Part shown: positions 1-64,000 of the stretch, piece by piece
How positions within the stretch are numbered: position 1 is the stretch's first letter
Layout of the letters: every line of letters starts with the position of its first letter
Source: a virus
Lineage: Duplodnaviria; Heunggongvirae; Uroviricota; Caudoviricetes
IMG/VR virus record: IMGVR_UViG_2974564184_000001
Span: 977-64,976 of that record
Reading direction: 5' to 3' (one strand)
Length of the DNA stretch: 64,000 bases
The notes under the pieces: generated by a model
Databases searched by the model: none
What the model was told of the DNA's origin: nothing
Seen by the model: the letters and a program-made list of their open reading frames with translations, nothing else
Position numbers and translations under genes: made by a program

Positions 1-100
1 AGGTGATGCGACAGAGGACAAGGCGGAGAAGGGAGAGTGAACTACACCGATTTTGGGGTAAACGTCCCTGACGAGTTGGAGTAGGATAGAGTAAAGATGA

Positions 101-125
101 GCCTCCTCCGGGAGGCTTTCTTATT
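101..125 (+). terminator. Rho-independent terminator (plus-strand)
   Basis: Hairpin GCCTCC-TCCG-GGAGGC followed by TTTCTTATT. Confidence 0.5.
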
Positions 126-220
126 AGTACCGCATATGCGTTACTCAATGTGTGTGGAACATGTTTACGCCATCGACATATTGTTGGGTACGTGTCGAAA
201 GAATGGAGCTTTATCGACAT

Positions 221-242
221 AAGAAAAACCCGCCGAAGCGGG
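221..242 (-). terminator. Rho-independent terminator for minus-strand transcripts
   Basis: CCCGC-CGAA-GCGGG hairpin with A-run on plus strand (T-run on minus) downstream of gene 353..763. Confidence 0.6.
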
Positions 243-352
243 TTATGAGGATGGGGTACAAGGTTGGGTAGTCACCTTTCTGCTTCAATCGTTTCCGAAT
301 GAGGTAGCCAGTTCCACGCGGGGCAGACTTAGGGAGGCTTAAAGGCGTCCCA

Positions 353-763
353 TCAGCAGTCTTCGTGCAGTCTTCCTGATCTCCATGATACAAGGTCATC
401 TTCGTCTCTCTCCTTCACTAAGTTTATGTTCAGACCCGCATTCTCGGTGAAGCTGTATGCAAAGTCTGGCTTATGATATTTAACCTGGTTGGCATACTTT
501 ACGGTTGCCCTGCGGACGCGCTCCCGCACGTACAGCTTGTTGGTGTGCTTATTCACCGAAGCGTACTTCGTGCCGTACTCTCTCTGCATCTTTTTGATGA
601 GATTCTGCTGTGGGTTAGTCCAGCAGGTGACCCGATTCACAATCCACGTTTTGGTTCTTATCGTGGAGGTATTGGTCGGGTAGTAGAAGCGCTCGTAGAA
701 GACGTATTTCAACGTTTTGACTCCCACTCTTGTACCACAAGGCGATTCCCACAGTTGTGGCAA
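353..763 (-). CDS. hypothetical protein, basic; possible DNA-binding or homing-endonuclease-associated
   Basis: 136-aa ORF in track; overlaps the next ORF (709..921) in another frame, so the true start is uncertain. Confidence 0.35.
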   Translation of the reverse strand: MPQLWESPCGTRVGVKTLKYVFYERFYYPTNTSTIRTKTWIVNRVTCWTNPQQNLIKKMQREYGTKYASVNKHTNKLYVRERVRRATVKYANQVKYHKPDFAYSFTENAGLNINLVKERDEDDLVSWRSGRLHEDC

Positions 764-921
764 TAGTTGAACTTGGGCTTGTTGCTCATAATACCACGAA
801 AGCCCATGTCAATAGCCAGGACATTTCCGCAGGTTCCTTTCCAGTCCATAACGTACCCGTCATCTGACTGATAAACGTACTCGCAGGTTGGGGAGTTGGC
901 ACCCCAGTTGTGTTGGCTCAT
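709..921 (-). CDS. small Cys-rich zinc-finger-like protein
   Basis: 70 aa with C..C...CHNCGN pattern; may be N-terminal part of one gene with 353..763 (frameshift?). Confidence 0.35.
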   Translation of the reverse strand: MSQHNWGANSPTCEYVYQSDDGYVMDWKGTCGNVLAIDMGFRGIMSNKPKFNYCHNCGNRLVVQEWESKR

Positions 922-1349
922 GCTACCTCCCTGATCTGGATTAAGTTAGGCACATATGTGCAGGTTGTGGAGTACGGCGTCTCTCTTCTGCGAAGCTGGG
1001 CCTTCGACAAGTCTGCATGAGATTGCTCGTCCACCTCCACGCGCCCGTAGAAGGGGTAGCCGCTACACATGATTGGGCGGTGGTCGTAAATGGAGCACTT
1101 GTTGTCTTTCAGTTTCGAGCAAGTGAAGTACGACGTGATCCTTCCTTGACGAGCAACTACGGCTTCCCGGTTCGATACGATCAAGGGGTTTTTCTGGAAT
1201 GCCTCGTCTCTTGACAAAGGCATCATCATCTCTCCATGAATAGCAGACACCACCCCGCGCTCCACTTTATCGTAGAACTCCTCATGGGTGATGTTGTCTA
1301 TCGCGATCACCTCACAGCAAGCGCTGCAATTGTGGCAATGCTTGATCAT
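918..1349 (-). CDS. cysteine-cluster protein (CxxCxxCC, YkgJ/PF03692-like)
   Basis: MIKHCHNCSACCEV...C..C motif; start moved to internal Met (ATGA overlap with upstream stop). Confidence 0.5.
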   Translation of the reverse strand: MIKHCHNCSACCEVIAIDNITHEEFYDKVERGVVSAIHGEMMMPLSRDEAFQKNPLIVSNREAVVARQGRITSYFTCSKLKDNKCSIYDHRPIMCSGYPFYGRVEVDEQSHADLSKAQLRRRETPYSTTCTYVPNLIQIREVA

Positions 1350-1672
1350 CTCGCCGCCTTCTTTGGTGGGTCGAACGGGAAGAATGACAGTCGGTATTCC
1401 TGCTCCCGCAGTGCCTTCATGTTTGTTTTGGCCCGACCGATTTCTACGAATTCGATCTCGTCCAGTTTCAGCTTCATGCCGTGGATCAACGACCACGCCA
1501 GACTACGAGGTCTACGTGTTGTGCCACCATTGTTGGGCAACCAGCGGAAGTAATACTTCGCCTGGGGTTCATATTGTGTTTGGCCCCACTGATCGATATA
1601 GACCATAACCCGCATCTTCCGTGGTTTGTCGGAGCGGGGGATGAACGGGTAAGTTCCGAAAGATACGTGCAT
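1346..1672 (-). CDS. hypothetical protein
   Basis: 108-aa ORF, tight coupling to neighbours. Confidence 0.45.
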   Translation of the reverse strand: MHVSFGTYPFIPRSDKPRKMRVMVYIDQWGQTQYEPQAKYYFRWLPNNGGTTRRPRSLAWSLIHGMKLKLDEIEFVEIGRAKTNMKALREQEYRLSFFPFDPPKKAAR

Positions 1673-1831
1673 GATTTTCTCCTTTATCCTTTAATAAGTG
1701 AAGCAGCTAAGATTCCAACAGCAATCCAGTTCACTGGCGCGACAAAAGCACTGATCTGAGAGTCAGATGTTGCCAGAATTGAGTTCCACACACCACACAG
1801 TACGTTCAGAATCAGTAAGGTCACAATCATT

Positions 1832-2038
1832 TTATTTCTCCTCGGTTTTGGGGAGTCTGTGCTCCCAGAGTTCTGCGTATTCCTGCATTATACTCATCAT
1901 GGCCTGCTTTACAAACACTTTTTCACTGCCGGGCATAGAGGAATTGTCGATGACACGCTTCATGCGGTCTTTCATCTTCTGACGGCGGTTCTTATTGGTG
2001 CTGTCGCCACGTTTGTACCAGTTTGGGATGCTACTCAC
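1832..2038 (-). CDS. hypothetical small basic protein
   Basis: 68-aa ORF. Confidence 0.35.
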   Translation of the reverse strand: MSSIPNWYKRGDSTNKNRRQKMKDRMKRVIDNSSMPGSEKVFVKQAMMSIMQEYAELWEHRLPKTEEK

Positions 2039-2193
2039 TTGTCACGTACCCACATTTGTCGAGAATAATGACGATTACCAGGATGAAGAGGACTTTCCCG
2101 AGAAAGCCAACACATCCTGAGTTACGGTAGACACCTTCCTGCTTTGCATAGTAGTGATCTCGGGTCAAAGCCCTCATCATCCAGAAGTTCATA

Positions 2194-2475
2194 TTATCTG
2201 GTCACCTTGATTTCAACTTTTACCACGAAGAACCGAAAGCTCTCCTCATTCGATACATCGAAGTCGTTACAACTTTTCCGTACATCGACAGTTATGTTCT
2301 TCTCCAAGTCAAGATAGTGATACGTCCCAGTTTTCAGATAGCAGTGCTTGCTGTTAAAAACCCGGTATTTGGTGTCTTGAAAGAACTGACCTTTCTTTAT
2401 ATGTTTGAAACAAGCCATTATGCTAACCCCCCAGTGAGTATCCCTGCTGCGGCAGCAGCGTTCAACATGCAGCAT
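2194..2475 (-). CDS. hypothetical protein
   Basis: 93-aa ORF; true start possibly internal Met. Confidence 0.35.
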   Translation of the reverse strand: MLHVERCCRSRDTHWGVSIMACFKHIKKGQFFQDTKYRVFNSKHCYLKTGTYHYLDLEKNITVDVRKSCNDFDVSNEESFRFFVVKVEIKVTR

Positions 2476-2697
2476 ACAACGTAAACCTGACGGCGGGTGT
2501 GAGTGCTGTTAGGGTCAATAGCTTCGGTAGCGGAGTACAAGGCCAGTACACCTGCCAGCAAGCCGATGATGATGTTTATTACTTCCATTTTTTCATTCTC
2601 CTCTGATGATATTCTTTAAGCTCCGTCTCGGAGCAGGGTGGTGTACAGACAATATACACCGGAAGCGAAGCCAACACAAGGGCAATCATTAGGGTCA

Positions 2698-3159
2698 TCA
2701 TTTAGGTATGCAGTCCTTCAAGAACTCCCAGTCAATACCCGCCAGTTCACACATCTTCCTCATGCTGTCCAGCATAGGTATGTCGAACTCAGGCCTGAAA
2801 GTCTGTGAAATGCCATATGCTTGACGCTCAAGAATCTTTTTAAGCATGTTCTTGTGGAACGAATTCAGAGAGAGCATGGACTTCCTGCCGTCCATAGGAC
2901 GCAGCCGGGTCAACAGATACTCGAACCCATCAAAAGAAATCCGTGCGTCATTAGCCACCACTACCGCATCGTACTGCATCCCCGGGATCGTCCGTATATA
3001 GTGGTAATGTGAGTTATAGTCCGTCAGAAAGTAGACATTCTTCGGAATCCTTTTACGCTGGTTCATGATCCGATTGTGCTCTCCCTCGGTCTCGACATGC
3101 ACGACGTAGGCTATCTTCATTTGTACTTCACCTCCAGTAAGAATCGCTGCTTTCTGCAA
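2698..3159 (-). CDS. hypothetical protein
   Basis: 153-aa ORF, start may be internal (MKIAYVVH). Confidence 0.45.
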   Translation of the reverse strand: MQKAAILTGGEVQMKIAYVVHVETEGEHNRIMNQRKRIPKNVYFLTDYNSHYHYIRTIPGMQYDAVVVANDARISFDGFEYLLTRLRPMDGRKSMLSLNSFHKNMLKKILERQAYGISQTFRPEFDIPMLDSMRKMCELAGIDWEFLKDCIPK

Positions 3160-3428
3160 GCGATCACGTCCAGTTTAGATGTTGAACCTATCAGTTCGAC
3201 GTGCCAGCGCTCTACGTCCTTGCCGTATTGCTTCTTGACTAAGGCTCCAACACGTTCGCAGCCATGCTTGTACACATACTGAGATTTCAGGAAGCCCTTA
3301 GTCTTCAACAAACTGCACCAAGTATCCTGATAGCAGGCTTTTACGCTATCAACCTTGCAGAGCAGTTGGTAGATGCGTTTTTCAATGCCCTCTGAGCCTG
3401 GGCCAAGCACGTAGTGTTCAGTTTTCAT
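3117..3428 (-). CDS. hypothetical protein
   Basis: 103-aa ORF. Confidence 0.4.
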   Translation of the reverse strand: MKTEHYVLGPGSEGIEKRIYQLLCKVDSVKACYQDTWCSLLKTKGFLKSQYVYKHGCERVGALVKKQYGKDVERWHVELIGSTSKLDVIACRKQRFLLEVKYK

Positions 3429-3721
3429 GATACCTCTTTCTCGCGGGAGGTGATGATCAGCTCCGCCTCTTCTAAGATTAACCGCATACGACGAATCTTC
3501 TCTATACCTAAGATTATCACCAAATCTTCTGTACCTGCTTCGTCTCCTGGTTGGGAAAAACCTAAATACTCGTGGATACCGAGTTCTATTTTTATATCGT
3601 CAACCACGGCTTGCTGGAAATAATCACCTTCCCATTGGAAATAGCCGTTCTCAAAAGACGGTGCCGAGGGGCAGTGTCGGTAAGTCCCACCACAATGGAA
3701 CTCGCATGTGCATAAGGCCAT
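3425..3721 (-). CDS. hypothetical protein
   Basis: 98-aa ORF, ATGA-type coupling. Confidence 0.4.
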   Translation of the reverse strand: MALCTCEFHCGGTYRHCPSAPSFENGYFQWEGDYFQQAVVDDIKIELGIHEYLGFSQPGDEAGTEDLVIILGIEKIRRMRLILEEAELIITSREKEVS

Positions 3722-3757
3722 TATTTTCTCCTCTCAAATCAAAAAGGGCCGAAGCCC

Positions 3758-3976
3758 TTAAACCACTACCCGCTTGAAAAGTAACTTTTCAAGTTTGTGC
3801 CACAGCCAGGCACCGGGAACAGAACTGAGGATCACAATTGCCAGAGTGGTAAAGAACGCGGCTGCTACACCAAGTTCAAATACCTTCTCAACGTATGCTG
3901 CCACAATTACATCCGCAAACGTGATAGGTAGTGCGATCACGACGATAAACATGATGAAGCTCAAGATTTTATCCAT
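3758..3976 (-). CDS. small membrane protein
   Basis: 72 aa, two hydrophobic helices. Confidence 0.45.
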   Translation of the reverse strand: MDKILSFIMFIVVIALPITFADVIVAAYVEKVFELGVAAAFFTTLAIVILSSVPGAWLWHKLEKLLFKRVVV

Positions 3977-4263
3977 TAGTTAATTTTCCCCTTTCCAGTT
4001 TTAGTTGCGCCAAGAGGCCAGTCGCCACCTTGACTCCATGCGAGGACATCACCGTAGCCGGGATGCTCTTTCTTTCCGGTCATTGTGGCCTTGTTAGAGA
4101 TATCAAATGACCGTTTCCCGCTTTCTGTTTCGTACAGAAGCCAGACCCCACGATCATCACATCCCATATCTGTCCAGTGGATCGTCCACTTTAAGGTTCC
4201 AACAAGAACGTTTCTGTCTTCTTTGAACAAACCCTTCAACCAGTCGATCATTTGTTCGCCCAC
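3976..4263 (-). CDS. hypothetical protein
   Basis: 95-aa ORF. Confidence 0.4.
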   Translation of the reverse strand: MGEQMIDWLKGLFKEDRNVLVGTLKWTIHWTDMGCDDRGVWLLYETESGKRSFDISNKATMTGKKEHPGYGDVLAWSQGGDWPLGATKTGKGKIN

Positions 4264-4505
4264 TCAGCCAGCGCTTTTACCACGCGGGTTTCATCAAACA
4301 TAGAACAGATGATAAAGCCTACAAAGACTGTAGCAAAGCCAATTATCAGAGTGCCCACCATCACCTTGACTGCTTGGTCTCCGAAAGCAGCTTCAAAGCC
4401 TGCACAAATCCCGAAGATTGAACCAAGAAACAGAACTCCCACCAAGAAACATACCAATATACCTTTCATTTGATTTTCTCCTCTCTCATCTCGACGTAAC
4501 GCCAC
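4248..4505 (-). CDS. small membrane protein
   Basis: hydrophobic segments GILVCFLVGVLFLGSIFGI / LIIGFATVFVGFIIC. Confidence 0.45.
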   Translation of the reverse strand: MALRRDERGENQMKGILVCFLVGVLFLGSIFGICAGFEAAFGDQAVKVMVGTLIIGFATVFVGFIICSMFDETRVVKALAEWANK

Positions 4506-4626
4506 GTCTTCTTGTAGTGTGCCACTTTATCAGCGACTTCTGAGGTTGTCAAGCCCCCTTTGAGAAAATACCACTCCCCTTGCAGGGAGCAGGAGTCCAA
4601 AGACATTCTTCCGTAGATAGAGTACG

Positions 4627-5778
4627 TCAACCTTTGATCGCTTTCAGGTTGGCAATAGTATTCTCAAGCTCACGGATGGCTTTTGAGTACATTTTGCGGC
4701 GATGTTTTTCGAGGAACTTCTCCAGGAACTCCAGCGGCTTGAAGTCGAGGAAATATTCCAGGTTTTCTTCGATGCGGTACTCATCTTCAAGCATTGAAAA
4801 CAATGCGTTGTTAACTTCAACAGGGATAAACCCTGCCTTCACCACTTGGTGAGTGACCAGACGCTTTTTGTCCACGTCCCATGTGTTGTTGATCGGGAAG
4901 GCGTCCTGACCGTGCTTGTCTTGGAACAATTCCGACGCTTTCTCCGCCATCTCGTTTCTCGACTCCCGGTCTTCGTCATAAGAGTCTGATGAACTACGGC
5001 GGCGGCGCTCGTTAAAACGTCCACGGAACTCGCTCAGGTCATCAAAGTTTTCCATTGCCAAGTCGGTAAGCAATAAGATGTCATCCGATTGACTGATCAG
5101 GTTCGCGGCTTCGTATTTTACCTCGAAGGTGCTTGCAGAGTCGCGATCACGGTCGAGTACGAATGCCCGAGGCATGAAGTCGTAGTCGAATTTGAACTTA
5201 CCCGGCACTTCGGTAACAAAGATGCCCTTCACGAACAGGCGGCAGTTCTTGTGGTTGCCTTGTTTGGAGTAAGCCTTCCCGCGAGAGTTCTCGATCACCA
5301 CGGTTCTGTTCTGGGTCGGTGCGAAATTGGACTTAATCTCTTCAATCGCTTCCGCAGGTAGGTTGTTGATTCCAATCTCAACCGTATCCTTTGTTGCAAT
5401 GAGGCAACCCTCTTCGATGTTGACTGCCAGAACGTTCTCTTGGAACAATTCATCGTACACCATCTCAGGAGACCAGAGGTCACCCTCGTTATTCACAACA
5501 ATGCCAGCGCCCAGGCGCTTGAGAACAAGAAAGCCCAGCTTCATACCTTCACCGAACTTACCGATGGAGTCCACATCGCCCGTCTTGGAGGTTTTACCCA
5601 ACAGCAGGGCGGAAATTGGGATTTTCCCGCCACGGGAAATAACTTTGATGTTATTCTCGCCGAATTCGATGTTGTAGTCCTTGGTGTCCACAGCATTTTG
5701 CAGGATCTCACGAACGCCCTGCCACCATGACCAGTGGGCAACATAAGTTTCAGTGATTGAGAGCTTAATCTGTTTCAT
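4627..5778 (-). CDS. GHKL-family (histidine-kinase/Hsp90/MORC-like) ATPase
   Basis: Bergerat-fold motifs REILQNAVD (N box) and GKFGEGMKLGFLV (G1/G2 box); 383 aa. Confidence 0.6.
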   Translation of the reverse strand: MKQIKLSITETYVAHWSWWQGVREILQNAVDTKDYNIEFGENNIKVISRGGKIPISALLLGKTSKTGDVDSIGKFGEGMKLGFLVLKRLGAGIVVNNEGDLWSPEMVYDELFQENVLAVNIEEGCLIATKDTVEIGINNLPAEAIEEIKSNFAPTQNRTVVIENSRGKAYSKQGNHKNCRLFVKGIFVTEVPGKFKFDYDFMPRAFVLDRDRDSASTFEVKYEAANLISQSDDILLLTDLAMENFDDLSEFRGRFNERRRRSSSDSYDEDRESRNEMAEKASELFQDKHGQDAFPINNTWDVDKKRLVTHQVVKAGFIPVEVNNALFSMLEDEYRIEENLEYFLDFKPLEFLEKFLEKHRRKMYSKAIRELENTIANLKAIKG

Positions 5779-6098
5779 TATTCCTCCCCTGCGTTATAGA
5801 CCATGCAATCTGAGATGAAATCCTTACGAACACCCTCATGAATGTCATAGCTGTGTGTTTTCCCGAAGCTCATGGTGTCACATGCGACGGCATAATGTAT
5901 CTGACAACCTGCGATCAGCAAATTCCCCAGCAAGACAAACCAATTGGACGCCCCACGGTTGGATTTCAGACCTAATGTGGAGTCAGCATCTTGGACACCA
6001 TGACAAACACCCCACGCGGCTCGGTATTGCTTGCCGTCTGGCGCAAAGAAGTAGTTATCGGTAGTGATGAGCATCTTTTGGCCCGGTACGAATTTCAT
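5778..6098 (-). CDS. hypothetical protein
   Basis: 106-aa ORF, start codon overlaps GHKL gene stop. Confidence 0.4.
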   Translation of the reverse strand: MKFVPGQKMLITTDNYFFAPDGKQYRAAWGVCHGVQDADSTLGLKSNRGASNWFVLLGNLLIAGCQIHYAVACDTMSFGKTHSYDIHEGVRKDFISDCMVYNAGEE

Positions 6099-6220
6099 AG
6101 TTTCTCCTTGTAAACGTTTTGTGTCCGAGAATCATACATAGCGTGGAACATCGTGTCAACCACTTGCTTTCTTTTTTCTTTCCTGTATACTGGCTGCACA
6201 TTCACTTAAAGGAGAGCACA

Positions 6221-6793
6221 ATGTCCCTCACACAATTAACTCAACCAACACTATACTCGTGCGTAACCACTTGCATCGCCATGTTGCTGGGAGAGAAATC
6301 CCCAGACAACATCGTTGCGACGTACCACCCGCTGTTCTGGTCTGGGAAGATGAGTACACACCAGATTCTGGACGATTTGCACATCAAATATCGCAAACCG
6401 CGTAACCGTCACTGCCTGAAACGCAACAAGACCTATCTGATCGGAATTCCATCTCTGAATATCACAGGTGGTATGCACCAAGTCATCTTCCAGGTGGACA
6501 ATAACTGGACGATCACCGTGTTTGACCCGGCACAGGGTCGTAAAGGTCGTCGTTTCTACCAGTCAACGTGGAAACCCCTGACTGAAAACAGTGCCTACCC
6601 GATTACTTGGGAGATTGATGCTGAGATTGTGGGTGTTAAGCGTGTCAAGGTGTCAAGATCTGATACTATTTATCATGCTGACGCATATCAGGAACGTCAA
6701 CGTGCGGCTTCGCGCTCTCACGACTACGACTTCCATGAGTTCTTGGCTAAACGTGTAGTAGATCAGGGAGAAACCTATGACCTCGCGCCGTAA
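6221..6793 (+). CDS. papain-like cysteine peptidase, C39-like
   Basis: AGGAG RBS before ATG 6221; motif TLYSCVTTCIAMLLG (Cys) and GGMHQVIF (His) resembling peptidase C39 catalytic dyad; opposite strand to neighbours. Confidence 0.45.
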   Translation: MSLTQLTQPTLYSCVTTCIAMLLGEKSPDNIVATYHPLFWSGKMSTHQILDDLHIKYRKPRNRHCLKRNKTYLIGIPSLNITGGMHQVIFQVDNNWTITVFDPAQGRKGRRFYQSTWKPLTENSAYPITWEIDAEIVGVKRVKVSRSDTIYHADAYQERQRAASRSHDYDFHEFLAKRVVDQGETYDLAP

Positions 6794-7067
6794 GGATTAT
6801 GGAATACCGGATCGCAACCAGATTGACCCCCGCCTGGCGGTGGATGACCTTGCAATTGTGTATGGATTCCCTGAGGGGAGTCCTTCATCAATCATCAACG
6901 GGAAAGAGGTTATGATTACCGGGCCTCTTAACAAGGGAAAGTACACCTGTGACGTTGACGGCTATCCTCAGTCGTTCCACATCGCACCGGAGAACTTGAT
7001 GTACTTGGATACCGAAGACATCATCATAATTTCTGTCTACGATGAATTCCTTCCCCGGAACCAATAA
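6777..7067 (+). CDS. hypothetical protein
   Basis: 96-aa ORF overlapping previous stop; followed by strong terminator. Confidence 0.4.
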   Translation: MTSRRKDYGIPDRNQIDPRLAVDDLAIVYGFPEGSPSSIINGKEVMITGPLNKGKYTCDVDGYPQSFHIAPENLMYLDTEDIIIISVYDEFLPRNQ

Positions 7068-7070
7068 CAA

Positions 7071-7099
7071 AAAACCCGCCAAAAGGCGGGTTTCTTTTT
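7071..7099. terminator. bidirectional rho-independent terminator
   Basis: AAAAACCCGCC-AAAA-GGCGGGTTTCTTTTT; convergent genes on both sides. Confidence 0.75.
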
Positions 7100-7361
7100 A
7101 CATCACCGTTACTCTCAACCACTCATTTCTTTGCGTCAAGATCATCCGGTTCTTCTTGCTTCGATTCATCACTGCCGGGATTACCTGGATGTTGTCCCCG
7201 CAGTTCAGACCTGAGCAGCTTCTTGCTCTGAGAGGGATCATGTGATCCGGTTCCCACTTCAAGCTGGTTTGTTCATTACGTACTTTGCAAAGCGCATCCG
7301 CCTCATCGCGGACGAACTCATCCCATTCGGTGTGGGTGGTTGCTCGTTCAATTGCCTCCAT
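7098..7361 (-). CDS. HNH endonuclease (small)
   Basis: DHMIPLRARSCSGLNCGDNIQVIPAVMNRSK = DH..P...G...N.Q......N HNH motif. Confidence 0.65.
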   Translation of the reverse strand: MEAIERATTHTEWDEFVRDEADALCKVRNEQTSLKWEPDHMIPLRARSCSGLNCGDNIQVIPAVMNRSKKNRMILTQRNEWLRVTVM

Positions 7362-7485
7362 CCGTGCATAGCGGATGCGGAGTTGTTCAGCCTTCCCCTC
7401 TGGGGTTGCTCGACGAGCTTTGTCAAGTTCGCGACGACGTGCAGCGTATGCCTTATAGTAGGCTTGTCTGTTTATGTGCTTCTCC

Positions 7486-8010
7486 TTATCGAATGAACAG
7501 AGCAGTAAGCGTCAGGATCGCATACGCTGTCGCCCCAATCAAGAAGAGGCGGTTACCAGACGAGCGCAACCAACGCTCCACACGTTGCTCTGGTGGACTT
7601 TCCTTCACATGCTCTTCGATGATTGTATCCACAGCACGATACAGGTCGCGGAGCGCTGTCTCAAACCCTTCATACTTGTCGAATGCCGGGTCGAGGTCAT
7701 CAGGATCAAGGTCGCCCATCTTTCTGACCCTGAAACTGTACTTATTTGGAACGGTTGAGGCTGCACGGGTGACATCAAGTCGTCCTGTGATACTGTGGAA
7801 CAGAATATCGTTCTCGAAGTCACGAACAATGAGGGTTCTATCCCCGCAAGGTCGTCTCAAAAGTTCGATATTGCCCTTTGCCGTTCCGATGGCCCCTTTC
7901 TCCAAGAGTTCTTTCCAGTATTCTTGGAGGGCAGGACGTTCTCTTACCAGTTTCTGAAACATGACTACCTCCTTAGTGTAAGATACCATTTTATCACGGA
8001 ATCTCAACAA
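7486..8010 (-). CDS. hypothetical protein with C-terminal transmembrane helix
   Basis: 174-aa ORF; C-terminus LFLIGATAYAILTLTALFI. Confidence 0.45.
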   Translation of the reverse strand: MLRFRDKMVSYTKEVVMFQKLVRERPALQEYWKELLEKGAIGTAKGNIELLRRPCGDRTLIVRDFENDILFHSITGRLDVTRAASTVPNKYSFRVRKMGDLDPDDLDPAFDKYEGFETALRDLYRAVDTIIEEHVKESPPEQRVERWLRSSGNRLFLIGATAYAILTLTALFIR

Positions 8011-8043
8011 TTTGTATAAGAAGTAACCTACATTTCATGCTAA

Positions 8044-8247
8044 TCAGCAGGTAAAACTGCAATTAGGACAAGGACATGCGATCCCGTGGATGCAAATCCC
8101 GCCGTTTCTGCGGATACCTGTTCCTTTGCACTCCGTGCAAGCCTTATGCAGGCATCTGGTTCCTTCTTTCGCACGACCAACCAGTGGAATGTAGCGCTCA
8201 CGGAGCGCCTCCATCTGTTCAAGGGTCATATCACTACCGAAGCTCAT
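8044..8247 (-). CDS. small Cys-rich protein
   Basis: CLHKACTECKGTG...CIHGIACPCPNC. Confidence 0.4.
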   Translation of the reverse strand: MSFGSDMTLEQMEALRERYIPLVGRAKEGTRCLHKACTECKGTGIRRNGGICIHGIACPCPNCSFTC

Positions 8248-8413
8248 AGGCGTTCACCTGTAAGCTCCATCCAAAGGGTGAAGTCCTCGTAGAAGTACGG
8301 GAAGTCCACATCCAAAGGCCAATTCTCTGGGTCTTTTTCGTGGTTCTCCATGTAACTGGCTTTCCACTTATCAACCAAAGGTTTGAAGATGTTTTCGAAT
8401 TCGTTCAGGGTCA
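8244..8413 (-). CDS. hypothetical small protein (56 aa, not in ORF track)
   Basis: ATG at 8413 preceded by GGAGAAAAA; MTLNEFENIFKPLVDKWK...; stop overlaps next start (ATGA); overlaps 8371..8619 ORF in another frame. Confidence 0.3.
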
Positions 8414-8619
8414 TTTTTTCTCCTAATGATGTAATTCACTATCGGTGCGACAGGCCACATGAACCCAAAGGTGAAACACCTTTCCGACCAATCATGGTCG
8501 GATCGGATTTTGTGCATCAATCGCAGTTCTTTGTTGTTCTCCATACGGATGCAGTAGATCAGCCCGATCACCGCATACGCAAGGAACATTGCTCCGTAAA
8601 TCAATTCCACCCAACTCAC
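8371..8619 (-). CDS. small membrane protein
   Basis: 82 aa, hydrophobic N-terminus. Confidence 0.4.
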   Translation of the reverse strand: MSWVELIYGAMFLAYAVIGLIYCIRMENNKELRLMHKIRSDHDWSERCFTFGFMWPVAPIVNYIIRRKNDPERIRKHLQTFG

Positions 8620-9674
8620 CGATTATGCCAAACCAAGTCCTGGATTTCCATAAGCACCTGAGCGCCGTAGTCGCGATCAAAGCTGTGTGGCAATTTACTC
8701 TTCTGGTAAAGTTCGCCACGGATGAATTCATCCTTTTCCTCTGCCCATTTTAACAGGTCTTCGAGGGGCCACGCACCACCACGGATATCTAAAAGCTCTT
8801 TAGCATCCGGGCGCTTCACCTTGACCTCACCAGTCGTCAAGATCTCTTCTGCCATTCGCATCAGGCGCACTAAGTGCATCGCGTGTTTGGTGTCATAACC
8901 GTAGTTGACTTCCAACTCGTGACGAACCTCATTACGGTTCTCCTTCCACGTCCAGTAGTTCCGGTGCTTCTCTTTGGCCTGCTTGTGCTCATCAGCCAGG
9001 TATTTAACGATCAGTGTTGGCTGGCGCTTCTTGTCCTCATCAGAAAGAGCGCTGTACTCCACGCGACGGATAGAACCATCTGTATTGAACAATCCAGGGC
9101 TGTCCCATGAGCCGATCACACCGAAGATGTTGTCACCCATTGGCAAGAAGATGCTCATCTTATCCAGGCGGTCAAGAACGTACTGGAAGTCCTGATGTTT
9201 CAGCAGCTTCTCGTCCATCCAAGAGTGTGTCAGCCTCAGATAATCACGCTGCGTTGGCTGTGCCTCCGGCTGCGGGTTGTTTATCCACTTGTCATGCCCT
9301 TTGATACGCTTCAACTGGGCCATTGCATAGCCCGAAAAAGAGAAGGCGACCTTTTTCGACAACAAATTGTAACCCACATCCCGGATCATCTGGTACGCCT
9401 CGGATGTCTGAATGATATCAGATTCGTCAACGAAAGCCAGCTCGATTATGTTCGGGTTCATCTCTGAGAACAACTTGAAGAAGTTGGTCAGTTCATAGAT
9501 CTTGCCGTCCTCCTCATCAGCCAATGTCAGCTCCTTGATCGGGAAGAATGGCGTCCTGATAGAGCGCATGGGGGCACAGAACAGTCCACGGATATCCACA
9601 TCAGAGGTTGGGAGGTTAGTCCCGTAGGCGAGGCTACCGGAGTAGCAACGCATTATATCTTTGTTCTCAAACAT
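8616..9674 (-). CDS. pol-beta superfamily nucleotidyltransferase
   Basis: N-terminal GSLAYGTNLPTSDVDIRG (GS-x9-DxD) minimal NTase motif; 352 aa with helical C-terminal domain. Confidence 0.55.
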   Translation of the reverse strand: MFENKDIMRCYSGSLAYGTNLPTSDVDIRGLFCAPMRSIRTPFFPIKELTLADEEDGKIYELTNFFKLFSEMNPNIIELAFVDESDIIQTSEAYQMIRDVGYNLLSKKVAFSFSGYAMAQLKRIKGHDKWINNPQPEAQPTQRDYLRLTHSWMDEKLLKHQDFQYVLDRLDKMSIFLPMGDNIFGVIGSWDSPGLFNTDGSIRRVEYSALSDEDKKRQPTLIVKYLADEHKQAKEKHRNYWTWKENRNEVRHELEVNYGYDTKHAMHLVRLMRMAEEILTTGEVKVKRPDAKELLDIRGGAWPLEDLLKWAEEKDEFIRGELYQKSKLPHSFDRDYGAQVLMEIQDLVWHNR

Positions 9675-10056
9675 ATTCTCTCCCTTGCGAGGTGACCAAG
9701 CTCATTGGTCGTTTCATTTCCCAGAAATTGATGATCCGCTGACAAGTCCGCTTCACAGGCATCCCGTCTGCATTGATGCACTCTTCATCACGAATGCGGC
9801 GCACTTCATCCAACAACCCATAGACCTCTGGAGGATATGGTCGGGCCGGGTCAGGAACCTTAATCATGCAGCTCCCGTATTTCCAGATCGAAAGCGTTGG
9901 CTCCCGACCAGGGTTTGTTGTCACCATGACCTTGGCCTTCAAGTTACGGACTTGATCAATGACACCAGGCTTGAGTTCGTTATACCCGAAGTACAGCATC
10001 ACATGGTCACCGACATTCAACAGATTCCCCGCTGAATCAACAAAGTTTTTAACCAT
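9667..10056 (-). CDS. hypothetical protein
   Basis: 129-aa ORF. Confidence 0.4.
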   Translation of the reverse strand: MVKNFVDSAGNLLNVGDHVMLYFGYNELKPGVIDQVRNLKAKVMVTTNPGREPTLSIWKYGSCMIKVPDPARPYPPEVYGLLDEVRRIRDEECINADGMPVKRTCQRIINFWEMKRPMSLVTSQGREYV

Positions 10057-10384
10057 TAAATTGCTCCTCTGTGAATTTGTTCTCTTCTTGCATGGAACGG
10101 GCCATCATCATGAGTTCTTCCGCCTGGCGGCGATAGCTCTGCATTGTTTTCAGCTCACGTTTCTGGATTGCTTTAATCCATTTCTGAAAGTCGCCGTTGT
10201 ACTGTTTCTCGAATCCTTTCTTTCCTCCGAGAATTGTCCCGCATCGGACTCCTTGCCCGTTTGGGCCAAGAGTCCTTGTCCAGTACATGAACATGCCATA
10301 GCCCAGTTCCTCCGTTGCCGTAAACATCGCGTCCGAGTAGACGATTTCACCGTGAGCCATCCTCATGCGCCTTTCAGCCTGCAA
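10049..10384 (-). CDS. hypothetical protein
   Basis: 111-aa ORF. Confidence 0.4.
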   Translation of the reverse strand: MQAERRMRMAHGEIVYSDAMFTATEELGYGMFMYWTRTLGPNGQGVRCGTILGGKKGFEKQYNGDFQKWIKAIQKRELKTMQSYRRQAEELMMMARSMQEENKFTEEQFNG

Positions 10385-10863
10385 CCTTTGATTGCCTCAA
10401 TGAGATCCTTCTCCGGTTGGGAGTAGTTGTGCAGCACGTTTCCCGTCTCCAGGTCTTTGTACTGGTTGGCGATCCTCAAACCACCCAGTTCCCCGTTGTA
10501 AGACTCAATATCCACGTCCATCGCATACTGCGGGGCATACATGTACTCAGGAAGTACGATGCAGATCGCAGTCAATGCCCCATTCAAAGCCGCCTCCTCC
10601 TCGTGGAACTTGGCAGAAGGAAGTGAACGGCAACACTGCATCAGATCGAAGATACGTTCCAGGTTCGACTGATACCCTCCCTCAAGAACGATGATCGTCT
10701 TATCGCGCCGCGCCCAGTTGTCACACAACTGCACTGCCCTTGATTGTGGGCGGTGATTCACCCCGTAATCGTACATCATATCGGCTACCGCATGTGCAGT
10801 TTGAATCCCGGCATGTATGCCGGATATGTACTGGTTTACGACGGAGTAAAGACGGGTCTGCAT
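10363..10863 (-). CDS. hypothetical protein
   Basis: ORF trimmed to internal Met (MQTRLYSV) so that it abuts upstream stop. Confidence 0.4.
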   Translation of the reverse strand: MQTRLYSVVNQYISGIHAGIQTAHAVADMMYDYGVNHRPQSRAVQLCDNWARRDKTIIVLEGGYQSNLERIFDLMQCCRSLPSAKFHEEEAALNGALTAICIVLPEYMYAPQYAMDVDIESYNGELGGLRIANQYKDLETGNVLHNYSQPEKDLIEAIKGCRLKGA

Positions 10864-11111
10864 CACGATCTTCCTCCTGGGATTTTGAACACAACCTTTT
10901 TTTCCAGGAACTTTGTCAGCTTGGAAGACACATTGAGACCTTCCCAGATCATCATCCAAAGAACCAGCGGCAAGCCAAAGATCCAAAGCGCACAAAGGGT
11001 TATAAGGATAAGTGCTTCTCGCCCATCAACCTCTTCGCCACGACAGTGGATGCCGATCAGAAGCGCGGTCAGCAACGCGCCCAGCAGCCAGATAGTTAGT
11101 AATGTCATCAT
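10863..11111 (-). CDS. small membrane protein
   Basis: three hydrophobic helices. Confidence 0.45.
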   Translation of the reverse strand: MMTLLTIWLLGALLTALLIGIHCRGEEVDGREALILITLCALWIFGLPLVLWMMIWEGLNVSSKLTKFLEKKVVFKIPGGRS

Positions 11112-11407
11112 TTTTCTCCTACAGTTTTATTTTTGGCTACTTTCACCAAGTAGATTAACAGTGTAACGGCAGCAATGAAAATCATCACTGTCAGAAGTAC
11201 AGGAAGAAGCACAATCGCCAGCGTCAGCACGATAGGTGTAAACAGACCGAACATGAAGACCGCCAAACCCGTAGGTAGCAGGTCTTCATCTGGAGCTGTC
11301 AGTCCAGCGATCACCGCCCATAACAGCATACTGATACCCGCCGCCCACGGATAGTGCAGAATGAAGATATTCAGTGTCGGCTGCAAAACCCAATTAATCC
11401 ATTCCAT
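11108..11407 (-). CDS. small membrane protein
   Basis: 99 aa, multi-pass hydrophobic. Confidence 0.45.
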   Translation of the reverse strand: MEWINWVLQPTLNIFILHYPWAAGISMLLWAVIAGLTAPDEDLLPTGLAVFMFGLFTPIVLTLAIVLLPVLLTVMIFIAAVTLLIYLVKVAKNKTVGEK

Positions 11408-11417
11408 TTCTCTCTCC

Positions 11418-11627
11418 TCAAAAGTCGAACATTTTAGTTAGTCGGTGCATTGCACCTTCATAAGACGCATGGTCTTTGTAATTGCAACCTTTTTCAACAC
11501 ACCAGTCGGTGGCCTTGTTGCGAAGGCCGACCAAACCGCATTGCTCGCAGACCTGCTTTCCACAGGTCTTGCTTTGATAGAAGTGGTGACGCTCGTACTT
11601 GTACGGGTCTTTGTCAGCTTTCTTCAT
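11418..11627 (-). CDS. small Cys-containing protein
   Basis: CGKQVCEQCG...C..GC pattern. Confidence 0.4.
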   Translation of the reverse strand: MKKADKDPYKYERHHFYQSKTCGKQVCEQCGLVGLRNKATDWCVEKGCNYKDHASYEGAMHRLTKMFDF

Positions 11628-12879
11628 CTTTACGCATCTCCTTCATTTCGCGAAGGACTTTACGGATAGCGTCGATCCGCTCAACACGGATTGCCTCACC
11701 AATCTGGATGCCCGGGACATCTCGTTCCAGCAGACGAGCGCTGATGGGCTTCACGTCCAAAGTCATAACCGCCGCTTGGCAACTGAGAAGCATATCCGCT
11801 TGTGGGTAAGGCTTCAACCAACTTTTCGGCAAACCACGACCCGCTTGATCCATAGAGCAGGCGTTAGCCAAGTCCACGCAACGGCGGCGGTTCTTCAAAC
11901 TGCCCGTGCGCTCCAGAAGTTTCATTACAGATGCAGGCTTCATGTCGTTCTGACCTTTTCGACCGATCATCGTGTGTACGTGAGTATGGAACTCCGTTAC
12001 AACACAGGCCAGCTCTTCAAAGGACTTAGGCACACGCAACCGCTCACAGAAAGCCTTCACCAGAGGAACGCCAGCAGCCTCATGTCCGAACAGGTTCTTG
12101 TGCTCTTCCCATGTAGGGTGCTTGCCGAAGTCATGACACAACACAGCAAACTTCACCTCTGGAGACATACTGTAGCGGTCGCACTCCTCAATACAACGCA
12201 GTGTATGGGCAAAGGCATCGCCTTCCGGGTGGTGCTCTTTCGGCTGCTCAACACCAATCAGATTGTACAGCTCCGGCAGTTCACCGAAGGTGGACATGCT
12301 CTCTGCGTACTGCATGAAGTTTCGGCTGTTTAGAGCCTTCTCCATTTCCTTCCACTTGCGCTCTGCACTGATTTCTACCAAGCGATGACGGTTCATGAAT
12401 GCCATGTGCCAAGTAACACCCGCGATCCTCCATGTGTCTCCCAATTGAGAGGCGAAGCGGAACATGCGGAGGATACGCAAAGGGTCATCCATGAAAGCAT
12501 CAGTTGTGTGACGAAGGATCTTGCGGCGAAGGTCTGCCTGACCGTTGAACGGGTCGATAATCTCTCCCGTATTCAGGTTTTTTGCCATCGCATTGATCGT
12601 CAGGTCACGGCGTCCCAGGTCTTCTTCCAGAGTCACATCTGGAGAGAAGAAGGTCTCGAAGCCTTTGTGACCATCACCCACTTTCCGCTCTGTTCGAGCA
12701 AGGGCATACTCTTCACCTGATACGGGGTGCAGGTAAACAGGGAAGGCCGCGCCCACTTGCTTGAATCCATGTGCGATCATTTGATCGTGGGTCGCACCAA
12801 CCACTACGTAATCACGGTCATGCACTGGACGACATAAAAGCTCATCACGTACTGCACCACCAACCAGGTAAATTTGCAT
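11614..12879 (-). CDS. cca: CCA-adding tRNA nucleotidyltransferase with HD domain
   Basis: MQIYLVGGAVRDELL (GGxVRD), RRDLTINAMA, HD-domain HPEGDAFAHT; 421 aa like bacterial class II Cca. Confidence 0.85.
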   Translation of the reverse strand: MQIYLVGGAVRDELLCRPVHDRDYVVVGATHDQMIAHGFKQVGAAFPVYLHPVSGEEYALARTERKVGDGHKGFETFFSPDVTLEEDLGRRDLTINAMAKNLNTGEIIDPFNGQADLRRKILRHTTDAFMDDPLRILRMFRFASQLGDTWRIAGVTWHMAFMNRHRLVEISAERKWKEMEKALNSRNFMQYAESMSTFGELPELYNLIGVEQPKEHHPEGDAFAHTLRCIEECDRYSMSPEVKFAVLCHDFGKHPTWEEHKNLFGHEAAGVPLVKAFCERLRVPKSFEELACVVTEFHTHVHTMIGRKGQNDMKPASVMKLLERTGSLKNRRRCVDLANACSMDQAGRGLPKSWLKPYPQADMLLSCQAAVMTLDVKPISARLLERDVPGIQIGEAIRVERIDAIRKVLREMKEMRKDEES

Positions 12880-12888
12880 TGTTTCTCC

Positions 12889-13203
12889 TTATGCGTCCAA
12901 ATCCAGTTCTTTTGCTGAGAACAGTTCATTACCCTCATAGGTAATGCCATCGACCACTGCAATGATCCGTGCAGGGATAGGGTCACCAGTCGGGCGACCA
13001 GCGTTATCGGTTTTGTACACGCGGGAGAAAGGTGCCTTTACCAGATAGGTCTCTTCCCGGGTGAAGTTGCGGGTCTGAATGGAACCACTTGACAGCTCCA
13101 CAGGGGTAAGTGCCGGAAGGAGTTTCACAATCTCAACTTCCGCACCAATCACCCCTTCGATTCCGAGATGCTCTGCCACCAAATCGCGTTTTACCTTAGG
13201 CAT
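12889..13203 (-). CDS. hypothetical protein
   Basis: 104-aa ORF. Confidence 0.4.
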   Translation of the reverse strand: MPKVKRDLVAEHLGIEGVIGAEVEIVKLLPALTPVELSSGSIQTRNFTREETYLVKAPFSRVYKTDNAGRPTGDPIPARIIAVVDGITYEGNELFSAKELDLDA

Positions 13204-13711
13204 TATTTTTCCCCTTCATTTCAAGCACGAATGCTTTGTGTTTATTGCTCTGCGGTACGCCAGTAAAGTTCACCGCGATGAAATAGTCAAGGATTTCTTC
13301 CTTGGTCGCATCTTCCAATGTTAATAATGGGAGATAGGGTCTTCCGAACGCTAACTGTTCAGACCGGGTAAGTTTTCCCCACCAGAGAGGCATTCCTTTC
13401 AGGATTATCGGGATCTCTCCGAGTATGAACTTCTGCAAAGTCATCAGACGTTGCTTACCGTCCACAACCTCAAGCCACGGCGTGTCTCTTGAGAGCCAAT
13501 TGCTGTGCTTGGCGATGGCTATTGTACCAAGAGGGAATCCAGAAATGCAAGTGTTTAAAAACTCTTGCTGCTGTTTCTTTTTCCACACGTAGTCCCTTTG
13601 GTAGGGAGCATTGTAATCGAATGCCCCACGCTCAATCCACCCAACGTAGGATTCAATCGTATGAGACCCGGGATTAACCCTGAATCTCTCGTGCTCTGTG
13701 ATCCTGTTCAC
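13196..13711 (-). CDS. DUF262 (ParB/Srx-like, GmrSD N-terminal-type) domain protein
   Basis: YQRDYVW and VVDGKQRLMTL (DGQQR-like) motifs; GTG start at 13711 with AGG RBS inferred because the long ORF overlaps upstream gene. Confidence 0.5.
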   Translation of the reverse strand: MNRITEHERFRVNPGSHTIESYVGWIERGAFDYNAPYQRDYVWKKKQQQEFLNTCISGFPLGTIAIAKHSNWLSRDTPWLEVVDGKQRLMTLQKFILGEIPIILKGMPLWWGKLTRSEQLAFGRPYLPLLTLEDATKEEILDYFIAVNFTGVPQSNKHKAFVLEMKGKNNA

Positions 13712-13724
13712 AGCATAACCTCGA

Positions 13725-14144
13725 TCATTTAATCCCGACAAGGCCGTACTCCTTACGGATCTGGTATTCGGCATCCTCATAGACAAGGCGCTGCACAGTC
13801 TCGCGCTCATCTTCCAGGCACATGTTTTCGTCCTTAACTGCCGCCTTGTATATTTGCGTTGCACGATCATACAGGTCTTCCGCCAAGGTGTCGAGAGGGT
13901 CATAGCCCAAGGCATCCTTACGGAAAATAGAGACGAAACGGTCTTCATCGTCTGTGCGCTCGTCAGCCATTTCTGGAACCACGTCGCGGTGGATGTCCCA
14001 GTAATCAAAGAGCTTGATCGCGTCCTCTGGAGATTTCAGTCCGTAAGACAGACTCTCTGTCTGATACCCAAGCCAAGTGGCAATCGCCAATAATTTCTCA
14101 CGCGGGTTTTCGTAATGTGTTGCTTCCATTATTTTCTCTCCCAT
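13725..14144 (-). CDS. hypothetical acidic protein
   Basis: 139-aa ORF. Confidence 0.45.
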   Translation of the reverse strand: MGEKIMEATHYENPREKLLAIATWLGYQTESLSYGLKSPEDAIKLFDYWDIHRDVVPEMADERTDDEDRFVSIFRKDALGYDPLDTLAEDLYDRATQIYKAAVKDENMCLEDERETVQRLVYEDAEYQIRKEYGLVGIK

Positions 14145-14398
14145 TGATTCATGTAGGTAACAAGGTCTGTCAATTTACGAGCAGTCAACGGGTGAATATC
14201 ATCACCATCCAAACCGCCATGCTTCAACATACCCACCAGTCGAGTATACACCTTTGTTGGACGAACACAACGTCTTACAGACCACACCTCGCCGTCAGGG
14301 GAGAATGATTTCTCCTCCATAGACACATGGACGAGGGTTCCCATCCATTCTTTCTTCCTAATCGACAGAAGTGGTCTGTGGTAGATGTAGAATCGCAT
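14129..14398 (-). CDS. hypothetical protein
   Basis: 89-aa ORF. Confidence 0.4.
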   Translation of the reverse strand: MRFYIYHRPLLSIRKKEWMGTLVHVSMEEKSFSPDGEVWSVRRCVRPTKVYTRLVGMLKHGGLDGDDIHPLTARKLTDLVTYMNQWERK

Positions 14399-14480
14399 TG
14401 TAGTGTCCTCTTTTCGTCACATAAGATCGTATTTTGTTCGTTGTGGTCATTATGAGGGACGTTATGGTCAGTGTCAACCC

Positions 14481-14508
14481 CAAAAACAACAAAACCCGCC
14501 GAAGCGGG
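14481..14508 (-). terminator. Rho-independent terminator (minus strand)
   Basis: CCCGC-CGAA-GCGGG hairpin with A-run on plus side; same hairpin family as at 221 and 7071. Confidence 0.6.
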
Positions 14509-14513
14509 TTAAT

Positions 14514-14795
14514 TTACCAGGTGAGGAAGAACGTTATCGTGGCACCCTGCATTGTCGGCTCGTATCCAATGATATCGAGTTGGAAACCGCCAGCACGAAG
14601 ATCACCAACAATATGGGCGCAATAATCACGCTGGTGATCCGGCAGTTCTATCGTCATTGCCGTTCCCCGGAGACCCTTCTTCGCAGCCTCCGCCACACCC
14701 TCCACAACCGCGTTGTACAGATCCGACATTTCTGTCGGCAACTGCTTTGGTGCGTTTGCGGCGATTTGTGCCATCTTTTGTGCTGCTGTTGTCAT
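14514..14795 (-). CDS. hypothetical protein
   Basis: 93-aa well-formed ORF; overlaps the low-complexity tail of the methyltransferase ORF. Confidence 0.4.
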   Translation of the reverse strand: MTTAAQKMAQIAANAPKQLPTEMSDLYNAVVEGVAEAAKKGLRGTAMTIELPDHQRDYCAHIVGDLRAGGFQLDIIGYEPTMQGATITFFLTW

Positions 14796-15309
14796 CCTTC
14801 GGCCCCTCTAAGTGATAGAATGGTTTCAGTCCCATCTTATTGTTCTTGTCCCACACAAACCATGCGTACCCTGAACCGTCTGTCTTACCGTCATCCGTGA
14901 ACGAAGGCCGTTTAGACAATACCATTAAGCTGCTCAGTGGGTTGTCCTGCCACCACTCCCATCGCTTCATGCTTTCCAGGAATCCCAGTCGTAGGAGCAT
15001 GATTACAACATCGGCTTCGCCTAATGCTTTGGTCACAAACTCTTGCGCTAAGGAGTATGGTGGGTTCGTGATGATCACATCCACATGGTTGTATTGCGTT
15101 TGAAGGTAATCGACACCCTGACGAATCTCTCCCCAAGCACTACCTAAAGGTAGGTGGTTGTAGATTCTACCGGAGCCACGGCATGGCTCCATGTATTTCA
15201 GATTGCTGTCAATAGGTATGACTTTCAGAAGGGCTTCAACAGCCCAAGCTGGAGTTTCATACACATCGTAAGCACGTCTCTCTTCCTTCTTTTTGAGAGG
15301 AGCGCTCAT
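14626..15309 (-). CDS. DNA N6-adenine methyltransferase (phage Dam-type, PF05869-like)
   Basis: YETPAWAV, EPCRGSG (motif I), IITNPPY (motif IV); conserved part ends near aa 172, 3' tail is low-complexity. Confidence 0.7.
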   Translation of the reverse strand: MSAPLKKKEERRAYDVYETPAWAVEALLKVIPIDSNLKYMEPCRGSGRIYNHLPLGSAWGEIRQGVDYLQTQYNHVDVIITNPPYSLAQEFVTKALGEADVVIMLLRLGFLESMKRWEWWQDNPLSSLMVLSKRPSFTDDGKTDGSGYAWFVWDKNNKMGLKPFYHLEGPKDDNSSTKDGTNRRKRTKAVADRNVGSVQRGCGGCGGGCEEGSPGNGNDDRTAGSPA

Positions 15310-16238
15310 TACTCTCCTTTGTCGTTCAGCAGCATATCGGTAACCACTTGCCCGTAGACCTTGAGGTTATCAATCAAGGCTTCACGCGGTGTATCACCGT
15401 TGATGGAACGTTCACTCAGGATGTCGTCACCTGCCAAGCCTGCAACCTGCACCAGAATTGCGAACAACTCTTTAGTGGCGAACTGAGCCAGGGAGGGTTC
15501 ATCCAAAGTGGCAGCATCTAAAATGTGCTCGACACCGTTGAGTTCGATACGGATCTTCACACGCTTTGGCTCTGTTGGCTCTGCGGGAGTTTCAGCCGGG
15601 GCTTCAACCTTACGCAACGACACAGGGGGTTTTCCTTGCTGCATTCGTTTGATGTTTTTAGCATCCAGTAGAACAGCATCAGCACGTTCGAGAACTTGCA
15701 TTTCGTCCATCCAGACCTGCCCCCCACCACGGATTCGTGCGATCTCTTCCTCAGACAAGATCCCGCTGTAAAAACGGTCGATCAGTCTGTCGAAGTAGAC
15801 CTTCTCGAACATGATTTGCGAGTGCATGTTTGCACCGTCACCGTATGTCCCGCCCTGATAGTTGTGGAACATGAAGATTGTCAGTGGTGACACTGTACGT
15901 TCCTCACTTGCCAACCACAAAATGGTTCCAGCAGAACAGACCTGACCTTCTGCGTGGGTAACGATGTTTGCAGCACTCTCCGCCATCGCGTTGACATAAG
16001 CCATTGCGATTGCTACTGCACCACCTGGTGAGTTAATCACGATACGGATACTGTCCTCCGGTGTTGCCATACGGATCAGTTGCAGACGCTCCTGATGATC
16101 CTCCAGCCACGACAGGTCGTCGATGTAGAGCACGTAATCATGACATGGAACCGGGTAAGAGAAGATATTCCGGTTGTCCCCGAAGCCCGGGTAGAAACCG
16201 AAGCTGTTTTCTGGGCCGCTGTTTTTGTTTTCCATCAT
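15309..16238 (-). CDS. ClpP-like serine protease
   Basis: INSPGGAVAIAMAYVNAM and GQVCSAGTILWLA match ClpP/S14 motifs; 309 aa with extended C-terminus. Confidence 0.65.
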   Translation of the reverse strand: MMENKNSGPENSFGFYPGFGDNRNIFSYPVPCHDYVLYIDDLSWLEDHQERLQLIRMATPEDSIRIVINSPGGAVAIAMAYVNAMAESAANIVTHAEGQVCSAGTILWLASEERTVSPLTIFMFHNYQGGTYGDGANMHSQIMFEKVYFDRLIDRFYSGILSEEEIARIRGGGQVWMDEMQVLERADAVLLDAKNIKRMQQGKPPVSLRKVEAPAETPAEPTEPKRVKIRIELNGVEHILDAATLDEPSLAQFATKELFAILVQVAGLAGDDILSERSINGDTPREALIDNLKVYGQVVTDMLLNDKGE

Positions 16239-16732
16239 TCCTCCGAGTTAGCAGCAATACGCTGCTTGAGAATATAGGCGTTTTTCAACAGCCAATCAAT
16301 ATTGAAACCTGTATCTTCATCCACAATGACCTGATCACTGTATTTGAAGCACTTCAAGGTTTCCTGAGCCAGTGTTGAGGCCACAGCCGCCTGATGAACA
16401 AGGGTAAACTCGTCCAACTCCTCTTTTGTGAGGGTGATGTACTTGGAATTTCCTTCCAGGTAAATCAGATGCTCCAACATGTCCCGGCGATCCGGGAACA
16501 TCCAACGAGCATCTCGTGCAGCTTCTTTCTCTCCGTAGAAAAGGCTCATGATAAAGCCTTTGTGCTGTGCGAAGAGAGAACCTGCTACGGTGAGCCGATA
16601 CAGGTTGAACAGTTGTTCCGCCTGCTGCTCAAAGAAGTCTGGTGCCACAACACCACAGTTCTTCAATTCCATCAGCTTTCGATGGGATAAAATCCCATGA
16701 ATCCCCAGTGCCATACTCCTCCTATCGAGCAA
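16235..16732 (-). CDS. hypothetical protein
   Basis: 165-aa ORF. Confidence 0.45.
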   Translation of the reverse strand: MLDRRSMALGIHGILSHRKLMELKNCGVVAPDFFEQQAEQLFNLYRLTVAGSLFAQHKGFIMSLFYGEKEAARDARWMFPDRRDMLEHLIYLEGNSKYITLTKEELDEFTLVHQAAVASTLAQETLKCFKYSDQVIVDEDTGFNIDWLLKNAYILKQRIAANSEE

Positions 16733-17036
16733 TCAGGTATTTGACCTTTCCATCGTCGCCACGGAATCCTGAATCCACCACGTAATAGGATTCATCTTCC
16801 ACGTCCACAGTATCGCCCAAGTCGAAGAGTTCTTCTCCCTGATGCTCATACTCCAAAGACTCCGTGAAGCGCTTGAAAAGACCAGTGTTATCGTCATCAG
16901 TGCAGACATTCTCAATCACACCATCGGGGTGCGTCAAGAATACCATCCCTTGGCTGATTTTAGCAACCTTCCAACCACCTTTGACTCTCACCAGGCAGTA
17001 AGACCTGTTGAGCTTATTTCTGAATTTGGATACCAC
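16722..17036 (-). CDS. hypothetical protein
   Basis: 104-aa ORF. Confidence 0.4.
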   Translation of the reverse strand: MVSKFRNKLNRSYCLVRVKGGWKVAKISQGMVFLTHPDGVIENVCTDDDNTGLFKRFTESLEYEHQGEELFDLGDTVDVEDESYYVVDSGFRGDDGKVKYLIAR

Positions 17037-17688
17037 GCTTTTTCTCCAGTTCTGTGAGGAAACTTTCGAGTGTTTGCAGTCGTTCCGGTGTGTTCAGATT
17101 CAAACAACGCACTCCATGCTGCTTCGCCAGTTTGACGGCAGTAGCTGTCCCGCCTTTTGGGTTGCCATGCTTATCTTCCGAGGCATAGAACAGGCAGAAC
17201 TTTGAAGGACGCGGCTCAAGGATGTTGGCCCCCAGAACCTGATGCACATTTCGGGAATGCAAAGCGAAAGCTCCGCGTTTACGCCGCAAGGCTTCGGGGT
17301 TCGGGTGAATCTCATCCAGAATCTTGTCTCGTGCGGATACTTGCCCGGGCATGACCAAGTTAAGGTCGCTCAGACAGATGTCCCACCAATCTTCCAGGTT
17401 ATTCGTACCAAAACCGTGCCACGGAGTGTAAATCTCCGCTTTACCAGTAGAGTACGCTTCCGGGTTATCTTTGTCAAGCGAAATACAGTACCGCTGCACT
17501 CCAATCTGGAATGCTGCGTCTGCACCACCTGCCTTCCCACTTCTCAGCACACAACCTGCTTGTGCCAATCGGAAGGCGGCATCTTCCATGATGCCAAGCA
17601 CGTCTGGAGGTGTTTCGCGTGATCCTACTCCAGTATAGTACATAATCCTCCTGTTAGGTTGCCATCGGAGTGTAGCGGCCTGCATCAC
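17014..17688 (-). CDS. DprA/Smf-like Rossmann-fold (SLOG) protein
   Basis: YTGVGSRETP...LAQAGCVLRSGKAGGADAAFQIG resembles DprA GSR...SG.A.GID.AAH signature. Confidence 0.55.
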   Translation of the reverse strand: MMQAATLRWQPNRRIMYYTGVGSRETPPDVLGIMEDAAFRLAQAGCVLRSGKAGGADAAFQIGVQRYCISLDKDNPEAYSTGKAEIYTPWHGFGTNNLEDWWDICLSDLNLVMPGQVSARDKILDEIHPNPEALRRKRGAFALHSRNVHQVLGANILEPRPSKFCLFYASEDKHGNPKGGTATAVKLAKQHGVRCLNLNTPERLQTLESFLTELEKKRGIQIQK

Positions 17689-18451
17689 GATCCGTCATCA
17701 GACCTTTCGCAATATCACGAACCATTCCACCACGAACGATGTCGTTCTCTGGGTCATCGAAGGACACCACACCCACACCTGCCAGGTTGTGACGCTCCGT
17801 GAACTCAATCAGCCATTCCAGACCGGATTTTCCGTTGATGTCTTTCTGACTGGCATCGCCCATCACTACCAGAGTACAGTTGTCAGAGATACGAGTGATG
17901 ATACTCAACATCTCTTCCGGGGTGCTCTGCTGCGCCTCGTCGATCAGGAGGTAGCTACGTTCGTCGAATGAACGACCACGGATACTTTCCAGTTCCTGAA
18001 CTTCAATGCGACCATTCAAGCCGTCTTTAAGCGCGTTGTAATAGGCTCCGTCACCCATACGCTTACGGATTGTATCCAGCATGTTTCGAACATACGGGAA
18101 TAGCTTCTCCAACGACGTTCCCGGTTTGAAGCCGGAGGTTTTACCCGTCTGCACGTAAGGACGAGCGACAATGATCTTGTCGAGGTCATTCTTACGGAGC
18201 AAGTCCGCAGCTAAAGCGGAGGCCAGGTAGGTCTTACCTGTACCGAAGATCCCTTTTGCAATGATGATGTTGCAGGTTTGCAACTTATGCAGGTAATCTT
18301 GCTGCTTCTCATTCATTGGGGAGAGCGGCGGTGCGGCTGCTCGTTCCTCGTTGAATTTCGGGTGGTGCTTTGCGGTTGTCGCGCTACGGTCAATACGTTG
18401 TTGTTGACGAGCGTCGAGTTTTCTTGCACGAGCCTCTTTGCTTCTGCCCAT
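17654..18451 (-). CDS. phoH: PhoH-like ATPase
   Basis: Walker A GIFGTGKTYLA and PhoH-like C-terminal region. Confidence 0.85.
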   Translation of the reverse strand: MGRSKEARARKLDARQQQRIDRSATTAKHHPKFNEERAAAPPLSPMNEKQQDYLHKLQTCNIIIAKGIFGTGKTYLASALAADLLRKNDLDKIIVARPYVQTGKTSGFKPGTSLEKLFPYVRNMLDTIRKRMGDGAYYNALKDGLNGRIEVQELESIRGRSFDERSYLLIDEAQQSTPEEMLSIITRISDNCTLVVMGDASQKDINGKSGLEWLIEFTERHNLAGVGVVSFDDPENDIVRGGMVRDIAKGLMTDRDAGRYTPMAT

Positions 18452-18462
18452 AATGGGTCTCC

Positions 18463-19017
18463 TTATGAGGTTAGAACACTTTTTGCCTTCTTGTAGTAGG
18501 CGGTACGCTCTGCCAAGTGGTTTGTTCCACCGTTGACCAGCTTGGTAATCCGTGTAATGTCATCAGCATCGCAAGCGACGTTGATCTTACGCAGATCCCA
18601 GTACCAACCAGCAGAGTCCACAGCGTACTTCGGTTGTTCCAGCAGTTCCGGGTGGTTCACCAGGTCAAGCCCGAGAGCTTTACCACAAGCCTTGTAGTTA
18701 GCAAGACCAGTCACCTGGATTAGGCCACGCCCTTTGTACTTGGCTCCATCCCCATCTTTCGCGGGAGTGTTACCAAGACGTTGAGCTAAAGCCCCCGTAT
18801 CGTATTTGTCAAAGTAGGCATCATTGCCCAGCTCTTTGACGTATCGGAATTCTGCTGACTCCACCCCGATTTGGGAAAGGAAGCCTGCGACCCGATTGAC
18901 GGTATTAATACCGCCTTTGTCGAACAGACCATTCAGAGCATCAATGAACTTGGCATTTCTTCCAGAGGATGCTCCCACAGGAAAGATCTTGTTCAACTGT
19001 TCAAGCGTGAGTTTCAA
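18463..19017 (-). CDS. endolysin, glycoside hydrolase family 19 (chitinase-like)
   Basis: YKGRGLIQVTGLANY GH19 motif; 184 aa. Confidence 0.7.
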   Translation of the reverse strand: MKLTLEQLNKIFPVGASSGRNAKFIDALNGLFDKGGINTVNRVAGFLSQIGVESAEFRYVKELGNDAYFDKYDTGALAQRLGNTPAKDGDGAKYKGRGLIQVTGLANYKACGKALGLDLVNHPELLEQPKYAVDSAGWYWDLRKINVACDADDITRITKLVNGGTNHLAERTAYYKKAKSVLTS

Positions 19018-19032
19018 GGTTAACCTCCACGG

Positions 19033-19443
19033 TTAAACCTCTCCGAGCGCCTCTTTCAACACCGACTCAGCACGAGCGGTCAATCCGGTGAATTTGACAG
19101 TGAATCGCTCTTGGAGGACTGCCATTTGCAGTTCTTCCTCTGAGAAACCCGCCACCAACTCAGCGACGTAAAACTTGCGAATGGCCTCTGCTGGTTCCCC
19201 AGACAGGATCTTCGCCATCTTTGCTTCCTGTTTCACCAGGAGTTCTTCAACTGGTTTGGCATCTGCCTTTTTGATGGACAGAAACTGAACAGCCCGAAGA
19301 TTTTCGAGCGAGCTTTCAAGAGTCTCTGTGTAAGACTCCATCACACGAGGGAGGACAAGGCTCATGAACTCATTGGCAAGCTCAGTCTTTGACACCTCGA
19401 TCTGCTCTGCGGTACGTTTAGCCATTGGTCGGCTCCCAACCAT
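19033..19443 (-). CDS. hypothetical protein
   Basis: 136-aa ORF. Confidence 0.4.
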   Translation of the reverse strand: MVGSRPMAKRTAEQIEVSKTELANEFMSLVLPRVMESYTETLESSLENLRAVQFLSIKKADAKPVEELLVKQEAKMAKILSGEPAEAIRKFYVAELVAGFSEEELQMAVLQERFTVKFTGLTARAESVLKEALGEV

Positions 19444-19567
19444 CGCGCTCCCCAGCAGCTACGAAGGAGTTGTCATTCTCACGACGGTCTTTACGACCTC
19501 GCTTGGTAGTACGGAGCGCCATTGCCAGTTCTTTCTGGTAGGCTTTACGCAGTGTTCTTTTGCTCAT
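19418..19567 (-). CDS. small basic protein
   Basis: AAAGGAGAACCAA-ATG RBS supports internal start MSKRTLRK. Confidence 0.4.
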   Translation of the reverse strand: MSKRTLRKAYQKELAMALRTTKRGRKDRRENDNSFVAAGERDGWEPTNG

Positions 19568-19589
19568 TTGGTTCTCCTTTATCGGGTTG

Positions 19590-19820
19590 TTAGGACAGGG
19601 ACGCTTGAAGCTCGGTGAAGCCACCGACCAACGAACCATATCCATCGAAGATTTGAGGAACTGTACGCGGGATTGCCGGAGCACACTTCTCAATCAACTC
19701 CTCACGGGTGTAGTCAACACCCAGTGTGAGGTAAGTAAAAGGTAACGCCTTTGACATCAGCAGCCCCTTGGCTGCTGTGCAGAAAGGACAATTATCTTTG
19801 CCGTAAACCGTGTAGCTCAT
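19590..19820 (-). CDS. nrdH: glutaredoxin-like protein NrdH
   Basis: CPFC redox motif, 76 aa, adjacent to nrdF. Confidence 0.8.
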   Translation of the reverse strand: MSYTVYGKDNCPFCTAAKGLLMSKALPFTYLTLGVDYTREELIEKCAPAIPRTVPQIFDGYGSLVGGFTELQASLS

Positions 19821-19829
19821 CGCTTCTCC

Positions 19830-20813
<984 letters not shown>

Positions 20814-20853
20814 TTATTCGGGATAAAGCACGGGTTTCCCCGTGCTAATAGTT

Positions 20854-23031
20854 TTACAGTTCGCAGGCCACACAGTTGGCGATATCTTGCGATACGGACT
20901 GGGTTGCTTCCACTTGCGTTCCTTCGAGCGCTGCTTGTTGCAGGCGGACGTAGTAAAGGGTTTTGATTCCCTTCTTGAATGCGTAAATCTGAGCTTTGTT
21001 CAGTTCACGGGTATCAACGTCGGCGTACATGAAGAGCGTCAGCGACAGACCTTGGTCAACATGCGGGGTTGCCGCTGCGTACAGATCAATAATCGCTTCA
21101 TAACCAATCTCGTAAGCACTCTTGAAATACTCACGGTTTTCGTTGGTCATGCCCGGTGCCGGGAAGTAGATTCGGCCTGTCTTACCTTCCTTTCTGATCT
21201 CGACCCCACGAGCAACCGGATGGATGCTGGATGTAGCGTTGTTGATGTAGGAGATAGAGCCAGTCGGAGGGATTGCCTGGAGGTTCTGATTGTAGATACC
21301 GAACTCCATTACGTCCTTCTTCAAGATTTCCCAATCACCAGGGGTCGGGATCGCGATACCCGCCTCTTCGAACAACTTACGAACCTTGTCAGTTTTTGGC
21401 TCCCACACACCATCGACGTATTTGTCAAAATACTCGCCGGAAGCGTACTTGGAATCCTCAAAGCCTTCGAACGTTGCTTTGCGCTCTTTTGCGATCAGGT
21501 TGGAAGCCCTCAACGCATGGAACGCCACAGTGTAGAAGTACATACTGGTAAAGTCCAGCGATTCCTCTGACCCGTAATGGATACGTTGGGTCGCTAAATA
21601 GCCGTGCATGTTCATCTGACCCAGACCGATGGCATGGGACTTGCTGTTACCGTACTGAACAGTCGGAACCGAAGCGATGTCACTCATATCGGATACCGCA
21701 GTCAAGGCACGGATAGCTCGTTCAACCGTTAAGCCCAGATTCGGGGACTTCATCGCATTGGCGATGTTCAGAGAACCCAAGTTACAGGAGATGTCTTTAC
21801 CCATTTCCTTATAGCTGGAATCTTCGTTCAGCTTCGCCGGGGTATTCACCTGGAGAATCTCCGAACACAGATTACTCATATTGATCCGACCTTTGATCGG
21901 GTTGGCACGGTTAACTGTATCCTCGTACATGATGTACGGATAACCAGATTCGAACTGAATCTCTGCAATGCGACGAAACACTTCACGGGGATCGACGTAT
22001 GTCTTACGAATACGGCTATCTGCAAGCAATGTTTCGTACATCTCGGTAACACTGATGTCTCCGAATGCCGTCTTGTAGTGGCGTTCCACATCATACGGAG
22101 AAAAGAGTGCCATCTCACGACCTTCTTTCGCCAGCTTGAAGGTGATATCCGGGATCACAACACCTAATGAGAGGGTTTTGATACGGATCTTCTCGTCGGC
22201 GTTCTCACGCTTTGTATCGAGGAATGTCAGGATGTCAGGGTGGTGTACGTTTAAGTAAACCGCACCTGCACCTTGACGTGCTCCCAGTTGATTGGCGTAG
22301 GAGAAGGCATCCTCCAGCATCTTCATCACAGGGACAATACCGGAGGATTGGTTCTCAATCATCTTAATAGGTGCGCCTGTCTCACGAAGGTTTGTCAACA
22401 TCAGGGCAACACCACCACCACGCTTAGAGAGCTGGAGCGACGAAAGCACAGATTTGGCAATAGACTCCATATTGTCTTCAATACGAAGCAGGAAGCACGA
22501 AACCAGTTCGCCGCGTTGCTTCTTACCGCAGTTCAGGAAGGTCGGAGTCGCAGGCTGGAAACGCCCAGTCATCATTTCTTCCAGGTAACCCTCGGCGATG
22601 TCTTCTTTACCACCAGCCAAGGTTAGGGCAACCATGCACACACGGTCTTCAAAGCGTTCCAAGTAACGATCACCTTTGAAATTCTTCAAAGCGTAGCCCT
22701 GATAGAACTTCAACGCACCGAGGAATGTCTCGAAGCGGAACTCATACTTGTACGCCTTTTTGAACAGACGTTTGATGAACGCAAAGCTGTATTGGTGGAT
22801 CACAACCTTGTCGTAGTATTCGTTCTTGGTGAGGTAGTGCAGTTTCTCTTCCAAGTCATGAAAGAACACCGTGTTCTCATTCACATTCTCTTCGAAGTAT
22901 TTCTTCACTGCCAACTTGTCCATATCGAACGGGATCTTACCGTCCTGACCAACCAGATTTAGCATCGCGTTCAGTGCGTGATAATCTAAACCTTCGATTT
23001 GGTTGAGATCAGAACTGTTGATTGTTTCCAA
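20854..23031 (-). CDS. nrdE: ribonucleotide reductase class Ib large subunit
   Basis: [13 protein letters not shown]-terminus, no ATP-cone, [35 protein letters not shown] near-identical to enterobacterial NrdE. Confidence 0.9.
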
Positions 23032-23425
23032 GGCTTTCCACTCCTCTTTTTATGTTATTCACATCGGTTATCGAACCCATCAGCTCAAATTTGTAGAGCA
23101 GTGGGACATTGCACTTCTCAGAGATCATCTTTGCCGAATGACAATACATCGTTCCAAAGTTTGTATTGCCAGACCCGATGACTCCGATCAGTTTCTCTCT
23201 ATTGCCTTTCACGTTCAACAGAGCGTAGACCTCTGGAGGTATCGAGCCTTTAACAGCCCCACCACCATAACTCGGGCAGATTAGGATGAACTTCTCATCC
23301 AGCAGGGGCGATTCAGCCCCTTTCTCTAACCGACAAATATTTCCAAGCCCGAGTTTCTGCACAAAACGGTGTGTGTTCTCAGTTCTGCTTGAGTAGTACA
23401 CAACCAAAATGTTTTTCTCGGTCAC
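23009..23425 (-). CDS. nrdI: flavodoxin-like RNR maturation protein NrdI
   Basis: [21 protein letters not shown]-terminus typical of NrdI. Confidence 0.8.
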
Positions 23426-23640
23426 TCATCCTCCTCGGATGGGAAATCTTCGTCATCGAATTCAAGGTCACCATCTTTTGGTGCATCGGTAATATTGATC
23501 ACCTGTCCTGTGTATGGGTCATGGTAGACATCATCGTGCATCTTACAGTCGTCTGCCAAATCGTTAAAATGGAGCCATCCGGCGTAGTGTTGCTTGTCAT
23601 CGAAGCCGCGATCTTTCCATTTTGTTGTCTGAGTAGCCAT
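23422..23640 (-). CDS. small acidic protein
   Basis: 72 aa, Asp/Glu-rich. Confidence 0.4.
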   Translation of the reverse strand: MATQTTKWKDRGFDDKQHYAGWLHFNDLADDCKMHDDVYHDPYTGQVINITDAPKDGDLEFDDEDFPSEEDE

Positions 23641-24191
23641 TAATCCCCCTCACCAAAGATGCCGTACAGACGACCCTCGTCTTCTGGTGTGAAGTCGATT
23701 CGAACAAACTCATCACGCTCACCTTTCTTGGTGTACTTACGAGTGTTCACTTTCTCAGTCACAGGCAGGTCGTAGGGGAGGTCAGAGACTAACTCTGCAT
23801 CCAAACCGCTGTACATACCCACATCCAAGATGTCGATATTGTTATAGATTTTAGATTGCTTGAACCCGGGGCGCATATTGCCTGCGAAGATCAGCGTTTT
23901 ACGATACATGTACGGTTTGTCCGCACAGCGTACATTCTTGTTTGGGAGCATTGTGAATGGACTCAGGGCAATCAGCCCGGTCGCTTCATCTTTTTGAGCA
24001 TCAAAGCCGACGCGGTACAATGCTACGTGAAGATCTGCATCCTTCGTTACATCCAGATCTGGAAATGTACGGAGTAGGTCGATAGTCACGGAGATGTGTT
24101 GCGTTGCTCTTTTCTTTGGTGCTGGTTTGGTTTGTTCGTTCATGTGTTCTCCGTTTGCCTCGGGGTCAAGACGACCCCGTATTTCATTCAT
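23640..24191 (-). CDS. hypothetical protein
   Basis: 183-aa ORF. Confidence 0.45.
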   Translation of the reverse strand: MNEIRGRLDPEANGEHMNEQTKPAPKKRATQHISVTIDLLRTFPDLDVTKDADLHVALYRVGFDAQKDEATGLIALSPFTMLPNKNVRCADKPYMYRKTLIFAGNMRPGFKQSKIYNNIDILDVGMYSGLDAELVSDLPYDLPVTEKVNTRKYTKKGERDEFVRIDFTPEDEGRLYGIFGEGD

Positions 24192-24218
24192 CCAAGATAC
24201 CGTTGAAGGCTATCTTTG

Positions 24219-25193
24219 TCAACCCCGAACTGTGTGGTTTGGTACTGATTGGCGATGTTGTGACCACCCACGTAAATTGCCAGACCAGAAGTTACCATCA
24301 CGGTCAACGTGAGTAATTCCTTTCTCCCAAGTACCCGGATCGTCGAAGTTATTCACATAGCGACCTTTCCAAGAATCGTCGATAACATCTTGGAACGGAG
24401 TTGCTTGGTGCTCAAACGGAGAGGCATGAACCTTATTGCCACTCAGCAGTTTCTCGTAGATGTCCAGAGCCTTGTCTTTGGTGCTGTTCAGTCGGCGATA
24501 GCTTACTTGGGCACAACACGAGGCAGAGATTGCCAGTGCTTGGGCTTCTGTAAGGTCAATAGCGATACCGTTCTCATCTTCGACGTAATATCCCTCGAAT
24601 TCCTCTGGGTTGTACGGATCGAAGGTGTGATACACATATGGAGTGTGCCACTGACCAGCTTTCAGCAATTCAGGCTTGCTGTCTTGGTAGGCTCGGTGCA
24701 TTTCTGCTGCCAAAGCATAGATCGTTGGATCAGCGTCCTTATCCACACGCAACCAGAAGAAGTTATTCCAGTCGGTAGAGGTGACGATGGTCTTCATGCG
24801 TTGGAACGGCTCCAGCAGACGGTTACCGATTTGTTTGTGGTAATCAGCCTCTGCAAAACCTTCTGCAAACTTAGCTGCGCTGATACCCGCTAAACGCCAC
24901 CATTCTTCTGCGGTGTATCCTGCATTGATTTCTTGGGTATGATTGCCGCCTTTGTCTTGCATACCTGGCTGGTTGGCACCAAAGCGTACAGGCATTGCTG
25001 GGTCGCTCATGACCTGCTTAATCATTGTAGCGATAGGGATCGCACGGCTGCTCATTGCATTACGACTTAACAGTCGGTGTGTCATAAGCTCGCTGTGGAT
25101 GATGCGAGGGTATTCCAGTTCAAAAGTGGTGATTCTGACACCAGATTTGCTGATGCTGTCTGCGATGATGGTTGCAGTCAGTAAATGATTCAT
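24219..25193 (-). CDS. thyX: flavin-dependent thymidylate synthase
   Basis: ThyX RHR-type motif ELMTHRLLSRNAMSSRAIP. Confidence 0.8.
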   Translation of the reverse strand: MNHLLTATIIADSISKSGVRITTFELEYPRIIHSELMTHRLLSRNAMSSRAIPIATMIKQVMSDPAMPVRFGANQPGMQDKGGNHTQEINAGYTAEEWWRLAGISAAKFAEGFAEADYHKQIGNRLLEPFQRMKTIVTSTDWNNFFWLRVDKDADPTIYALAAEMHRAYQDSKPELLKAGQWHTPYVYHTFDPYNPEEFEGYYVEDENGIAIDLTEAQALAISASCCAQVSYRRLNSTKDKALDIYEKLLSGNKVHASPFEHQATPFQDVIDDSWKGRYVNNFDDPGTWEKGITHVDRDGNFWSGNLRGWSQHRQSVPNHTVRG

Positions 25194-25387
25194 TACATTG
25201 CTCTCCTCTTAAAGGTGTACTTCGTACCTGGCTCCATACCTGCACGAAACACTAAATAACGTGTGAGGGTTTCCTCACACATATCACTCGTCGCACGGAA
25301 CGAGTAGAAGAATCCCCCAGATTCGAGGAATACCTCCACCGTATCACCGTATCGAACGATAAAATCACCGTTACAGTATCTACGCAT
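25193..25387 (-). CDS. hypothetical small protein
   Basis: 64-aa ORF. Confidence 0.35.
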   Translation of the reverse strand: MRRYCNGDFIVRYGDTVEVFLESGGFFYSFRATSDMCEETLTRYLVFRAGMEPGTKYTFKRRAM

Positions 25388-25989
25388 CAGGCGTAGTCCA
25401 GAAGGAATTCCTTAATCACAGTCCAGTCCCCGGTAACCAAGTCAGGTTTACCGATCAACTCTTCGTCCTGAGAATAAGGCGTGTCAAATTTGATTTTGAG
25501 CACATGATCCCCAAACTGGTTAAGGAAGCTGTTACGGTCGTCGATGATCACATCAACTGCCAACAACCCTTTGTTCTTCGTCGCATAGAAACCGTGACCA
25601 TTGTGTGGCTCCAGATCCATGAAGTGCGAAGTATAACGTTCAATGTGGCGAACCTTAGAAGAGAAGTGGCCTTTCTTACACATCGAGATGAAGTGTGCGA
25701 AGTGACCAGCCTTTACCAAGGCTTCCAAGGCAGCAACTGCACCTTCACGCGGCTCAAGTGTATCATACAAATGAGTCTCTTCCCAGAACGCCATACCTGG
25801 AAGCTGGTGAGGCTTCGGAGGTGGGAAATATTTCGTCAGGTTGTAGTGCAGCGCCCCGTTAGGGAGTTTGGGAGGTAAGTCCCAGTCCACACGCGAACCA
25901 GAAGTCCTTTCCAACCAACTCAGCCAAGCTGACCCAGAGTCAACCCAAGTAAGGTCAACGTCAATCCCGATATTTAGTTTCCGGCTCAT
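25387..25989 (-). CDS. 5'(3')-deoxyribonucleotidase (HAD/NT5C-like)
   Basis: GIDVDLT (DxDxT HAD motif I). Confidence 0.6.
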   Translation of the reverse strand: MSRKLNIGIDVDLTWVDSGSAWLSWLERTSGSRVDWDLPPKLPNGALHYNLTKYFPPPKPHQLPGMAFWEETHLYDTLEPREGAVAALEALVKAGHFAHFISMCKKGHFSSKVRHIERYTSHFMDLEPHNGHGFYATKNKGLLAVDVIIDDRNSFLNQFGDHVLKIKFDTPYSQDEELIGKPDLVTGDWTVIKEFLLDYA

Positions 25990-26630
25990 TCGTCTTCCTC
26001 TTGGTTGTGAATCTTAGTCGCCCAATCCCAGATCTCATCTGCACAAGAACCTAAGCAGCCTTCTTTGTTCAAGAAGTCTTTCTCATACCCAGGTACGTTG
26101 TTCTCTTTCAGGTGCAGATAGCTTCGACTGTCCTTACCCCAACCATACCCGCGTCTCTCGATACGTGCAAGCAATAATTCACCGCCATTCTCCTGAGCGT
26201 GGAGGGCCAGAGGGAATAACTCCTCAATGAAACCGCCATCTGAGAACACGACCGCAGTCCCCGGGCGAAGCTCACGCTTAATCAGGTCTTGAACTGCTGC
26301 CTTGCCGAAAGCGTTTTTACCAAACAGGGGTTTGATAAGATGCTCAGAGCAATGGATCATCCAGTCACGCGGAGAAACGCTAACACCATTGATCATCAAA
26401 TAGGGTGTAGGAACCTCTTTGTAATCACGGGTGTATAAGGCATCCCATAACGTTCGGGTCACACCCGCTGCACGGACAGCTACTTGGAACAAGAGTTCCT
26501 TCACTTCCAAGTGAATAGCGCCGTACTCAGTAGATAGATACTCTGCAATTTCATCCTTTCCGCTCATTGGTGGAGCGTTTAGGATAATGATCTGAATGTC
26601 TTTACTCATAACCGCCTCCGTGATACCCAA
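25986..26630 (-). CDS. deoxynucleoside monophosphate kinase
   Basis: P-loop LNAPPMSGKDEIA similar to T4 gp1 / T5 dNMP kinase. Confidence 0.6.
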   Translation of the reverse strand: MGITEAVMSKDIQIIILNAPPMSGKDEIAEYLSTEYGAIHLEVKELLFQVAVRAAGVTRTLWDALYTRDYKEVPTPYLMINGVSVSPRDWMIHCSEHLIKPLFGKNAFGKAAVQDLIKRELRPGTAVVFSDGGFIEELFPLALHAQENGGELLLARIERRGYGWGKDSRSYLHLKENNVPGYEKDFLNKEGCLGSCADEIWDWATKIHNQEEDE

Positions 26631-26811
26631 CCAGGCCGCGAATCAGTGTGAGACACTCTTCGTGGACTTTGTATCCACTTTCATCCACGGAATCTTCCAG
26701 CGTGATCAGTCGCGCTTTAAGTTCCTGGATGACAGACATCTCCCATTCCGGGTCATTACTCTCAGGGAGAAGCAATTCACCATCAGGGCCGTCCAATTTA
26801 AGCAACGTCAT
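26602..26811 (-). CDS. hypothetical small acidic protein
   Basis: 69-aa ORF. Confidence 0.35.
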   Translation of the reverse strand: MTLLKLDGPDGELLLPESNDPEWEMSVIQELKARLITLEDSVDESGYKVHEECLTLIRGLVGYHGGGYE

Positions 26812-26841
26812 TAAGCCTCCAAAAAAGAAGGGCCGAAGCCC

Positions 26842-27810
26842 TTAAATGATATTGACCAGGGTAGCAGCCATCTCTTCACGAGTACGGATGTTACGGCGGT
26901 CACGCATTGCAGAACCACAGCACTTACAACGGTAAGCCTGGAATTTGGAGAGGTAAGTTGTACCTACCTTGCCTTCCATTGCAACGATTTCGTCAGACCC
27001 GCAACGCACACAGCGAATGGTGTCATCTTCGTCATCTCGGAACAGGTTCACGTTCGGGTGCTTTTTCATGAAAGGTCGTACTTTCAGGTAAAGCCCTTCG
27101 AGCGTCGGAATGTCACCGATGTTGTAGTATTCCATCTCTTCAAAGGCAGTCACATCGCCCTTGCAACATCTGATCCACAGAGTGATGCCTTCGTGGTGGC
27201 GCTTACGCTCCAACTGGAAGTAGTTCGTCGCGGCTTCCAGTGCGTTGGAAGGTAATGAGAAGGCTGTTTTGATCTCTGATAGCGTATCGATCACGATATA
27301 CGGAGAAGGAGGCAGCATTCCGTGGAATGCAAAGCGTTGGTTTGCCCAACCTTTATCGAAACGAGCATTATGAGCGATGAAGATATCGCACTCGTCAAGA
27401 ACTTGCCACAGCTCTTGTACCATCTCCTTGTCATCCTTCACATCCGTCTGGAAGGTCGGATAGTCAGGCAGCTTACGACTGATAATCGCAGGGTTGTGGA
27501 GCCATTTACCCGCCCAAGTCAGCATGTAAGGCTCTTCCTCTACGTGCGACGGCGTGATAAACGCCTTAAAGCGGTTAAAAGCCCAAGCAAGAGTTGGAGA
27601 CACTTCCACATCACCCAGAAAAATCTTAGCCCCGGGGTGTGCTTGAACAATCTGGTCAACAGCCTCTTCAACAGCGCTGCTTTGAGCACGTTTAAGAGCC
27701 AGCCGAATCGTGGATTCTTTGCTGTCGCCACCAAGAAATTTACGGGCAATCTCACGGTTGCTCATCCCTTTAGATTTCAGTTCGATAATCTGTTCTGCTG
27801 TTAAGCTCAT
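26842..27810 (-). CDS. DEDDh 3'-5' exonuclease with N-terminal HTH and C-terminal Cys ribbon
   Basis: MSNREIARKF HTH; DIFIAHNARFDKGW (Exo III motif H-x4-D); C-terminal CVRCGS...CKCCG. Confidence 0.6.
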   Translation of the reverse strand: MSLTAEQIIELKSKGMSNREIARKFLGGDSKESTIRLALKRAQSSAVEEAVDQIVQAHPGAKIFLGDVEVSPTLAWAFNRFKAFITPSHVEEEPYMLTWAGKWLHNPAIISRKLPDYPTFQTDVKDDKEMVQELWQVLDECDIFIAHNARFDKGWANQRFAFHGMLPPSPYIVIDTLSEIKTAFSLPSNALEAATNYFQLERKRHHEGITLWIRCCKGDVTAFEEMEYYNIGDIPTLEGLYLKVRPFMKKHPNVNLFRDDEDDTIRCVRCGSDEIVAMEGKVGTTYLSKFQAYRCKCCGSAMRDRRNIRTREEMAATLVNII

Positions 27811-27818
27811 CTGACCTC

Positions 27819-28019
27819 TCAGAAAATTTCCACAATATCAGCGGCTGCGAATGTGCGGAAGTCCTGCTTCTCAACATCAAACGCTTCAATTAGCCATTGT
27901 GGTTGTTTGTGATATTCGGTTGAACCGAATCGCCATTTTGGGTCTTGCACGGTACGGTGACCGTATTCGCCTCGATAGTTCTTGTAGTAGAACTTCAAGA
28001 CAGGTAGTTCATTTGCCAC
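27819..28019 (-). CDS. hypothetical small protein
   Basis: 66-aa ORF. Confidence 0.35.
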   Translation of the reverse strand: MANELPVLKFYYKNYRGEYGHRTVQDPKWRFGSTEYHKQPQWLIEAFDVEKQDFRTFAAADIVEIF

Positions 28020-28498
28020 GGGTCTTCCTCCGCTCTCTTGATGAATTCCGTCATGTAGGCTCTCACGGTCTCTGTCTTATCCAACGTCTCATCAATGACC
28101 ACACCAAAATCCTCTAAGGATTTGCGTCTGATCGTTTCCGAAGTCCACTTTTTGACAGTTGTCTTCATGGTGTCCATGTGTTTACCGTGCAGATGCTTTT
28201 CGCTGGTGTCGTTTTCCAGGTAATCAGCAAGGTTTCTCAGGGCTGTGGAGAGTGATGTCTCGGTGTAACCCGACACGTACTTCATCCAAGCCTTCAATAC
28301 CTGTCCTTCGAACGTATTCACGCATTGACTAACCACCCCACGCACTCTTCCATCGAAATGGTCATGATCCAAGCAAGCAACACCGTGTATCGGCTCACCT
28401 AAAATTGGGTCAAGGCCATTCTGTTCAGCAAGAAGAAGCGTTCTGAGTGCCGCAATCTGTTTATCCGTTTTCACCCAAAGAGATTTGGTGTACGGCAC
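27995..28498 (-). CDS. endonuclease VII-like junction-resolving enzyme
   Basis: ACLDHDHFDGRVRGVVSQCVN matches T4 gp49 EndoVII core. Confidence 0.65.
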   Translation of the reverse strand: MPYTKSLWVKTDKQIAALRTLLLAEQNGLDPILGEPIHGVACLDHDHFDGRVRGVVSQCVNTFEGQVLKAWMKYVSGYTETSLSTALRNLADYLENDTSEKHLHGKHMDTMKTTVKKWTSETIRRKSLEDFGVVIDETLDKTETVRAYMTEFIKRAEEDPWQMNYLS

Positions 28499-28575
28499 AA
28501 GGATTCGTGCCGCAACCTTTTCCTTCGAGACGAAGAGATTCTTTCGAGGTGCTCTCCGTTTTCTCCGTCCAGCGA

Positions 28576-29178
28576 TTATACCCCCTGTCGAGTCTGGAAA
28601 GCCCTTCCGATCAGGTAAGCATCCGCATAGTCTGCCTTACCCGCCGCGAGGGTCAAACCGCTTAGGAAGCCTGGCTCTGCAACCTCAGTTGCTCTCACCA
28701 TTTCCGGCTTCTTCATCACGGTCTTAGCCAGCGAGTATACACTCTTGCCAGACTTTTTGTCAACCTTTTCTTTCTGAAAGGTTTGCTCTTCCTCAGGTAA
28801 CAAAGTACGGGCGAAAGACTTCACAGATGTTGGAGCCACAACGTGAAGATCCTCAACATTCAAGTGATGCTCGATGAGCGCCATCTGAATGCAGTAGAAC
28901 AATCCTGCAAGGTCGCGAGTTGCACTTCCGAGAGAACCCAGGCTAAGGGATTCCATTACGTAGGTGTCGATCTCATGAGTTTTGACATATTCGCAGATTC
29001 TTCCCACGATATATTCAATTTGCTGAATAACGTGGTCGAAATAGACCACATCAGCTTGCCGTTTACCTTTGCTGGAAGTAGACCCCGTGCGGATCATGTA
29101 TTTGGTGGATGGTTTATTCCCATCCCAGATCACTACCGCACAATGGCTCAGGCTTTGGTCAACCGACATCAGGCGCAT
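28576..29178 (-). CDS. RuvC-like Holliday junction resolvase
   Basis: LMSVDQSLSHCAVVI (Asp1), YVMESLSLG (Glu), ADYADAYLIGRA (Asp-x-x-Asp). Confidence 0.5.
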   Translation of the reverse strand: MRLMSVDQSLSHCAVVIWDGNKPSTKYMIRTGSTSSKGKRQADVVYFDHVIQQIEYIVGRICEYVKTHEIDTYVMESLSLGSLGSATRDLAGLFYCIQMALIEHHLNVEDLHVVAPTSVKSFARTLLPEEEQTFQKEKVDKKSGKSVYSLAKTVMKKPEMVRATEVAEPGFLSGLTLAAGKADYADAYLIGRAFQTRQGV

Positions 29179-29497
29179 CAGACCCTCCGTCTTCTGGTTG
29201 CTCTACCCAGACCTTGCTCTTGATCAGAACCAGAGAGAACTCTGATGTGTCTAAAAGCACACTGGTGTACATCACCAGCCGTTCACCGTCCACAACTTCA
29301 CAATCAGGAGCCACAATAACGTCCATAGCCTCGTCAATGTTACGGAAGTCATCAGTGCAGAGGATGTGTAGAACACCATCCGGGTCATCAACCATTCTCC
29401 ACATGCCAGTCATCAGGATATAGTTGGGACGAAGGGAGCTAACTCCCAACGCCTTCTCATCCTTCACCACGGCATCCATGATGATTTGATCAATCAC
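29159..29497 (-). CDS. hypothetical protein
   Basis: 112-aa ORF. Confidence 0.4.
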   Translation of the reverse strand: MIDQIIMDAVVKDEKALGVSSLRPNYILMTGMWRMVDDPDGVLHILCTDDFRNIDEAMDVIVAPDCEVVDGERLVMYTSVLLDTSEFSLVLIKSKVWVEQPEDGGSDAPDVG

Positions 29498-30615
29498 ACA
29501 ACCCCCAGGCGTTTCAGTTCTGAGCCTAACGTCGTCTGGTCATTTGGTGTACGCTTCATGTAAACCATCTGGAAGATGATCGAAGCCCACTGACCCGCAG
29601 ACATTTTCTTGTCAGTTCCATCCCAAGATGTGAACTCAACACCTTCCGGGAACCACTTCTTGTACTGATTCACGATGGTGACCCACATTTCCTTCTCGTC
29701 AGTGATGTGACCGATAAGATTGAATGCGGCGGTGTCTCCAAAGCGACCAGCAATATCGAAGCACTGGTAAGGTTTGATATTGTCTGAGCTGTCGCCGCAG
29801 AGCATCTGATAGCCGAAGAATTTCTTACCCCAGCCCTTAACCTTACTCCCTTCCATCCAGATTTCACCCATAGAATCATCAATGAGCATCGGGATCGGGT
29901 GTTTCCACGTCTTCTCTTCACCATCACGCATCGAGTCAAAGATCAGGCCAGGGTTACCCTTCTGATCCTTATCGAACGAGACGATAAGGCGGTTGAACTT
30001 TCCAGTCGCCTTGTAATGCTCCCATCCCTCGTAAGCGAGGATAGATAGGTAGTCATCGGCTTCCATTTTGTCAATGACCTTCGCATTGTAACGGCGTTGA
30101 ACGTATTCACGAGTCTCCTGGAGGAGCTTCGGACGTAACGTATCTTCACGGTTACCTTTGTAGATCTCTGGTGCTGGAAGAAGCAGACGGAAGTTACCCG
30201 TACCGCCCAACACACCGAGTCCTGCGTTGTCTGACATTCCCAGATGTTCGAACATGGCGTTGATTTTCGTTTTCAGAATATGCAAGCAGTATTCGACTGG
30301 CTCAGGCGTTTGGATGTCCTCAATCGTGAAGTCTGTTCGACCCCACGGAGTGAACTCTCGACCTGCGGCCTTTGCCTTCGCCTCCATATTCATGTTCTGG
30401 TCTTTCAGCCAGCCGCCCACTACCTTCTTCTGGGTTCCCCAGAATTCAGTGCGGTTTTTGAAAATCTTCTCACGTCCTGATGCAATGTGCGTTGCCTTAA
30501 TTGTACGCTTCTCAGCGCCAGCGGCAGAAACAAAGCAAGTCTGGTCTAAATCGAGCACAACCAGACAATCATCTGTGATCTTTTCCTTCCACTTCTCATC
30601 ATACGGATAACCCAA
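29494..30615 (-). CDS. 5'-3' exonuclease / flap endonuclease-like (PIN-type)
   Basis: KMEADDYL and LCGDSSDNIKPY (GDxSDNIPG-like) motifs; 373 aa with N-terminal extension. Confidence 0.55.
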   Translation of the reverse strand: MGYPYDEKWKEKITDDCLVVLDLDQTCFVSAAGAEKRTIKATHIASGREKIFKNRTEFWGTQKKVVGGWLKDQNMNMEAKAKAAGREFTPWGRTDFTIEDIQTPEPVEYCLHILKTKINAMFEHLGMSDNAGLGVLGGTGNFRLLLPAPEIYKGNREDTLRPKLLQETREYVQRRYNAKVIDKMEADDYLSILAYEGWEHYKATGKFNRLIVSFDKDQKGNPGLIFDSMRDGEEKTWKHPIPMLIDDSMGEIWMEGSKVKGWGKKFFGYQMLCGDSSDNIKPYQCFDIAGRFGDTAAFNLIGHITDEKEMWVTIVNQYKKWFPEGVEFTSWDGTDKKMSAGQWASIIFQMVYMKRTPNDQTTLGSELKRLGVV

Positions 30616-30626
30616 CAGTCCCCCTA

Positions 30627-31001
30627 CTAATCTTTCATGTATTCATCGAGGTATTTGACAACTAACTGCCAATCCTCACGTTTGCTTCGTTCATGATAGA
30701 GCGCGAACGCATCACGAACATACCGCTCTGCCACCGGACGAGACACACCGTTCACTTTCATAAAGTGGCGAAGTGCAATCTCACCACGACCGCGAATCCC
30801 GGCAAGGCCGATGTGCTTCACTTCGTGGCACGATGGACAGAGAGCAATCAACCCGGTAAGAGTGATTTTACCATCACCGAAGTCCCAAATCTCGTGGCAT
30901 TCGACGGGATGTTTATTCCCCTTGCCACCGCAGATCTCACACTTATACCCGGCTGCTGCATAACACTTCCGTCTGACCTTATCCCATTGGGCTTGGGTCA
31001 A
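30627..31001 (-). CDS. HNH-type zinc-finger endonuclease-like protein
   Basis: CEICGG...HPVECHEIWDF...LCPSCHEVKH. Confidence 0.5.
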   Translation of the reverse strand: MTQAQWDKVRRKCYAAAGYKCEICGGKGNKHPVECHEIWDFGDGKITLTGLIALCPSCHEVKHIGLAGIRGRGEIALRHFMKVNGVSRPVAERYVRDAFALYHERSKREDWQLVVKYLDEYMKD

Positions 31002-31069
31002 ATGAGAGCGTAGATTATTAAACCATGCGGTCTTTGGTACGAGTTCGATTTGTAGCTTGATATGGCCCC

Positions 31070-31327
31070 CTATTTCTTAGGCATCAAGAAGAACGCCATG
31101 AGAGCAGACCAAACAACCATCAGTCGGAAATACCCCCAAGACACTGCGGAGAATCCGTCTGCACTCCAAGACAAGAAGCAAATCAGCAGCATTGCTGCGA
31201 AAGCCCCACCCCAAGAAAGTAGTGTTGAGAATGCAAAACCAATCAGGTAACGTTTCAAGTAGTTCAAAGGTTTCTCCTTAATGGAAAGTTTTGGAAGAAG
31301 GGCAAGCCGATGCACCGGAGCGTTCAA
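31070..31327 (-). CDS. small membrane protein
   Basis: 85 aa, three TM segments. Confidence 0.45.
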   Translation of the reverse strand: MNAPVHRLALLPKLSIKEKPLNYLKRYLIGFAFSTLLSWGGAFAAMLLICFLSWSADGFSAVSWGYFRLMVVWSALMAFFLMPKK

Positions 31328-31499
31328 TCGTCTCTGTACGGTGACCGTTGCTGTAAATACACGTTTTGGTTGAACCGTTGTCGATCACATCGACAAGATC
31401 CATCGTGTTGACAGTGGCATTAGCTAAGGCGGGGGTCAGAATCAACACTCCGACTACGAAAGCCATCATGCTCTTCTTAAAGTTTTTGGATTGAGACAT
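31278..31499 (-). CDS. small secreted protein
   Basis: signal peptide MMAFVVGVLILTPALANA. Confidence 0.4.
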   Translation of the reverse strand: MSQSKNFKKSMMAFVVGVLILTPALANATVNTMDLVDVIDNGSTKTCIYSNGHRTETIERSGASACPSSKTFH

Positions 31500-31544
31500 T
31501 ATGTTCTCCTTTAGTTTGCCCCGGCGAACCGGGGCGAGTGTGTT

Positions 31545-32435
31545 TTACTTAGATGCTGCCGGGATAGTCACGAACGGTGCCTGACTGTCGCCTGCCATGT
31601 AGACTGGCAGTACGCCGTCCCACTTAGCAATTGTATCCAGCTTAACAATCTCTGGGTTTTTGCGCAAGGCATCACCACGAAGATTGATTGAATCAGCTTG
31701 AGCTTTCGCTGCTGCCATCGTTGCGTAGGCTGACCCATCAGCTTCAAGTTTAGCAGATTCTGCTTTACCACGCGCTTCCTCGATTGCCATATTCGCTTCA
31801 GCAGTACGCTGTTTCACTTCCTGCTCACGCTGGAGCGTTTTCTGGTTAGCAGTCACTTTAGCGTTGATGCTTTCGATAACTGTTGGTGGGTAGTCCGGCT
31901 TACCCATCCAGCTAACACTGATCACTTCGATACCAACTGGCCCCATCTCGCGTTGAAGGTCAGTCAGTACGCCGTTCAGGATCTCATCCTTACCACCGTC
32001 AATGAACTTATCAGTATTCATTCGACTTGCACGACGGTTCAGAGAATCACTGATCTTCTGACGCAGGTCGGTGTCGGTGATGTCATCTACGCCTTTACGG
32101 TAAGTCTGGAACACCGTGGTCACCTTCGCCGGGGTCACTCGATATGCGATACCGATTGAGTAGCCGATGGTTGTACCGTCGCTCATCTGGAAGATGAACT
32201 GATCCGGGTAGGACTTCATCTGCTTGAAGGTCGGGAAGGTATACAGGTCTTCGTTCCAACCAACCCAGTAGCGACCAACACCCAGTGCTGTGGCGTCTAC
32301 GCCTTTTTCATCACCCAGACGGTTGACCATAACACCTGCGTTACCCGGTTCTACACGCTCGTAACAGCCTGACAGAGTGGTAGCTGCTACTGCGATTGCT
32401 GCTGCGAACAGGACACGCTTAATTGCTTTCATCAT
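31545..32435 (-). CDS. SPFH/band-7 (HflK/C-like) lipoprotein
   Basis: signal peptide with lipobox LSGC; SPFH-like core and Ala/Glu-rich coiled-coil tail. Confidence 0.6.
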   Translation of the reverse strand: MMKAIKRVLFAAAIAVAATTLSGCYERVEPGNAGVMVNRLGDEKGVDATALGVGRYWVGWNEDLYTFPTFKQMKSYPDQFIFQMSDGTTIGYSIGIAYRVTPAKVTTVFQTYRKGVDDITDTDLRQKISDSLNRRASRMNTDKFIDGGKDEILNGVLTDLQREMGPVGIEVISVSWMGKPDYPPTVIESINAKVTANQKTLQREQEVKQRTAEANMAIEEARGKAESAKLEADGSAYATMAAAKAQADSINLRGDALRKNPEIVKLDTIAKWDGVLPVYMAGDSQAPFVTIPAASK

Positions 32436-32593
32436 TCGATTTGTTCTCCTCTTTTAAGGTATAGTTCGTTGAGACATTTTGTTCAACGTGTTTGTCGCAT
32501 AAGTCTGCGACGAATCCAGCGACGGATTTACCATCTTTCTGAGCCAGGAATTTCAGTCTGCTGTACGTTTCGGCTCTAAAGTTCAGCAGCATA

Positions 32594-32791
32594 TCACACC
32601 TCTACAGGTTCGGCTTTCTTTTTGAAAGCCAGACGAATCCAGTAGTAAAGCACGACCGGAGTGGCACCCAACCAGGCAAAGCCTGCGATTACTGCGATGG
32701 TGTCAGAAGCTGACACCAAAGCTGGAGCACCAAACCCGAATGTGATTACCAGATAAACAAAGATAAACAGACCATTCAGGTAGTATTTCAT
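32594..32791 (-). CDS. small membrane protein
   Basis: 65 aa, two TM helices. Confidence 0.4.
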   Translation of the reverse strand: MKYYLNGLFIFVYLVITFGFGAPALVSASDTIAVIAGFAWLGATPVVLYYWIRLAFKKKAEPVEV

Positions 32792-33168
32792 TATTCAGCG
32801 CCTTCTGCTGAATCACCTTCTTCGCCATCGTCCGGCTCGGTCTGAGCTACGTTGGCTGGCTTACCACGACCGAACAGGATATCTGCTTCGGTGAAAGTTT
32901 CCTGCTCTGCATCCAGCGCCGCAGATTTCTTCTCTGCTTCGAAGCGAACGTCGTACTCGCGCTTCGCCAGTGCATTCAGGAATTTCGGAGCGATGTGGTA
33001 GGTGCTCTTTTCGACATCACGAATGTCTTTGATCTGGCCTTTCAGGTCAGCAATCTGACGCTGCAAGTCAACGATTTCGTTAACCGAACCTTTCAGACGG
33101 TCACGAGCAACTGCATCAGAAGGCAGGGTGGTGATCAGTTCGATTTTTGCTTTAGCTTGACGTGCCAT
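32791..33168 (-). CDS. hypothetical coiled-coil protein
   Basis: 125-aa ORF. Confidence 0.4.
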   Translation of the reverse strand: MARQAKAKIELITTLPSDAVARDRLKGSVNEIVDLQRQIADLKGQIKDIRDVEKSTYHIAPKFLNALAKREYDVRFEAEKKSAALDAEQETFTEADILFGRGKPANVAQTEPDDGEEGDSAEGAE

Positions 33169-33236
33169 AATTTTGTTTCTCCTATGTGGTTTTATTTCTT
33201 TCAGTATACGTTCTTTTGTTTCTTTGTCAACGAGTT

Positions 33237-33494
33237 TTATTGAACTCCGAAGACTTTTCCGCCTGGGCTACTCAGAATCTGCATCAGGTTCTGGAGCAGT
33301 GCATCACTGTCGGAAGGTACAGCATAACGCTTGTAAGAGTTACCCCAGCGACGTTTCTGTCCACAAAGGATAATGCACTTACCATTTCCACGGAAAGTTA
33401 CCGGGAAACCGAAGACATCAGACAGGTTACGAACCTGCAACATCTTGGTGTCACGCTCTTCTTGAGCGATTTCGATTTTTGATTTCTCTTCCAC
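33237..33494 (-). CDS. hypothetical protein
   Basis: 85-aa ORF. Confidence 0.4.
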   Translation of the reverse strand: MEEKSKIEIAQEERDTKMLQVRNLSDVFGFPVTFRGNGKCIILCGQKRRWGNSYKRYAVPSDSDALLQNLMQILSSPGGKVFGVQ

Positions 33495-33548
33495 TTTGTT
33501 CTCCGCTTTGTTTCGATGGGGCCATTATGCTTGGCCCCGAATCTTTTG

Positions 33549-34232
33549 TCAAACGATAATTTTCGGTTTTCTGAAAGTAATCGGTTTAACAATTTTTCCA
33601 CCATCGGACAGGAACACGTACTGACCTGTCTCTTCGTTCAGCACAGAGTAAACACCCGAGTATTTACCCTCTTCACGACGCTCAATCTGAGCAGATTCGA
33701 ATTTCAACAACTCCTTGTCTGAAAGACCTTTACAATCAGGGTACGCCGCTCTTAGTTGTAGCATAGTTGGGAACTTGCTGTCGTTAGAGGCTAACACCTC
33801 TTCGATATTATAACGCAGATTAACATCCAGGCTATAAGCAAGAGCAACAACCTGCTTTAATGCCGTAGAGGGGTTGTCATCAAAGATAACAGCACGTTCC
33901 AGCGACAAGAGACTGAACTGGGTGTCTTCATCATACGAGCACAGGTATCCGTTACCGAAGGTTCCACCTTGGCGGAGATAGTGAGCGTAGGAAGCTACGA
34001 CAAACATATCACAAACGCCATCAACAACCTCGACCATATCTCCCAAACGGAGGGCATCCAAAGTCTCTTTGAATTCCTCGCGTAAGAATCCCATTTGTTT
34101 GTCTAAAGGCGTCAGAGCACCGCCCCGTGCAGATGCTGCCACCGCGTTCCAGGTGACAACATGGTCTGCATATTCACGCAGGCTTTTTGGACGAGCGATT
34201 TTGGTCAGGGTTTCATATAATAGATCAGCCAC
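33549..34232 (-). CDS. MazG-like all-alpha NTP pyrophosphohydrolase (possible dUTPase/dCTPase-type)
   Basis: LREEFKETLDAL (EExxE) and DMVEVVDGVCDM acidic metal-binding helices. Confidence 0.5.
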   Translation of the reverse strand: MADLLYETLTKIARPKSLREYADHVVTWNAVAASARGGALTPLDKQMGFLREEFKETLDALRLGDMVEVVDGVCDMFVVASYAHYLRQGGTFGNGYLCSYDEDTQFSLLSLERAVIFDDNPSTALKQVVALAYSLDVNLRYNIEEVLASNDSKFPTMLQLRAAYPDCKGLSDKELLKFESAQIERREEGKYSGVYSVLNEETGQYVFLSDGGKIVKPITFRKPKIIV

Positions 34233-34241
34233 TTTTTCTCC

Positions 34242-34493
34242 TCAGATTGTTTTTTCAAAGACGCCTTCGATGGCGTACTTAATTTTTTCCCATTCAGCTT
34301 TGTCGAAACCGACAACGCCTTTCTTTTCGTAACCGGAACGGGTGCGGTTATCGTAAAACGCCAACTCCTCATAGGAGAGGTTGACAGAACCCGGGTGATC
34401 CGGGTCAGGACGAACAGACCAACGGAAGTCCGCATTGTGCGGATTGGAATAGACGTGAGCGTCAAAGTCCACCGTATTCGCCTTAATTGTCAT
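34242..34493 (-). CDS. hypothetical protein
   Basis: 83-aa ORF. Confidence 0.4.
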   Translation of the reverse strand: MTIKANTVDFDAHVYSNPHNADFRWSVRPDPDHPGSVNLSYEELAFYDNRTRSGYEKKGVVGFDKAEWEKIKYAIEGVFEKTI

Positions 34494-34845
34494 GATCAGA
34501 TCCCTCCGGTTGATCTCGGTTGATTTTCAATGGAAGAAGAGTTCCGTTCTTGCTCTGGAACAAGCACTTATCTTCATAGGTGCCATTCTTGTACCATGAG
34601 TAGGTCGTGGTGGCTTTGTAGGCAACACCATCGAACTGGCATGTCATTGTATTCCACAGAGGTTTAATCAGTAGAACAGTAACAACCAACAGGGCTACAG
34701 CCCAAACCTTCAAGACAAGAAGTCGCTTGCCTTCCATCCAGTCGATGAAATCATCCAGTTTATCCTTTCGGAAATAGAAAGCGGTGTAAACACCGCTTCC
34801 AACCAGGATGGTAGCACCGAGCAAAGCCAGCACGTACCAGATCAT
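34483..34845 (-). CDS. membrane protein
   Basis: 120 aa, N-terminal TM helices. Confidence 0.45.
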   Translation of the reverse strand: MIWYVLALLGATILVGSGVYTAFYFRKDKLDDFIDWMEGKRLLVLKVWAVALLVVTVLLIKPLWNTMTCQFDGVAYKATTTYSWYKNGTYEDKCLFQSKNGTLLPLKINRDQPEGSDHDN

Positions 34846-34846
34846 G

Positions 34847-35329
34847 TTAAGCTCCTACTTCCGTGACACGAAGCTCTGTCCAAGGACGAACAGCAATGTG
34901 GGTGCTGTCTTCCAGGAAGATCTTTGTCTCGTCATGATAGTTCTCAACGCTTTTGACTAAATACATTTTACCGCAATAGTCAAAAGTGTCACCCGATTGA
35001 ACATTCTCAGCCTTGAATACACCCGGCACACGGTCTTCGTTCTCAACAAGCTCATAGCTGTCGGCGAAGATGTCCGGTTTGCATGGATAGAACTCACCAG
35101 CGAGACCTTTGATGATCATGTCCCCAGCAGTTGCAGTCATCAGACCTTCCAGTGTTGGAATTTCCAATGTGCGACCGCAGTCGCGAGTTTCAATCTCCGC
35201 AGAACGGAAGGTTCCGGTTTCGATCCAATTTTTGATCTGCCCGACAGAAGTGCTCGACCCTGTAAAGCGATGAGCCTCGATTTCAACGGGCTTCTTACGG
35301 TATTTTGCCATTAGTTTAGCGGCTCCCAT
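34847..35329 (-). CDS. hypothetical protein
   Basis: 160-aa ORF. Confidence 0.45.
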   Translation of the reverse strand: MGAAKLMAKYRKKPVEIEAHRFTGSSTSVGQIKNWIETGTFRSAEIETRDCGRTLEIPTLEGLMTATAGDMIIKGLAGEFYPCKPDIFADSYELVENEDRVPGVFKAENVQSGDTFDYCGKMYLVKSVENYHDETKIFLEDSTHIAVRPWTELRVTEVGA

Positions 35330-36612
35330 GTTTCTGGATTAACTTCGCGTTCATACTGTCCCACCGGGAACTGAGGAACACCCTTGTCGGTACGCGCCTG
35401 GAAGCTAAAGGTGATGAACTTACCAATAAGTTTCAGCATCTTCGCTTGAGTTCGTTCAGCATGTGTACCTTTGATCTTGCAACTGAACTCAGTACCGTCT
35501 TTTTCGATACAGTCCAGAACGCCTTCTCCGTTCTTGTCTTCTTTTGAGCCTGTGACTTTCGCCTCGGCTGTCTGGAAGATCTTCCATTTCTGGAGATCGG
35601 AAGATCGCTGACCATATTCATACAAACCTTTGAAGTTGCGAATCATCGTTCCTTCAAAGCCAGCCTGCATGTTTACTCCCACTGACCACTCGACCTGCTC
35701 AATGGTATCGTAGAAGCACCCCATCACAACAGCAATTTTACTGTACTGCTGCTCCGCCACTGTGGAATAAGTGGTGAACAGGTCAGCAAGGCGGCACTGC
35801 TCTGGGAATTCAACTGAGTGCCACGGGCTGTTGTTGTTTACCGGGATATCGAAAATGTGGAACTGCAAGTCCGCACTCTCATAACCGCCGTAGCGATTAA
35901 CATCCAGTTCCGGGACAACATCAACGTCGATCATGTCACCGTCGAAGTTTTTGTATTTCTCCATACCTATCGAGATAGCTTTATCACGACGCTTCACATC
36001 ACCTTCGTAATCCTTCTGGATTTCTGCGGCAATTGTTGCATGGGTACGCCACTTCTTGGTCAGCGCCACAATCTTTTGCAGGCTCAACCCGTGAATGTAC
36101 AACTCGCCGTCGAATTTGTCAAACCCTGAATGATTGCTCAGGGAGACAACTTCATCCACCAGCTTACCCTGCACAGGATAGGTTTTGTTGCCTCGACTGT
36201 TGAAAGAAGGAACCCCGTCTTTTACCAGCACCAATGCACGAACACCATCCAGCTTTGGCTGTGTATAGCAGGGGACTTCAATGGCACTACCACGTTTCAG
36301 GTAGTCATGAGCAAGCATTGGGGTGAAGACCTCTTCGGCCTCCAACTGATCAGTGCTCTCACGATAACCTAAACGAACCTGCTTCTCCCACTTGGATTTT
36401 GCTTCCAGCAGCGCCTGGAAATCAGCGGAAGTTTCATTGGCACGACCAACGTTTTTCATTTCGCAGGTGGTGCGTTTCTGTTGCAGCTTGCCGCCCACCT
36501 TTCCGAACTCAACGATGACATCTGCACCTTCGGTGTAGACTTTCCATTGTTGGAAAGAGCCATCTTTGTTCAGTGCATACAGCGTAGGGGTGCTGTCAAT
36601 ATTAATCGACAT
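35311..36612 (-). CDS. ATP-dependent DNA ligase
   Basis: motif I TQPKLDGVRAL (KxDG), 433 aa. Confidence 0.75.
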   Translation of the reverse strand: MSINIDSTPTLYALNKDGSFQQWKVYTEGADVIVEFGKVGGKLQQKRTTCEMKNVGRANETSADFQALLEAKSKWEKQVRLGYRESTDQLEAEEVFTPMLAHDYLKRGSAIEVPCYTQPKLDGVRALVLVKDGVPSFNSRGNKTYPVQGKLVDEVVSLSNHSGFDKFDGELYIHGLSLQKIVALTKKWRTHATIAAEIQKDYEGDVKRRDKAISIGMEKYKNFDGDMIDVDVVPELDVNRYGGYESADLQFHIFDIPVNNNSPWHSVEFPEQCRLADLFTTYSTVAEQQYSKIAVVMGCFYDTIEQVEWSVGVNMQAGFEGTMIRNFKGLYEYGQRSSDLQKWKIFQTAEAKVTGSKEDKNGEGVLDCIEKDGTEFSCKIKGTHAERTQAKMLKLIGKFITFSFQARTDKGVPQFPVGQYEREVNPETWEPLN

Positions 36613-36820
36613 CAGTTTCTCCTGATTTTAGTCCGTCCAGGGCGATGGTCGTTTCACAACTATCACCGTATTCTTTGTGGAGACGGAGATAGTCCTCCGG
36701 CCCCGACCAGTCATTGTCCTTGGTTTTCCAACCATCTGCGAAAGCATCTTCAACGATGGTGATCAACTCCAGACGGGAGATGGTTATTTGGTCAGACAGG
36801 CTTACTTGCTTTGCAGACAT
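36602..36820 (-). CDS. hypothetical small protein
   Basis: 72-aa ORF. Confidence 0.35.
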   Translation of the reverse strand: MSAKQVSLSDQITISRLELITIVEDAFADGWKTKDNDWSGPEDYLRLHKEYGDSCETTIALDGLKSGETDVD

Positions 36821-37701
36821 GTTTTGCCCTCCAAGTGATCTTCAACCATCTTGATCAATTCAGGGTCACTGAACGCATCAACCGCGCCTTTATCCCAGTG
36901 TAAGATTCCAGCCTTGTCGAGGTTCTGCATGTCGCTTTTCGAGTAGACCGCACTGTTCCAATCGGTAGACATAGCTGCCTTCTGTGCCGCTTCTGCATTG
37001 TAGAGGTTAATTTCCACAACCTTCGCCCCCAGTTTCAGCTTGGGCTTCAACATATAGCGGAAGTCAATAACCTGCATCGAGCAACCAACGACCAGAATCA
37101 GATCCTGAGAGTTAATCGTGTAGCCAAGCTCGTACATATCATTGTACAGAGGCGCACTCTCTGAGAAGAATACCACATTTGGTTTCGCCCAGTGATAATC
37201 TTTCGGGTCAAAGTCTTCACCCGGAGCCAGTTCCAACATTTCTTCGTGGCCCATCGGCTTCTTGATCACACGCATCTCATTAAGGTAGCCGTGAACATGA
37301 ATGATATCATCCCGAGGAACACCTGCACGTTCCAGTAAGTCGTCAACGTTGGTTGTCAGATTGATAACTTGACCCGGGAAGCGATTGTACCACTCCGCCA
37401 CACGCAGGTGCGCCAGATTCGGGCCTACCGTAGGCAGTTCTTTACGACGCTTCTCGTAAAATTTATGCGTCAGATAGTACAGGTTCTCGCCAAAGGTGTT
37501 TGGCTGTTCCGAAACAGCGTTCGGAGGTGGATTTTCACTGTTACGGTGATGGAAACCCGCCTGGAAACCCGGGGCGTAGCACACATCGTCCAATGCGTAC
37601 TCATCCCAGAGCGCTTTTCCGCTATCCGTATCGGTACGGAAGGTACGGACTCCGCTCTCAGCGGAGAATCCAGCACCAGACACTACGATAAGGCGGCGCA
37701 T
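36802..37701 (-). CDS. Sir2-family (sirtuin-like) NAD-dependent protein
   Basis: VVSGAGFSAESGVRTFR (GAGISxxSGIPxFR), TTNVDDLLERAG (TQNIDxL), HVHG (HLHG). Confidence 0.8.
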   Translation of the reverse strand: MRRLIVVSGAGFSAESGVRTFRTDTDSGKALWDEYALDDVCYAPGFQAGFHHRNSENPPPNAVSEQPNTFGENLYYLTHKFYEKRRKELPTVGPNLAHLRVAEWYNRFPGQVINLTTNVDDLLERAGVPRDDIIHVHGYLNEMRVIKKPMGHEEMLELAPGEDFDPKDYHWAKPNVVFFSESAPLYNDMYELGYTINSQDLILVVGCSMQVIDFRYMLKPKLKLGAKVVEINLYNAEAAQKAAMSTDWNSAVYSKSDMQNLDKAGILHWDKGAVDAFSDPELIKMVEDHLEGKTCLQSK

Positions 37702-37925
37702 TATGCCACCTTGCTCGCAGTTTTACGACCACGGAACGCTTTCGCGTGACCCATGCGGCTTTCGAAAGGACGGATATCCATCAGATTGCTCTGTGAGTGG
37801 ACACCTTTCAGGAATTGACGGGTTTCACCAAGCAGTTTGGCTGTTGCAACTGACTCGCTCAGTTCGCCACGCTCAAATGCTTCGATGGTTGCCTTCATTG
37901 AGGCCATGTTCATACGCTTTTTCAT
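37701..37925 (-). CDS. hypothetical small protein
   Basis: 74-aa ORF. Confidence 0.35.
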   Translation of the reverse strand: MKKRMNMASMKATIEAFERGELSESVATAKLLGETRQFLKGVHSQSNLMDIRPFESRMGHAKAFRGRKTASKVA

Positions 37926-38140
37926 TGTGTCTCCTTCTTCAAAAGTGAGTTTGGGTCATTGTGACCTGATCCTAAGGCAAATGCAATCACTGCGGTAAGC
38001 ATTGTTGCACGTCTTGCTGGATTTTGCAACGTGACAATCACCTCTGGGAGACAATTGACATCGTACAGCAGGGACATTAACGGGGGGTTATCCCGGATAA
38101 ATGCCTTTCCAAGGTCACTCAGTCCACTATCGAACGCCAT
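37922..38140 (-). CDS. hypothetical small protein
   Basis: 72-aa ORF. Confidence 0.35.
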   Translation of the reverse strand: MAFDSGLSDLGKAFIRDNPPLMSLLYDVNCLPEVIVTLQNPARRATMLTAVIAFALGSGHNDPNSLLKKETQ

Positions 38141-38612
38141 AATTGGTCTCCTTTAGTAGTTTTCTGAGTCTGTCGAACTCCTCAATCATCCAGTCGTACT
38201 GTGGCAACTCGATAACCTTGGCATTGTCGGCAGAACCATAGTAGTAATAGTGAGCAAAAGGTAGTTCAGACTTCGCGAGAGCAATTAAGATCTGCTTGTT
38301 CTGTCTTAGTTTGCACCTTATCGCCTCCAGAATGACAGATTTCTGTTCCTCCGTCAAGCCTTCTTTGTCGATTCGGTCATCACGCTTTACCTTTCCCATC
38401 TTTTTGGCACCAAACCCCTTCGCTGTTAGGAACTCGGGGTGCTGACTTCCGGTCAGGAAGTAATACCAGAACCCCTCAAGGCTCTGAAAACTACCATAAC
38501 CGGGGACTGTGAATTCACAATCATGAAGATTTGTCAGCATTCTCCCAAGGGGTGTGGCACCTTTCGTGTAGATGTTGATATGATCAACACCATCATTGAC
38601 AGGTGACCACAT
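38127..38612 (-). CDS. NADAR (YbiA/DUF1768)-like domain protein
   Basis: hand alignment to E. coli YbiA: INIYTK~INFYS, G..TNL~G.FSNF, SLEGFWYYF~SEHYFQA, PFAHYYYYGS~HTENDAYWG. Confidence 0.5.
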   Translation of the reverse strand: MWSPVNDGVDHINIYTKGATPLGRMLTNLHDCEFTVPGYGSFQSLEGFWYYFLTGSQHPEFLTAKGFGAKKMGKVKRDDRIDKEGLTEEQKSVILEAIRCKLRQNKQILIALAKSELPFAHYYYYGSADNAKVIELPQYDWMIEEFDRLRKLLKETNYGVR

Positions 38613-38615
38613 AAC

Positions 38616-39026
38616 CTACCTCAGTTTCAGAGATTCACGGAGAGCAGACTCCTGACGGCGCATGGTTTTATCCGGTACGTCATGCAAAGAGCTGTTTCCA
38701 TGTCTATTCTCAACCACAATTGAGGTGACACGGTAGTCGAACTCCGCAGCCAGGTCAAGATAAACCTGCAAATCGCGTTGTTTGACGTTCGTATCAGAAA
38801 TGATCAATGGCCCTACACCTGCTTCCATTGACCGCTTCAACATGTTGTATACCCAGTTGTGAGCATGACGCAGCTTGCTTGCCTGCCAATCATACACCCC
38901 ATCCGCGTTGTACATGTACATGTCCGCTTCAATACGGTGACCTTTCAGGGCCACTTCCAGCTCTTCGGCAAGCGTTGACTTGCCGGAGCCTGAACATCCA
39001 CGGATGATGTATACCTTTTTAGCCAC
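38616..39026 (-). CDS. P-loop polynucleotide kinase-like protein (Pnkp kinase-domain-like)
   Basis: Walker A GCSGSGKST; 136 aa; adjacent to RNA ligase. Confidence 0.6.
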   Translation of the reverse strand: MAKKVYIIRGCSGSGKSTLAEELEVALKGHRIEADMYMYNADGVYDWQASKLRHAHNWVYNMLKRSMEAGVGPLIISDTNVKQRDLQVYLDLAAEFDYRVTSIVVENRHGNSSLHDVPDKTMRRQESALRESLKLR

Positions 39027-39939
39027 TTTGTCCTCCCTGTAGGAACTTTTCGATGTGTACGCGGCGATCCTGTTCTGCGATCACTGTCCACTCGTCTTTG
39101 GTGAAGTTACCACGAAGGTAATCCAGTAATGGGTAATACTCTTCGTCAATTGTTTTCTTGACGCGATCACCGTGCTCCCAGATTGCTTCGCACTTCTTAA
39201 CGCCACCACGCATGAAGAATTTCTTCGCCAGGTAATGTGGTGACTTGATTTTCAGCAGCAATTTCCCCGATTCTACATCGCGAACGATGAAGCCCTCATG
39301 GGTACACGTTTTAGCGGCCTGTACGGTGTCTGAGAAGAGACATTTGCGCCAAGCTGGGCGTTTCCATGTCGGAAGACACAAACCGTCCAGAGCGCTCTCT
39401 GAGAGCATTTGGCCCGTGTCCTTGACGCGAGCACCGATCAGGTACGCACCAGGTTCTTCATGAACGATGTGTGGGTCTGACGGATCAACGATTTCGAACA
39501 TCAAATCCAGCATGTTCCACGTCTTGCTATTAACAAGATTTGGTTTCTGATCGAAGTTAATGACCTTCTCCGCTAATCGGGCATAGTCAGAATCCAGCGT
39601 TCCGGTTGTAGATACCAACCATTTCCCGTTGTATACCGTTGCGCCAGCCATGAACCCGTTAACCTTCACCGTCTCGATCACGATGTTGTTAGGGTTGAGG
39701 TCGGTCTTATTCTCGCCACGATTAAAGATTTTGGTGAATGGGTGCAGCACCACATTATCGTCAGAATCAACCACAATGCCACGGCACTCCAGCAGACGTG
39801 GGTCACGCTTCCACATATTGTCCCAGAACACGCGACCGTGGTACTTAAAGACTCTAAGGCCATCAAACGGCCCATCAACATAGGTCTTTACGCGAACCAA
39901 ACCAGAAGCGATCAGGTCATCAACATTAAATTTGTTCAT
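39019..39939 (-). CDS. RNA ligase-like nucleotidyltransferase
   Basis: motif I KVNGFMAG (KxNG), size 306 aa, neighbouring kinase and phosphoesterase. Confidence 0.55.
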   Translation of the reverse strand: MNKFNVDDLIASGLVRVKTYVDGPFDGLRVFKYHGRVFWDNMWKRDPRLLECRGIVVDSDDNVVLHPFTKIFNRGENKTDLNPNNIVIETVKVNGFMAGATVYNGKWLVSTTGTLDSDYARLAEKVINFDQKPNLVNSKTWNMLDLMFEIVDPSDPHIVHEEPGAYLIGARVKDTGQMLSESALDGLCLPTWKRPAWRKCLFSDTVQAAKTCTHEGFIVRDVESGKLLLKIKSPHYLAKKFFMRGGVKKCEAIWEHGDRVKKTIDEEYYPLLDYLRGNFTKDEWTVIAEQDRRVHIEKFLQGGQSG

Positions 39940-40139
39940 CTTTGTCTCCGTAATGAGAGATTTTTAATAAGGCGCATGGCTTCTTTCTTCGCCAGCGCCA
40001 TTTCGAGGTGGTCATCATACTGGTAGGTATCTTCCATGTCAAGCATCCAATACGCCTCTTCCAGGAAATGAACCACATTGTCCACATCAGGCTTAGTGGT
40101 GATCCGTTTTCGCGACGGGTTTGGACATTGCGATGTCAT
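39936..40139 (-). CDS. hypothetical small protein
   Basis: 67-aa ORF. Confidence 0.35.
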   Translation of the reverse strand: MTSQCPNPSRKRITTKPDVDNVVHFLEEAYWMLDMEDTYQYDDHLEMALAKKEAMRLIKNLSLRRQR

Positions 40140-40665
40140 ACGCCTCCTTCAAGGTCAGGACACGCCCATGCACATCCCAACCCACATCCAGAATGCGTCC
40201 AGGTGCGGAGTACGAACCATGACTATGACCATGAAGCATAACAGAACCGTGGTGGCACTTGTTCCACACCGCGAAAGGATAATGCGACATGACGACTTTG
40301 TTGCCTTCGATTTCCGTTTCCACATAGTCCGTGACTTCATGCCCATACTCCAGGAAGATTTTCCGAGTCAGACGGTGGTCATGGTTGCCACGCAAGAGGA
40401 TGATATGCCCATAAACCTGATCCAGGAATCGACGCAAGGCGTCTTCTGCCTTCTTGCCGTAGGCGAGACTCACATCCCCCAAATGGTAAACCGTATCACC
40501 CTGCTTCACTGTGCTGTTCCAGATCTTAACGATCCCAGCATTCATTCGCAGAACGCTTGCAGGGTCTGTCTTAGGCCCGTACAGGTCATAACGGTATTTA
40601 TCACATGATTCAAATCCCAAAATATTCTTATGGGAATCATGCGTATCCGACGTAATGTGGATCAT
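40093..40665 (-). CDS. calcineurin-like metallophosphoesterase
   Basis: SDTHD, GDVS..., LLRGNHDH, HGHSH metallophosphatase motifs. Confidence 0.75.
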   Translation of the reverse strand: MIHITSDTHDSHKNILGFESCDKYRYDLYGPKTDPASVLRMNAGIVKIWNSTVKQGDTVYHLGDVSLAYGKKAEDALRRFLDQVYGHIILLRGNHDHRLTRKIFLEYGHEVTDYVETEIEGNKVVMSHYPFAVWNKCHHGSVMLHGHSHGSYSAPGRILDVGWDVHGRVLTLKEAYDIAMSKPVAKTDHH

Positions 40666-40674
40666 TTGTTCTCC

Positions 40675-41046
40675 TTATTTATTTGATTTTCTTACAAATC
40701 CCAGTGTTGCTCTTTCAATAGCACTCATTGGGACTGAGGTCATTCCGCGTCGTTTTGCATCCGGCAGTGTCATCTCCCAGATACCCAGCCAATACTGGAG
40801 GGTCTTTATCCGCTTTTTCTGCTCGTAGTCAGGGCAGCGGTATTCCAAAAGATCCACCAATTCAGCAAGACGATCCACCAATACCTTCTCCAACTCCTCA
40901 ATCGGAGTCATAATCACGAAAGCGGAGGTATCAAAACCGTCTGCTCTTACAGGCTTCTTGATGTCTTGCTTTTTTGCAACACGTACTGTTGCTGGTTTCT
41001 TTGCAGCGGGTTTTCTCTTCGCTGCTGGCTTCTTAGGTGTTGCCAC
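40675..41046 (-). CDS. Lys/Ala-rich basic protein (histone-like tail)
   Basis: N-terminus MATPKKPAAKRKPAAKKPA. Confidence 0.4.
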   Translation of the reverse strand: MATPKKPAAKRKPAAKKPATVRVAKKQDIKKPVRADGFDTSAFVIMTPIEELEKVLVDRLAELVDLLEYRCPDYEQKKRIKTLQYWLGIWEMTLPDAKRRGMTSVPMSAIERATLGFVRKSNK

Positions 41047-41320
41047 GACGTTCCTCCGCAGGGTATACGTACAGCTTGCAATCCCAAGCCTTTACGTTCT
41101 TGTTTTGCCAATTGACCATCTTGATGATGATCAAGTTTATGATGTGTCTCTCCCCGTGCAGGTACACGTTGACATTAACCCAACGCTTCCCACACTCAGA
41201 TATTGTGTCCACATACACTTTTTCTCCGTAGCGTTCTTCCGCTTCCAGGATCAGTTCCAACAATCGTGCATACGCATCCTTGTAAACTGACTTCTCGTCA
41301 GCCAAGAGCTTTACGTTCAT
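41033..41320 (-). CDS. hypothetical protein
   Basis: 95-aa ORF. Confidence 0.4.
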   Translation of the reverse strand: MNVKLLADEKSVYKDAYARLLELILEAEERYGEKVYVDTISECGKRWVNVNVYLHGERHIINLIIIKMVNWQNKNVKAWDCKLYVYPAEERRGNT

Positions 41321-41420
41321 GAATTCTCCTCCACAATAGGTGCAGGAGCCTCTGAGCGGCTCTCTGCTGCGTTTAATCAGTATTACCCACCCGAATGTAC
41401 TGCCACAGTCTCAGAATCGC

Positions 41421-41708
41421 TTAGGATTCGATTGAGAGCGTTACAGAGATTCCACTGAGATCCACCAGCTTGATGTTACTTTGCATATGATCGTCTGTCA
41501 ACCCGGCCAGGGTTGTTACAGACACATTCCTGCGCCTCATTCGTTGGCGTACAGCCGGGAGATAGTTACCGAAGACCTGCTCCTCAGAAACACCATCAGG
41601 TAAAACAACACAAACTTCCTGTTCTTTCATGCACTCGTGAAATACTTCACGAGCCATCATCAAACGACTAACCTCAACTGCACTCATTGGCTTCTTACGT
41701 TCTTTCAT
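41421..41708 (-). CDS. hypothetical protein (first gene of leftward operon)
   Basis: 95-aa ORF with GGAG RBS; promoter upstream. Confidence 0.45.
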   Translation of the reverse strand: MKERKKPMSAVEVSRLMMAREVFHECMKEQEVCVVLPDGVSEEQVFGNYLPAVRQRMRRRNVSVTTLAGLTDDHMQSNIKLVDLSGISVTLSIES

Positions 41709-41734
41709 TCCGGTCTCCTTGTTAAGATGCTGCT

Positions 41735-41763
41735 ATCATACACTGAGTGACTCAGGAGTCAAC
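41735..41763 (-). promoter_or_regulatory. sigma70-like promoter (TTGACT-N16-TATGAT, minus strand) with embedded palindrome CTGAGT-C-ACTCAG
   Basis: read on minus strand: TTGACTcctgagtcactcagtgTATGAT then AAGGAGACCGGA-ATG of gene 41421..41708. Confidence 0.5.
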
Positions 41764-41860
41764 AAAAAGAAACAACAAACCCCCTATAAGGTCTTTAAGA
41801 TCTTAAAGTCTTTTGTTTTTATGTTTTATAAGTTAGTTTAGATCATAAGTTAGTATTGTA

Positions 41861-41974
41861 TACCCGACCGGGAATAATTAGGTATACCCGATTGGGAATA
41901 ATTAGGAGTTGACAGGTGTTGGGATGAAGTGTAGGCTATGACCCTAAATATACCCGAGAGGGAATAAATAGGAG
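41861..41974. repeat. three 24-bp direct repeats TATACCCGA-NN-GGGAATAA-N-TAGG (two tandem, one 42 bp downstream) flanking a TTGACA box
   Basis: 41861-41884, 41885-41908, 41951-41974; third copy abuts the TAGGAGG RBS of gene 41980. Confidence 0.8.
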
Positions 41975-41979
41975 GGTGT

Positions 41980-42348
41980 GTGGAGATAAGGCTTGGGGAA
42001 TCCACAGTGCAGATCAGGAAAGGGGCATACCTTACTGTTCCAACTGAGTGGGTTTTCGATGAGAGACTCTCCCCGCAGGATTTGCAAAGACTGATGAAGC
42101 TGTGGTGGCGATATGATTACTTCAAAAGCCTTAACCCAAGTGCGGGTGAAGAAGTTTTCTTCCCGTCACAGAAATCGCTTTGCCAACTCTTCGGGTTGAG
42201 TGAAAAATCGCAACCTAAGGTTTCAGAATTCTTGAAAAGGATGGAAGACTTAGGGTACATTAAACGAATCAGGTCTGGGTTTGTCGATACATCGGGTAAC
42301 GCGAAGCCAAGACACTTCATAATTGTCAACAGAGGAGACAAAACATGA
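41980..42348 (+). CDS. winged-helix DNA-binding protein (candidate regulator/iteron-binding)
   Basis: GTG start 4 nt after TAGGAGG; SQKSLCQLFGLSEKSQPKVSEFLKRMEDLGYIKR resembles wHTH. Confidence 0.45.
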   Translation: MEIRLGESTVQIRKGAYLTVPTEWVFDERLSPQDLQRLMKLWWRYDYFKSLNPSAGEEVFFPSQKSLCQLFGLSEKSQPKVSEFLKRMEDLGYIKRIRSGFVDTSGNAKPRHFIIVNRGDKT

Positions 42349-43196
42349 ACAACGTAACACTTCAACTGAACAACTTACAGGTTCCTGTCAAACACTTCAC
42401 CTTCAACGGTGGTGAGGAACAGGTTGTTATCGACCAAGCAGCCTCCCCGAAAGGTCGTGTGGCCTACGTGGATATCACTGCAAAGCTGAAAAGCTCAATG
42501 GATGTTATGACCCTGGTTATGCTGACTGATGCCTGCCGTCACATCCACAACCTGGATGATTGTGCTCGTTTCACTCTGCATATGCCATACATCCCTTACG
42601 CTCGTCAAGACCGTGTGATGAACGCAGGTGAAGCTGCTGCGGTGAAAGCATTCGTGAACGTGATCGCGGGACTGAAATTCGACAAAATTGTTGTCGCTGA
42701 TCCGCATAGCGATGTTGCTACCAATCTGCTGGATAACATCGGTGCTCGCCTGGAGGTAATCTCTCAGGACACCTTGTTCTCTGAATATATGGGAAACACT
42801 GGTGAGATCAAACGCAACACTCGCATTTGCACCGTGGGGCGTGGTAATCCGGTAATCGTCGCCCCTGATGCAGGCGCTCGCAAGAAAGCCCAGAAGGTTG
42901 CTGACCGTTATGGTTTCCGAATTGTAGAGGCTGGAAAAGTTCGTGATGTCCGGGATGGTAAGATCACCGGAACTTCCGTTCATGATGATGTGACCGGACT
43001 TCCTTGTATCATTGTGGACGATATCTGCGACGGTGGTCGTACTTTCGTTCCGCTGGCGGCGGCTCTGAAAGAGAAAGGTGCAAGCCAGGTAATCCTGTAC
43101 GTTACTCACGGCATCTTCTCAAACGGTAAACAGTTTCTTCTCGACGCAGGTATTGAGCAGGTTCATGCCTATTATGACTGGAAGGAGAACTTCTGA
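42345..43196 (+). CDS. ribose-phosphate pyrophosphokinase homolog (PRPP synthetase-like; candidate ADPR-PP synthetase of NAD reconstitution pathway)
   Basis: PYARQDR, DPHS, IIVDDICDGGRT PRS-family motifs. Confidence 0.75.
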   Translation: MNNVTLQLNNLQVPVKHFTFNGGEEQVVIDQAASPKGRVAYVDITAKLKSSMDVMTLVMLTDACRHIHNLDDCARFTLHMPYIPYARQDRVMNAGEAAAVKAFVNVIAGLKFDKIVVADPHSDVATNLLDNIGARLEVISQDTLFSEYMGNTGEIKRNTRICTVGRGNPVIVAPDAGARKKAQKVADRYGFRIVEAGKVRDVRDGKITGTSVHDDVTGLPCIIVDDICDGGRTFVPLAAALKEKGASQVILYVTHGIFSNGKQFLLDAGIEQVHAYYDWKENF

Positions 43197-43288
43197 TGCT
43201 GCTGACAGCCTACCTTTTGTTTACCTTGGCCTTCATATCCGCACTCGGGGTAATCCTCGTCTGCAAAATTTTTAAAATTATCGCTTGA
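43196..43288 (+). CDS. 30-aa hydrophobic peptide
   Basis: ATGA overlap with PRS-like stop; MLLTAYLLFTLAFISALGVILVCKIFKIIA. Confidence 0.25.
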   Translation: MLLTAYLLFTLAFISALGVILVCKIFKIIA

Positions 43289-43314
43289 CAAGGCAGAACG
43301 TTAAAGCGTAAGAT
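43285..43314 (+). promoter_or_regulatory. sigma70-like promoter TTGACA-N18-TAAGAT
   Basis: upstream of NAMPT-like gene. Confidence 0.45.
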
Positions 43315-43369
43315 TATCGACATCGGGGACGACTTGTCCCCATTCAAAAATGCAAAGGAGAAAAATTTC

Positions 43370-45088
43370 ATGATTAATATGAACCCGCTTTTCGCAACTG
43401 ATTTCTACAAGCCGTCACATGCTGACCAGTACAATCAGAACAGCGAAGTAATCTTCTCGAACTTCACACCTCGTTCAGACAAACTGTTCCCACACTTCTC
43501 AGATGATGACCATCGTGTGGTTGTTGTCGGCACACAAGGTGTAGCGATTAACTTCCTGGTTGAATACTGGAATGACCAATTCTTCAAAAAACCGAAAAAC
43601 GAAGTGATCGGCGAGTACGTTGAAGAACTGAACCTGTCTCTGGGTATTCCGGTTGACAAAATTCGCACTGAACACATCGAAGCGCTGCATGATCTCGGTT
43701 ATCTGCCGTTAGAACTGCGTTCACTGCCGGAAGGTTCATTGGCCCCGGTACAAGTTCCGGTGTACACCATCCACAACACTGACCCGCGCTTCTTCTGGCT
43801 GACCAACTATTTCGAGACCGCTCTGTCGGCTGAGACCTGGAAGGTTATGAACAACGCAACTATTGCACACCAGTATTTCAAACTGTGCAAAGGTTTCAGT
43901 GACGAAACGTGTGATACTGCTGATCACTTGATGTTCCAGTGCCACGATTTCAGCTTCCGTGGTCTGAGCGGCATTGCGGACGCATACAAAAACGGCTTCG
44001 GTCACTTAACTTCTTTCTACGGTACTGATACCATCCCGGCAATTCGTTACGCTCGTCGTTACTACGGAATGCAGGGACAGTTCGTTGCAGGTTCAATCCC
44101 GGCATCTGAGCACAGTGTTGCAACAACAAACATCGGCGCGATTATCAAAAATCTGCTGAAAGACCCGAACTTCAAAGGTGCAACGCTGGACGAACTGCGT
44201 TATGCGGCTGAACTCGTGTTCTTGGAAAAGTACAGCACTGAAATTTATCCGAACGGATTGTGTTCGTATGTTTCTGACAGCTACGACTACTGGGCGGTTA
44301 TCCTGGCAATGCTGCCAGAGCTGAAAGATGAGATCATGGCTCGTGAAGGTAAGCTGGTAATCCGTCCAGACTCCGGTGACCCGATTCGCATCATTGCAGG
44401 TTATCGTTGGGTTGAACTGAAACAGTTCTCTGGCATCAATGCTGAGATGGTTCTGTTGCCAGGCGGCAAGTTCGTATCTTCTCGCGATATGTACGATGCG
44501 ATTCCTTGCGACGATACCCCGGTTGCTTATCACTTTGCGAAGCTGACCGAGGCGAATTTCAAAGAAGAGCAATTCGTCCCGGATCACATCGTGCATGGCA
44601 CCATTGAGTGTCTGTGGGATACCTTCGGTGGTCACCTGAACTCGAAAGGTTACCGTGTTCTTGATTCGCACATCGGCCTGATTTATGGTGACTCAATCAC
44701 TGTTGAACGTGCCAAAGCGATTATGCAGCGCCTGAAAGAGAAAGGTTATGCGTCAAGCAACATTGTGTTCGGTATCGGTTCGTACACTTACAACTACAGC
44801 ACTCGCGACAGCTTGGGCTTTGCATGTAAAGCGACTGGTTCCATCATCGCCGGAGAAGAAATCCTGGTGACCAAAGAGCCAAAAACAGACATGAAGAAAA
44901 AGTCTGCAAATGGTTTCCTGAAAGTGATCACCGACAAAAACGGTGTGTACAAACTGGTGGACGGTCTGAGCCTGGTAGACATCCAGGACGAGGATAATGA
45001 ATTAAAAATCATTTTCCGAAACGGTAAGCTGTACCGTAATACGACCCTGACGGAAATCCGTGAGCGTCTCATCGGACAGAAATCGTAA
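43370..45088 (+). CDS. nicotinamide phosphoribosyltransferase homolog (NAMPT/NadV-like; candidate Namat)
   Basis: AAGGAG RBS before ATG 43370; LFATDFYKPSHA N-terminal NAPRTase-family motif; 572 aa. Confidence 0.8.
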   Translation: MINMNPLFATDFYKPSHADQYNQNSEVIFSNFTPRSDKLFPHFSDDDHRVVVVGTQGVAINFLVEYWNDQFFKKPKNEVIGEYVEELNLSLGIPVDKIRTEHIEALHDLGYLPLELRSLPEGSLAPVQVPVYTIHNTDPRFFWLTNYFETALSAETWKVMNNATIAHQYFKLCKGFSDETCDTADHLMFQCHDFSFRGLSGIADAYKNGFGHLTSFYGTDTIPAIRYARRYYGMQGQFVAGSIPASEHSVATTNIGAIIKNLLKDPNFKGATLDELRYAAELVFLEKYSTEIYPNGLCSYVSDSYDYWAVILAMLPELKDEIMAREGKLVIRPDSGDPIRIIAGYRWVELKQFSGINAEMVLLPGGKFVSSRDMYDAIPCDDTPVAYHFAKLTEANFKEEQFVPDHIVHGTIECLWDTFGGHLNSKGYRVLDSHIGLIYGDSITVERAKAIMQRLKEKGYASSNIVFGIGSYTYNYSTRDSLGFACKATGSIIAGEEILVTKEPKTDMKKKSANGFLKVITDKNGVYKLVDGLSLVDIQDEDNELKIIFRNGKLYRNTTLTEIRERLIGQKS

Positions 45089-45105
45089 CAAAATCAATTA
45101 AATAA

Positions 45106-45127
45106 GCCCCTAAAGGGGCTTTCTTCA
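45106..45127 (+). terminator. Rho-independent terminator
   Basis: AGCCCC-TAAA-GGGGCT followed by TTTCTT. Confidence 0.6.
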
Positions 45128-45139
45128 TAGGAGAGAATT

Positions 45140-45331
45140 ATGTTTGGCCCAGTAATGATGGAATGTAAAGTGTGTAAGTCGGAGTTCGAGGCAGACCTCG
45201 TTTGTCATGGCCCGGGTATCTGCATAATAGATTTCGATTGCAAACACTCGATGATCGCTGAGAAAGGCGTGACTAAGTGGCGCAATAACGAAACTGGTAA
45301 CATCGACTTGGAGGAAAAAGATGAGTCGTAA
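45140..45331 (+). CDS. small Cys-rich (zinc-ribbon-like) protein
   Basis: CKVCKS...CHGPGIC...CKH; GGAGAG RBS. Confidence 0.4.
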   Translation: MFGPVMMECKVCKSEFEADLVCHGPGICIIDFDCKHSMIAEKGVTKWRNNETGNIDLEEKDES

Positions 45332-45551
45332 CTGGGTAGCGAAGAACGATTTTAATCGCGCTTCGGTTCATACTGACCAGAAGAAAGCCTGGGAACCAGA
45401 CACCGAAGAAGGTCTTAGTGAATATTACGGAATTCCTTTCGATGACGGACTCCCTGACCCGGGAGAAAGCACTGAAGAATTTCGTGATCGCCTGCGAGCC
45501 TTGTCCTTAGCAGAGTACGAACGTGGTGTCAATGCCTGCGGCATCTGCTGA
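45321..45551 (+). CDS. hypothetical small acidic protein
   Basis: 76-aa ORF overlapping previous stop. Confidence 0.4.
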   Translation: MSRNWVAKNDFNRASVHTDQKKAWEPDTEEGLSEYYGIPFDDGLPDPGESTEEFRDRLRALSLAEYERGVNACGIC

Positions 45552-45580
45552 TTGACAAAAACTGTGTCCACTGATAAGAT
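45552..45580 (+). promoter_or_regulatory. consensus sigma70-like promoter TTGACA-N17-TAAGAT
   Basis: perfect -35, 17-nt spacer, CTGATAAGAT -10 region. Confidence 0.6.
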
Positions 45581-45625
45581 CGAGTCTGAAAACACTTTCA
45601 ATAACTTAACTTAACGGTAGGACAT

Positions 45626-45883
45626 ATGTTTAAATTAAAACTCGTACACAAATCAGACACCTCGGATAATGGAGAATACCTCGAACATGAATCAACTCAT
45701 AAAACGCTGGACGAAGCAACTGACGAAGCAAATGATATCGCTTTTGACAACACTGGCTTTAACCTTGAAAACTGGAAATATGTTGCCTCCTTCGGCGACG
45801 AAGGCGGGTTATACTATTTCTACCCCGTGGACGGAAACCGGAGCATTAAATATGCAATCAGGATCTTCCGCCTCTTTGAATAA
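45626..45883 (+). CDS. hypothetical acidic protein
   Basis: 85-aa ORF. Confidence 0.4.
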   Translation: MFKLKLVHKSDTSDNGEYLEHESTHKTLDEATDEANDIAFDNTGFNLENWKYVASFGDEGGLYYFYPVDGNRSIKYAIRIFRLFE

Positions 45884-46268
45884 GAACCGGAAACAGCGTC
45901 GTGCTCATGCGGCTGTTCAACGTTCAAAAAGAAAAGGAGTGAAACGATGAAGAACTACAATCATGCAGAGGTAACTCGTCTGCTGAATGAGATGGAAGCC
46001 TGTGTGAACCGTGTACGCGCTCTGTGTGCAAAGATCACAGACTCAGGTAGCTTTGATTCTGGTTGCACGGAATCAGGCGCTAACGAAATCGGATACGGAG
46101 AAGGCTAATGAAATTGATTGAGATCATCATCCGCCAGGCGGAAGACGTGGACTTCTTCGATGAACGTCCAGACCTGATTTCAACAGGTTTCGGAGAAGGC
46201 ATTGCCCAAGAAGAGAATTGGGGAGTGTAATGGATATCGAAATCATTTAAAATAATTTCTATGGGGTG

Positions 46269-46297
46269 TTGACAAAGGAAGCCACAATCTGTAATCT
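46269..46297 (+). promoter_or_regulatory. consensus promoter TTGACA-N17-TAATCT driving tRNA
   Basis: immediately upstream of tRNA-Met. Confidence 0.6.
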
Positions 46298-46316
46298 TCA
46301 CCCCATCGAAACGAAA

Positions 46317-46392
46317 CGTGCAGTAGCTCAGGCGGTAGAGCAGCATCTTCATACGGTGACGGTCGGTGGTTCGAGTCCACCTTGCACGACCA
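46317..46392 (+). tRNA. tRNA-Met/fMet (anticodon CAT)
   Basis: acceptor CGTGCAG/TTGCACG, D-arm GCTCAGGCGGTAGAGC, loop TTCATAC, T-arm GGTGGTTCGAGTCCACC, ACCA. Confidence 0.7.
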
Positions 46393-46422
46393 AGACGATT
46401 TGAAAAATAATTTAGAAATTGT

Positions 46423-46451
46423 TTGACAATGCCACACTGATAGCTTAGTAT
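46423..46451 (+). promoter_or_regulatory. consensus promoter TTGACA-N17-TAGTAT
   Basis: upstream of gene 46514. Confidence 0.6.
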
Positions 46452-46513
46452 GAGCATCGTTGAGACAGAGACCAGCAAGAATGCTGGAAAATTAATCCAA
46501 AGAGGAGAACAAC

Positions 46514-46855
46514 ATGACCAAGAAGAAAACCGCCCCTAAGAAAGTTTCTGCAATTGATGCAATCAAGCAGCCTTTCCAGTACGAGTCCAAAACGACTCAG
46601 ACACACTCTCCGGCGAAAGACGTTCGTTTGGGCGGTACAGTGAAAACTGTCTCTGTCCGTAAGAAGGCCCGTGATGAAGACGGTAATGTCGTATTCGTGT
46701 ACGAGTCGAAGTCTAACGTAGAAGGCGGTCAGGTTATCTCCGCATCACATCGTATCCGCACTGGCAAGACCAAGCGTGAGCGTAACGCCAAAGTGCGTGA
46801 AGTGGTTAAAGCCGCTCCGGTAGAAACCAAAGGTTCTGCCAAAAAGAAAAAGTAA
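46514..46855 (+). CDS. Lys-rich basic protein
   Basis: 113 aa, AAGAGGAG RBS, K/R-rich termini. Confidence 0.5.
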   Translation: MTKKKTAPKKVSAIDAIKQPFQYESKTTQTHSPAKDVRLGGTVKTVSVRKKARDEDGNVVFVYESKSNVEGGQVISASHRIRTGKTKRERNAKVREVVKAAPVETKGSAKKKK

Positions 46856-46864
46856 AACAATTTC

Positions 46865-46941
46865 GGGGTATTAGCTCAGTTGGTTAGAGTAGCCGACTCT
46901 TAATCGGTAGGTCGAAGGTTCGAGTCCTTCATGCCCCACCA
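46865..46941 (+). tRNA. tRNA-Lys (CTT)
   Basis: GGGGTAT...anticodon loop CTCTTAA...GGTTCGAGTCC...ATGCCCCACCA. Confidence 0.7.
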
Positions 46942-46943
46942 AA

Positions 46944-47160
46944 CAATGGGCTTTGGGAGTAGTGTTTAATTACGGGTGAGGAAACCCTGGCCCTCCAGCT
47001 TAGAGGGACACCACGTAGGGTTCGAATCCCTACCTCCGCCCACCAACCTTGAAATGAGAGAGATACGGGTTCGACTCCCGTTCTTGCTGGCCCGGCCTCC
47101 TGTAGTGGGACAGGGCGATAGCTTAAATGGAAGAAAGTGCTCTCATTTCAAACACTTAGA
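46944..47160 (+). ncRNA. tRNA-like degenerate region with two T-arm motifs and a 12-bp long-range inverted repeat
   Basis: GTAGGGTTCGAATCCCTAC...CCGCCCACCA and ACGGGTTCGACTCCCGT without clean cloverleaves; TTGAAATGAGAG (47049) pairs with CTCTCATTTCAA (47143). Confidence 0.35.
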
Positions 47161-47170
47161 GGAGAACAGA

Positions 47171-55019: not shown

Positions 55020-55110
55020 GGAGGAGCAAATCGAATGGCGACGAAAGCTGTCTTGAAAACAGTCGAGCGTGATGAGCGCCTTGGGAGTTCGACTCTCCCC
55101 TCCTCCGCCA
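55020..55110 (+). tRNA. tRNA-Ser (TGA)
   Basis: GGAGGAG...GCTGT-CTTGAAA-ACAGT, long variable arm, GGGAGTTCGACTCTCCC, CTCCTCC G CCA. Confidence 0.65.
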
Positions 55111-55126
55111 AACAACAGGGGGACTC

Positions 55127-55549
55127 ATGGAAAAACTCTGTTCTAAATGTGGTGAAACAAAGCTACTAACGGAATTTAACAAGAGTTCCAAACGTAAAGA
55201 TGGTGTCCAAGTATGGTGCAGACCTTGTACCAAGAGTGTGAATAATGAGAAGTACGCTACTGATCACACACACAGGTCAAGAATCAGGAAGAACAATGAG
55301 AAAGAAGTGCAGAAATGCAAAGACCTTCTCCTTGAGTTCAAATCTGTAGGCTGCACGTTGTGTCCTGAAAAGGAACCAGTCGCATTGGATCTTCATCATC
55401 TTGATGAAGAGACCAAAGATGCAAATGTCTCAGACCTTATGCGTCGAGGGACTAAGAAACTGATAGCAGAGATGAACAAGTGCGTTGTGTTGTGTGCCAA
55501 CTGTCACAGAAAGGTTCATGCTGGAATATTGGTGCTACCGGGTCGGTAG
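55127..55549 (+). CDS. HNH homing endonuclease
   Basis: LDLHHLDEETKDANVSDLMRR...LCANCHRKVH; lies inside tRNA cluster, 3' end overlaps next tRNA. Confidence 0.7.
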   Translation: MEKLCSKCGETKLLTEFNKSSKRKDGVQVWCRPCTKSVNNEKYATDHTHRSRIRKNNEKEVQKCKDLLLEFKSVGCTLCPEKEPVALDLHHLDEETKDANVSDLMRRGTKKLIAEMNKCVVLCANCHRKVHAGILVLPGR

Positions 55550-55615
55550 CCGAGCGGTCAGGCACCCGCCTTTTAAGCGGAAAGACGTAGGGTTCGAATC
55601 CCACCCGACCCACCA
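55540..55615 (+). tRNA. tRNA-Lys? (TTT) with Ser-like D-arm and weak T-stem
   Basis: GGGTCGG TA GCCGAGCGGTCAGGC A CCCGC-CTTTTAA-GCGGA ... GGGTTCGAATCCC ... CCGACCC A CCA. Confidence 0.4.
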
Positions 55616-55639
55616 ATTTGAAAATTAGTGAAAATAAGG

Positions 55640-55668
55640 CTTGCAGAAGATTGATTTCACTGATAAAG
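55640..55668 (+). promoter_or_regulatory. promoter TTGCAG-N17-TAAAGT (CTGATAAAGT family)
   Basis: upstream of tRNA-Asn. Confidence 0.45.
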
Positions 55669-55741
55669 TAATTACTCGATAGGGGAAAAGAGACGGCACT
55701 CTCCCTGTGACGCTGAAAGATGCAGGCCGACGAATACAAAT

Positions 55742-55827
55742 GACGAGGTGGTTCATCCGGTAGAACAGCGGACTGTTAATCCGCGAGCGAAAGCTCTATG
55801 TGGGTTCGAGTCCCACCCTCGTCGCCA
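55742..55827 (+). tRNA. tRNA-Asn (GTT) with 15-nt extra arm
   Basis: GACGAGG TG GTTC..GAAC A GCGGA-CTGTTAA-TCCGC GAGCGAAAGCTCTAT GTGGGTTCGAGTCCCAC CCTCGTC G CCA. Confidence 0.55.
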
Positions 55828-55832
55828 AATTT

Positions 55833-55907
55833 GGGAATGTGGCAGATTGGTAATGTACTCCACTGTCTATGGAGCCTATGCGAGTTCGATCCTCGTCATT
55901 CCCGCCA
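55833..55907 (+). tRNA. tRNA-Asp (GTC)
   Basis: GGGAATG...CTCCA-CTGTCTA-TGGAG...CGAGTTCGATCCTCG CATTCCC G CCA. Confidence 0.65.
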
Positions 55908-55971
55908 AAATTAGCAAGCCAGCGATACCAGTTTTAGAAATGCCTCTGGGACAATTAAAAGGCAAATATTT

Positions 55972-56048
55972 CGGAGTTTAGCTCAGTCTGGTAGAGCGCC
56001 TGGTTTGGGACCAGGAGGTCGTAGGTTCGAGTCCTGCAACTCCGACCA
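55972..56048 (+). tRNA. tRNA-Pro (TGG)
   Basis: CGGAGTT TA GCTCAGTCTGGTAGAGC G CCTGG-TTTGGGA-CCAGG...GTAGGTTCGAGTCCTGC AACTCCG A CCA. Confidence 0.75.
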
Positions 56049-56103
56049 ATAAGATTTATCGTGGGGCGATGGGTATTCAGTTAACCATGCGACGGTAAAT
56101 TCA

Positions 56104-56179
56104 TGGGGAATTAGCTCAGTTGGTAGAGCGTCTGCCTTGCACGTAGAAGGTCAAGAGTTCAAATCTCTTATTCTCCACC
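56104..56179 (+). tRNA. tRNA-Ala (TGC)
   Basis: GGGGAAT with G3:U70, loop CTTGCAC, AAGAGTTCAAATCTCTT, ATTCTCC A CCA. Confidence 0.75.
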
Positions 56180-56235
56180 ATAATGACGCCTGGGAAACTG
56201 ACATGTACGTGTCGTCTTCACTGGGCTTTTATTAT

Positions 56236-56311
56236 GCAGGTATAGTTCAACTGGACAGAGCATCAGCTTACGAAGCTGAGAATCGGGGTTCGAATCCCTG
56301 TATCTGCACCA
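56236..56311 (+). tRNA. tRNA-Arg (ACG)
   Basis: GCAGGTA...TCAGC-TTACGAA-GCTGA...CGGGGTTCGAATCCCTG TATCTGC A CCA. Confidence 0.7.
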
Positions 56312-56415
56312 AATGAAGGCTGGGATTTCTTCGTGACCTCAGCGTTAAAGAGTCCTCAAGCATCGCCTCGGCGGTGAGCTTCTCGGGTCGCACCCGGTTA
56401 ATGAGGCATTATTTA

Positions 56416-56500
56416 GGGCAAGTGGCGAAATTGGTAGACGCACCAGATTTAGGTTCTGGCGCAGAAATGTGTGAGAGTTCGAGTCTCTCCTTGCCCACCA
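56416..56500 (+). tRNA. tRNA-Leu (TAG), type II
   Basis: GGGCAAG TG GCGAAATTGGTAGACGC A CCAGA-TTTAGGT-TCTGG, variable arm, GAGAGTTCGAGTCTCTC CTTGCCC A CCA. Confidence 0.7.
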
Positions 56501-56508
56501 AACACCTC

Positions 56509-56584
56509 GGGGGTGTAACTCAGTTGGTAGAGTGCCTGTTTGAAGAACAGATGGTCACTGGTTCGAATCCAGTCGTCCCCACCA
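56509..56584 (+). tRNA. tRNA-Phe (GAA)
   Basis: GGGGGTG TA ACTCAGTTGGTAGAGT...loop TTGAAGA...ACTGGTTCGAATCCAGT CGTCCCC A CCA. Confidence 0.65.
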
Positions 56585-56686
56585 AACATTCTCTGTGATG
56601 CAGGTTCGACTCCTGTCAGGACGGCAAAGCCTTCGGGTGGCGAGGTCGTGTGCGTGATGTGGTTAACGGCAGAGAAGTCAAACAGT

Positions 56687-56768
56687 TGCGTGGTAGTGAA
56701 ACGGATATATAGATCATGTTGGCCTCATAAGCCGAAGATTGTGGGTTCGACTCCCACTCACGCATCCA
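56687..56768 (+). tRNA. tRNA-Met/Ile2? (CAT), 82 nt
   Basis: TGCGTGG...TTGGC-CTCATAA-GCCGA AGATT GTGGGTTCGACTCCCAC TCACGCA T CCA; D-arm could not be folded cleanly. Confidence 0.4.
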
Positions 56769-56811
56769 AAATTCTAATAATAATAATTCAAAATCTCCTC
56801 TCCTTTGCCTC

Positions 56812-56840
56812 GCCCCGCTCTTGCGGGGCTTTTCTTTTTC
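56812..56840 (+). terminator. Rho-independent terminator closing the tRNA island
   Basis: GCCCCGC-TCTT-GCGGGGC followed by TTTTCTTTTTC. Confidence 0.75.
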
Positions 56841-56879
56841 TGGTATCCTGTAAATCTTAAATGAATAAAGGAGACCACG

Positions 56880-58304
56880 ATGATCTACAAATACCCCCGA
56901 GATGACTTCCGTCGAGAAGCAAACATCTTACGCAGCTTCTTCCCGGCAGATGTCTACGGCGTATTGCAACGCCTGGATGCCATGATCGCGGGAGGTACGC
57001 TCACATCTCTTTTCTCAAACCGAGAAGTAAACGACCTCGATATCTATTTCCGGTCATGGGACGATTTGGAGATCTTCGTTGCGTATATGCACGACAAACA
57101 GCTCCTAAGCGGAGAGCATGACCTGACTGTTCACACAATGGGTTGGAACAAGTACAAGCGTACTTATCGTCGATTCAAGAAGTTGGATGGTATTGACTTG
57201 GCTACTCACCCATTCAAGATCGCAAGCACGAAATCAATCCGAGACCAACTGGATGGTTGCGCTCCAGAGGAAGGCGGAGAGGAAGTCTCACGTAAAATCC
57301 GCGAGATGTTTGGGATGATCAAGCCTTTTGATGAGACTGAGGATCATGCCTCGCACATCAAGATGGTTGGTATGACGGATAAGAGTGTGATGTACTCTAT
57401 GCAATCAGGCCCGGTAATGCAGGTGATTGGGTTCAGTGTCTTCGAGACACCAGAGGAGATCTTCGCCAAGTTTGATTACACGATCAATATGGGTGCTTTC
57501 TGTTTTAAGACAGAAGAGTGGCATGTGGATAACCAGTTCATGAAGCATTTAGCTCAGAAGGTGTTGGTTGTCAACCCAGCAACTGATTATCCAATCATCA
57601 GCCTCTTACGTGCTGCGAAGTACGAAGCCCGTGGCTACACAATCTCTCGCCGCGAGGCGATGAAGTTGGGTCTGGCTATGACCAAGTTGGAGATCTCTTC
57701 TTGGGAGGACGCCAAGAAACACCTGAGCGGAATGTACGGGACAAATGTTGAAACACTCTTCAATGAGGAAAGGCCGTTTTCATTTGAACTGTTATTTGAT
57801 AAACTGGACACTGCTGGTGAAAAAACAATCTCGATGATTGCCACTGACAAGGAGAAAGGTGATCGTGCCAAGATCAACCATATCTCTCTTGAGCCAGTTG
57901 GACAGTTCACGGTATTGAACACATTGCGCTACCATACAGGTCGCCCACATTACAGCAAGATGTGGGGAGTCTGCAAAAGCAAAGACTTCTACTTGCTTGA
58001 ACCAGAGAAGTCACGACAGAAGATTCACGTTGGCATGACCAATGTGGATAGTGACTTCCACCACCATGTGGAGCTTTTCTTTGACGAGGAAGACGCCCGT
58101 GGACGGTACGAGCAATTGGGGAAAAAGCCAATGGATGGTGGTGCAGTGCTGTTGCAGGTTGACATCCTCAATCTGAAACACCTTCATCAGAAAGACCACG
58201 ACACCGGGTCGGTAAACATGAACGTTAAAGGCGGTCACGTCAAACGTACTGAACCATCCGCTGTCATCCGCAAGTACATCGAAAGCAATGGAGATTTTAC
58301 GTGA
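56880..58304 (+). CDS. nucleotidyltransferase-fold protein of unknown function
   Basis: AAAGGAG RBS; IAGGTLTSLFSNREVNDLDIYF resembles hG[GS]-x9-13-DhD pol-beta NTase motif; 474 aa. Confidence 0.45.
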   Translation: MIYKYPRDDFRREANILRSFFPADVYGVLQRLDAMIAGGTLTSLFSNREVNDLDIYFRSWDDLEIFVAYMHDKQLLSGEHDLTVHTMGWNKYKRTYRRFKKLDGIDLATHPFKIASTKSIRDQLDGCAPEEGGEEVSRKIREMFGMIKPFDETEDHASHIKMVGMTDKSVMYSMQSGPVMQVIGFSVFETPEEIFAKFDYTINMGAFCFKTEEWHVDNQFMKHLAQKVLVVNPATDYPIISLLRAAKYEARGYTISRREAMKLGLAMTKLEISSWEDAKKHLSGMYGTNVETLFNEERPFSFELLFDKLDTAGEKTISMIATDKEKGDRAKINHISLEPVGQFTVLNTLRYHTGRPHYSKMWGVCKSKDFYLLEPEKSRQKIHVGMTNVDSDFHHHVELFFDEEDARGRYEQLGKKPMDGGAVLLQVDILNLKHLHQKDHDTGSVNMNVKGGHVKRTEPSAVIRKYIESNGDFT

Positions 58305-58705
58305 TCACATTTGAAGCCTTTCTCATTATGGTGAGGAAGTACAAGAAGATCATCGTCGCTGGAGTATTCGCATTAACCCTGGTAATCGGGGCTTTGTGGG
58401 TTCACAGTTGGTACGAGGATCAACTTACTGCACAATACAACTCAGGGGTGACGGTAACAGACACCAAGTGGGAGAAGCAGATGCAGAATAACAAAATCGC
58501 TCAGGCCGCATTCAAGGCAGACCAGCAAGCACTGACCGATAAGCTGCAAGAGCAACTGGCAGAGGCTAACAGCCGCATTGCTGACTTGGAGAAATCCTCC
58601 GGTGCGAAGCAGGATGAGTATGCCAAATCAGATGCAGGCAAGAAGACGGGCCTGGACGATAAGGCAGTGGACATCTACAACGAGAGCTTGGGGATTGGGA
58701 AATGA
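58301..58705 (+). CDS. i-spanin (Rz-like): N-terminal TM helix plus periplasmic coiled coil
   Basis: IIVAGVFALTLVIGALWV TM, then Gln/Ala/Glu-rich coiled coil; start codon overlaps upstream stop. Confidence 0.6.
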   Translation: MITFEAFLIMVRKYKKIIVAGVFALTLVIGALWVHSWYEDQLTAQYNSGVTVTDTKWEKQMQNNKIAQAAFKADQQALTDKLQEQLAEANSRIADLEKSSGAKQDEYAKSDAGKKTGLDDKAVDIYNESLGIGK

Positions 58706-58986
58706 AAAAGCTGATCGCGATCTTATTCGCAATGACTCTTGTGGGCTGCACAGTCCACCCTACGGTAGTTCCAGTTGTGGAGAAGCCGAAGGTATCAGAC
58801 CTCATCGCAAAACCCCCTGCCGAGGCAATGAAAGACCCTATGGAGCCTATTCCGCTCAAGAAGGGTGATACAACAGCCGGGAACACTGCAATCATGAGGC
58901 AGAATAACCTGAATGGTTTGACAGATCGAACCAAGCTGAGAACCCTCCAGGAGTATGTCCGCAACCTGTTCAAAGACGAAAAGTAA
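58702..58986 (+). CDS. o-spanin (Rz1-like) outer-membrane lipoprotein
   Basis: MKKLIAILFAMTLVGC lipobox, Pro-rich, start overlaps i-spanin stop. Confidence 0.65.
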   Translation: MKKLIAILFAMTLVGCTVHPTVVPVVEKPKVSDLIAKPPAEAMKDPMEPIPLKKGDTTAGNTAIMRQNNLNGLTDRTKLRTLQEYVRNLFKDEK

Positions 58987-58992
58987 TTGACA

Positions 58993-59027
58993 AAGCCCTT
59001 ACATTGCGTTAAGGGCTTTATTTTTAT
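58993..59027 (+). terminator. Rho-independent terminator
   Basis: AAGCCCTTA-loop-TAAGGGCTT followed by TATTTTTAT. Confidence 0.65.
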
Positions 59028-59036
59028 GAGCTTTCG

Positions 59037-59045
59037 TGGTAAAAT
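59037..59045 (+). promoter_or_regulatory. extended -10 element TGgTAAAAT (candidate late promoter)
   Basis: 42 nt upstream of terminase start; no good -35. Confidence 0.3.
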
Positions 59046-59079
59046 CCTCTAATACGCCAAATTATATCACGGAGGTTCC

Positions 59080-60564
59080 TTGAGTAAGACATTCGGGCCA
59101 GCCAGTGAGAAGCAAAAGATGATTCTGGAAAACAACGCCCAGATCCTCATCATCGGGGGAGCAGCAGGCTCCGGTAAATCCTATCTCTTGCAACTTATGC
59201 CCTTAAAACTGATTGACGATCCTAAAACAAACTGCATCATGTTCCGTCGAACAACGCCGCAGTTAAAGGGTCAGGGCGGTCTGTTTGATACAGCCCGTGG
59301 CATTTACAACGAATTGCCAAAAGCATGGAAGCCACGCTTCCGTGAAAAAGAACTGGAAGCAATCTTCCCTAATGGGGCGAAGGTAAAGTGGTCGCACATG
59401 GAATATGTGAAGGACAAACTTAACCACCAGGGTCTACAGTACACATTCGTCGGCTTTGACGAAGGATGTCAGTTTGAATGGGAGCAGATCGACTACCTGA
59501 TCTCCCGTCTTCGTTCTGAATCAAAATACCCGAGCCGCATGGTAATTTCCTGTAACCCCGATCCCGACCACAAAATCAAAGAGCTGATCTACTGGTATCT
59601 CGATGATGCCGGATATCCAATCCCAGAGAGAGACGGAGTGATCCGTTGGTTCCTGCGTAAGGACGGTGAGTTCATGTGGGGTGAAAGTCAAGAGGAATTG
59701 TATGAAATTTATGGAGAAGAGGCAGAAGATGCTTTGACCTTTTCATTCATTTCTGCTAATATCTTTGATAACCCACCGATGCTGGAAAACAACCGTGAAT
59801 ACCTGGCGTTCCTTAAAGGTCTGCCGGAGGTTGAGAAAGCCCAGCTATTATACGGAAACTGGAATGCCCGTCCAGAAGGTGCAAACTACTTCCTGCGTAC
59901 ATATCTGAAAGAAGCCGAGGTCGTCCCAATCGGGGCCAAGTCGGTGCGCTCTTACGATAAGGCAGGTACTGAGAGAACCTCTGGCAACAAAGCTCCCGAC
60001 TTCACGGCTGGTATCAAAGTCAGCAAGGATGAAAACGGGTTCTTCTATCTATCAGGCGATTACTGCCCGGAGTTCGTAGACGATGGTCTTTACTCCACGC
60101 AGACGCAAGGCCGCTTCTGTAAGAAGGCAGGTGAACGCGATCTGATTATCCGCAAACAGGCAAAACAAGATGGTGATGACGTAATAGTCATTTTCTCTGT
60201 TGACCCCGGTCAAGCAGGTATCAGTGAGTTCGTCACATCCTCCAGAGCATTGCTTGCTGATGGTTACGTTGTAGAGAAAGACCCGACACCGGGCAACAAG
60301 TCGAAAGTGACTCGCTTCTCTCCGTTCGCCCAGCTTGCACAGCAAGGTTTTGTGTATATCGTCAAATCCAGCTTCGATCTTAAAACTTACGAAGCGCTGA
60401 TGAAAGAACTTGAGTCTTTCAACGGTGAACGTTCCACAACGACTCGTAAGGATGACTGGGTGGATGCCGTGGCCTCTGGTGTTAACTACCTGGAGAAAGC
60501 GGATATTGTCCGAGCCATTGTCATGCCTAAGATTGTTGCTCCAACCTTGTACAAGAGACGATAA
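59080..60564 (+). CDS. terL: terminase large subunit
   Basis: TTG start after GGAGG; Walker A IIGGAAGSGKSYLL; acidic nuclease-domain residues (DEG..., D...D) in C-terminal half. Confidence 0.85.
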   Translation: MSKTFGPASEKQKMILENNAQILIIGGAAGSGKSYLLQLMPLKLIDDPKTNCIMFRRTTPQLKGQGGLFDTARGIYNELPKAWKPRFREKELEAIFPNGAKVKWSHMEYVKDKLNHQGLQYTFVGFDEGCQFEWEQIDYLISRLRSESKYPSRMVISCNPDPDHKIKELIYWYLDDAGYPIPERDGVIRWFLRKDGEFMWGESQEELYEIYGEEAEDALTFSFISANIFDNPPMLENNREYLAFLKGLPEVEKAQLLYGNWNARPEGANYFLRTYLKEAEVVPIGAKSVRSYDKAGTERTSGNKAPDFTAGIKVSKDENGFFYLSGDYCPEFVDDGLYSTQTQGRFCKKAGERDLIIRKQAKQDGDDVIVIFSVDPGQAGISEFVTSSRALLADGYVVEKDPTPGNKSKVTRFSPFAQLAQQGFVYIVKSSFDLKTYEALMKELESFNGERSTTTRKDDWVDAVASGVNYLEKADIVRAIVMPKIVAPTLYKRR

Positions 60565-60579
60565 CAGAGGGGATGAGTC

Positions 60580-62142
60580 GTGTCAAGAAGAAGCTCAAGA
60601 AAAAGAAAGGTCATGGCAAAGCAAGCTGTGCAAAAGGCTGGTAACGAGTCCTTAGCAGTTAGCCGTGTCCGCATGGGTGAACTCGGGTCTGGCGCTCTGT
60701 CTCAGATCCGTGCAGACTCAGAACGCATGATGGTGCAGGAGCTACGCTGGCCTTTCTTCATCGGCACAGTGGAAGCAATGAAGCAGGATCATACCGTTTC
60801 AACCGCTCTCGATACTAAGTACGTTTTCGTTACCAAAGCGTTTAATGATTTCAAAATGCTTTTCAATCGTGACAGCCAGGCATCTAAGGACGCCGCTGAA
60901 CTGATTGAATTTGCGCTCAAGAATATGAACAACCAAAGCCTTCGTGATTTTGCTCGAAGTGCAGTCACCTTCAACGAGTATGGCTTCGCCGCATTCGAAA
61001 AGGTTTATCGCACAGAGACATCCAACACGAAGTTCCTTGGCAAGACTGTTCTGGATCGTTTAGCATTCCGTCCACAGGCCAGCCTGTCTCGCTCCAATCC
61101 ATTCCAATTCGAGAATGGTGGTCGTGACTTCACTGGGTTGTGGCAAGCGCCTCGCGCCTTCAATGACCTCGATGGTGACCTGAGAGCAGTGCTTTCTTCC
61201 CTCGAAATCGCAGGTGTGTCAAAGCGTGGTGTGGAAGTGTTCATCCCGGCAAACAAGCTCATGCTTATGTCTCTGGGTGGAACTGAGTCCAACCCGGCAG
61301 GTGTCTCTCCGCTGATTGGATGCTATCGTGCCTTCCGTGAGAAGATCCTGATCGAGAACCTTGAGGTTATCGGCGCGGGTAAAGACCTTGGTGGTATCAT
61401 CGAATTGAAGATCCCATCTCAGATCCTGAACAAGGCAAACATCGACCCTAACTCCCAAGAAGCTATGATGGTTCAGGGATTGATGGCAGATGCTGCTAAC
61501 GCACACGCAGGTGAACAAGCATACTTCATCCTACCTTCGGATTATAACACGCAGGGTGGGGAACAGTTCAAGATGTCTCTGAAAGGGATTGACGGTGCTG
61601 GGAAGCAGTATAGTACCAAAGACCTGATCCAGGAACGCAAGAAAGCAATCCTTGATCGCTTCGGTGCTGGATTCATCAACCTCGGTAACGATGGTCAAGG
61701 CTCTTACAACCTGTCAGAGTCCAAACAGACTATCCACGGTCATTTCGTACAACGCGACATTGACATTATCGTTGAAGCAATCAACCGCAACCTGATCCCT
61801 CAGTTGCTGGCAATGAATGGCATCCGCCTGTCAGATGAAGACATGCCTAAGCTCAAGCCTGGATTAATTCAGGAAGTTGACATGGAAGGCTTCTCTAAAT
61901 TTGTACAGCGTATCGGTGCTGTTGGTTACCTGCCTAAGACACGCGAAGTCATCAATAAGATTCTTGAAGTTGGTGGATTCGATTATGTCATTGATGAGGA
62001 TATGTCTCAAGAGGATCTTTTAGAGATTCTTGGACAGAATGAATCTGGTTCAGGGGAAGGTATGGAAGCGGGTACTTCCGGTAACGGAACGTCTAAGAAC
62101 TCGTCTGCGAGAGACAATTCAGTCTCAAATAACGAGAACTAA
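60580..62142 (+). CDS. portal protein
   Basis: 520 aa immediately after terminase; GTG start at 60580 (alternative ATG at 60613). Confidence 0.7.
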   Translation: MSRRSSRKRKVMAKQAVQKAGNESLAVSRVRMGELGSGALSQIRADSERMMVQELRWPFFIGTVEAMKQDHTVSTALDTKYVFVTKAFNDFKMLFNRDSQASKDAAELIEFALKNMNNQSLRDFARSAVTFNEYGFAAFEKVYRTETSNTKFLGKTVLDRLAFRPQASLSRSNPFQFENGGRDFTGLWQAPRAFNDLDGDLRAVLSSLEIAGVSKRGVEVFIPANKLMLMSLGGTESNPAGVSPLIGCYRAFREKILIENLEVIGAGKDLGGIIELKIPSQILNKANIDPNSQEAMMVQGLMADAANAHAGEQAYFILPSDYNTQGGEQFKMSLKGIDGAGKQYSTKDLIQERKKAILDRFGAGFINLGNDGQGSYNLSESKQTIHGHFVQRDIDIIVEAINRNLIPQLLAMNGIRLSDEDMPKLKPGLIQEVDMEGFSKFVQRIGAVGYLPKTREVINKILEVGGFDYVIDEDMSQEDLLEILGQNESGSGEGMEAGTSGNGTSKNSSARDNSVSNNEN

Positions 62143-62210
62143 GTCAAGCCGCTGAAAATGCTTGCAAAAGAAAATGAACGGTGTTAAAATAACTATCAAC
62201 GGGGAAAACG

Positions 62211-62837
62211 ATGAAATACAAAAGTATTGCTGACCTTCCTGCATCGGTATCTGATCTGTCTCTCGTTCAGAAGAGCAAGGTGCTGAAAATTGCGAACGGC
62301 CTGATTGATTCAGGCCAGTCTCCTGACAACGCTATCGAGAAAGCCTGCAAAGACGTTCTCCATATCGGTCTTGTGAAGACAGCAATCCAGAAGGATGCCA
62401 AGCCAGTGGCGGTCATTAAGGATGCAGATGAGCAGATGATTTCTTACGAAGTTATCTACGAACCAAACTCCAAAGATGCCCACGGCGAATGGATGTCTTC
62501 TGATACAATTTCAAAAGGTAAGGACAGCTTCGACGCTGCTCGTGCTGCGGGTCTTGTAAAAGAGAACCTGTTCCACATCGTTGAGACTGACGCCTTCACG
62601 ATTGAGAAGACCTGGATTCAAGAAGAATTCGATGTCGTGGTTATCGGAAGTGAGCAGATTATCAAAGCTGGCACTTGGGTAGCCAAAGTCAAATACAATG
62701 ATCCTGAACTGTGGCTCTTGAAAAAGGCCAACGCTGTTGGTGGTCTCAGCATTCAATGCTCTGGCTTCACTGACGAAGAGACTGGTGAAATCACCGGACT
62801 CGACTTCGGGATCGAACTTGTCACCGAGGAAAACTAA
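62211..62837 (+). CDS. prohead protease (S78/HK97-like)
   Basis: KDAHGEWMSS (His) and GGLSIQCSGF (Ser) catalytic motifs; position after portal. Confidence 0.65.
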   Translation: MKYKSIADLPASVSDLSLVQKSKVLKIANGLIDSGQSPDNAIEKACKDVLHIGLVKTAIQKDAKPVAVIKDADEQMISYEVIYEPNSKDAHGEWMSSDTISKGKDSFDAARAAGLVKENLFHIVETDAFTIEKTWIQEEFDVVVIGSEQIIKAGTWVAKVKYNDPELWLLKKANAVGGLSIQCSGFTDEETGEITGLDFGIELVTEEN

Positions 62838-63841
62838 TGAGCGGACTCGTAGTCAAGGCCAAAACAATCAAGGAAAAGGGTATCGCCCTTTGCCACGAGA
62901 GTCAAGGTTATTCTGCAAACCTGCGTCCGGTAAGTCTTCTGATGAAGTCTGACCTTGCACCAGAGCAGATTACCAAAGACGTGGTTAAGGCACTGCGCCA
63001 AGTCACTGTTGATATGAGCTTCGAAGAATTCCTTCGCCGCTTCTTCGATATGTGGTCTTCCGATGCAGAACTGCTGACCAAACTGTTGGGCTTCGAAACT
63101 GAACTGGAAAACGCTGCTGCTGAAAATCCTGACGATGAATGGCTGCAACGTTGGAACGATGACAATCAGGAATGGCTGTCGTCTAAGGTGGAATCAATCT
63201 CCATCGCCAAGTCTGCTCAGGCAGGCGAAGAACTGGATCTCGTGAAGCAATACGAACTGATTAAGCTGCAACAGCAGTTTGAAAAGGGTGTTGCAGAACA
63301 CGGTGTCACCTTCGACACCAAAGACACTCAGGAGACTGGGGTCGTCAAGGCTACTGGGGATGCCCCGGTGCCAGTTGAAAATCCAAATGAAAACAAGGAG
63401 ACCTCTGTGTCCGAAACCACAACTGTAGATGTTCAGAAAAGTCCAGAATTCCTGGATCTGCTGAAACAACTTGAAGCCGCAAATGCGAAAGCTGCTGCTG
63501 CCGATGAAATCATCAAGGCGAACGTTGAAGTGGCGAAAGCTGCTGCCGTTACCAAAGCGACTGGCCTGTCATTCGTTGACGAAGGCGCTCGTGAAGCCGT
63601 TGCTGACTTCATCATCAAAGCTGAAAATGCTCCTATCGTTGCACTGCTGGAAAAAGCTCAGGCTAAGATTGCTGAACTGACTGCCGAAGTTGCTGACGTG
63701 AAGAAAGAGTTCGGCGAAAAAGAACATGGCCTTGATGGTGCCGCTGGTGCTGATGACCTTAACAAGTCTGCACAGGACATCCTGAACGCTAACGTACAGA
63801 AAGCTCTTGCGAAAGCTCGCGAAGCTGCTGCTGCCAACTAA
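62837..63841 (+). CDS. scaffolding protein
   Basis: 334 aa, highly alpha-helical Ala/Glu/Lys-rich, between protease and capsid gene. Confidence 0.6.
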   Translation: MSGLVVKAKTIKEKGIALCHESQGYSANLRPVSLLMKSDLAPEQITKDVVKALRQVTVDMSFEEFLRRFFDMWSSDAELLTKLLGFETELENAAAENPDDEWLQRWNDDNQEWLSSKVESISIAKSAQAGEELDLVKQYELIKLQQQFEKGVAEHGVTFDTKDTQETGVVKATGDAPVPVENPNENKETSVSETTTVDVQKSPEFLDLLKQLEAANAKAAAADEIIKANVEVAKAAAVTKATGLSFVDEGAREAVADFIIKAENAPIVALLEKAQAKIAELTAEVADVKKEFGEKEHGLDGAAGADDLNKSAQDILNANVQKALAKAREAAAAN

Positions 63842-63861
63842 TCTGAGGAGATACTTCTAAA

Positions 63862-64000
63862 ATGGCAAATCCGATCCAAGGCTACTACTCTGATCTGGTA
63901 CTGGGCAAGGTTGACTCCTCTGACCAGGGCTACTCCTTCCTGGAGATGCCGATTGTTTTCGCTGCTACCACTAAAGCAGGTATTATCGTGAACGCCTCTG
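63862..64000 (+). CDS. major capsid protein (5' fragment, continues beyond window)
   Basis: GAGGAG RBS; MANPIQGYYSDLVLGKVDSSDQGYSFLEMPIVFAATTKAG...; call by synteny. Confidence 0.5.
   Translation, partial: MANPIQGYYSDLVLGKVDSSDQGYSFLEMPIVFAATTKAGIIVNAS

What the first reader, a model, noticed from the sequence alone, without database searches (positions are those of the whole stretch)
4627..7099. Orphan GHKL ATPase followed by an opposite-strand C39-like peptidase islet bounded by a bidirectional terminator
4627..5778 has the Bergerat ATP-binding fold (N-box REILQNAVD, G-boxes GKFGEGMKLG). GHKL/MORC-type ATPases are typical of defence and anti-defence and of DNA-topology systems, not of core phage replication. 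Immediately downstream, two genes on the opposite strand (6221..7067) encode a papain-like peptidase with a C39-type Cys/His arrangement and a 96-aa partner. This two-gene unit ends in a strong convergent terminator, a layout suggesting a horizontally acquired cassette.
Basis: partly seen in the sequence, partly recalled or inferred. Interest (0 to 1): 0.55.

Follow-up and report, generated by a model that had tools for sequence, protein, structure and literature searches.

The report
Two uncharacterised accessory phage enzymes
This stretch of Erwinia phage Hena1 encodes a GHKL-type ATPase and, beside it on the other strand, a small C39-like cysteine peptidase; both belong to widespread, uncharacterised phage protein families, and nothing shows that they work together.

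Summary
The window is Erwinia phage Hena1 (Vequintavirinae).

- **Terminator.** A bidirectional terminator lies at 7069-7096.

- gp016 is not a topoisomerase subunit. It belongs to a phage family (phrog_6077, more than 235 members). Among viral models it is structurally nearest to rIIA, and it usually sits in replication or recombination modules.
- The canonical adenine-binding Asp is replaced by Ser, Asn or Thr in 131 of 140 members. 48 of 141 relatives carry a C-terminal HExxH motif.
- The opposite-strand islet, its gp019-family gene and the terminator are ancestral to this locus in Henunavirus and Mydovirus. Only the gene in front of gp019 varies: a peptidase, an HNH endonuclease or a small ORF.
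- The ATPase and peptidase are next to each other only in Henunavirus-like phages. I found no sign of co-distribution elsewhere.

Neither protein has a tested function. This is an ordinary accessory-gene patch of modest interest.

The parts
4627..5778 (-). gp016: 383-aa GHKL (Bergerat-fold) ATPase with a transducer domain (aa 1 to about 212) and a helical C-terminal domain without detectable relatives (aa about 213-383). Member of phrog_6077.
5778..6098 (-). gp017: 106-aa protein of unknown function (phrog_22562). First gene of the leftward operon. Its stop overlaps the GHKL start (TAATG).
   Evidence: Outside Henunavirus its homologues are in Flavobacterium, Cellulophaga, Aeromonas and Pseudomonas phages, so it is not a general partner of the GHKL gene.
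4466..4630 (-). Unannotated 54-aa ORF (phrog_2381) with a TTG start overlapping the GHKL stop (TTGA). Syntenic small gene downstream of the GHKL gene.
   Evidence: The same family follows the GHKL gene in pEp_SNUABM_01, L010 and Ro1.
6131..6159 (-). Sigma-70-like promoter TTGACA-17-TATGAT (11 of 12 matches) facing gp017 and gp016.
   Evidence: Consensus match only; not tested.
6164..6191 (+). Candidate weak promoter TTGCTT-16-TATACT facing gp018 and gp019.
   Evidence: Read from the sequence. It did not pass the scanner's threshold. Inference only.
6221..6793 (+). gp018: 190-aa papain-fold, C39-like cysteine peptidase domain (aa 1 to about 140, phrog_4049) plus a lineage-specific helical C-terminal extension (aa about 141-190).
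6777..7067 (+). gp019: 96-aa protein of unknown function (phrog_13562). It is the conserved anchor gene of the opposite-strand islet.
7069..7096 (.). Bidirectional intrinsic terminator between the convergent genes gp019 (plus strand) and the EndoVII/HNH-like gene (minus strand).
   Evidence: It is conserved in five phages with compensatory stem changes.
7098..7478 (-). EndoVII/HNH-like gene (phrog_1035), not annotated in RefSeq. It forms the convergent flank of the terminator.

Best explanation
This is an accessory-gene patch in the early region of Erwinia phage Hena1. It holds independent units rather than one system.

(1) A leftward operon, probably driven by a sigma-70-type promoter, encodes gp017, gp016 and a 54-aa ORF.
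- gp016 is a GHL-type ATPase (Bergerat fold plus transducer domain) of a phage-specific family.
- I infer that it binds and hydrolyses a nucleotide triphosphate. The catalytic Glu24, the Mg-binding Asn28, the GxxGEG lid, Lys65 and Arg210 are all invariant or nearly so.
- I infer that it works as a nucleotide-driven dimerising clamp, like MutL, MORC, Hsp90, topoisomerase II ATPase domains and rIIA. Its variable C-terminal domain would then engage a client.
- From the genomic context of homologues, the client is most likely phage DNA or the replication/recombination machinery. A less likely alternative is an rIIA-like role in countering host abortive-infection defences.
- The family's replacement of the adenine-contacting G1 Asp by Ser, Asn or Thr suggests altered nucleotide recognition.

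(2) A rightward two-gene islet encodes gp018 and gp019 and ends at a conserved bidirectional terminator.
- gp018 is a cytoplasmic papain-fold cysteine peptidase with a C39-like Gln/Cys/His/Asp active site.
- I infer that it is an active endopeptidase cleaving a host or phage protein during infection. The substrate is unknown.
- gp019 and the terminator are ancestral to the locus. The peptidase is exchangeable cargo.

Shown: the folds, the conserved residues, the gene order and its conservation, and the distribution. Inferred: catalytic activity, clamp mechanism, substrates, and timing of expression.
For: GHKL fold:
- Family profile against PDB: Topo VI-B E 1.3e-4, HtpG E 2e-3.
- AF2 model pLDDT 84.
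- BFVD: own family first, then rIIA proteins at E 1e-8 to 1e-5, then topoisomerases at about 3e-4.

GHKL active-site conservation: R23, E24, N28, D31, G61, K65, G73, G76, E77, G78 and R210 are invariant or nearly so in 140 sequences.

GHKL context of homologues:
- Cronobacter phage CR9: between the primase/helicase and DNA polymerase genes.
- Vibrio phage 1.175.O: near a COG1061-class protein and dUTPase.
- Pseudomonas phage PaMx11: next to DNA ligase and near an exonuclease.
- Metagenomic contig L013: flanked by DnaB, PolA, a Metallophos protein plus an SMC_N/AAA_23 ATPase (an Mre11/Rad50-like pair, my reading) and a DEAD helicase.

Peptidase:
- Q8, C14, H86 and D102 invariant in 53 sequences.
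- AF2 model pLDDT 90.
- 9 of 53 members give weak Pfam Peptidase_C39 hits.
- ComA's catalytic residues are Cys17 and His96 (PMC10630487), a similar spacing.

Independence of the units:
- Ro1 keeps the GHKL gene and the islet but has an HNH endonuclease in place of the peptidase.
- KpS8 keeps the islet but has neither the GHKL gene nor the peptidase there.
- DU_PP_I and FENT2 carry both genes, about 40 kb and 5 kb apart.
- The terminator is conserved in five phages.
Against: - No experiment exists for either family.
- The G1 Asp is missing (Ser48), so ATP binding is not assured.
- The C-terminal domain of gp016 has no detectable relatives, so the client is a guess from context.
- In Hena1 itself, gp016 lies among small early genes and is not inside the polymerase/helicase cluster, which is at record 105-117 kb.
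- GHKL-peptidase adjacency is retained in relatives down to about 55% amino-acid identity.
- 48 of 141 GHKL relatives are fused to an HExxH motif. Some link between this ATPase family and proteolysis therefore cannot be excluded.
Confidence: 0.6

Rival explanations
1. One reading: the GHKL ATPase and the C39-like peptidase form one horizontally acquired defence or anti-defence cassette and act together, for example as an ATP-driven clamp that recruits or regulates a protease.
For: - Adjacency is conserved in pEp_SNUABM_01 and in a metagenomic relative at 54-58% identity.
- 48 of 141 relatives of the ATPase carry a C-terminal HExxH metallopeptidase-like motif, so this ATPase family is physically coupled to a putative peptidase domain elsewhere.
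- The fold is nearest to rIIA among viral proteins. PMC7824862 describes rIIA as the centre of a poorly understood counter-defence system with a GHKL N-terminus and a variable C-terminus.
- There is a weak PADLOC hit to TmtA at E 5e-5.
Against: - The two genes are divergently transcribed from separate promoters, and gp017 lies between them.
- Ro1 has the ATPase with an HNH gene in the peptidase slot. KpS8 has the islet with neither gene.
- Genomes carrying both genes place them 5-40 kb apart.
- The two families show different host and taxon profiles. The peptidase is found in 46 Escherichia and 34 Salmonella phage records. The ATPase is found in 9 Escherichia records, and Salmonella is not among its listed host genera.
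- The TmtA match covers only the generic N-box to G2 region.
Confidence: 0.12
2. gp016 is a degenerate pseudo-ATPase: a structural or scaffold protein that keeps the fold but no longer binds ATP.
For: The G1-box Asp that contacts adenine N6 in canonical GHKL enzymes is Ser48 here. The G1 motif reads SRGGK instead of DxGxG. Family-wide, only 9 of 140 sequences keep Asp.
Against: The catalytic Glu, the Mg-binding Asn, the whole G2 lid motif, Lys65 and the transducer-domain Arg210 are invariant or nearly so across 140 sequences that are only 25-30% identical overall. That pattern indicates selection on a working nucleotide site. Ser, Asn and Thr can still form hydrogen bonds to a base.
Confidence: 0.15
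3. gp018 is a cell-wall or lysis-associated amidase or endoisopeptidase rather than a cytoplasmic protein-processing peptidase.
Against: - By inspection of the sequence there is no signal peptide, transmembrane segment or wall-binding domain.
- Hena1 has two annotated endolysins elsewhere.
- In most phages the gene sits among small early genes.
- The sequence-level affinity is to C39.
Confidence: 0.1
4. gp016 is the ATPase subunit of a phage topoisomerase or a MutL-type repair factor.
Against: - gp016 has no TOPRIM domain and no MutL C-terminal endonuclease or dimerisation domain.
- Its C-terminal 170 aa have no relatives.
- No topoisomerase A-type subunit is annotated in the 148.8-kb genome.
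- Viral topoisomerases match less well than rIIA in BFVD.
Confidence: 0.03

Closest known systems
Phage rIIA proteins (T4 rIIA and orthologues), N-terminal GHKL module
   Same: - Both are phage-encoded GHKL ATPases of the HATPase_c_3 type followed by a variable C-terminal region.
- rIIA proteins are the best non-family structural matches in BFVD, at E 1e-8 to 1e-5.
- The motifs align between the two: vRE..N..D, and LG.s.K...G..G.G.K.
   Different: - gp016 is half the size: 383 aa against 660 aa for Hena1's own rIIA, gp156.
- There is no adjacent rIIB gene.
- It gives no rIIA PHROG or Pfam hit.
- rIIA keeps the G1 Asp (vrDfGlG). gp016 has Ser.
- The function of rIIA is itself poorly understood.
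GHL/MORC clamp ATPases (GyrB/ParE/topoisomerase II ATPase domain, MutL, Hsp90, MORC, SMCHD1)
   Different: No TOPRIM, CW, S5-linked coiled-coil, MutL C-terminal or Hsp90 middle/C-terminal domains. The G1 motif is non-canonical. The C-terminal domain is unrelated.
Sacsin-type GHKL repeat, NCBIfam NF047352 (P_loop_sacsin), and PADLOC TmtA
   Same: These are the closest curated sequence models for the region from the N-box to the G2-box (E 6e-4 and 5e-5). One GenBank homologue is labelled 'sacsin-beta sandwich'.
   Different: Scores are far below the curated cut-off (20 bits against 50). Only about 60 residues match. The size and domain architecture are completely different.
Peptidase family C39: bacteriocin-processing double-glycine peptidase domains of PCAT/ComA transporters and the 6mpz double-glycine-motif protease domain
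   Same: - Gln-x5-Cys ... His-x15-Asp catalytic arrangement, invariant in the family.
- Weak Pfam C39 hits for 9 of 53 members.
   Different: - It is a stand-alone, phage-encoded cytoplasmic protein. It is not fused to or adjacent to an ABC transporter.
- No double-glycine leader substrate was identified.
- It has extra invariant residues (S78, N80 and P103; P77 in at least 90%, forming a PSLN motif).
- gp018 itself gives no Pfam hit at E <= 1.

Membership tests
GHKL (Bergerat-fold) ATPase superfamily | Motif I (N-box) ExxxNxxD, with the catalytic Glu and the Mg-binding Asn | tested here: met
   R23-E24-x3-N28-x2-D31. R23, N28 and D31 are invariant in 140 family sequences; E24 is Glu in 139 (one Asp). 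The motif aligns to the N-box of Topo VI-B and HtpG.
GHKL (Bergerat-fold) ATPase superfamily | Motif II (G1-box) DxGxG, with the Asp contacting the adenine | tested here: not met
   The aligned segment is S48-R-G50-G-K52. Family-wide this position is Ser 86, Asn 35, Thr 10 and Asp 9. Only the first Gly is largely conserved (125 of 140).
GHKL (Bergerat-fold) ATPase superfamily | Motif III (G2-box) GxxGxG ATP lid | tested here: met
   G73-K-F-G76-E77-G78. G73 and G78 are invariant in 140 sequences; G76 and E77 are each replaced in two.
GHKL (Bergerat-fold) ATPase superfamily | Alpha/beta sandwich Bergerat fold | tested here: met
   [not shown]
GHKL (Bergerat-fold) ATPase superfamily | Mg-dependent ATP binding and hydrolysis | not testable with these tools
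   Needs biochemistry.
GHL/MORC subclass (GHKL plus transducer domain) | A second domain that follows the ATPase and supplies a basic residue to the gamma-phosphate | tested here: inconclusive
   [not shown]
Type II topoisomerase B subunit | TOPRIM domain, or a Topo VI-A/GyrA-type partner encoded in the genome | tested here: not met
   The C-terminal 170 aa have no Pfam or PDB relatives. No topoisomerase is annotated in the Hena1 genome.
rIIA family | Sequence membership (rIIA PHROG or Pfam HATPase_c_3 hit), length of about 650-900 aa, and an adjacent rIIB gene | tested here: not met
   gp016 hits only phrog_6077 and phrog_8203 and gives no Pfam hit. It is 383 aa. The genuine rIIA and rIIB genes are gp156 and gp157, elsewhere in the genome. 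Fold similarity alone is present.
Peptidase family C39 (clan CA) | Catalytic Cys on the N-terminal helix, preceded by an oxyanion-hole Gln, followed by a His and Asp/Asn on beta-strands | tested here: met
   Q8, C14, H86 and D102 are invariant in 53 sequences. C14 starts helix 14-22 and H86 lies in strand 85-92 of the model. Compare ComA Cys17 and His96 (PMC10630487).
Peptidase family C39 (clan CA) | Significant match to the Pfam Peptidase_C39 model | tested here: not met
   gp018 gives no hit at E <= 1. 9 of 53 relatives give weak hits, the best at E 3.7e-4.
Peptidase family C39 (clan CA) | Papain-like fold closest to C39 structures | tested here: met
   [not shown]
Peptidase family C39 (clan CA) | Association with an ABC exporter and cleavage after a double-glycine leader | tested here: not met
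   It is a stand-alone protein with no transporter gene nearby. gp019 has a conserved YGF motif, not a GG/GA/GS leader motif. Cleavage specificity cannot be tested here.

The most novel reading that the evidence does not exclude
The phrog_6077 ATPases could be a compact, rIIA-like counter-defence family whose nucleotide-driven clamp controls a protease. In this reading the protease is fused as an HExxH domain in about a third of members and, in Henunavirus, supplied in trans by the neighbouring C39-like cysteine peptidase. The Ser/Asn/Thr substitution in the G1-box would reflect a nucleotide or signal other than ATP. If true, this would be a new kind of ATPase-gated phage protease system aimed at host immunity proteins.
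Probability: 0.07. Interest if true: 0.75.

Novelty: new member of a known kind. Interest (0 to 1): 0.3.

Why it matters
Both proteins belong to large phage families that have never been characterised.
- The ATPase family has more than 235 members in the metagenome search.
- The peptidase family has 359 clusters at 50% identity and occurs in 170 sequenced phages.

Knowing the folds, the conserved catalytic residues and which neighbours are constant or exchangeable gives clean targets for mutagenesis: E24, N28, S48 and R210 in gp016, and C14 and H86 in gp018.

The ATPase family's systematic loss of the adenine-binding Asp, together with the HExxH fusions in relatives, is the one feature a specialist might want to follow up. 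Otherwise the locus is a typical accessory early-gene patch, and it does not open a long-standing question.

Tried and rejected
- **Direct family scans.** Pfam gave nothing for gp016, gp017, gp018 or gp019 at E <= 1. Single-sequence PDB searches gave only noise.
- **Defence and NCBI models.** PADLOC and NCBIfam gave only sub-threshold matches to generic GHKL motifs: TmtA and P_loop_sacsin.
- **gp016 C-terminal domain.** A profile of this domain found no relatives in PDB or Pfam.
- **Conserved partners.** I looked for a constant partner of the GHKL gene. phrog_2381 follows it only in syntenic Vequintavirinae, not in CR9 or the Vibrio phage. gp017 (phrog_22562) occurs mostly in unrelated phages that were not among the ATPase hits.
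- **gp019 as a peptidase substrate.** I considered gp019 as a double-glycine-leader substrate, because 'DLAIVYGF' resembles ELxxIxGG. I rejected this because position -1 is an invariant Phe, and because gp019 homologues exist without an adjacent peptidase.
- **Ro1 gp071 and KpS8 gp158.** Neither is a peptidase homologue. Ro1 gp071 is an HNH endonuclease, and KpS8 gp158 is unrelated.
- **Literature.** Searches found no study of either family.
Full report
**Identity and layout.** The window is 100% identical to Erwinia phage Hena1 (NC_048828; Vequintavirinae, Henunavirus). Window position equals record position minus 975. The region lies in a roughly 40-kb block of early and middle genes that are all on the minus strand. 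In that block the plus-strand annotations are gp018, gp019 and gp020, and gp020 is probably spurious (see the locus-conservation section).
- gp016, 4627-5778, minus strand, 383 aa.
- gp018, 6221-6793, plus strand, 190 aa.
- gp019, 6777-7067, plus strand, 96 aa.

gp017 (5778-6098, minus strand, 106 aa) has a stop that overlaps the gp016 start (TAATG). An unannotated 54-aa ORF (4466-4630, minus strand, phrog_2381) has a TTG start that overlaps the gp016 stop.

The two gene sets are divergent, not tandem.
- A near-consensus sigma-70 promoter, TTGACA-17-TATGAT at 6159-6131, faces gp017 and gp016.
- A weaker TTGCTT-16-TATACT faces gp018. I read this from the sequence; it fell below the scanner's threshold.
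- The hairpin AAAAAACCCGCC-AAAA-GGCGGGTTTCTTTTT at 7069-7096 scores as a terminator on both strands.

**The ATPase (gp016).** Pfam gives nothing for gp016 itself. It belongs to phrog_6077 (E 3e-114).

*Distribution.* tblastn finds it in 114 phage records, 54 of them full length.
- Present in: Henunavirus, Certrevirus (CR9, phiTE, PcCB7V), 4MG/GAP31-like phages, some Klebsiella phages and Ro1.
- Also present in unrelated phages: Vibrio phages, Pseudomonas Abidjanvirus siphoviruses, and Edwardsiella, Pseudoalteromonas and Shewanella phages.
- Some depositors already call homologues 'histidine kinase-like ATPase', 'HATPase', 'chaperon protein', 'sacsin-beta sandwich' or (wrongly) 'RIIA lysis inhibitor'.
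- The neighbouring nucleotidyltransferase gene has 180 full-length records, so the ATPase is patchy among relatives. KpS8 (Mydovirus) lacks it at the syntenic site.

*Fold.*
- A 28-sequence alignment used as a profile hits only GHKL structures in the PDB: Topo VI-B at E 1.3e-4, then HtpG/Hsp90/TRAP1.
- The AF2 model has pLDDT 84 and pTM 0.75.
- In the viral model library, the next-best matches after the family's own members are rIIA proteins (E 1e-8 to 1e-5). They score ahead of phage topoisomerases (about 3e-4).
- Hena1 has its own rIIA and rIIB (gp156 and gp157) elsewhere in the genome. That rIIA carries HATPase_c_3 and aligns to gp016 only over the N-box to G2 motifs.
- No topoisomerase is annotated in the genome. 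The C-terminal 170 residues of gp016 have no relatives in PDB or Pfam.
- gp016 is therefore neither a topoisomerase subunit, nor MutL, nor an rIIA orthologue.

*Family-wide features (140 sequences).*
- Invariant or nearly so (at most two substitutions among 140): R23, E24 (catalytic Glu), N28 (Mg ligand), D31, G61, K65, G73, G76, E77, G78 and R210.
- The position that aligns with the adenine-contacting Asp of the DxGxG G1-box is Ser in 86, Asn in 35, Thr in 10 and Asp in only 9. Hena1 has SRGGK.
- This combination argues for a functional nucleotide site with non-canonical base recognition rather than a dead fold. This is an inference.
- 48 of 141 family members (median length 444 aa) carry an HExxH motif about 30 residues from the C-terminus. 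Pfam matches to SprT-like are weak. The Hena1 clade (median 387 aa) lacks this motif.

*Genomic context of homologues.* It is repeatedly the replication/recombination module.
- CR9: between the primase/helicase and DNA polymerase genes.
- Vibrio phage 1.175.O: near a COG1061-class protein and dUTPase.
- PaMx11: next to DNA ligase and near an exonuclease.
- Metagenomic contig L013: after DnaB, PolA and a Metallophos protein plus an SMC_N/AAA_23 ATPase (an Mre11/Rad50-like pair, my reading), and before a DEAD helicase.

This is the basis for my preferred guess of a DNA-associated, nucleotide-driven clamp. The rIIA-like counter-defence reading (PMC7824862) is the main alternative.

**The peptidase (gp018).** Pfam gives nothing for gp018 itself. 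Residues 2-138 match phrog_4049 (E 3e-32).

*Distribution.*
- An exhaustive HMMER search finds 359 representative clusters, mostly stand-alone proteins of about 140 aa.
- tblastn finds 170 phage records. They include Seuratvirus and Nonagvirus coliphages, Samunavirus, Vibrio siphoviruses and several Vequintavirinae. One is annotated 'papain-like cysteine protease'.

*Active site and fold.*
- In 53 aligned sequences, Q8, C14, S78, N80, H86, D102 and P103 are invariant.
- This is the Gln-x5-Cys ... His-x15-Asp pattern of clan CA. ComA uses Cys17 and His96 (PMC10630487).
- The AF2 model has pLDDT 90.
- 9 of 53 members give weak Pfam Peptidase_C39 hits.
- The fold and catalytic arrangement are confirmed. 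Strict C39 membership and double-glycine specificity are not.

*Other points.*
- Residues about 141-190 form a helical extension found only in Henunavirus-like sequences.
- No transporter, leader-peptide substrate or constant neighbour was found in other phages.

**Is it a cassette?** Adjacency of the ATPase and the peptidase is conserved in pEp_SNUABM_01 and in a metagenomic relative at 54-58% identity. It is not conserved beyond that.
- Ro1 (Mydovirus) has the ATPase on the minus strand. Its plus-strand islet holds a 68-aa ORF, an HNH endonuclease and a gp019 homologue.
- KpS8 has the islet (a 79-aa ORF plus a gp019 homologue) but no ATPase and no peptidase there.
- BIS47 has the peptidase about 5 kb from its gp019 homologue, on the other strand.
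- DU_PP_I and FENT2 have both genes, about 40 kb and 5 kb apart.

The conserved features of the locus are these:
- The gp019-family gene (phrog_13562).
- Its opposite-strand orientation.
- The bidirectional terminator, present in all five phages examined with compensatory stem changes: CCCGCC/GGCGGG against CCCGGC/GCCGGG.
- The convergent EndoVII/HNH-like gene. In Hena1 this gene (7098 to about 7478, minus strand) is intact and 90% identical to pEp_SNUABM_01 gp159. It has ATA in place of the ATG start and is not annotated. RefSeq's plus-strand gp020 is probably spurious.

So the islet is ancestral, and only the gene upstream of gp019 is exchangeable cargo. The host and taxon profiles of the two enzyme families differ strongly. 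I therefore treat the ATPase and peptidase as independent accessory genes. About 0.1 probability remains for a functional link. That remainder comes mainly from the HExxH fusions in ATPase relatives and from the persistence of adjacency within the Henunavirus-like lineage.

**Verdict.** Both proteins are new, uncharacterised members of known enzyme superfamilies, sitting in an ordinary plasticity zone of a Vequintavirinae early region. The only unusual point is the ATPase family's non-canonical G1-box together with its variable, sometimes HExxH-bearing, C-terminus. Interest is low to moderate.

Noticed in passing
window 4466-4630 (-): An unannotated 54-aa ORF (phrog_2381, E 3e-18) has a TTG start overlapping the gp016 stop (TTGA). 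Homologues are annotated in pEp_SNUABM_01 and Ro1 but not in the Hena1 RefSeq record. A terminator-like hairpin (4592-4571) and a promoter-like site (4552-4524) lie inside it.
   Followed up: partly
window 7098-7478 (-), overlapping RefSeq gp020 at 7242-7496 (+): An EndoVII/HNH-like gene (phrog_1035) is intact in frame and 90% identical over 124 aa to pEp_SNUABM_01 gp159. Hena1 has ATA where the relative has the ATG start, so it may start at ATA or at the internal ATG at 7361. The RefSeq plus-strand gp020 call is probably spurious.
   Followed up: yes
GHKL family, proteins P0001-P0085 and P0241-P0296; Hena1 residue S48 (window about 5635-5637, -): Across 140 family members, the position of the G1-box Asp that contacts adenine in canonical GHKL ATPases is Ser 86, Asn 35, Thr 10 and Asp 9. 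All other nucleotide-site residues are invariant or nearly so.
   Followed up: partly
Relatives of gp016, e.g. P0073 and P0082 (loci L012, L013): 48 of 141 family members (median 444 aa) carry a C-terminal HExxH motif with weak SprT-like Pfam matches. This is a GHKL-ATPase/putative zinc-peptidase fusion, found for example next to DnaB, PolA, a Metallophos/SMC_N-AAA_23 (Mre11/Rad50-like) pair and helicase genes.
   Followed up: partly
window 7069-7096; L002 about 6573-6599; L010 about 4176-4206; L008 about 6168-6197; L018 about 3189-3214: The bidirectional terminator between the gp019-family gene and the EndoVII-like gene is conserved in five phages. The stem shows compensatory changes: CCCGCC/GGCGGG against CCCGGC/GCCGGG.
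   Followed up: yes
window 49363-49470 (+): RefSeq annotates a 108-nt 'tRNA-TERM / tRNA-sup(tca)' here. ARAGORN finds 25 tRNAs in the 46.3-56.8 kb cluster but does not call this one.
   Followed up: partly
window 8616-12879 (-); record 37.8-46 kb and 98-100 kb: Hena1 carries a rich RNA-repair and NAD-salvage gene set: an RlaP-type nucleotidyltransferase, a CCA-adding tRNA nucleotidyltransferase, RNA ligases, a polynucleotide-kinase-like ATPase, Sir2, NadV, PrsA, NMNAT and PnuC. This fits counter-measures against host tRNA-cleaving and NAD-depleting defences.
   Followed up: no
P0085 (Chrysochromulina tobinii protein, 614 aa): A eukaryotic (haptophyte) protein matches the phage ATPase family weakly (E 1.6e-5). 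By its source annotation and the Pfam scan it carries a SAP DNA-binding domain and a C-terminal RING finger.
   Followed up: no

Follow-up and report, generated by a model that had tools for sequence, protein, structure and literature searches.

Two questions are raised by the minus-strand genes of this locus: what a ClpP-like serine protease is doing far from the head genes of a tailed phage, and whether the methyltransferase gene next to it truly overlaps a 93-aa open reading frame (hereafter ORF93) or carries the trace of a frameshift. The window, that is, the whole stretch of 64,000 nucleotides that was analysed, corresponds with 100% identity to the published genome of Erwinia phage Hena1 (Vequintavirinae; NC_048828/MN732867), in which the ClpP-like gene (gp038) and the methyltransferase gene (gp037) are both already annotated. 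The stretch under study forms the 3'-terminal part of a non-structural operon conserved in the Vequintavirinae, and the protease, the methyltransferase and the overlap are all ordinary for this phage subfamily. As a whole, it is explained, with a probability of roughly 0.62, by an accessory ClpP-fold peptidase, an NPPY methyltransferase with an overrun tail and a genuine gene, ORF93. This explanation draws on homology, fold, residue conservation, synteny, selection signatures and signal sequences, and it leaves the current understanding of these phages in place. The positions of all features are given in Table 1.

Table 1. Features of the ClpP-like/methyltransferase/ORF93 locus and of the probable prohead protease (positions in the window).
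Feature	Positions	Strand	Remarks
Upstream 165-aa gene	16235..16732	-	phrog_7224; same place in relatives
ClpP-like gene	15309..16238	-	309 aa from first ATG; PF00574, phrog_5410
ClpP-fold protease domain, about residues 27-200	15639..16160	-	AlphaFold model, Foldseek; long handle helix 135-157
Ser102 codon	15933..15935	-	aligns with catalytic Ser97 of E. coli ClpP
His125 codon	15864..15866	-	aligns with catalytic His122 of E. coli ClpP
Gln174 codon	15717..15719	-	putative position of catalytic Asp171 of E. coli ClpP, by alignment
C-terminal domain, residues 224-309	15312..15569	-	beta-hairpin and helices in the AlphaFold model
Methyltransferase core, residues 1-170	14800..15309	-	phrog_799, 2.9e-75; motif I EPCRGSG 41-47, motif IV NPPY 82-85
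Methyltransferase tail, 57 codons and TGA	14626..14799	-	Gly/Asp/Arg/Asn-rich; -1 frame of the 5' half of ORF93
Shine-Dalgarno GAGGGG for ORF93	14803..14808	-	inside methyltransferase Leu-Glu-Gly codons; 7 nt 5' of ATG
ORF93, 93 aa, conserved	14514..14795	-	tblastn, phrog_12158; start includes QLPTEMSDLYNAVVEGVAEAAK
Intrinsic terminator AACCCGC-TTCG-GCGGGTT and T-run	14483..14510	-	begins 3 nt past the ORF93 stop
Sigma-70-like promoter TTGACA-17-CATAAT, 11/12 matches	14449..14477	-	serves the next gene, 14129..14398
Probable prohead protease, Peptidase_S78_2, XkdF-like	62211..62837	+	portal on one side; scaffold-like, decoration and capsid genes on the other

The operon runs from the 165-aa protein through the ClpP-like protein, the methyltransferase and ORF93 to the terminator, and the same order was found in phages pEp_SNUABM_01, 4MG, GAP31, rV5, Mydo, Seu621, FENT2, TH18 and CR9, as well as in two metagenome contigs. 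PhoH, DprA-like and methyltransferase genes, all on the minus strand, are the operon neighbours of the ClpP-like gene; the label "early" for this operon is given by gene position only. The 165-aa upstream gene ends in a TGA that shares nucleotides with the first ATG of the ClpP-like gene, and no match to its product was found in Pfam, PDB or PADLOC. The GenBank record starts the ClpP-like gene at the second ATG (16235), which gives a product of 308 aa.

Both ClpP catalytic-region motifs reported by the first-pass annotation (INSPGGAVAIAMAYVNAM and GQVCSAGTILWLA) are present in the ClpP-like gene. The Clp_protease profile (PF00574) matched residues 51-141 only (E = 1.6e-12; 48.1 bits vs. a cut-off of 20.2), and the best PHROG families were those called "ATP-dependent protease" (1e-102 and 3e-41), with phrog_5410 at 1.6e-102, while the head-maturation families gave 1e-22 or weaker. 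In the AlphaFold model, the pLDDT of the protease domain is mostly 88-96, dropping to 76-81 at residues 121-140, and Foldseek aligned the model to ClpP structures of the PDB with a TM-score of 0.7-0.78 and an rmsd of about 2.5 A over 165-172 columns, for ClpP chains of 172-195 residues. The first 25 residues bear no resemblance to ClpP and have a low pLDDT. With bacterial ClpP (MEROPS S14, PF00574; E. coli ClpP, PDB 1TYF), the phage protein has in common the whole-domain fold, the handle helix, the Ser, the His and NSPGG; it differs in its N-terminal loop region, a disordered Gly/aromatic-rich stretch, and in an extra 86-aa C-terminal domain. No PADLOC match was obtained for this protein, which the first-pass annotation had proposed as a possible hijacker of host proteostasis or a protease directed against host defence.

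Ninety-four close homologues of the ClpP-like protein were recovered, the named ones all belonging to Vequintavirinae phages and many lying on contigs of about 120-150 kb; the gene is conserved throughout the subfamily, which answers the earlier question of whether relatives keep it. More broadly, large lytic phages with ClpP-like genes number in the hundreds (831 records). The genes annotated there as "ATP-dependent Clp protease" (phrog_5410 and phrog_1827; rV5 ORF122, ICP1 ORF211, KVP40-type, Pakpunavirus, Sugarlandvirus) encode a homologous protease domain and, like that of Hena1, occupy non-structural regions, often near PhoH. They differ from the Hena1 gene in the triad acid, and the C-terminal domain is, at HMMER sensitivity, limited to members of 304-375 aa and two fragments. 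Literature searches on the function of phage ClpP-like genes yielded annotations alone.

Ser102, His125, G72-G73 and W176 do not vary across 26 homologues of the ClpP-like protein, down to 39% identity, and the Hena1 protein retains NSPGG, the oxyanion motif. Of the Ser/His/Asp triad initially proposed, the serine and the histidine are in place; the aspartate is not, its position being taken by Gln174 according to the alignment. This equivalence of Gln174 with Asp171 of E. coli ClpP is to be read as probable: hhalign ended at residue 161, MAFFT misaligned the C-terminus of E. coli ClpP, and the alignments from sequence searches with relatives of the protein end before the Asp region, and the secondary-structure register of the model concurs with it. 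Among the phage relatives, the triad-acid column holds Q, E or D, followed by x-[W/Y/F]-[L/M/I], the E. coli counterpart being D171-R-F-L. Asp is found in ICP1, Va3 and Spivey, Glu in rV5, CR9 and Pakpunavirus phage SPA01, and Gln in Hena1 and most Henuna-, Seuna- and Mydoviruses.

The docking surface also departs from that of E. coli ClpP, in which Y60, Y62, F82, I90, M92, F112 and L114, together with L48 and F49, belong to the ClpX/ClpA-docking pocket. In the hhalign alignment, the first seven correspond to R65, V67, E87, H95, E97, T115 and S117, respectively, and the phage sequence has a 5-residue gap opposite positions 45-49 (AQMLF, including L48 and F49). The replacements at the docking residues are polar and conserved. 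Relative to E. coli ClpP, the phage protein combines Gln174 for Asp171, this gap and a replaced pocket, and both the ClpX/ClpA docking pocket and the N-terminal loop sequence appear to be absent from it. On the preferred reading, gp038 would be an accessory ClpP-fold serine peptidase with Ser102 as nucleophile and His125 as general base, which would form a ring-shaped protease independent of the host ClpX/ClpA unfoldases; its catalytic activity may be low or partner-dependent, and its C-terminal domain would serve to bring in a substrate or partner. The triad acid, which varies between Asp, Glu and Gln, the apparently lost docking pocket and the C-terminal domain provide testable hypotheses on whether such proteins act with or without host unfoldases.

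The Gln at the triad position could leave the ClpP-like protein inactive. It might then be a catalytically dead or latent protein that would co-assemble with the host Clp machinery or titrate it, serving as a decoy or poison subunit, or one that is active only when mixed with host ClpP. Besides the replacement of the triad Asp by Gln174, such a role would be in line with the handle helix, which is still present, and with the residues beside the triad Asp position, which are an invariant Gly-Gly in this family. In ClpP of S. aureus, it is acidic and Arg residues beside the triad Asp that link the stacking of the rings with catalysis. An analogue is available in ClpP1 of Listeria monocytogenes, which has Asn for the triad Asp, is without the N-terminal chaperone-binding motif, forms an inactive heptamer alone and is active only with ClpP2 (PMC5361862). 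The two proteins share an amide at the triad acid, Gln in the phage and Asn in Listeria; unlike the phage protein, ClpP1 is a cellular paralogue in a ClpP1/ClpP2 hetero-complex with ClpX, and it is the phage protein that has the extra C-terminal domain. Against a dead enzyme, the invariance of Ser102 and His125 in all homologues and the Asp or Glu acid of many relatives point to retained catalysis. The surface facing ClpX/ClpA is moreover not conserved with that of ClpP, so that titration of ClpX/ClpA by the phage protein is unlikely. We consider a dead or latent protein improbable.

A bolder version of the active enzyme, to which we also give little credence, is a Ser-His-Gln ring of ClpP fold in which a conserved charged surface (R65, E87, H95 and E97) would stand in for the docking surface and which, switched on only by a partner, would degrade specific host proteins such as defence or proteostasis factors during takeover. 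The partner would be either its own C-terminal domain when bound to a target or, in a mixed complex, host ClpP. If this were true, the protein would represent a new functional type of phage protease, and the PhoH-ClpP linkage, which is found in the Vequintavirinae, in ICP1 and in Alteromonas phage V22, would be a shared takeover module.

The first-pass annotation had argued that the ClpP-like gene was unlikely to encode the capsid maturation protease, since it had recognised a prohead protease at 62211, some 46 kb away, and both points are borne out. The distant ORF matches Peptidase_S78_2 (PF14550; E = 3.9e-15, 56.4 bits vs. a cut-off of 24) and sits at the canonical site of the head module, while the ClpP-like gene belongs to a non-structural operon and its homologues lie in non-structural regions. 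In Schizotequatrovirus, Sugarlandvirus, ICP1 and Pakpunavirus, the homologues have genes of replication and nucleotide metabolism around them, and those in phages classified as T4-like and T5-like are likewise in non-structural regions. T4-like and T5-like phages use other prohead proteases. Given these homologues and the S78_2 protease that Hena1 has in its own head module, the ClpP-like protein is likely an accessory protease. In a mass-spectrometry study of rV5 virions, 19 proteins were detected and the rV5 ClpP-like homologue was not among them. This is weak evidence, because prohead proteases are often missing from mature virions.

Nevertheless, the ClpP-like protein could be imagined as the capsid maturation protease, or as a second one, directed to the procapsid by its C-terminal domain, as in ClpP-type protease-scaffold fusions. 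Its best NCBIfam matches are indeed ClpP-related head-maturation models (NF045542, 7e-14; NF045540, 4e-12), several PHROG families called "head maturation protease" match it at 1e-22 to 1e-8, and its extra C-terminal domain lies behind a flexible linker. Homology to the protease core of these enzymes (NF045542; phrog_1684, phrog_94 and others) is detectable with scores under the cut-off, that of NF045542 being far below it (52 vs. 120 bits). Furthermore, unlike the genes of such proteases, the Hena1 gene is outside the head module, 46 kb off and on the opposite strand, its operon partners being PhoH, DprA-like and methyltransferase genes; the S78_2 protease already occupies the canonical place; the homologues of T4-like and T5-like phages sit among replication genes; and the rV5 homologue was undetected in virions. 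A capsid role is thus quite unlikely. The PHROG matches at 1e-22 make it possible, as far as sequence comparison goes, that the protein descended from a capsid protease.

Concerning the C-terminal domain of the ClpP-like protein, the model connects it to the protease domain through a disordered Pro/Glu/Ala-rich linker. A profile search with these 86 aa against 1.84 billion proteins returned seven matches, namely five proteins of 304-375 aa, three of which were already in the set of ClpP-like homologues, and two short fragments. At HMMER sensitivity, no other protein context of this domain was found among the 1.84 billion proteins, which suggests that it is particular to this family. It had no Pfam match, and its PDB matches (SARAH, GINS helices) were insignificant (E >= 0.08). 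A SAP/HeH-like helix-loop-helix was a visual impression only and was set aside as unsupported.

The ATG of the methyltransferase gene overlaps the TAA stop of the ClpP-like gene (TAATG), and the full ORF (14626..15309, minus strand) encodes 227 aa. Its model has a pLDDT of 88 and a class I Rossmann methyltransferase fold. In 34 homologues, T81-N82-P83-P84 is invariant and Y85 is conserved, NPPF being found in one. The gene had been described as Dam-type and PF05869-like. The Dam label is weakly supported, the fold being that of a generic NPPY amino-methyltransferase. The likeness to PF05869 falls below threshold (E = 0.044; 13.9 bits vs. a cut-off of 28.1), no DNA methyltransferase of NCBIfam was matched, and a PF05869 match is precomputed for one distant homologue. 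With the small phage NPPY methyltransferases (phrog_799), a distant relative of the Pfam Dam family PF05869, the Hena1 protein shares motif I followed by NPPY and the class I fold.

Fold matches at about 1e-5 comprised HsdM, CamA, BseCI, PacII, PH1948 and Dim1, and the modelled fold most resembles that of gamma-type m6A DNA methyltransferases and of some RNA methyltransferases. The gamma-type enzymes (HsdM, CamA, M.BseCI) are structurally near; the 170-aa core of the Hena1 protein is without a recognisable target-recognition domain; the RNA methyltransferases PH1948 and Dim1 match its fold about equally well. The product, gp037, is best viewed as a putative compact NPPY amino-methyltransferase of about 170 aa, whose substrate is probably DNA adenine.

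Beyond this core, the low-complexity tail containing GCGGCGGGCEEGSPGNG, as well as NVGSVQR and GCGGCGGGCEEGSPGNGNDDR, and the 170-nt overlap of the methyltransferase with the 93-aa ORF were both confirmed, together with NPPY; counted from the methyltransferase, ORF93 lies in the +1 frame. Homologues of ORF93 were found by tblastn in 190 phage records. In rV5, gp119 is a stand-alone homologue of 94 aa, the methyltransferase has 177 aa and the overlap between the two amounts to ATGA; in contig L019, a methyltransferase of 182 aa overlaps a full-length homologue by 22 nt. The genes downstream in CR9 and L020 were considered as ORF93 homologues and proved unrelated. No match to ORF93 was obtained in Pfam, NCBIfam, PADLOC or PDB, and a large protein database held one other copy only, presumably because gene callers skip or shorten the overlapped ORF.

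The tail is present only in the Henunavirus/Seunavirus/Mydovirus clade, with total methyltransferase lengths of 194-227 aa. Comparison with orthologues, which the first-pass annotation had suggested, gave a divided picture, as most have 160-180 aa and those of the sister genera 226-227 aa. It had also named what would speak against its reading, i.e. orthologues of about 227 aa with a conserved tail and without the 93-aa ORF; the tail is in fact unconserved as a protein (pN/pS 1.35), and ORF93 is found in the 190 records above. Among nine long-tail genomes from at least three genera, eight agree in frame relation and stop column, the stop of FENT2 coming seven codons earlier, and many metagenome clusters have methyltransferases of 225-227 aa. 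Of the two options first left standing, a real overlap or the trace of a frameshift, the former holds, being seen in several independently sequenced genera, and a sequencing error does not.

Within the overlap, pN/pS is 0.60 for the ORF93 frame, 1.35 for the tail frame and 1.24 for the unused frame, and it is 0.33 for ORF93 downstream of the overlap. The value of 0.60 indicates that the ORF93 frame is coding. The tail value is close to that of the unused frame, hence the absence of protein-level constraint on the tail and the rejection of a tail conserved as protein. On the other hand, the openness of the tail frame has a P of about 0.01-0.03 when tested by synonymous recoding, T makes up 7-15% of ORF93 third positions within the overlap vs. 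33-47% downstream, a skew absent in rV5, and the first codon position of the tail is T-poor and G-rich only in lineages with the overlap. From this composition the tail looks translated. Its neutrality in pN/pS and the shorter relatives (194-220 aa) sit awkwardly with this compositional sign of selection.

The overlap most likely goes back to an old change of 1 nt where the two genes meet, and not to sequencing error, as judged from a comparison of very divergent junctions. In the Henunavirus/Seunavirus/Mydovirus clade, the spacer before the ORF93 ATG would have been shortened by 1 nt, putting the ancestral ATGA stop out of frame, so that reading of the methyltransferase would run about 55 codons on, through the 5' half of ORF93. 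The tail would then be a hydrophilic addition, probably disordered, with a sequence free to vary. Overprinted overlaps from stop-codon loss in phage operons offer a parallel, with both frames open and conserved across genera, the older frame (ORF93) under purifying selection and the newer one (the tail) low-complexity and freely varying; unlike them, the Hena1-type tail is without protein constraint, its methyltransferase varies between 194 and 227 aa, and it has no apparent function.

That the 227-aa ORF is instead an artefact, due to an indel of sequencing or assembly near 14795 or to a programmed +1 frameshift fusing the methyltransferase to ORF93, would suit the low-complexity, unconserved tail, the +1 frame of ORF93 and the methyltransferases of about 170 aa in rV5 and most homologues, but is very hard to believe: sequencing error is ruled out by the recurrence of the frame relation and of the stop at one ORF93 codon in many independent genomes, at least three genera and many metagenome clusters, a programmed fusion is ruled out by the own conserved Shine-Dalgarno site and ATG of ORF93 and its existence as a separate gene in rV5 and L019, and the compositional skew is confined to the lineages with the long tail, which fits a tail frame that is read. 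Reading by eye revealed no obvious slippery site at the Hena1 junction.

ORF93 is a genuine gene that has a Shine-Dalgarno site and an ATG to itself. Its conservation exposes an annotation gap: it is unannotated in Hena1, and the records of several relatives leave it unannotated too or reduce it to a stub of 40-49 aa. These stub annotations are the reason why PHROGs holds two families for one gene, phrog_12158 for the full-length ORF93 and phrog_15143 for a 49-aa stub. The GGAGGG ahead of ORF93 is conserved in relatives, the terminator behind it is kept in Henuna-, Seuna- and Mydovirus and in TH18, and the TTGACA of the promoter of the next gene is also conserved in relatives.

Bases 14300-16800 match Erwinia phage Hena1 (NC_048828.1/MN732867.1; Vequintavirinae, Henunavirus) at 100% identity, window coordinates being record coordinates minus 976. 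Over this region, the Erwinia phages pEp_SNUABM_01, pEa_SNUABM_55 and pEa_SNUABM_56 show ca. 78% identity, and 4MG, GAP31 and EC152 align partially. All the sequence features listed in the first-pass annotation were found where it had placed them; its account is accurate, though most of what it describes is ordinary: both the ClpP-like gene and the methyltransferase are conserved and already annotated. What is new is a missed gene, the 93-aa ORF (ORF93), along with an answer to the overlap question and, in the ClpP-like protein, three features worth testing: a triad glutamine, the lack of a pocket for docking ClpX/ClpA, and a C-terminal domain private to it.

From ca. 11.6 to 19 kb all genes are carried by the minus strand, in the transcription order endolysin, PhoH-like, DprA-like, a 104-aa and a 165-aa protein, ClpP-like, methyltransferase, an unannotated gap, then small genes and the CCA-adding enzyme. 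Stop and start codons overlap at two junctions, the TGA of the 165-aa gene with the ClpP-like ATG and the ClpP-like TAA with the methyltransferase ATG, so that the genes of this operon look translationally coupled. The ClpP-like gene opens on a pair of adjacent ATGs (GGAGGAATGATGG); the GenBank start is the second, and it is the first that overlaps the upstream stop.

Coordinates of the features discussed (window positions)
Feature	Position	Strand	Product
ClpP-like gene (gp038)	15309..16238	-	309 aa from first ATG
Adjacent ATGs of the ClpP-like gene	16233..16238	-	
Gly-Gly (G172-G173)	15720..15725	-	
Methyltransferase gene (gp037)	14626..15309	-	227 aa
ORF93	14514..14795	-	93 aa
DUF262/GmrSD_N gene	13196..13711	-	171 aa
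Gene upstream of the DUF262/GmrSD_N gene	13725..14144		
PhoH-like to ClpP-like interval	15309..18451		
tRNA cluster (record 55996..57744)	~55020..56770	+	at least 10 tRNAs
S78_2 gene (PF14550)	62211..62837	+	probable prohead protease

The ClpP-like identity was upheld by a PF00574 match above threshold, and relatives keep the gene: 94 close homologues were found in a large protein database, many on contigs of ca. 120-150 kb and the named ones from Vequintavirinae phages, while tblastn against phage genomes detected the protease domain in 831 records, nearly always annotated as 'ATP-dependent Clp protease'. These include Vequintavirinae, ICP1, Pakpunavirus, Otagovirus-like Pseudomonas phages, Sugarlandvirus (T5-like), Schizotequatrovirus (KVP40-like) and others. 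Its location was non-structural in all five relatives inspected: downstream of PhoH in ICP1 and CR9, between a dihydrofolate reductase gene and one annotated as recombination and repair protein in Va3, adjoining a 'putative deoxynucleotide monophosphate' gene in Spivey, and among small hypothetical genes in SPA01. The best PHROG families are both labelled 'ATP-dependent protease' (phrog_5410, 1.6e-102; phrog_1827, 2.8e-41), head-maturation families matching more weakly (1e-22 and below), and the NCBIfam head-maturation model gives 52 bits for a cut-off of 120. As for rV5, the homologue (ORF122) appears solely in the gene table, as 'ClpP (ATP-dependent) protease subunit', and is absent from the 19 proteins of the virion mass-spectrometry table (PMC3606486). 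The head module has its own candidate, a Peptidase_S78_2 protein, as had been proposed, whose gene has a Mu-type portal gene on one side and the scaffold-like, decoration and major capsid genes on the other. On these grounds an accessory, non-capsid role is the best reading, though not a proven one, in line with the first-pass view that the protein is unlikely to be the capsid protease. For the host-proteostasis or anti-defence role that the first pass also suggested, neither PADLOC nor the literature searched gave any evidence.

In Vequintavirinae and ICP1 the ClpP-like gene has a PhoH-like gene 1-2 kb upstream, and in Alteromonas phage V22 the two are consecutive (PhoH-like CDS-146, Clp protease CDS-147; PMC7289586). 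The KVP40-like, Sugarlandvirus and Pakpunavirus examples have no PhoH-like gene nearby. This linkage could reflect shared ancestry or a functional link. Concerning the S78_2 gene, its top PHROG is phrog_1530, labelled 'DNA methyltransferase' (3e-57; profile positions 172-372 only), a label probably inherited from fusion proteins and one that could mislead automatic annotation.

An AlphaFold model of the ClpP-like protein, built from 26 homologues (mean pLDDT 82; mostly 88-96 over residues 31-200, dipping to 76-81 at 121-140), superposes on solved ClpP structures over nearly their full length, long handle helix included (TM 0.7-0.78, rmsd ~2.5 Å). Ser102 and His125 correspond to Ser97 and His122 of ClpP (HMMER and hhalign) and are invariant among the 26 aligned sequences (as low as 39% identity), as are G72-G73 of the NSPGG motif, E97, G98, W176 and R185. 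The triad-acid column, two residues before a conserved aromatic, was read after adding rV5, CR9, ICP1, Va3, a Pakpunavirus and a Sugarlandvirus: Hena1 has Q there, as do most Henuna-, Seuna- and Mydoviruses; rV5, CR9 and the Pakpunavirus have E; ICP1, Va3 and Spivey have D. Its context, [D/E/Q]-x-[W/Y/F]-[L/M/I], is that of the E. coli D171-R-F-L motif, and the modelled helix 163-170, strand 174-178 and helix 179-185 agree with the ClpP secondary structure, in the register placing this column at the triad Asp. By alignment column, motif context and secondary-structure register, the Hena1 triad is Ser-His-Gln. An invariant Gly-Gly directly precedes the triad-acid position; cellular ClpP has here the acidic and Arg residues that, in S. 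aureus ClpP, link ring stacking to catalysis, and Gly-Gly in their place hints at a different ring-to-ring coupling.

In the hhalign alignment the phage sequence is five residues short opposite E. coli residues 45-49 (AQMLF), L48 and F49 among them, and Y60, Y62, F82, I90, M92, F112 and L114 become R65, V67, E87, H95, E97, T115 and S117, several of them invariant or nearly so. These E. coli residues form the hydrophobic pocket that binds the IGF/LGF loops of ClpX/ClpA and ADEPs. The first 25 residues, rich in Gly and aromatics and modelled with low confidence, do not resemble ClpP N-terminal loops. At the other end, a disordered linker rich in Pro, Glu and Ala is followed by an 86-aa domain, modelled as a beta-hairpin with helices, for which Pfam and the PDB gave no match; searched against 1.84 billion representative proteins, its profile retrieved seven entries, namely five proteins of 304-375 aa, three of them members of the ClpP-like homologue set, plus two short fragments. 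The amide at the triad-acid position has a published precedent in Listeria ClpP1, which carries Asn for Asp172, has no N-terminal motif for chaperone binding and forms inactive heptamers, showing activity only with ClpP2 (PMC5361862). The mechanism we prefer, by inference, is a ClpP-fold peptidase that would not use canonical unfoldase docking and that may depend on a partner to be fully active; we consider an inactive decoy less likely, given the invariance of Ser and His.

As for the methyltransferase, its 'Dam-type' label was not established: the Pfam matches are all sub-threshold (EcoRI_methylase 0.004, Dam 0.044, Eco57I 0.07), and its PHROG family is phrog_799, 'DNA methyltransferase'. 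NPPY sits 35 residues after motif I (EPCRGSG), and in 34 homologues T81-N82-P83-P84, E41-P42-C43 and R134-P135-S136-F137 do not vary, Y85 being conserved without being invariant. The model (pLDDT 88) matches class I methyltransferases (E ~1e-5), including the gamma-type m6A DNA enzymes HsdM, CamA, M.BseCI and PacII, with the RNA methyltransferases PH1948 and Dim1 matching about equally well. The reading as an NPPY amino-methyltransferase, probably of the DNA m6A type, is justified. A close relative on a metagenome contig (SRR15809223_3956, 2501..3560) has a 169-aa methyltransferase whose ca. 113 N-terminal residues are identical to Hena1 and whose C-terminal third differs, and an unrelated 192-aa gene in place of ORF93, which suggests recombination inside the methyltransferase gene.

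ORF93 is a real gene, and its 170-nt overlap with the methyltransferase ORF, in the +1 frame, is genuine and not the frameshift trace offered as the other possibility. By tblastn it occurs in 190 phage records, and among the matches listed almost all are classified or recognisable as Vequintavirinae. In rV5 the homologue is the annotated 94-aa gp119, overlapping a 177-aa methyltransferase by ATGA only; on metagenome contig L019 a 182-aa methyltransferase precedes a full-length 94-aa homologue with a 22-nt overlap. Given these full-length homologues, the N-terminal half of ORF93 is conserved with or without read-through. The records of pEp_SNUABM_01, 4MG, GAP31, Mydo, FENT2 and TH18 show it as a 40-49-aa stub with an internal start and hence a smaller overlap, and the Seu621 and Hena1 annotations omit it. 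PHROGs splits it into phrog_12158 (94 aa, full) and phrog_15143 (49 aa, residues 47-93 only), the latter looking like an artefact of gene callers avoiding overlap. In Hena1 the ATG start is preceded by a Shine-Dalgarno GAGGGG within methyltransferase Leu-Glu-Gly codons; a strong hairpin terminator begins 3 nt past the stop, followed by a sigma-70 promoter (11/12 matches). Relatives keep GGAGGG, the terminator and the promoter TTGACA. The record of Salmonella phage NINP13076 (MZ326168.1, 156873-161329) has a methyltransferase ORF without its N-terminus, a broken terminator after ORF93 that runs directly into methyltransferase-coding sequence (ITNPPYSLAQEFV), and two places matching ORF93, an arrangement that resembles a terminal duplication or an artefact of assembly close to the record end.

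The methyltransferase tail, i.e. the residues past the ~170-aa core, lies across the 5' half of ORF93. On the proposed length comparison, long forms do occur in relatives, but the tail sequence is not conserved and ORF93 is present. Among the matches listed, the 28 closest cluster representatives that carry the extension measure 194-227 aa (shorter tails giving 194-220 aa), and nearly all others 160-200 aa. From the in-frame Shine-Dalgarno GAG to the TGA of ATGA there are 12 nt in rV5 (GTA GAC CTG AAA) and 11 nt in the long-tail phages, which puts the TGA out of frame and lets the methyltransferase read on; a spacer 1 nt shorter may thus have created the tail, as inferred from divergent sequences. 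The tail stop is a TGA formed by a T-ending codon and an invariant Asp codon of ORF93, in a column shared by 8 of 9 long-tail genomes.

With eight genomes pooled, pN/pS within the overlap comes to 0.60 for the ORF93 frame, 1.35 for the tail frame and 1.24 for the unused frame, alike in both halves, and ORF93 synonymous divergence is equal inside and outside the overlap (0.51 vs. 0.55); by this measure the tail amino-acid sequence is therefore not under selection. When ORF93 was recoded synonymously with local codon usage, lineage by lineage, the tail frame stayed open for at least 54 codons in only 1-3% of simulations. Within the overlap, ORF93 third positions, which are tail first codon positions, are T-poor and G-rich: T occupies 4-8 of 54 such sites, compared with 12-17 of the 36 downstream (within-genome Fisher p from 0.018 to 0.0002), and rV5, which has no overlap, shows no skew (15/54 vs. 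10/36, p = 1). Simulations and skew suggest that the tail frame is read. We would see the tail as a translated hydrophilic extension, probably disordered, kept free of stops and T-initial codons (Phe, Leu, Ser, Tyr, Cys, Trp and the stops) and otherwise unconstrained.

Further along the minus strand, the 171-aa protein contains a DUF262/GmrSD_N (ParB-like nuclease N-terminal) domain only (Pfam 2e-18), with NsnA as top PADLOC match (1e-14), and so looks like half of a defence-type nuclease in a lytic phage; ORF calling lengthens it to a 270-aa TTG ORF overlapping the next gene upstream. In the dense tRNA cluster sits a small HNH endonuclease gene, with the lysis and terminase genes just downstream of the cluster.

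What the first reader, a model, noticed from the sequence alone, without database searches (positions are those of the whole stretch)
36802..38612. Phage sirtuin (Sir2) gene next to a NADAR/YbiA-like gene: an ADP-ribose/NAD module 4 kb from the NAD+ reconstitution operon
36802..37701 carries the canonical sirtuin motifs GAGxSxESGIxxFR, TxNVDxL and HxHG. 38127..38612 aligns by hand to E. coli YbiA (NADAR): INIYTK/INFYS, SLEGFWYYF/SEHYFQA and HYYYYGS/DAYWG. NADAR enzymes remove ADP-ribose from guanine in DNA and can reverse DarT toxin modification. Sir2 domains in bacteria are NADases or ADP-ribosyl/deacyl transferases. A phage that carries both an NAD-consuming fold and an NAD-rebuilding pathway suggests a coordinated counter-defence or host-takeover programme centred on ADP-ribosylation.
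Basis: partly seen in the sequence, partly recalled or inferred. Interest (0 to 1): 0.65.

Follow-up and report, generated by a model that had tools for sequence, protein, structure and literature searches.

The report
Phage sirtuin beside divergent NADAR gene
In Erwinia phage Hena1 a zinc-less CobB-like sirtuin and a previously unnamed, very divergent relative of the T4 anti-DarT enzyme gp30.3 (NADAR fold) sit in one early RNA/DNA-repair operon, but their adjacency occurs only in this small phage lineage and both gene kinds are already known from phages.

Summary
The window is Erwinia phage Hena1 (MN732867.1, Vequintavirinae). Both ORFs are real and at the stated coordinates.

- **Sirtuin, 36802-37701(-).** It is already annotated as Sir2-like. 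It belongs to a clade found in 986 phage records, including T5 and rV5. It is CobB-like, all catalytic motifs are intact, and the four zinc cysteines are lost.
- **NADAR residues.** The catalytic Glu (E46) and the His diagnostic of phage NADARs (H121) are invariant. The diphosphate-binding Lys is not kept (Q57).
- **Linkage.** Only 2 of 80 NADAR-like loci, and 2 of 58 sirtuin loci, carry both genes, and all are Hena1 relatives.
- **Context.** The block runs phosphoesterase, RNA ligase, kinase, X, sirtuin, DNA ligase, MazG. This is the sirtuin-centred "RNA repair" neighbourhood of Iyer et al. 2022. Hena1 has the NADAR-like gene where relatives have cREC.

Verdict: correct gene calls, and a useful new annotation for a family of about 2,000 clusters. 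A dedicated Sir2-NADAR-NARP module is not shown. New member of known kinds; modest interest.

The parts
36802..37701 (-). Phage-clade sirtuin (299 aa; Hena1_00780). CobB-like class III core, no zinc cysteines, clade-specific C-terminal extension.
   Evidence: Pfam SIR2 E = 7e-19 and PHROG 2162 E = 3e-85. Best PDB sequence hit is E. coli CobB 1s5p, E = 4e-19. AF2 pLDDT 89.8. Foldseek top hits are CobB, TM 0.79-0.83 normalised to the target. Clade alignments.
37636..37677 (-). NAD-binding motif GAGFSAESGVRTFR (residues 9-22).
   Evidence: Coordinates. G9, A10, G11, S13, S16, F21 and R22 are invariant in 52 clade members.
37444..37461 (-). FYEKRR (residues 81-86). Y82 and R85 align with CobB Y92 and R95, the class III acyl-carboxylate-binding pair.
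   Evidence: Alignment to CobB. F81, Y82, R85 and R86 are invariant. The role of the pair in CobB/SIRT5 is from my knowledge of the literature.
37288..37356 (-). Catalytic core: TTNVDDL (residues 116-122) through HVHG (residues 135-138).
   Evidence: Coordinates. N118, D120, H137 and G138 are invariant.
38127..38612 (-). Divergent His-type (gp30.3-like) NADAR-fold protein (161 aa; Hena1_00810, annotated hypothetical).
38475..38477 (-). Codon of E46, equivalent to the catalytic Glu of NADARs (T4 E36, PnNADAR E43).
   Evidence: Alignments. Present in 54 of 54 family members. The role of the residue is from PMC11543638 and PMC11825919.
38250..38252 (-). Codon of H121. This is the diagnostic position: Glu in the YbiA family, Asp in DarT-linked NADARs, His in phage gp30.3 NADARs.
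   Evidence: Aligns with T4 H123 and with the Glu of the Bas61 YbiA-like NADAR. Present in 54 of 54 members. The classification rule is from PMC11125620.
38442..38444 (-). Codon of Q57, where T4 AdfN has the functionally important K43. The Lys is not conserved here.
   Evidence: hhalign. Column counts: K in 24 of 54, Q in 14 of 54. The T4 K43A phenotype is described.
37701..38140 (-). Two small ORFs (72 aa at 37922-38140; 74 aa at 37701-37925) between the NADAR-like gene and the sirtuin. Function unknown.
   Evidence: ORFs. No Pfam, PHROG or PADLOC hits. The 72-aa ORF is present in both Hena1-like loci (L009, L010); the 74-aa ORF only in L009.
36602..36820 (-). 72-aa ORF between the sirtuin and DNA ligase (PHROG 14200, unknown function).
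38616..39026 (-). P-loop polynucleotide-kinase-like protein (136 aa).
   Evidence: Pfam AAA_33 E = 1.6e-11; PHROG 2071 and PHROG 505 (polynucleotide kinase).
39019..39939 (-). T4 Rnl1-type RNA ligase (306 aa).
   Evidence: Pfam RNA_lig_T4_1 E = 2e-8; PHROG 562 E = 8e-60.
40093..40665 (-). Calcineurin-like metallophosphoesterase (190 aa).
   Evidence: Pfam Metallophos E = 4.5e-5; PHROG 547 E = 8e-48.
35311..36612 (-). ATP-dependent DNA ligase (433 aa).
   Evidence: Pfam DNA_ligase_A_M and the OB domain; PHROG 114.
33549..34232 (-). MazG-like nucleotide pyrophosphohydrolase (227 aa). It marks the end of the conserved block.
   Evidence: PHROG 671 E = 4e-21. Weak Pfam PRA-PH hit. Syntenic in Bas48, Bas61 and IMG/VR loci.
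42345..43196 (+). Prs-like gene (Adps candidate) of the divergently transcribed NARP1-type pair.
   Evidence: Pfam Pribosyl_synth and Pribosyltran. PHROG 619. NCBIfam ribP_PPkin.
43370..45088 (+). Nampt-like gene (Namat candidate). GenBank start is at 43370; the open frame extends upstream to 43334.
   Evidence: Pfam NAPRTase E = 5e-35. PHROG 448 E = 1e-191. Annotation.

Best explanation
**Shown.** The two ORFs are real, separately evolving auxiliary genes. They lie in one tightly packed, leftward early-type gene array of Erwinia phage Hena1. The array reads, in order: metallophosphoesterase, Rnl1-type RNA ligase, P-loop kinase, NADAR-like, two small ORFs, sirtuin, small ORF, DNA ligase, orf160, MazG-like.

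- The 161-aa protein is a divergent member of the NADAR superfamily. It is closest to the His-type phage clade typified by T4 gp30.3/AdfN.
- The sirtuin belongs to the large phage clade shared with T5 and rV5. It has a CobB-like class III core, an intact NAD-binding and catalytic apparatus, and no zinc site.

**Inferred, NADAR-like protein.** It most likely works as an ADP-ribosyl N-glycohydrolase. Glu46 and His121 would act at the ribose C1'' N-glycosidic bond and release free ADP-ribose from an ADP-ribosylated nucleobase. That would protect or repair phage nucleic acid modified by DarT-type host toxins. Related phages carry a different, experimentally validated NADAR type a few kb further along the same array, which fits this role. 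A soluble ADP-ribose conjugate is the alternative substrate.

**Inferred, sirtuin.** It consumes NAD+ in a reaction that has not been tested. Its conserved neighbours tie that reaction to healing of cleaved RNA, as Iyer et al. proposed: a KptA-like transfer of ADP-ribose to a 2'-phosphate.

**Inferred, link to the NAD operon.** Both reactions yield ADP-ribose-type products and nicotinamide. The Prs-like/Nampt-like (NARP1-type) operon 3.7 kb away could recycle these. That is a metabolic fit, not a demonstrated module. The direct juxtaposition of the sirtuin and the NADAR-like gene is a Henunavirus-specific arrangement.
For: **Identity and operon.**
- The window is 100% identical to Hena1; annotation.
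- Gene junctions from the phosphoesterase to MazG range from -47 to +9 nt, and nearly all starts have SD-like GGAG sequences.
- No convincing terminator lies within the array.

**NADAR.**
- AF2 pLDDT 96.8.
- The top three Foldseek hits are YbiA, PnNADAR and GlNADAR; all other hits have TM < 0.2.
- The family profile's top PDB hit is 8bau.
- hhalign to the gp30.3 family: 95.6%, E = 1.1e-8, 140 aligned columns.
- E46, H121 and N28 are invariant.
- 6 of 54 family members give sub-threshold PF08719 hits, 3 hit PF08010 and 1 hits PF22397.
- Among 81 multidomain members, DUF4326 occurs in 30, SLOG (YAcAr) in 30 and Macro in 2. These are the partners that Iyer et al. list for viral NADARs.
- Activity of relatives: T4 gp30.3 and every other NADAR tested hydrolyse ADP-ribosyl-guanine.

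**Displacement idea.**
- 5 of the 8 cREC-containing rV5/Mydovirus-type loci, plus L149, carry a YbiA-like NADAR 5-6 kb downstream of the sirtuin on the same strand.
- That NADAR is a homologue of Bas61 gene 0107. I take gene 0107 to be the anti-DarT factor of Bas60-62 from its annotation, not from an accession.
- The Hena1 genome (all but the first 976 bases of the record) has no such gene and no cREC.

**Sirtuin.** Its neighbourhood types in 58 loci are, and match.
Against: - No biochemical data exist for either protein or for any member of either family or clade.
- The Lys that binds the ADP-ribose diphosphate (T4 K43, PnNADAR K50) is Gln57 in Hena1, or Leu53 in the alternative register. It is Lys in only 24 of 54 family members. 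Other PnNADAR diphosphate contacts (W89, R93) are not recognisably conserved. The substrate may therefore differ, or activity may be reduced.
- The family's frequent fusions to SLOG, DUF4326 and Macro point to soluble ADP-ribose derivatives rather than DNA adducts.
- RNA healing and sealing could be completed by the kinase, phosphoesterase and ligase alone, so the sirtuin's proposed role is not required by the pathway logic.
- The conserved Y82/R85 pair fits a desuccinylase-type protein deacylase just as well.
- Promoter and terminator scans are no better than shuffled sequence for promoters, so the single-operon claim rests on gene packing only.
Confidence: 0.55

Rival explanations
1. **First reader's model.** The sirtuin, the NADAR-like protein and the NARP1-type operon form one coordinated ADP-ribosylation programme. 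The sirtuin writes ADP-ribose onto a host or nucleic-acid target, or burns NAD+. The NADAR-like protein erases ADP-ribose. The Prs-like and Nampt-like enzymes rebuild NAD+.
For: - The genes are adjacent in one packed array, and the NARP1-type pair is 3.7 kb away, transcribed divergently from a shared intergenic region.
- The same layout occurs in the two Hena1-like IMG/VR contigs.
- Writer/eraser pairs such as DarT-NADAR and sirtuin-Macro are known.
- A phage glycosidase (RyDEP) inserted in a NARP1 locus feeds ADP-ribose to NARP1.
- Hena1 also encodes PnuC and a NadR-like enzyme elsewhere.
Against: - The adjacency is confined to one lineage: 2 of 80 and 2 of 58 loci.
- In phi92-like Bas61 the sirtuin lies 30 kb from the otherwise syntenic block.
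- T5-type phages carry the sirtuin with no NADAR and no NARP1-type genes nearby.
- Two unrelated small ORFs separate the two genes.
- Sirtuin deacylation products are O-acyl-ADP-ribose. Those are substrates of Macro domains, not of N-glycosidases (established chemistry).
Confidence: 0.15
2. **NAD-dependent RNA repair with the NADAR-like protein as a component.** The sirtuin removes a 2'-phosphate from cleaved tRNA by transfer to NAD+, as KptA/Tpt1 does. The NADAR-like protein takes the place of the cREC enzyme of related phages and processes the ADP-ribose by-product or an RNA-linked ADP-ribose.
For: - The neighbourhood matches type 2 of Iyer et al.: sirtuin, T4-like ligase, nucleotide kinase, MazG and calcineurin-like phosphoesterase.
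- In rV5-like Bas48 and in Mydovirus-type loci a cREC gene (PF20274, E = 9e-14) sits between the ligase and the sirtuin.
- The Hena1 genome (all but the first 976 bases of the record) lacks cREC and has the NADAR-like gene in that interval.
- NADAR association with RNA repair has been noted before.
Against: - cREC is predicted to open cyclic phosphates. NADARs cleave N-glycosidic bonds. These are not equivalent chemistries.
- Across the NADAR-like family an RNA ligase lies within 6 kb in only 2 of 80 loci.
- The sirtuin's KptA-like role is itself only a prediction.
Confidence: 0.2
3. **Immune-signal or toxin degradation.** The NADAR-like protein degrades soluble ADP-ribose-derived immune signals or toxic metabolites, for example N-glycosidic ADP-ribose conjugates made by Thoeris-like systems. 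It would not repair DNA, and it would act independently of the sirtuin.
For: - Family-level fusions among 81 multidomain members: SLOG (YAcAr) in 30, DUF4326 in 30, DprA-like SLOG in 11 and Macro in 2.
- Iyer et al. argue that phage Macro, NADAR, SLOG and DUF4326 proteins divide the labour on low-molecular-weight ADP-ribose derivatives.
- A Macro-like gene lies within 6 kb in 10 of 80 loci.
- The altered diphosphate-binding residues suggest a different substrate.
Against: - Every NADAR assayed so far acts on nucleobase-linked ADP-ribose in DNA.
- The closest characterised homologue is the DNA-acting T4 AdfN.
- In Hena1 the protein is stand-alone and sits among nucleic-acid repair genes.
Confidence: 0.25
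4. **Host-protein deacylase.** The sirtuin is a CobB-like deacetylase/desuccinylase that reprogrammes host metabolism or transcription early in infection. It has no functional tie to the NADAR-like gene or to RNA repair.
For: - Sequence and fold are closest to E. coli CobB, then SIRT5 and archaeal Sir2.
- The class III Tyr/Arg pair and all catalytic residues are invariant in 52 clade members.
- There are no hits to defence-type Sir2 models.
Against: - All four zinc-binding cysteines are lost across the clade. As far as I know, all characterised protein-deacylase sirtuins keep them.
- The protein scores far below the NCBIfam CobB cut-offs: 93 against 243 bits.
- Conserved neighbours are RNA-end-processing enzymes in 38 of 58 loci: HAD_SAK in 28, and the ligase/kinase block in 10.
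Confidence: 0.25
5. **Non-catalytic binder.** The NADAR-like protein in Hena1 is catalytically weakened and acts mainly as a binder or sponge of ADP-ribose-containing ligands.
For: The Lys equivalent to T4 K43 is Gln in Hena1. T4 K43A gives only partial rescue.
Against: E46, H121 and many aromatic and basic residues are invariant across 54 diverse members, including those without the Lys. That pattern is typical of an active enzyme under selection. The T4 K43A mutant retains partial function.
Confidence: 0.08

Closest known systems
T4 gp30.3 / AdfN(T4) (Pfam PF08010 Phage_30_3; His-type phage NADAR)
   Same: - Best profile-profile match: 95.6%, E = 1.1e-8 over 140 columns.
- Shared catalytic Glu and diagnostic His.
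- Both genes lie close to the phage DNA ligase gene.
   Different: - The PF08010 HMM and a gp30.3-family HMM do not detect the Hena1 protein.
- The Lys equivalent to K43 is not conserved.
- The Hena1 family has a family-specific N-terminal motif, P..DG.DHINIYSKG.
- Different phage lineages.
- The Hena1 family often occurs fused to SLOG, DUF4326 or Macro.
E. coli YbiA, Phytophthora NADAR (8bau) and Geobacter DarG1 NADAR (8bat) (Pfam PF08719 and PF22397)
   Same: Same alpha+beta fold. SNF-type motif, catalytic Glu, AKxxG motif and K..QN helix all align.
   Different: - 15-20% identity; no significant HMM hit to these Pfam families.
- His replaces the Glu or Asp of the last-strand position.
- Several ADP-ribose diphosphate contacts are not conserved.
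- No DarT partner gene is present.
YbiA-like NADAR of phi92-like and Mydovirus-type phages (Bas61 gene 0107; I take this to be the anti-DarTG1 factor of Bas60-62, from its annotation)
   Same: Same superfamily. It is encoded in the same early array as the sirtuin/ligase block in Mydovirus-type loci. Activity against DarTG1 was shown experimentally for the Bas60 protein.
   Different: Not orthologous: hhalign E = 0.018, BLASTP E = 0.023. It is Glu-type, not His-type, and sits at a different position in the array.
E. coli CobB / SIRT5 (class III sirtuins)
   Same: Best sequence and structure matches. NAD-binding and catalytic motifs, and the Tyr/Arg pair, are conserved.
   Different: No zinc cysteines. 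A 29-residue N-terminal insertion occurs in Hena1-like and some other members. A clade-specific C-terminal extension, GAVDAFSDP..VEDHLEG, is present. The protein scores below the NCBIfam equivalog cut-offs.
Sirtuin-centred phage RNA-repair neighbourhoods (Iyer, Burroughs, Anantharaman, Aravind 2022, PMC9503650, section 3.7.3)
   Same: Sirtuin, T4-like RNA ligase, nucleotide kinase, MazG and calcineurin-like phosphoesterase, as in their type 2 neighbourhood prototyped by phage rV5.
   Different: Hena1 lacks the cREC gene. It has a NADAR-like gene and two small ORFs between the kinase and the sirtuin.
NARP1 (Adps + Namat) and the RyDEP-NARP1 synergy
   Same: An adjacent Prs-like and Nampt-like pair, as in Bas63. 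There is a precedent for a glycosidase that releases ADP-ribose and feeds NARP1.
   Different: - The Hena1 pair was not tested for the Namat selectivity clamp.
- Hena1 also has a NadR-like NMN adenylyltransferase and PnuC, so a classical NMN route is equally possible.
- The NADAR-like gene is not inside the NAD operon.

Membership tests
NADAR superfamily | [quoted passage not shown] | tested here: met
NADAR superfamily | Significant match to the Pfam NADAR model PF08719. | tested here: not met
   No hit at E <= 10. 6 of 54 relatives hit only below threshold, best E = 0.024. The control T4 gp30.3 also fails PF08719.
NADAR superfamily | Catalytic Glu contacting the distal ribose (PnNADAR E43, E. 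coli C7 E88, T4 E36). | tested here: met
   E46 aligns. Present in 54 of 54 members.
NADAR superfamily | Lys coordinating the ADP-ribose diphosphate (PnNADAR K50, C7 K95, T4 K43). | tested here: not met
   The equivalent residue is Q57 by hhalign, or L53 by the HMM alignment to 8bau. Lys occurs in 24 of 54 members at the Q57 position; Lys or Arg occurs in 12 of 54 at the L53 position.
gp30.3-type (His-type) phage NADAR clade | His at the last-strand catalytic position that is Glu in the YbiA family and Asp in DarT-linked NADARs. | tested here: met
   H121 aligns with T4 H123. Present in 54 of 54 members. Rule from PMC11125620.
gp30.3-type (His-type) phage NADAR clade | Match to Pfam PF08010 (Phage_30_3). 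| tested here: not met
   No hit. A gp30.3-family HMM finds nothing in Hena1 at E <= 1. Only profile-profile comparison connects the two families.
AdfN (anti-DarT factor NADAR) | Removes ADP-ribose from DarT1-modified DNA and restores plating on DarTG1 hosts. | not testable with these tools
   Shown for the T4, Bas32 and Bas60 proteins only.
Sirtuin (Pfam PF02146) | Sir2 domain above the gathering score, with GAGxSxxSGxxxFR, TxNxD and HG catalytic motifs. | tested here: met
   68.9 bits against a cut-off of 24. Motifs located and invariant in 52 sequences.
Sirtuin protein deacylases (CobB, SIRT1-7, Sir2Tm) | Cys4 zinc-binding small domain. | tested here: not met
   The protein has only three Cys (41, 207, 295) and none in CxxC pairs. 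No member of the phage clade has the CobB cysteines. Predicted beta-strands persist in that region.
Class III sirtuins (CobB/SIRT5) | Tyr-x-x-Arg pair in the acyl pocket. | tested here: met
   Y82 and R85 align with CobB Y92 and R95 and are invariant.
Defence-type Sir2 NADases (ThsA, DSR, SIR2-HerA, SPARSA) | Similarity to defence Sir2 models. | tested here: not met
   No PADLOC hit at E <= 0.01. No defence Sir2 among the top 50 structural matches.
Sirtuin-centred RNA-repair neighbourhood, type 2 (Iyer et al. 2022) | Sirtuin linked to a T4-like RNA ligase, nucleotide kinase, MazG and calcineurin-like phosphoesterase. | tested here: met
   The same block occurs in 10 of 58 sirtuin loci.
Sirtuin-centred RNA-repair neighbourhood, type 2 (Iyer et al. 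2022) | cREC (PF20274) gene in the block. | tested here: not met
   Present in Bas48, Bas61 and 8 IMG/VR loci. Absent from Hena1 record positions 977-148842, that is all but its first 976 bases (phmmer E <= 1).
Writer/eraser or toxin-antitoxin pair (DarT-NADAR, sirtuin-Macro type) | Conserved adjacency of the transferase and hydrolase genes across lineages. | tested here: not met
   2 of 80 loci and 2 of 58 loci, all from one lineage.
NARP1 | Adjacent Prs-like (Adps) and Nampt-like (Namat) genes. | tested here: met
   42345-43196 and 43370-45088.
NARP1 | Namat adenine-binding selectivity clamp, and ADPR-PP chemistry. | not tested
   The criteria are described in PMC12774641. No alignment to SpbetaL1 or Bas63 Namat was made here.

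The most novel reading that the evidence does not exclude
The zinc-less phage sirtuin and the His-type NADAR-like protein form a nucleic-acid ADP-ribosylation cycle inside an RNA/DNA repair operon. The sirtuin would transfer ADP-ribose from NAD+ onto an RNA 2'-phosphate or a nucleobase at a damaged end. The NADAR-like enzyme, standing in for the cREC of related phages, would clear the ADP-ribose adduct or by-product. The neighbouring NARP1-type enzymes would turn the released ADP-ribose and nicotinamide back into NAD+. That would make a closed, phage-encoded NAD-driven repair loop.
Probability: 0.1. Interest if true: 0.75.

Novelty: new member of a known kind. Interest (0 to 1): 0.35.

Why it matters
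**Annotation gain.**
- Hena1_00810 and its relatives are labelled hypothetical and lack any Pfam family. They form about 2,000 clusters at 50% identity and occur in 451 phage records.
- They can now be filed as a His-type, gp30.3-related branch of the NADAR ADP-ribosyl-glycohydrolases.
- This extends the known reach of potential anti-DarT or ADP-ribose-processing enzymes well beyond T4-like phages. It covers Kuttervirus, many jumbo phages, Vibrio phages and Henunavirus.

**Experimental opening.**
- The sirtuin clade occurs in 986 phage genomes, including the model phage T5, and has no tested function.
- Hena1 offers a natural variant of its conserved neighbourhood, with cREC absent and a NADAR present. 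This variant could help to test the RNA-repair hypothesis.

If the loop with the NAD-rebuilding operon were real, it would be a new kind of self-sustaining NAD-dependent repair or counter-defence circuit. Nothing here shows that it is.

Tried and rejected
1. **Pfam, NCBIfam, PADLOC and single-sequence PDB searches of the 161-aa protein.** No useful hits. Profiles and structure prediction were needed.
2. **hhalign of the family against single YbiA or single Bas61 NADAR.** Only weak signals, E 0.015-0.018 and probability about 3%. The register is correct, but these are not evidence on their own.
3. **Orthology with the Bas60-type anti-DarT NADAR of phi92-like phages.** Rejected.
4. **The idea that the 161-aa protein is the "cREC" of the published rV5-type neighbourhood.** Rejected. 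The cREC is a different 116-aa gene (PF20274) in Bas48 and Bas61, and Hena1 has none.
5. **Conserved Sir2-NADAR linkage.** Rejected by two neighbourhood surveys.
6. **Neighbour clustering around the NADAR-like gene.** The commonest neighbours came from one group of jumbo phages (split RNA polymerase, UvsX-like recombinase, virion proteins). They gave no functional clue.
7. **Promoter and terminator scans.** Not above shuffled expectation for promoters; nothing reliable.
8. **Supplementary tables of the two key papers.** Not held, so published lists could not be checked for Hena1 proteins.
9. **Residue-level structural superposition on 8bau.** Not possible with the tools. Active-site mapping rests on sequence and profile alignments.

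Full report
**Source and observation.** The 4-kb stretch around the finding is 100% identical to Erwinia phage Hena1, MN732867.1 (Vequintavirinae, Henunavirus; window position = record position minus 976). Both ORFs exist as described, on the minus strand. 36802-37701 is annotated "putative Sir2-like protein" (Hena1_00780). 38127-38612 is annotated "hypothetical protein" (Hena1_00810). The Prs-like/Nampt-like pair starts at 42345 on the other strand, 3.7 kb away.

**The sirtuin: identity.** Pfam SIR2 scores E = 7e-19 (68.9 bits against a cut-off of 24) and PHROG 2162 scores E = 3e-85.
- The best solved relative by sequence is E. coli CobB, E = 4e-19.
- The AlphaFold model (pLDDT 89.8) is closest to CobB (TM 0.79-0.83 normalised to the target). 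Archaeal Sir2, SIRT5 and SIRT2 follow. No defence-type Sir2 appears among the top 50.
- No PADLOC defence model is hit.

**The sirtuin: distribution and conservation.** tblastn finds the clade in 986 phage records, including T5 (T5.102, 50% identity) and rV5-like and phi92-like phages. In 52 diverse members the NAD-binding and catalytic residues are invariant. So is the Tyr82/Arg85 pair, which aligns with CobB Tyr92/Arg95.

**The sirtuin: departures from CobB.** None of the clade has the four zinc cysteines of CobB. All members share a C-terminal extension, GAVDAFSDP..VEDHLEG. The protein scores far below NCBIfam's CobB cut-offs. It is therefore an active-looking but atypical class III-derived sirtuin, not a CobB equivalent and not a defence-type NADase.

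**The 161-aa protein: sequence evidence.** Pfam gives nothing even at E <= 10. PHROGs places it in two families of unknown function. A single-sequence PDB search is empty. A database search found 169 homologues. None has a Pfam domain, apart from a few that are fused to DUF4326.
- A profile of 54 of these homologues (A1) puts a NADAR chain (8bau) first among 177,635 PDB sequences, E = 0.005.
- The same profile picks E. coli YbiA as its first non-family hit among 1,251 local ORF segments.

**The 161-aa protein: structure evidence.** The AlphaFold model is very confident, pLDDT 96.8.
- The three best Foldseek matches are YbiA, the Phytophthora NADAR with bound ADP-ribose and the Geobacter DarG1 NADAR. 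Every other match has TM below 0.2.

**Which NADAR clade.** T4 gp30.3 (AdfN) was fetched from the T4 record.
- hhalign of A1 against gp30.3 alone gives 88%, E = 3e-6.
- hhalign of A1 against a 50-member gp30.3 family alignment (A2) gives 95.6%, E = 1.1e-8 over 140 columns.
- gp30.3 itself does not hit PF08719. It has its own Pfam family, PF08010, and YbiA hits that family only weakly. The missing PF08719 hit therefore does not refute NADAR membership.
- Among the 54 family members, the commonest sub-threshold Pfam hits are NADAR (6 members), Phage_30_3 (3) and NADAR-DarT1 (1).

**Residues of the NADAR-like protein.** E46 aligns with the catalytic Glu (T4 E36, PnNADAR E43). H121 aligns with T4 H123. 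Both are invariant.
- The literature defines NADAR subfamilies by that second position: Glu in YbiA, Asp in DarT-linked NADARs, His in phage gp30.3 proteins. The Hena1 protein is therefore a His-type NADAR.
- The Lys that binds the ADP-ribose diphosphate (T4 K43, PnNADAR K50) is not kept. Hena1 has Q57, or L53 in the other register. Only 24 of 54 relatives have Lys at the Q57 position.
- T4 K43A gives only partial rescue of RB69 on DarTG1. This is a real caveat for equating the two activities.

**Family size and architecture.** The A1 profile finds 2,031 clusters (50% identity) at E <= 0.001 among 1.84 billion representatives. tblastn finds the gene in 451 phage records, including Kuttervirus, many jumbo phages, Vibrio phages and Erwinia phages.
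- Many members are multidomain. Of 81 such proteins, 30 carry DUF4326, 30 carry a YAcAr SLOG domain, 11 carry a DprA-like SLOG domain and 2 carry a Macro domain.
- These are the partners that Iyer et al. 2022 list for viral NADAR domains. Specialists using sensitive profiles have very probably already counted this family as NADAR.
- It is not the same gene as the YbiA-like NADAR of phi92-like phages (Bas61 gene 0107). I take that gene to be the anti-DarT factor of Bas60-62, from its annotation. hhalign gives E = 0.018.

**Context in Hena1.** From 40665 down to 33549 the minus strand carries, in order:
- metallophosphoesterase;
- a 67-aa ORF;
- Rnl1-type RNA ligase;
- P-loop kinase;
- the NADAR-like gene;
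- ORFs of 72 and 74 aa;
- the sirtuin;
- a 72-aa ORF;
- DNA ligase;
- orf160, and ORFs of 120 and 83 aa;
- a MazG-like pyrophosphohydrolase.

Junctions range from -47 to +9 nt, and most starts have SD-like GGAG sequences. Consensus promoter scans are not informative. The array diverges from the rightward HTH, Prs-like, Nampt-like and tRNA cluster at 41709-41979.

**Context compared with the literature and with relatives.** This is the second of three sirtuin-centred neighbourhoods that Iyer et al. describe and interpret as NAD-dependent RNA repair. In their model the sirtuin acts like KptA/Tpt1.
- In rV5-like Bas48 the order is RNA ligase, cREC (PF20274, E = 9e-14), sirtuin, MazG-like ... DNA ligase.
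- In phi92-like Bas61 the block is present together with cREC and the Prs/Nampt pair, but the sirtuin lies 30 kb away.
- In T5 the sirtuin is followed by a HAD "Swiss-army-knife" RNA-repair phosphatase.

**Is there a Sir2-NADAR module?** Two surveys say no.
- Of 80 IMG/VR loci encoding relatives of the NADAR-like protein, only two have a sirtuin, RNA ligase or kinase within 6 kb. Both are Hena1-like contigs of about 147 kb.
- Of 58 loci encoding the sirtuin clade, 28 are T5-type with HAD_SAK. Eight have the full ligase, kinase, phosphoesterase, MazG, DNA ligase block with cREC. Two are Hena1-type, with the NADAR-like gene and no cREC.

One observation does link the two functions loosely. In 5 of the 8 cREC-containing loci, and in one further locus, a canonical YbiA-like NADAR lies 5-6 kb downstream of the sirtuin on the same strand. 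This NADAR is a homologue of Bas61 gene 0107. The rest of the Hena1 record (all but its first 976 bases) has no YbiA-like NADAR and no cREC. It has a single NADAR-like gene, and a Macro gene close to RNA ligase 2. A NADAR of one clade or another therefore recurs in this early array. Hena1 seems to have replaced the type and moved the position.

**Most likely mechanism.**
- *Shown:* the fold, the homology, the conserved Glu/His pair, the gene order, and the distribution of the two genes.
- *Inferred for the NADAR-like protein:* it is an ADP-ribosyl N-glycohydrolase that frees ADP-ribose from a nucleobase adduct (AdfN-like, countering DarT-type toxins) or from a soluble ADP-ribose conjugate. The nearest characterised homologue and the repair-gene context favour the nucleobase substrate. 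The family's fusions and the altered diphosphate site favour the soluble substrate.
- *Inferred for the sirtuin:* it is an NAD-consuming enzyme tied by conserved context to RNA end healing. A CobB-like deacylase role cannot be excluded.
- *Inferred for the NAD operon:* free ADP-ribose and nicotinamide are the inputs of NARP1. A 2026 preprint shows a different phage glycosidase feeding NARP1 in this way. Whether the Hena1 pair is NARP1 or classical Prs/NadV was not tested. Hena1 also has a NadR-like enzyme and PnuC.

**Novelty and score.** The sirtuin is already annotated and its neighbourhood is published. Phage NADARs, their His-type clade and anti-DarT activity are published too. Three things are new here:
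- the specific assignment of a large family without any Pfam model to the gp30.3-related NADAR branch, with residue mapping;
- the finding that half of that family lacks the catalytic-site Lys;
- the Hena1-specific neighbourhood variant, with NADAR in and cREC out.

This is a new member of known kinds, of modest interest (0.35). The most novel reading that is not excluded is a sirtuin/NADAR nucleic-acid ADP-ribosylation cycle coupled to NAD regeneration. I rate it at about 10%.

Noticed in passing
MN732867.1 record 97875-100106 (outside the window; L094 32976-35207): Hena1 also encodes a PnuC-type nicotinamide-mononucleotide transporter and a NadR-like NMN adenylyltransferase. Its NAD toolkit is therefore larger than the Prs/Nampt pair, and a classical NMN route is possible.
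   Followed up: no
MN732867.1 record 120680-123332 (outside the window; L095 5881-8533): A second RNA ligase (Rnl2/RnlB type) lies about 1.1 kb, five small ORFs away, from a Macro-domain homologue (Hena1_02180, phmmer E = 2e-43 to the Bas61 macrodomain protein). This is another possible ADP-ribose/RNA-repair pairing in the same phage.
   Followed up: partly
window 34847-35329 (-): A 160-aa ORF (PHROG 419, unknown function; weak hit to a "nucleotide pyrophosphohydrolase" PHROG) is conserved immediately after the DNA ligase in Hena1-, rV5- and Mydovirus-type blocks.
   Followed up: partly
Proteins P0041, P0094, P0099, P0101 and 81 multidomain representatives (alignment A6): The NADAR-like domain is frequently fused to DUF4326 and to YAcAr/DprA-like SLOG domains. 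It is occasionally fused to Macro, DUF488, a pyrimidine-dimer glycosylase domain or BRCT.
   Followed up: partly
window 36802-37701 (-), residues 48-76: Hena1-like and some other sirtuins carry an insertion of about 29 residues after the first helix. T5, rV5-like Bas48 and CobB lack it. It is predicted with high confidence (pLDDT about 96).
   Followed up: no
window 41709-42348: A divergent intergenic region separates the leftward repair array from a rightward cluster. That cluster opens with a winged-helix (ArsR/DnaD-like) 122-aa protein just before the Prs-like gene. A promoter-like site (TTGACT, 16 nt spacer, TATGAT) faces leftward at 41762-41735.
   Followed up: no
window 46317-46941 (+): tRNA-Met and tRNA-Lys genes follow the Prs/Nampt cluster. 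The order repair array, NAD pair, tRNA block is shared with phi92-like Bas61.
   Followed up: no
window 31545-32435 (-) and 30627-31001 (-): An SPFH/band-7 family protein and an HNH endonuclease lie further along the same leftward array.
   Followed up: no
L139 and L012 (IMG/VR contig 3300004634_000001, 58 kb): One unrelated 58-kb viral contig carries both the sirtuin clade and the NADAR-like family, but about 15 kb apart.
   Followed up: no
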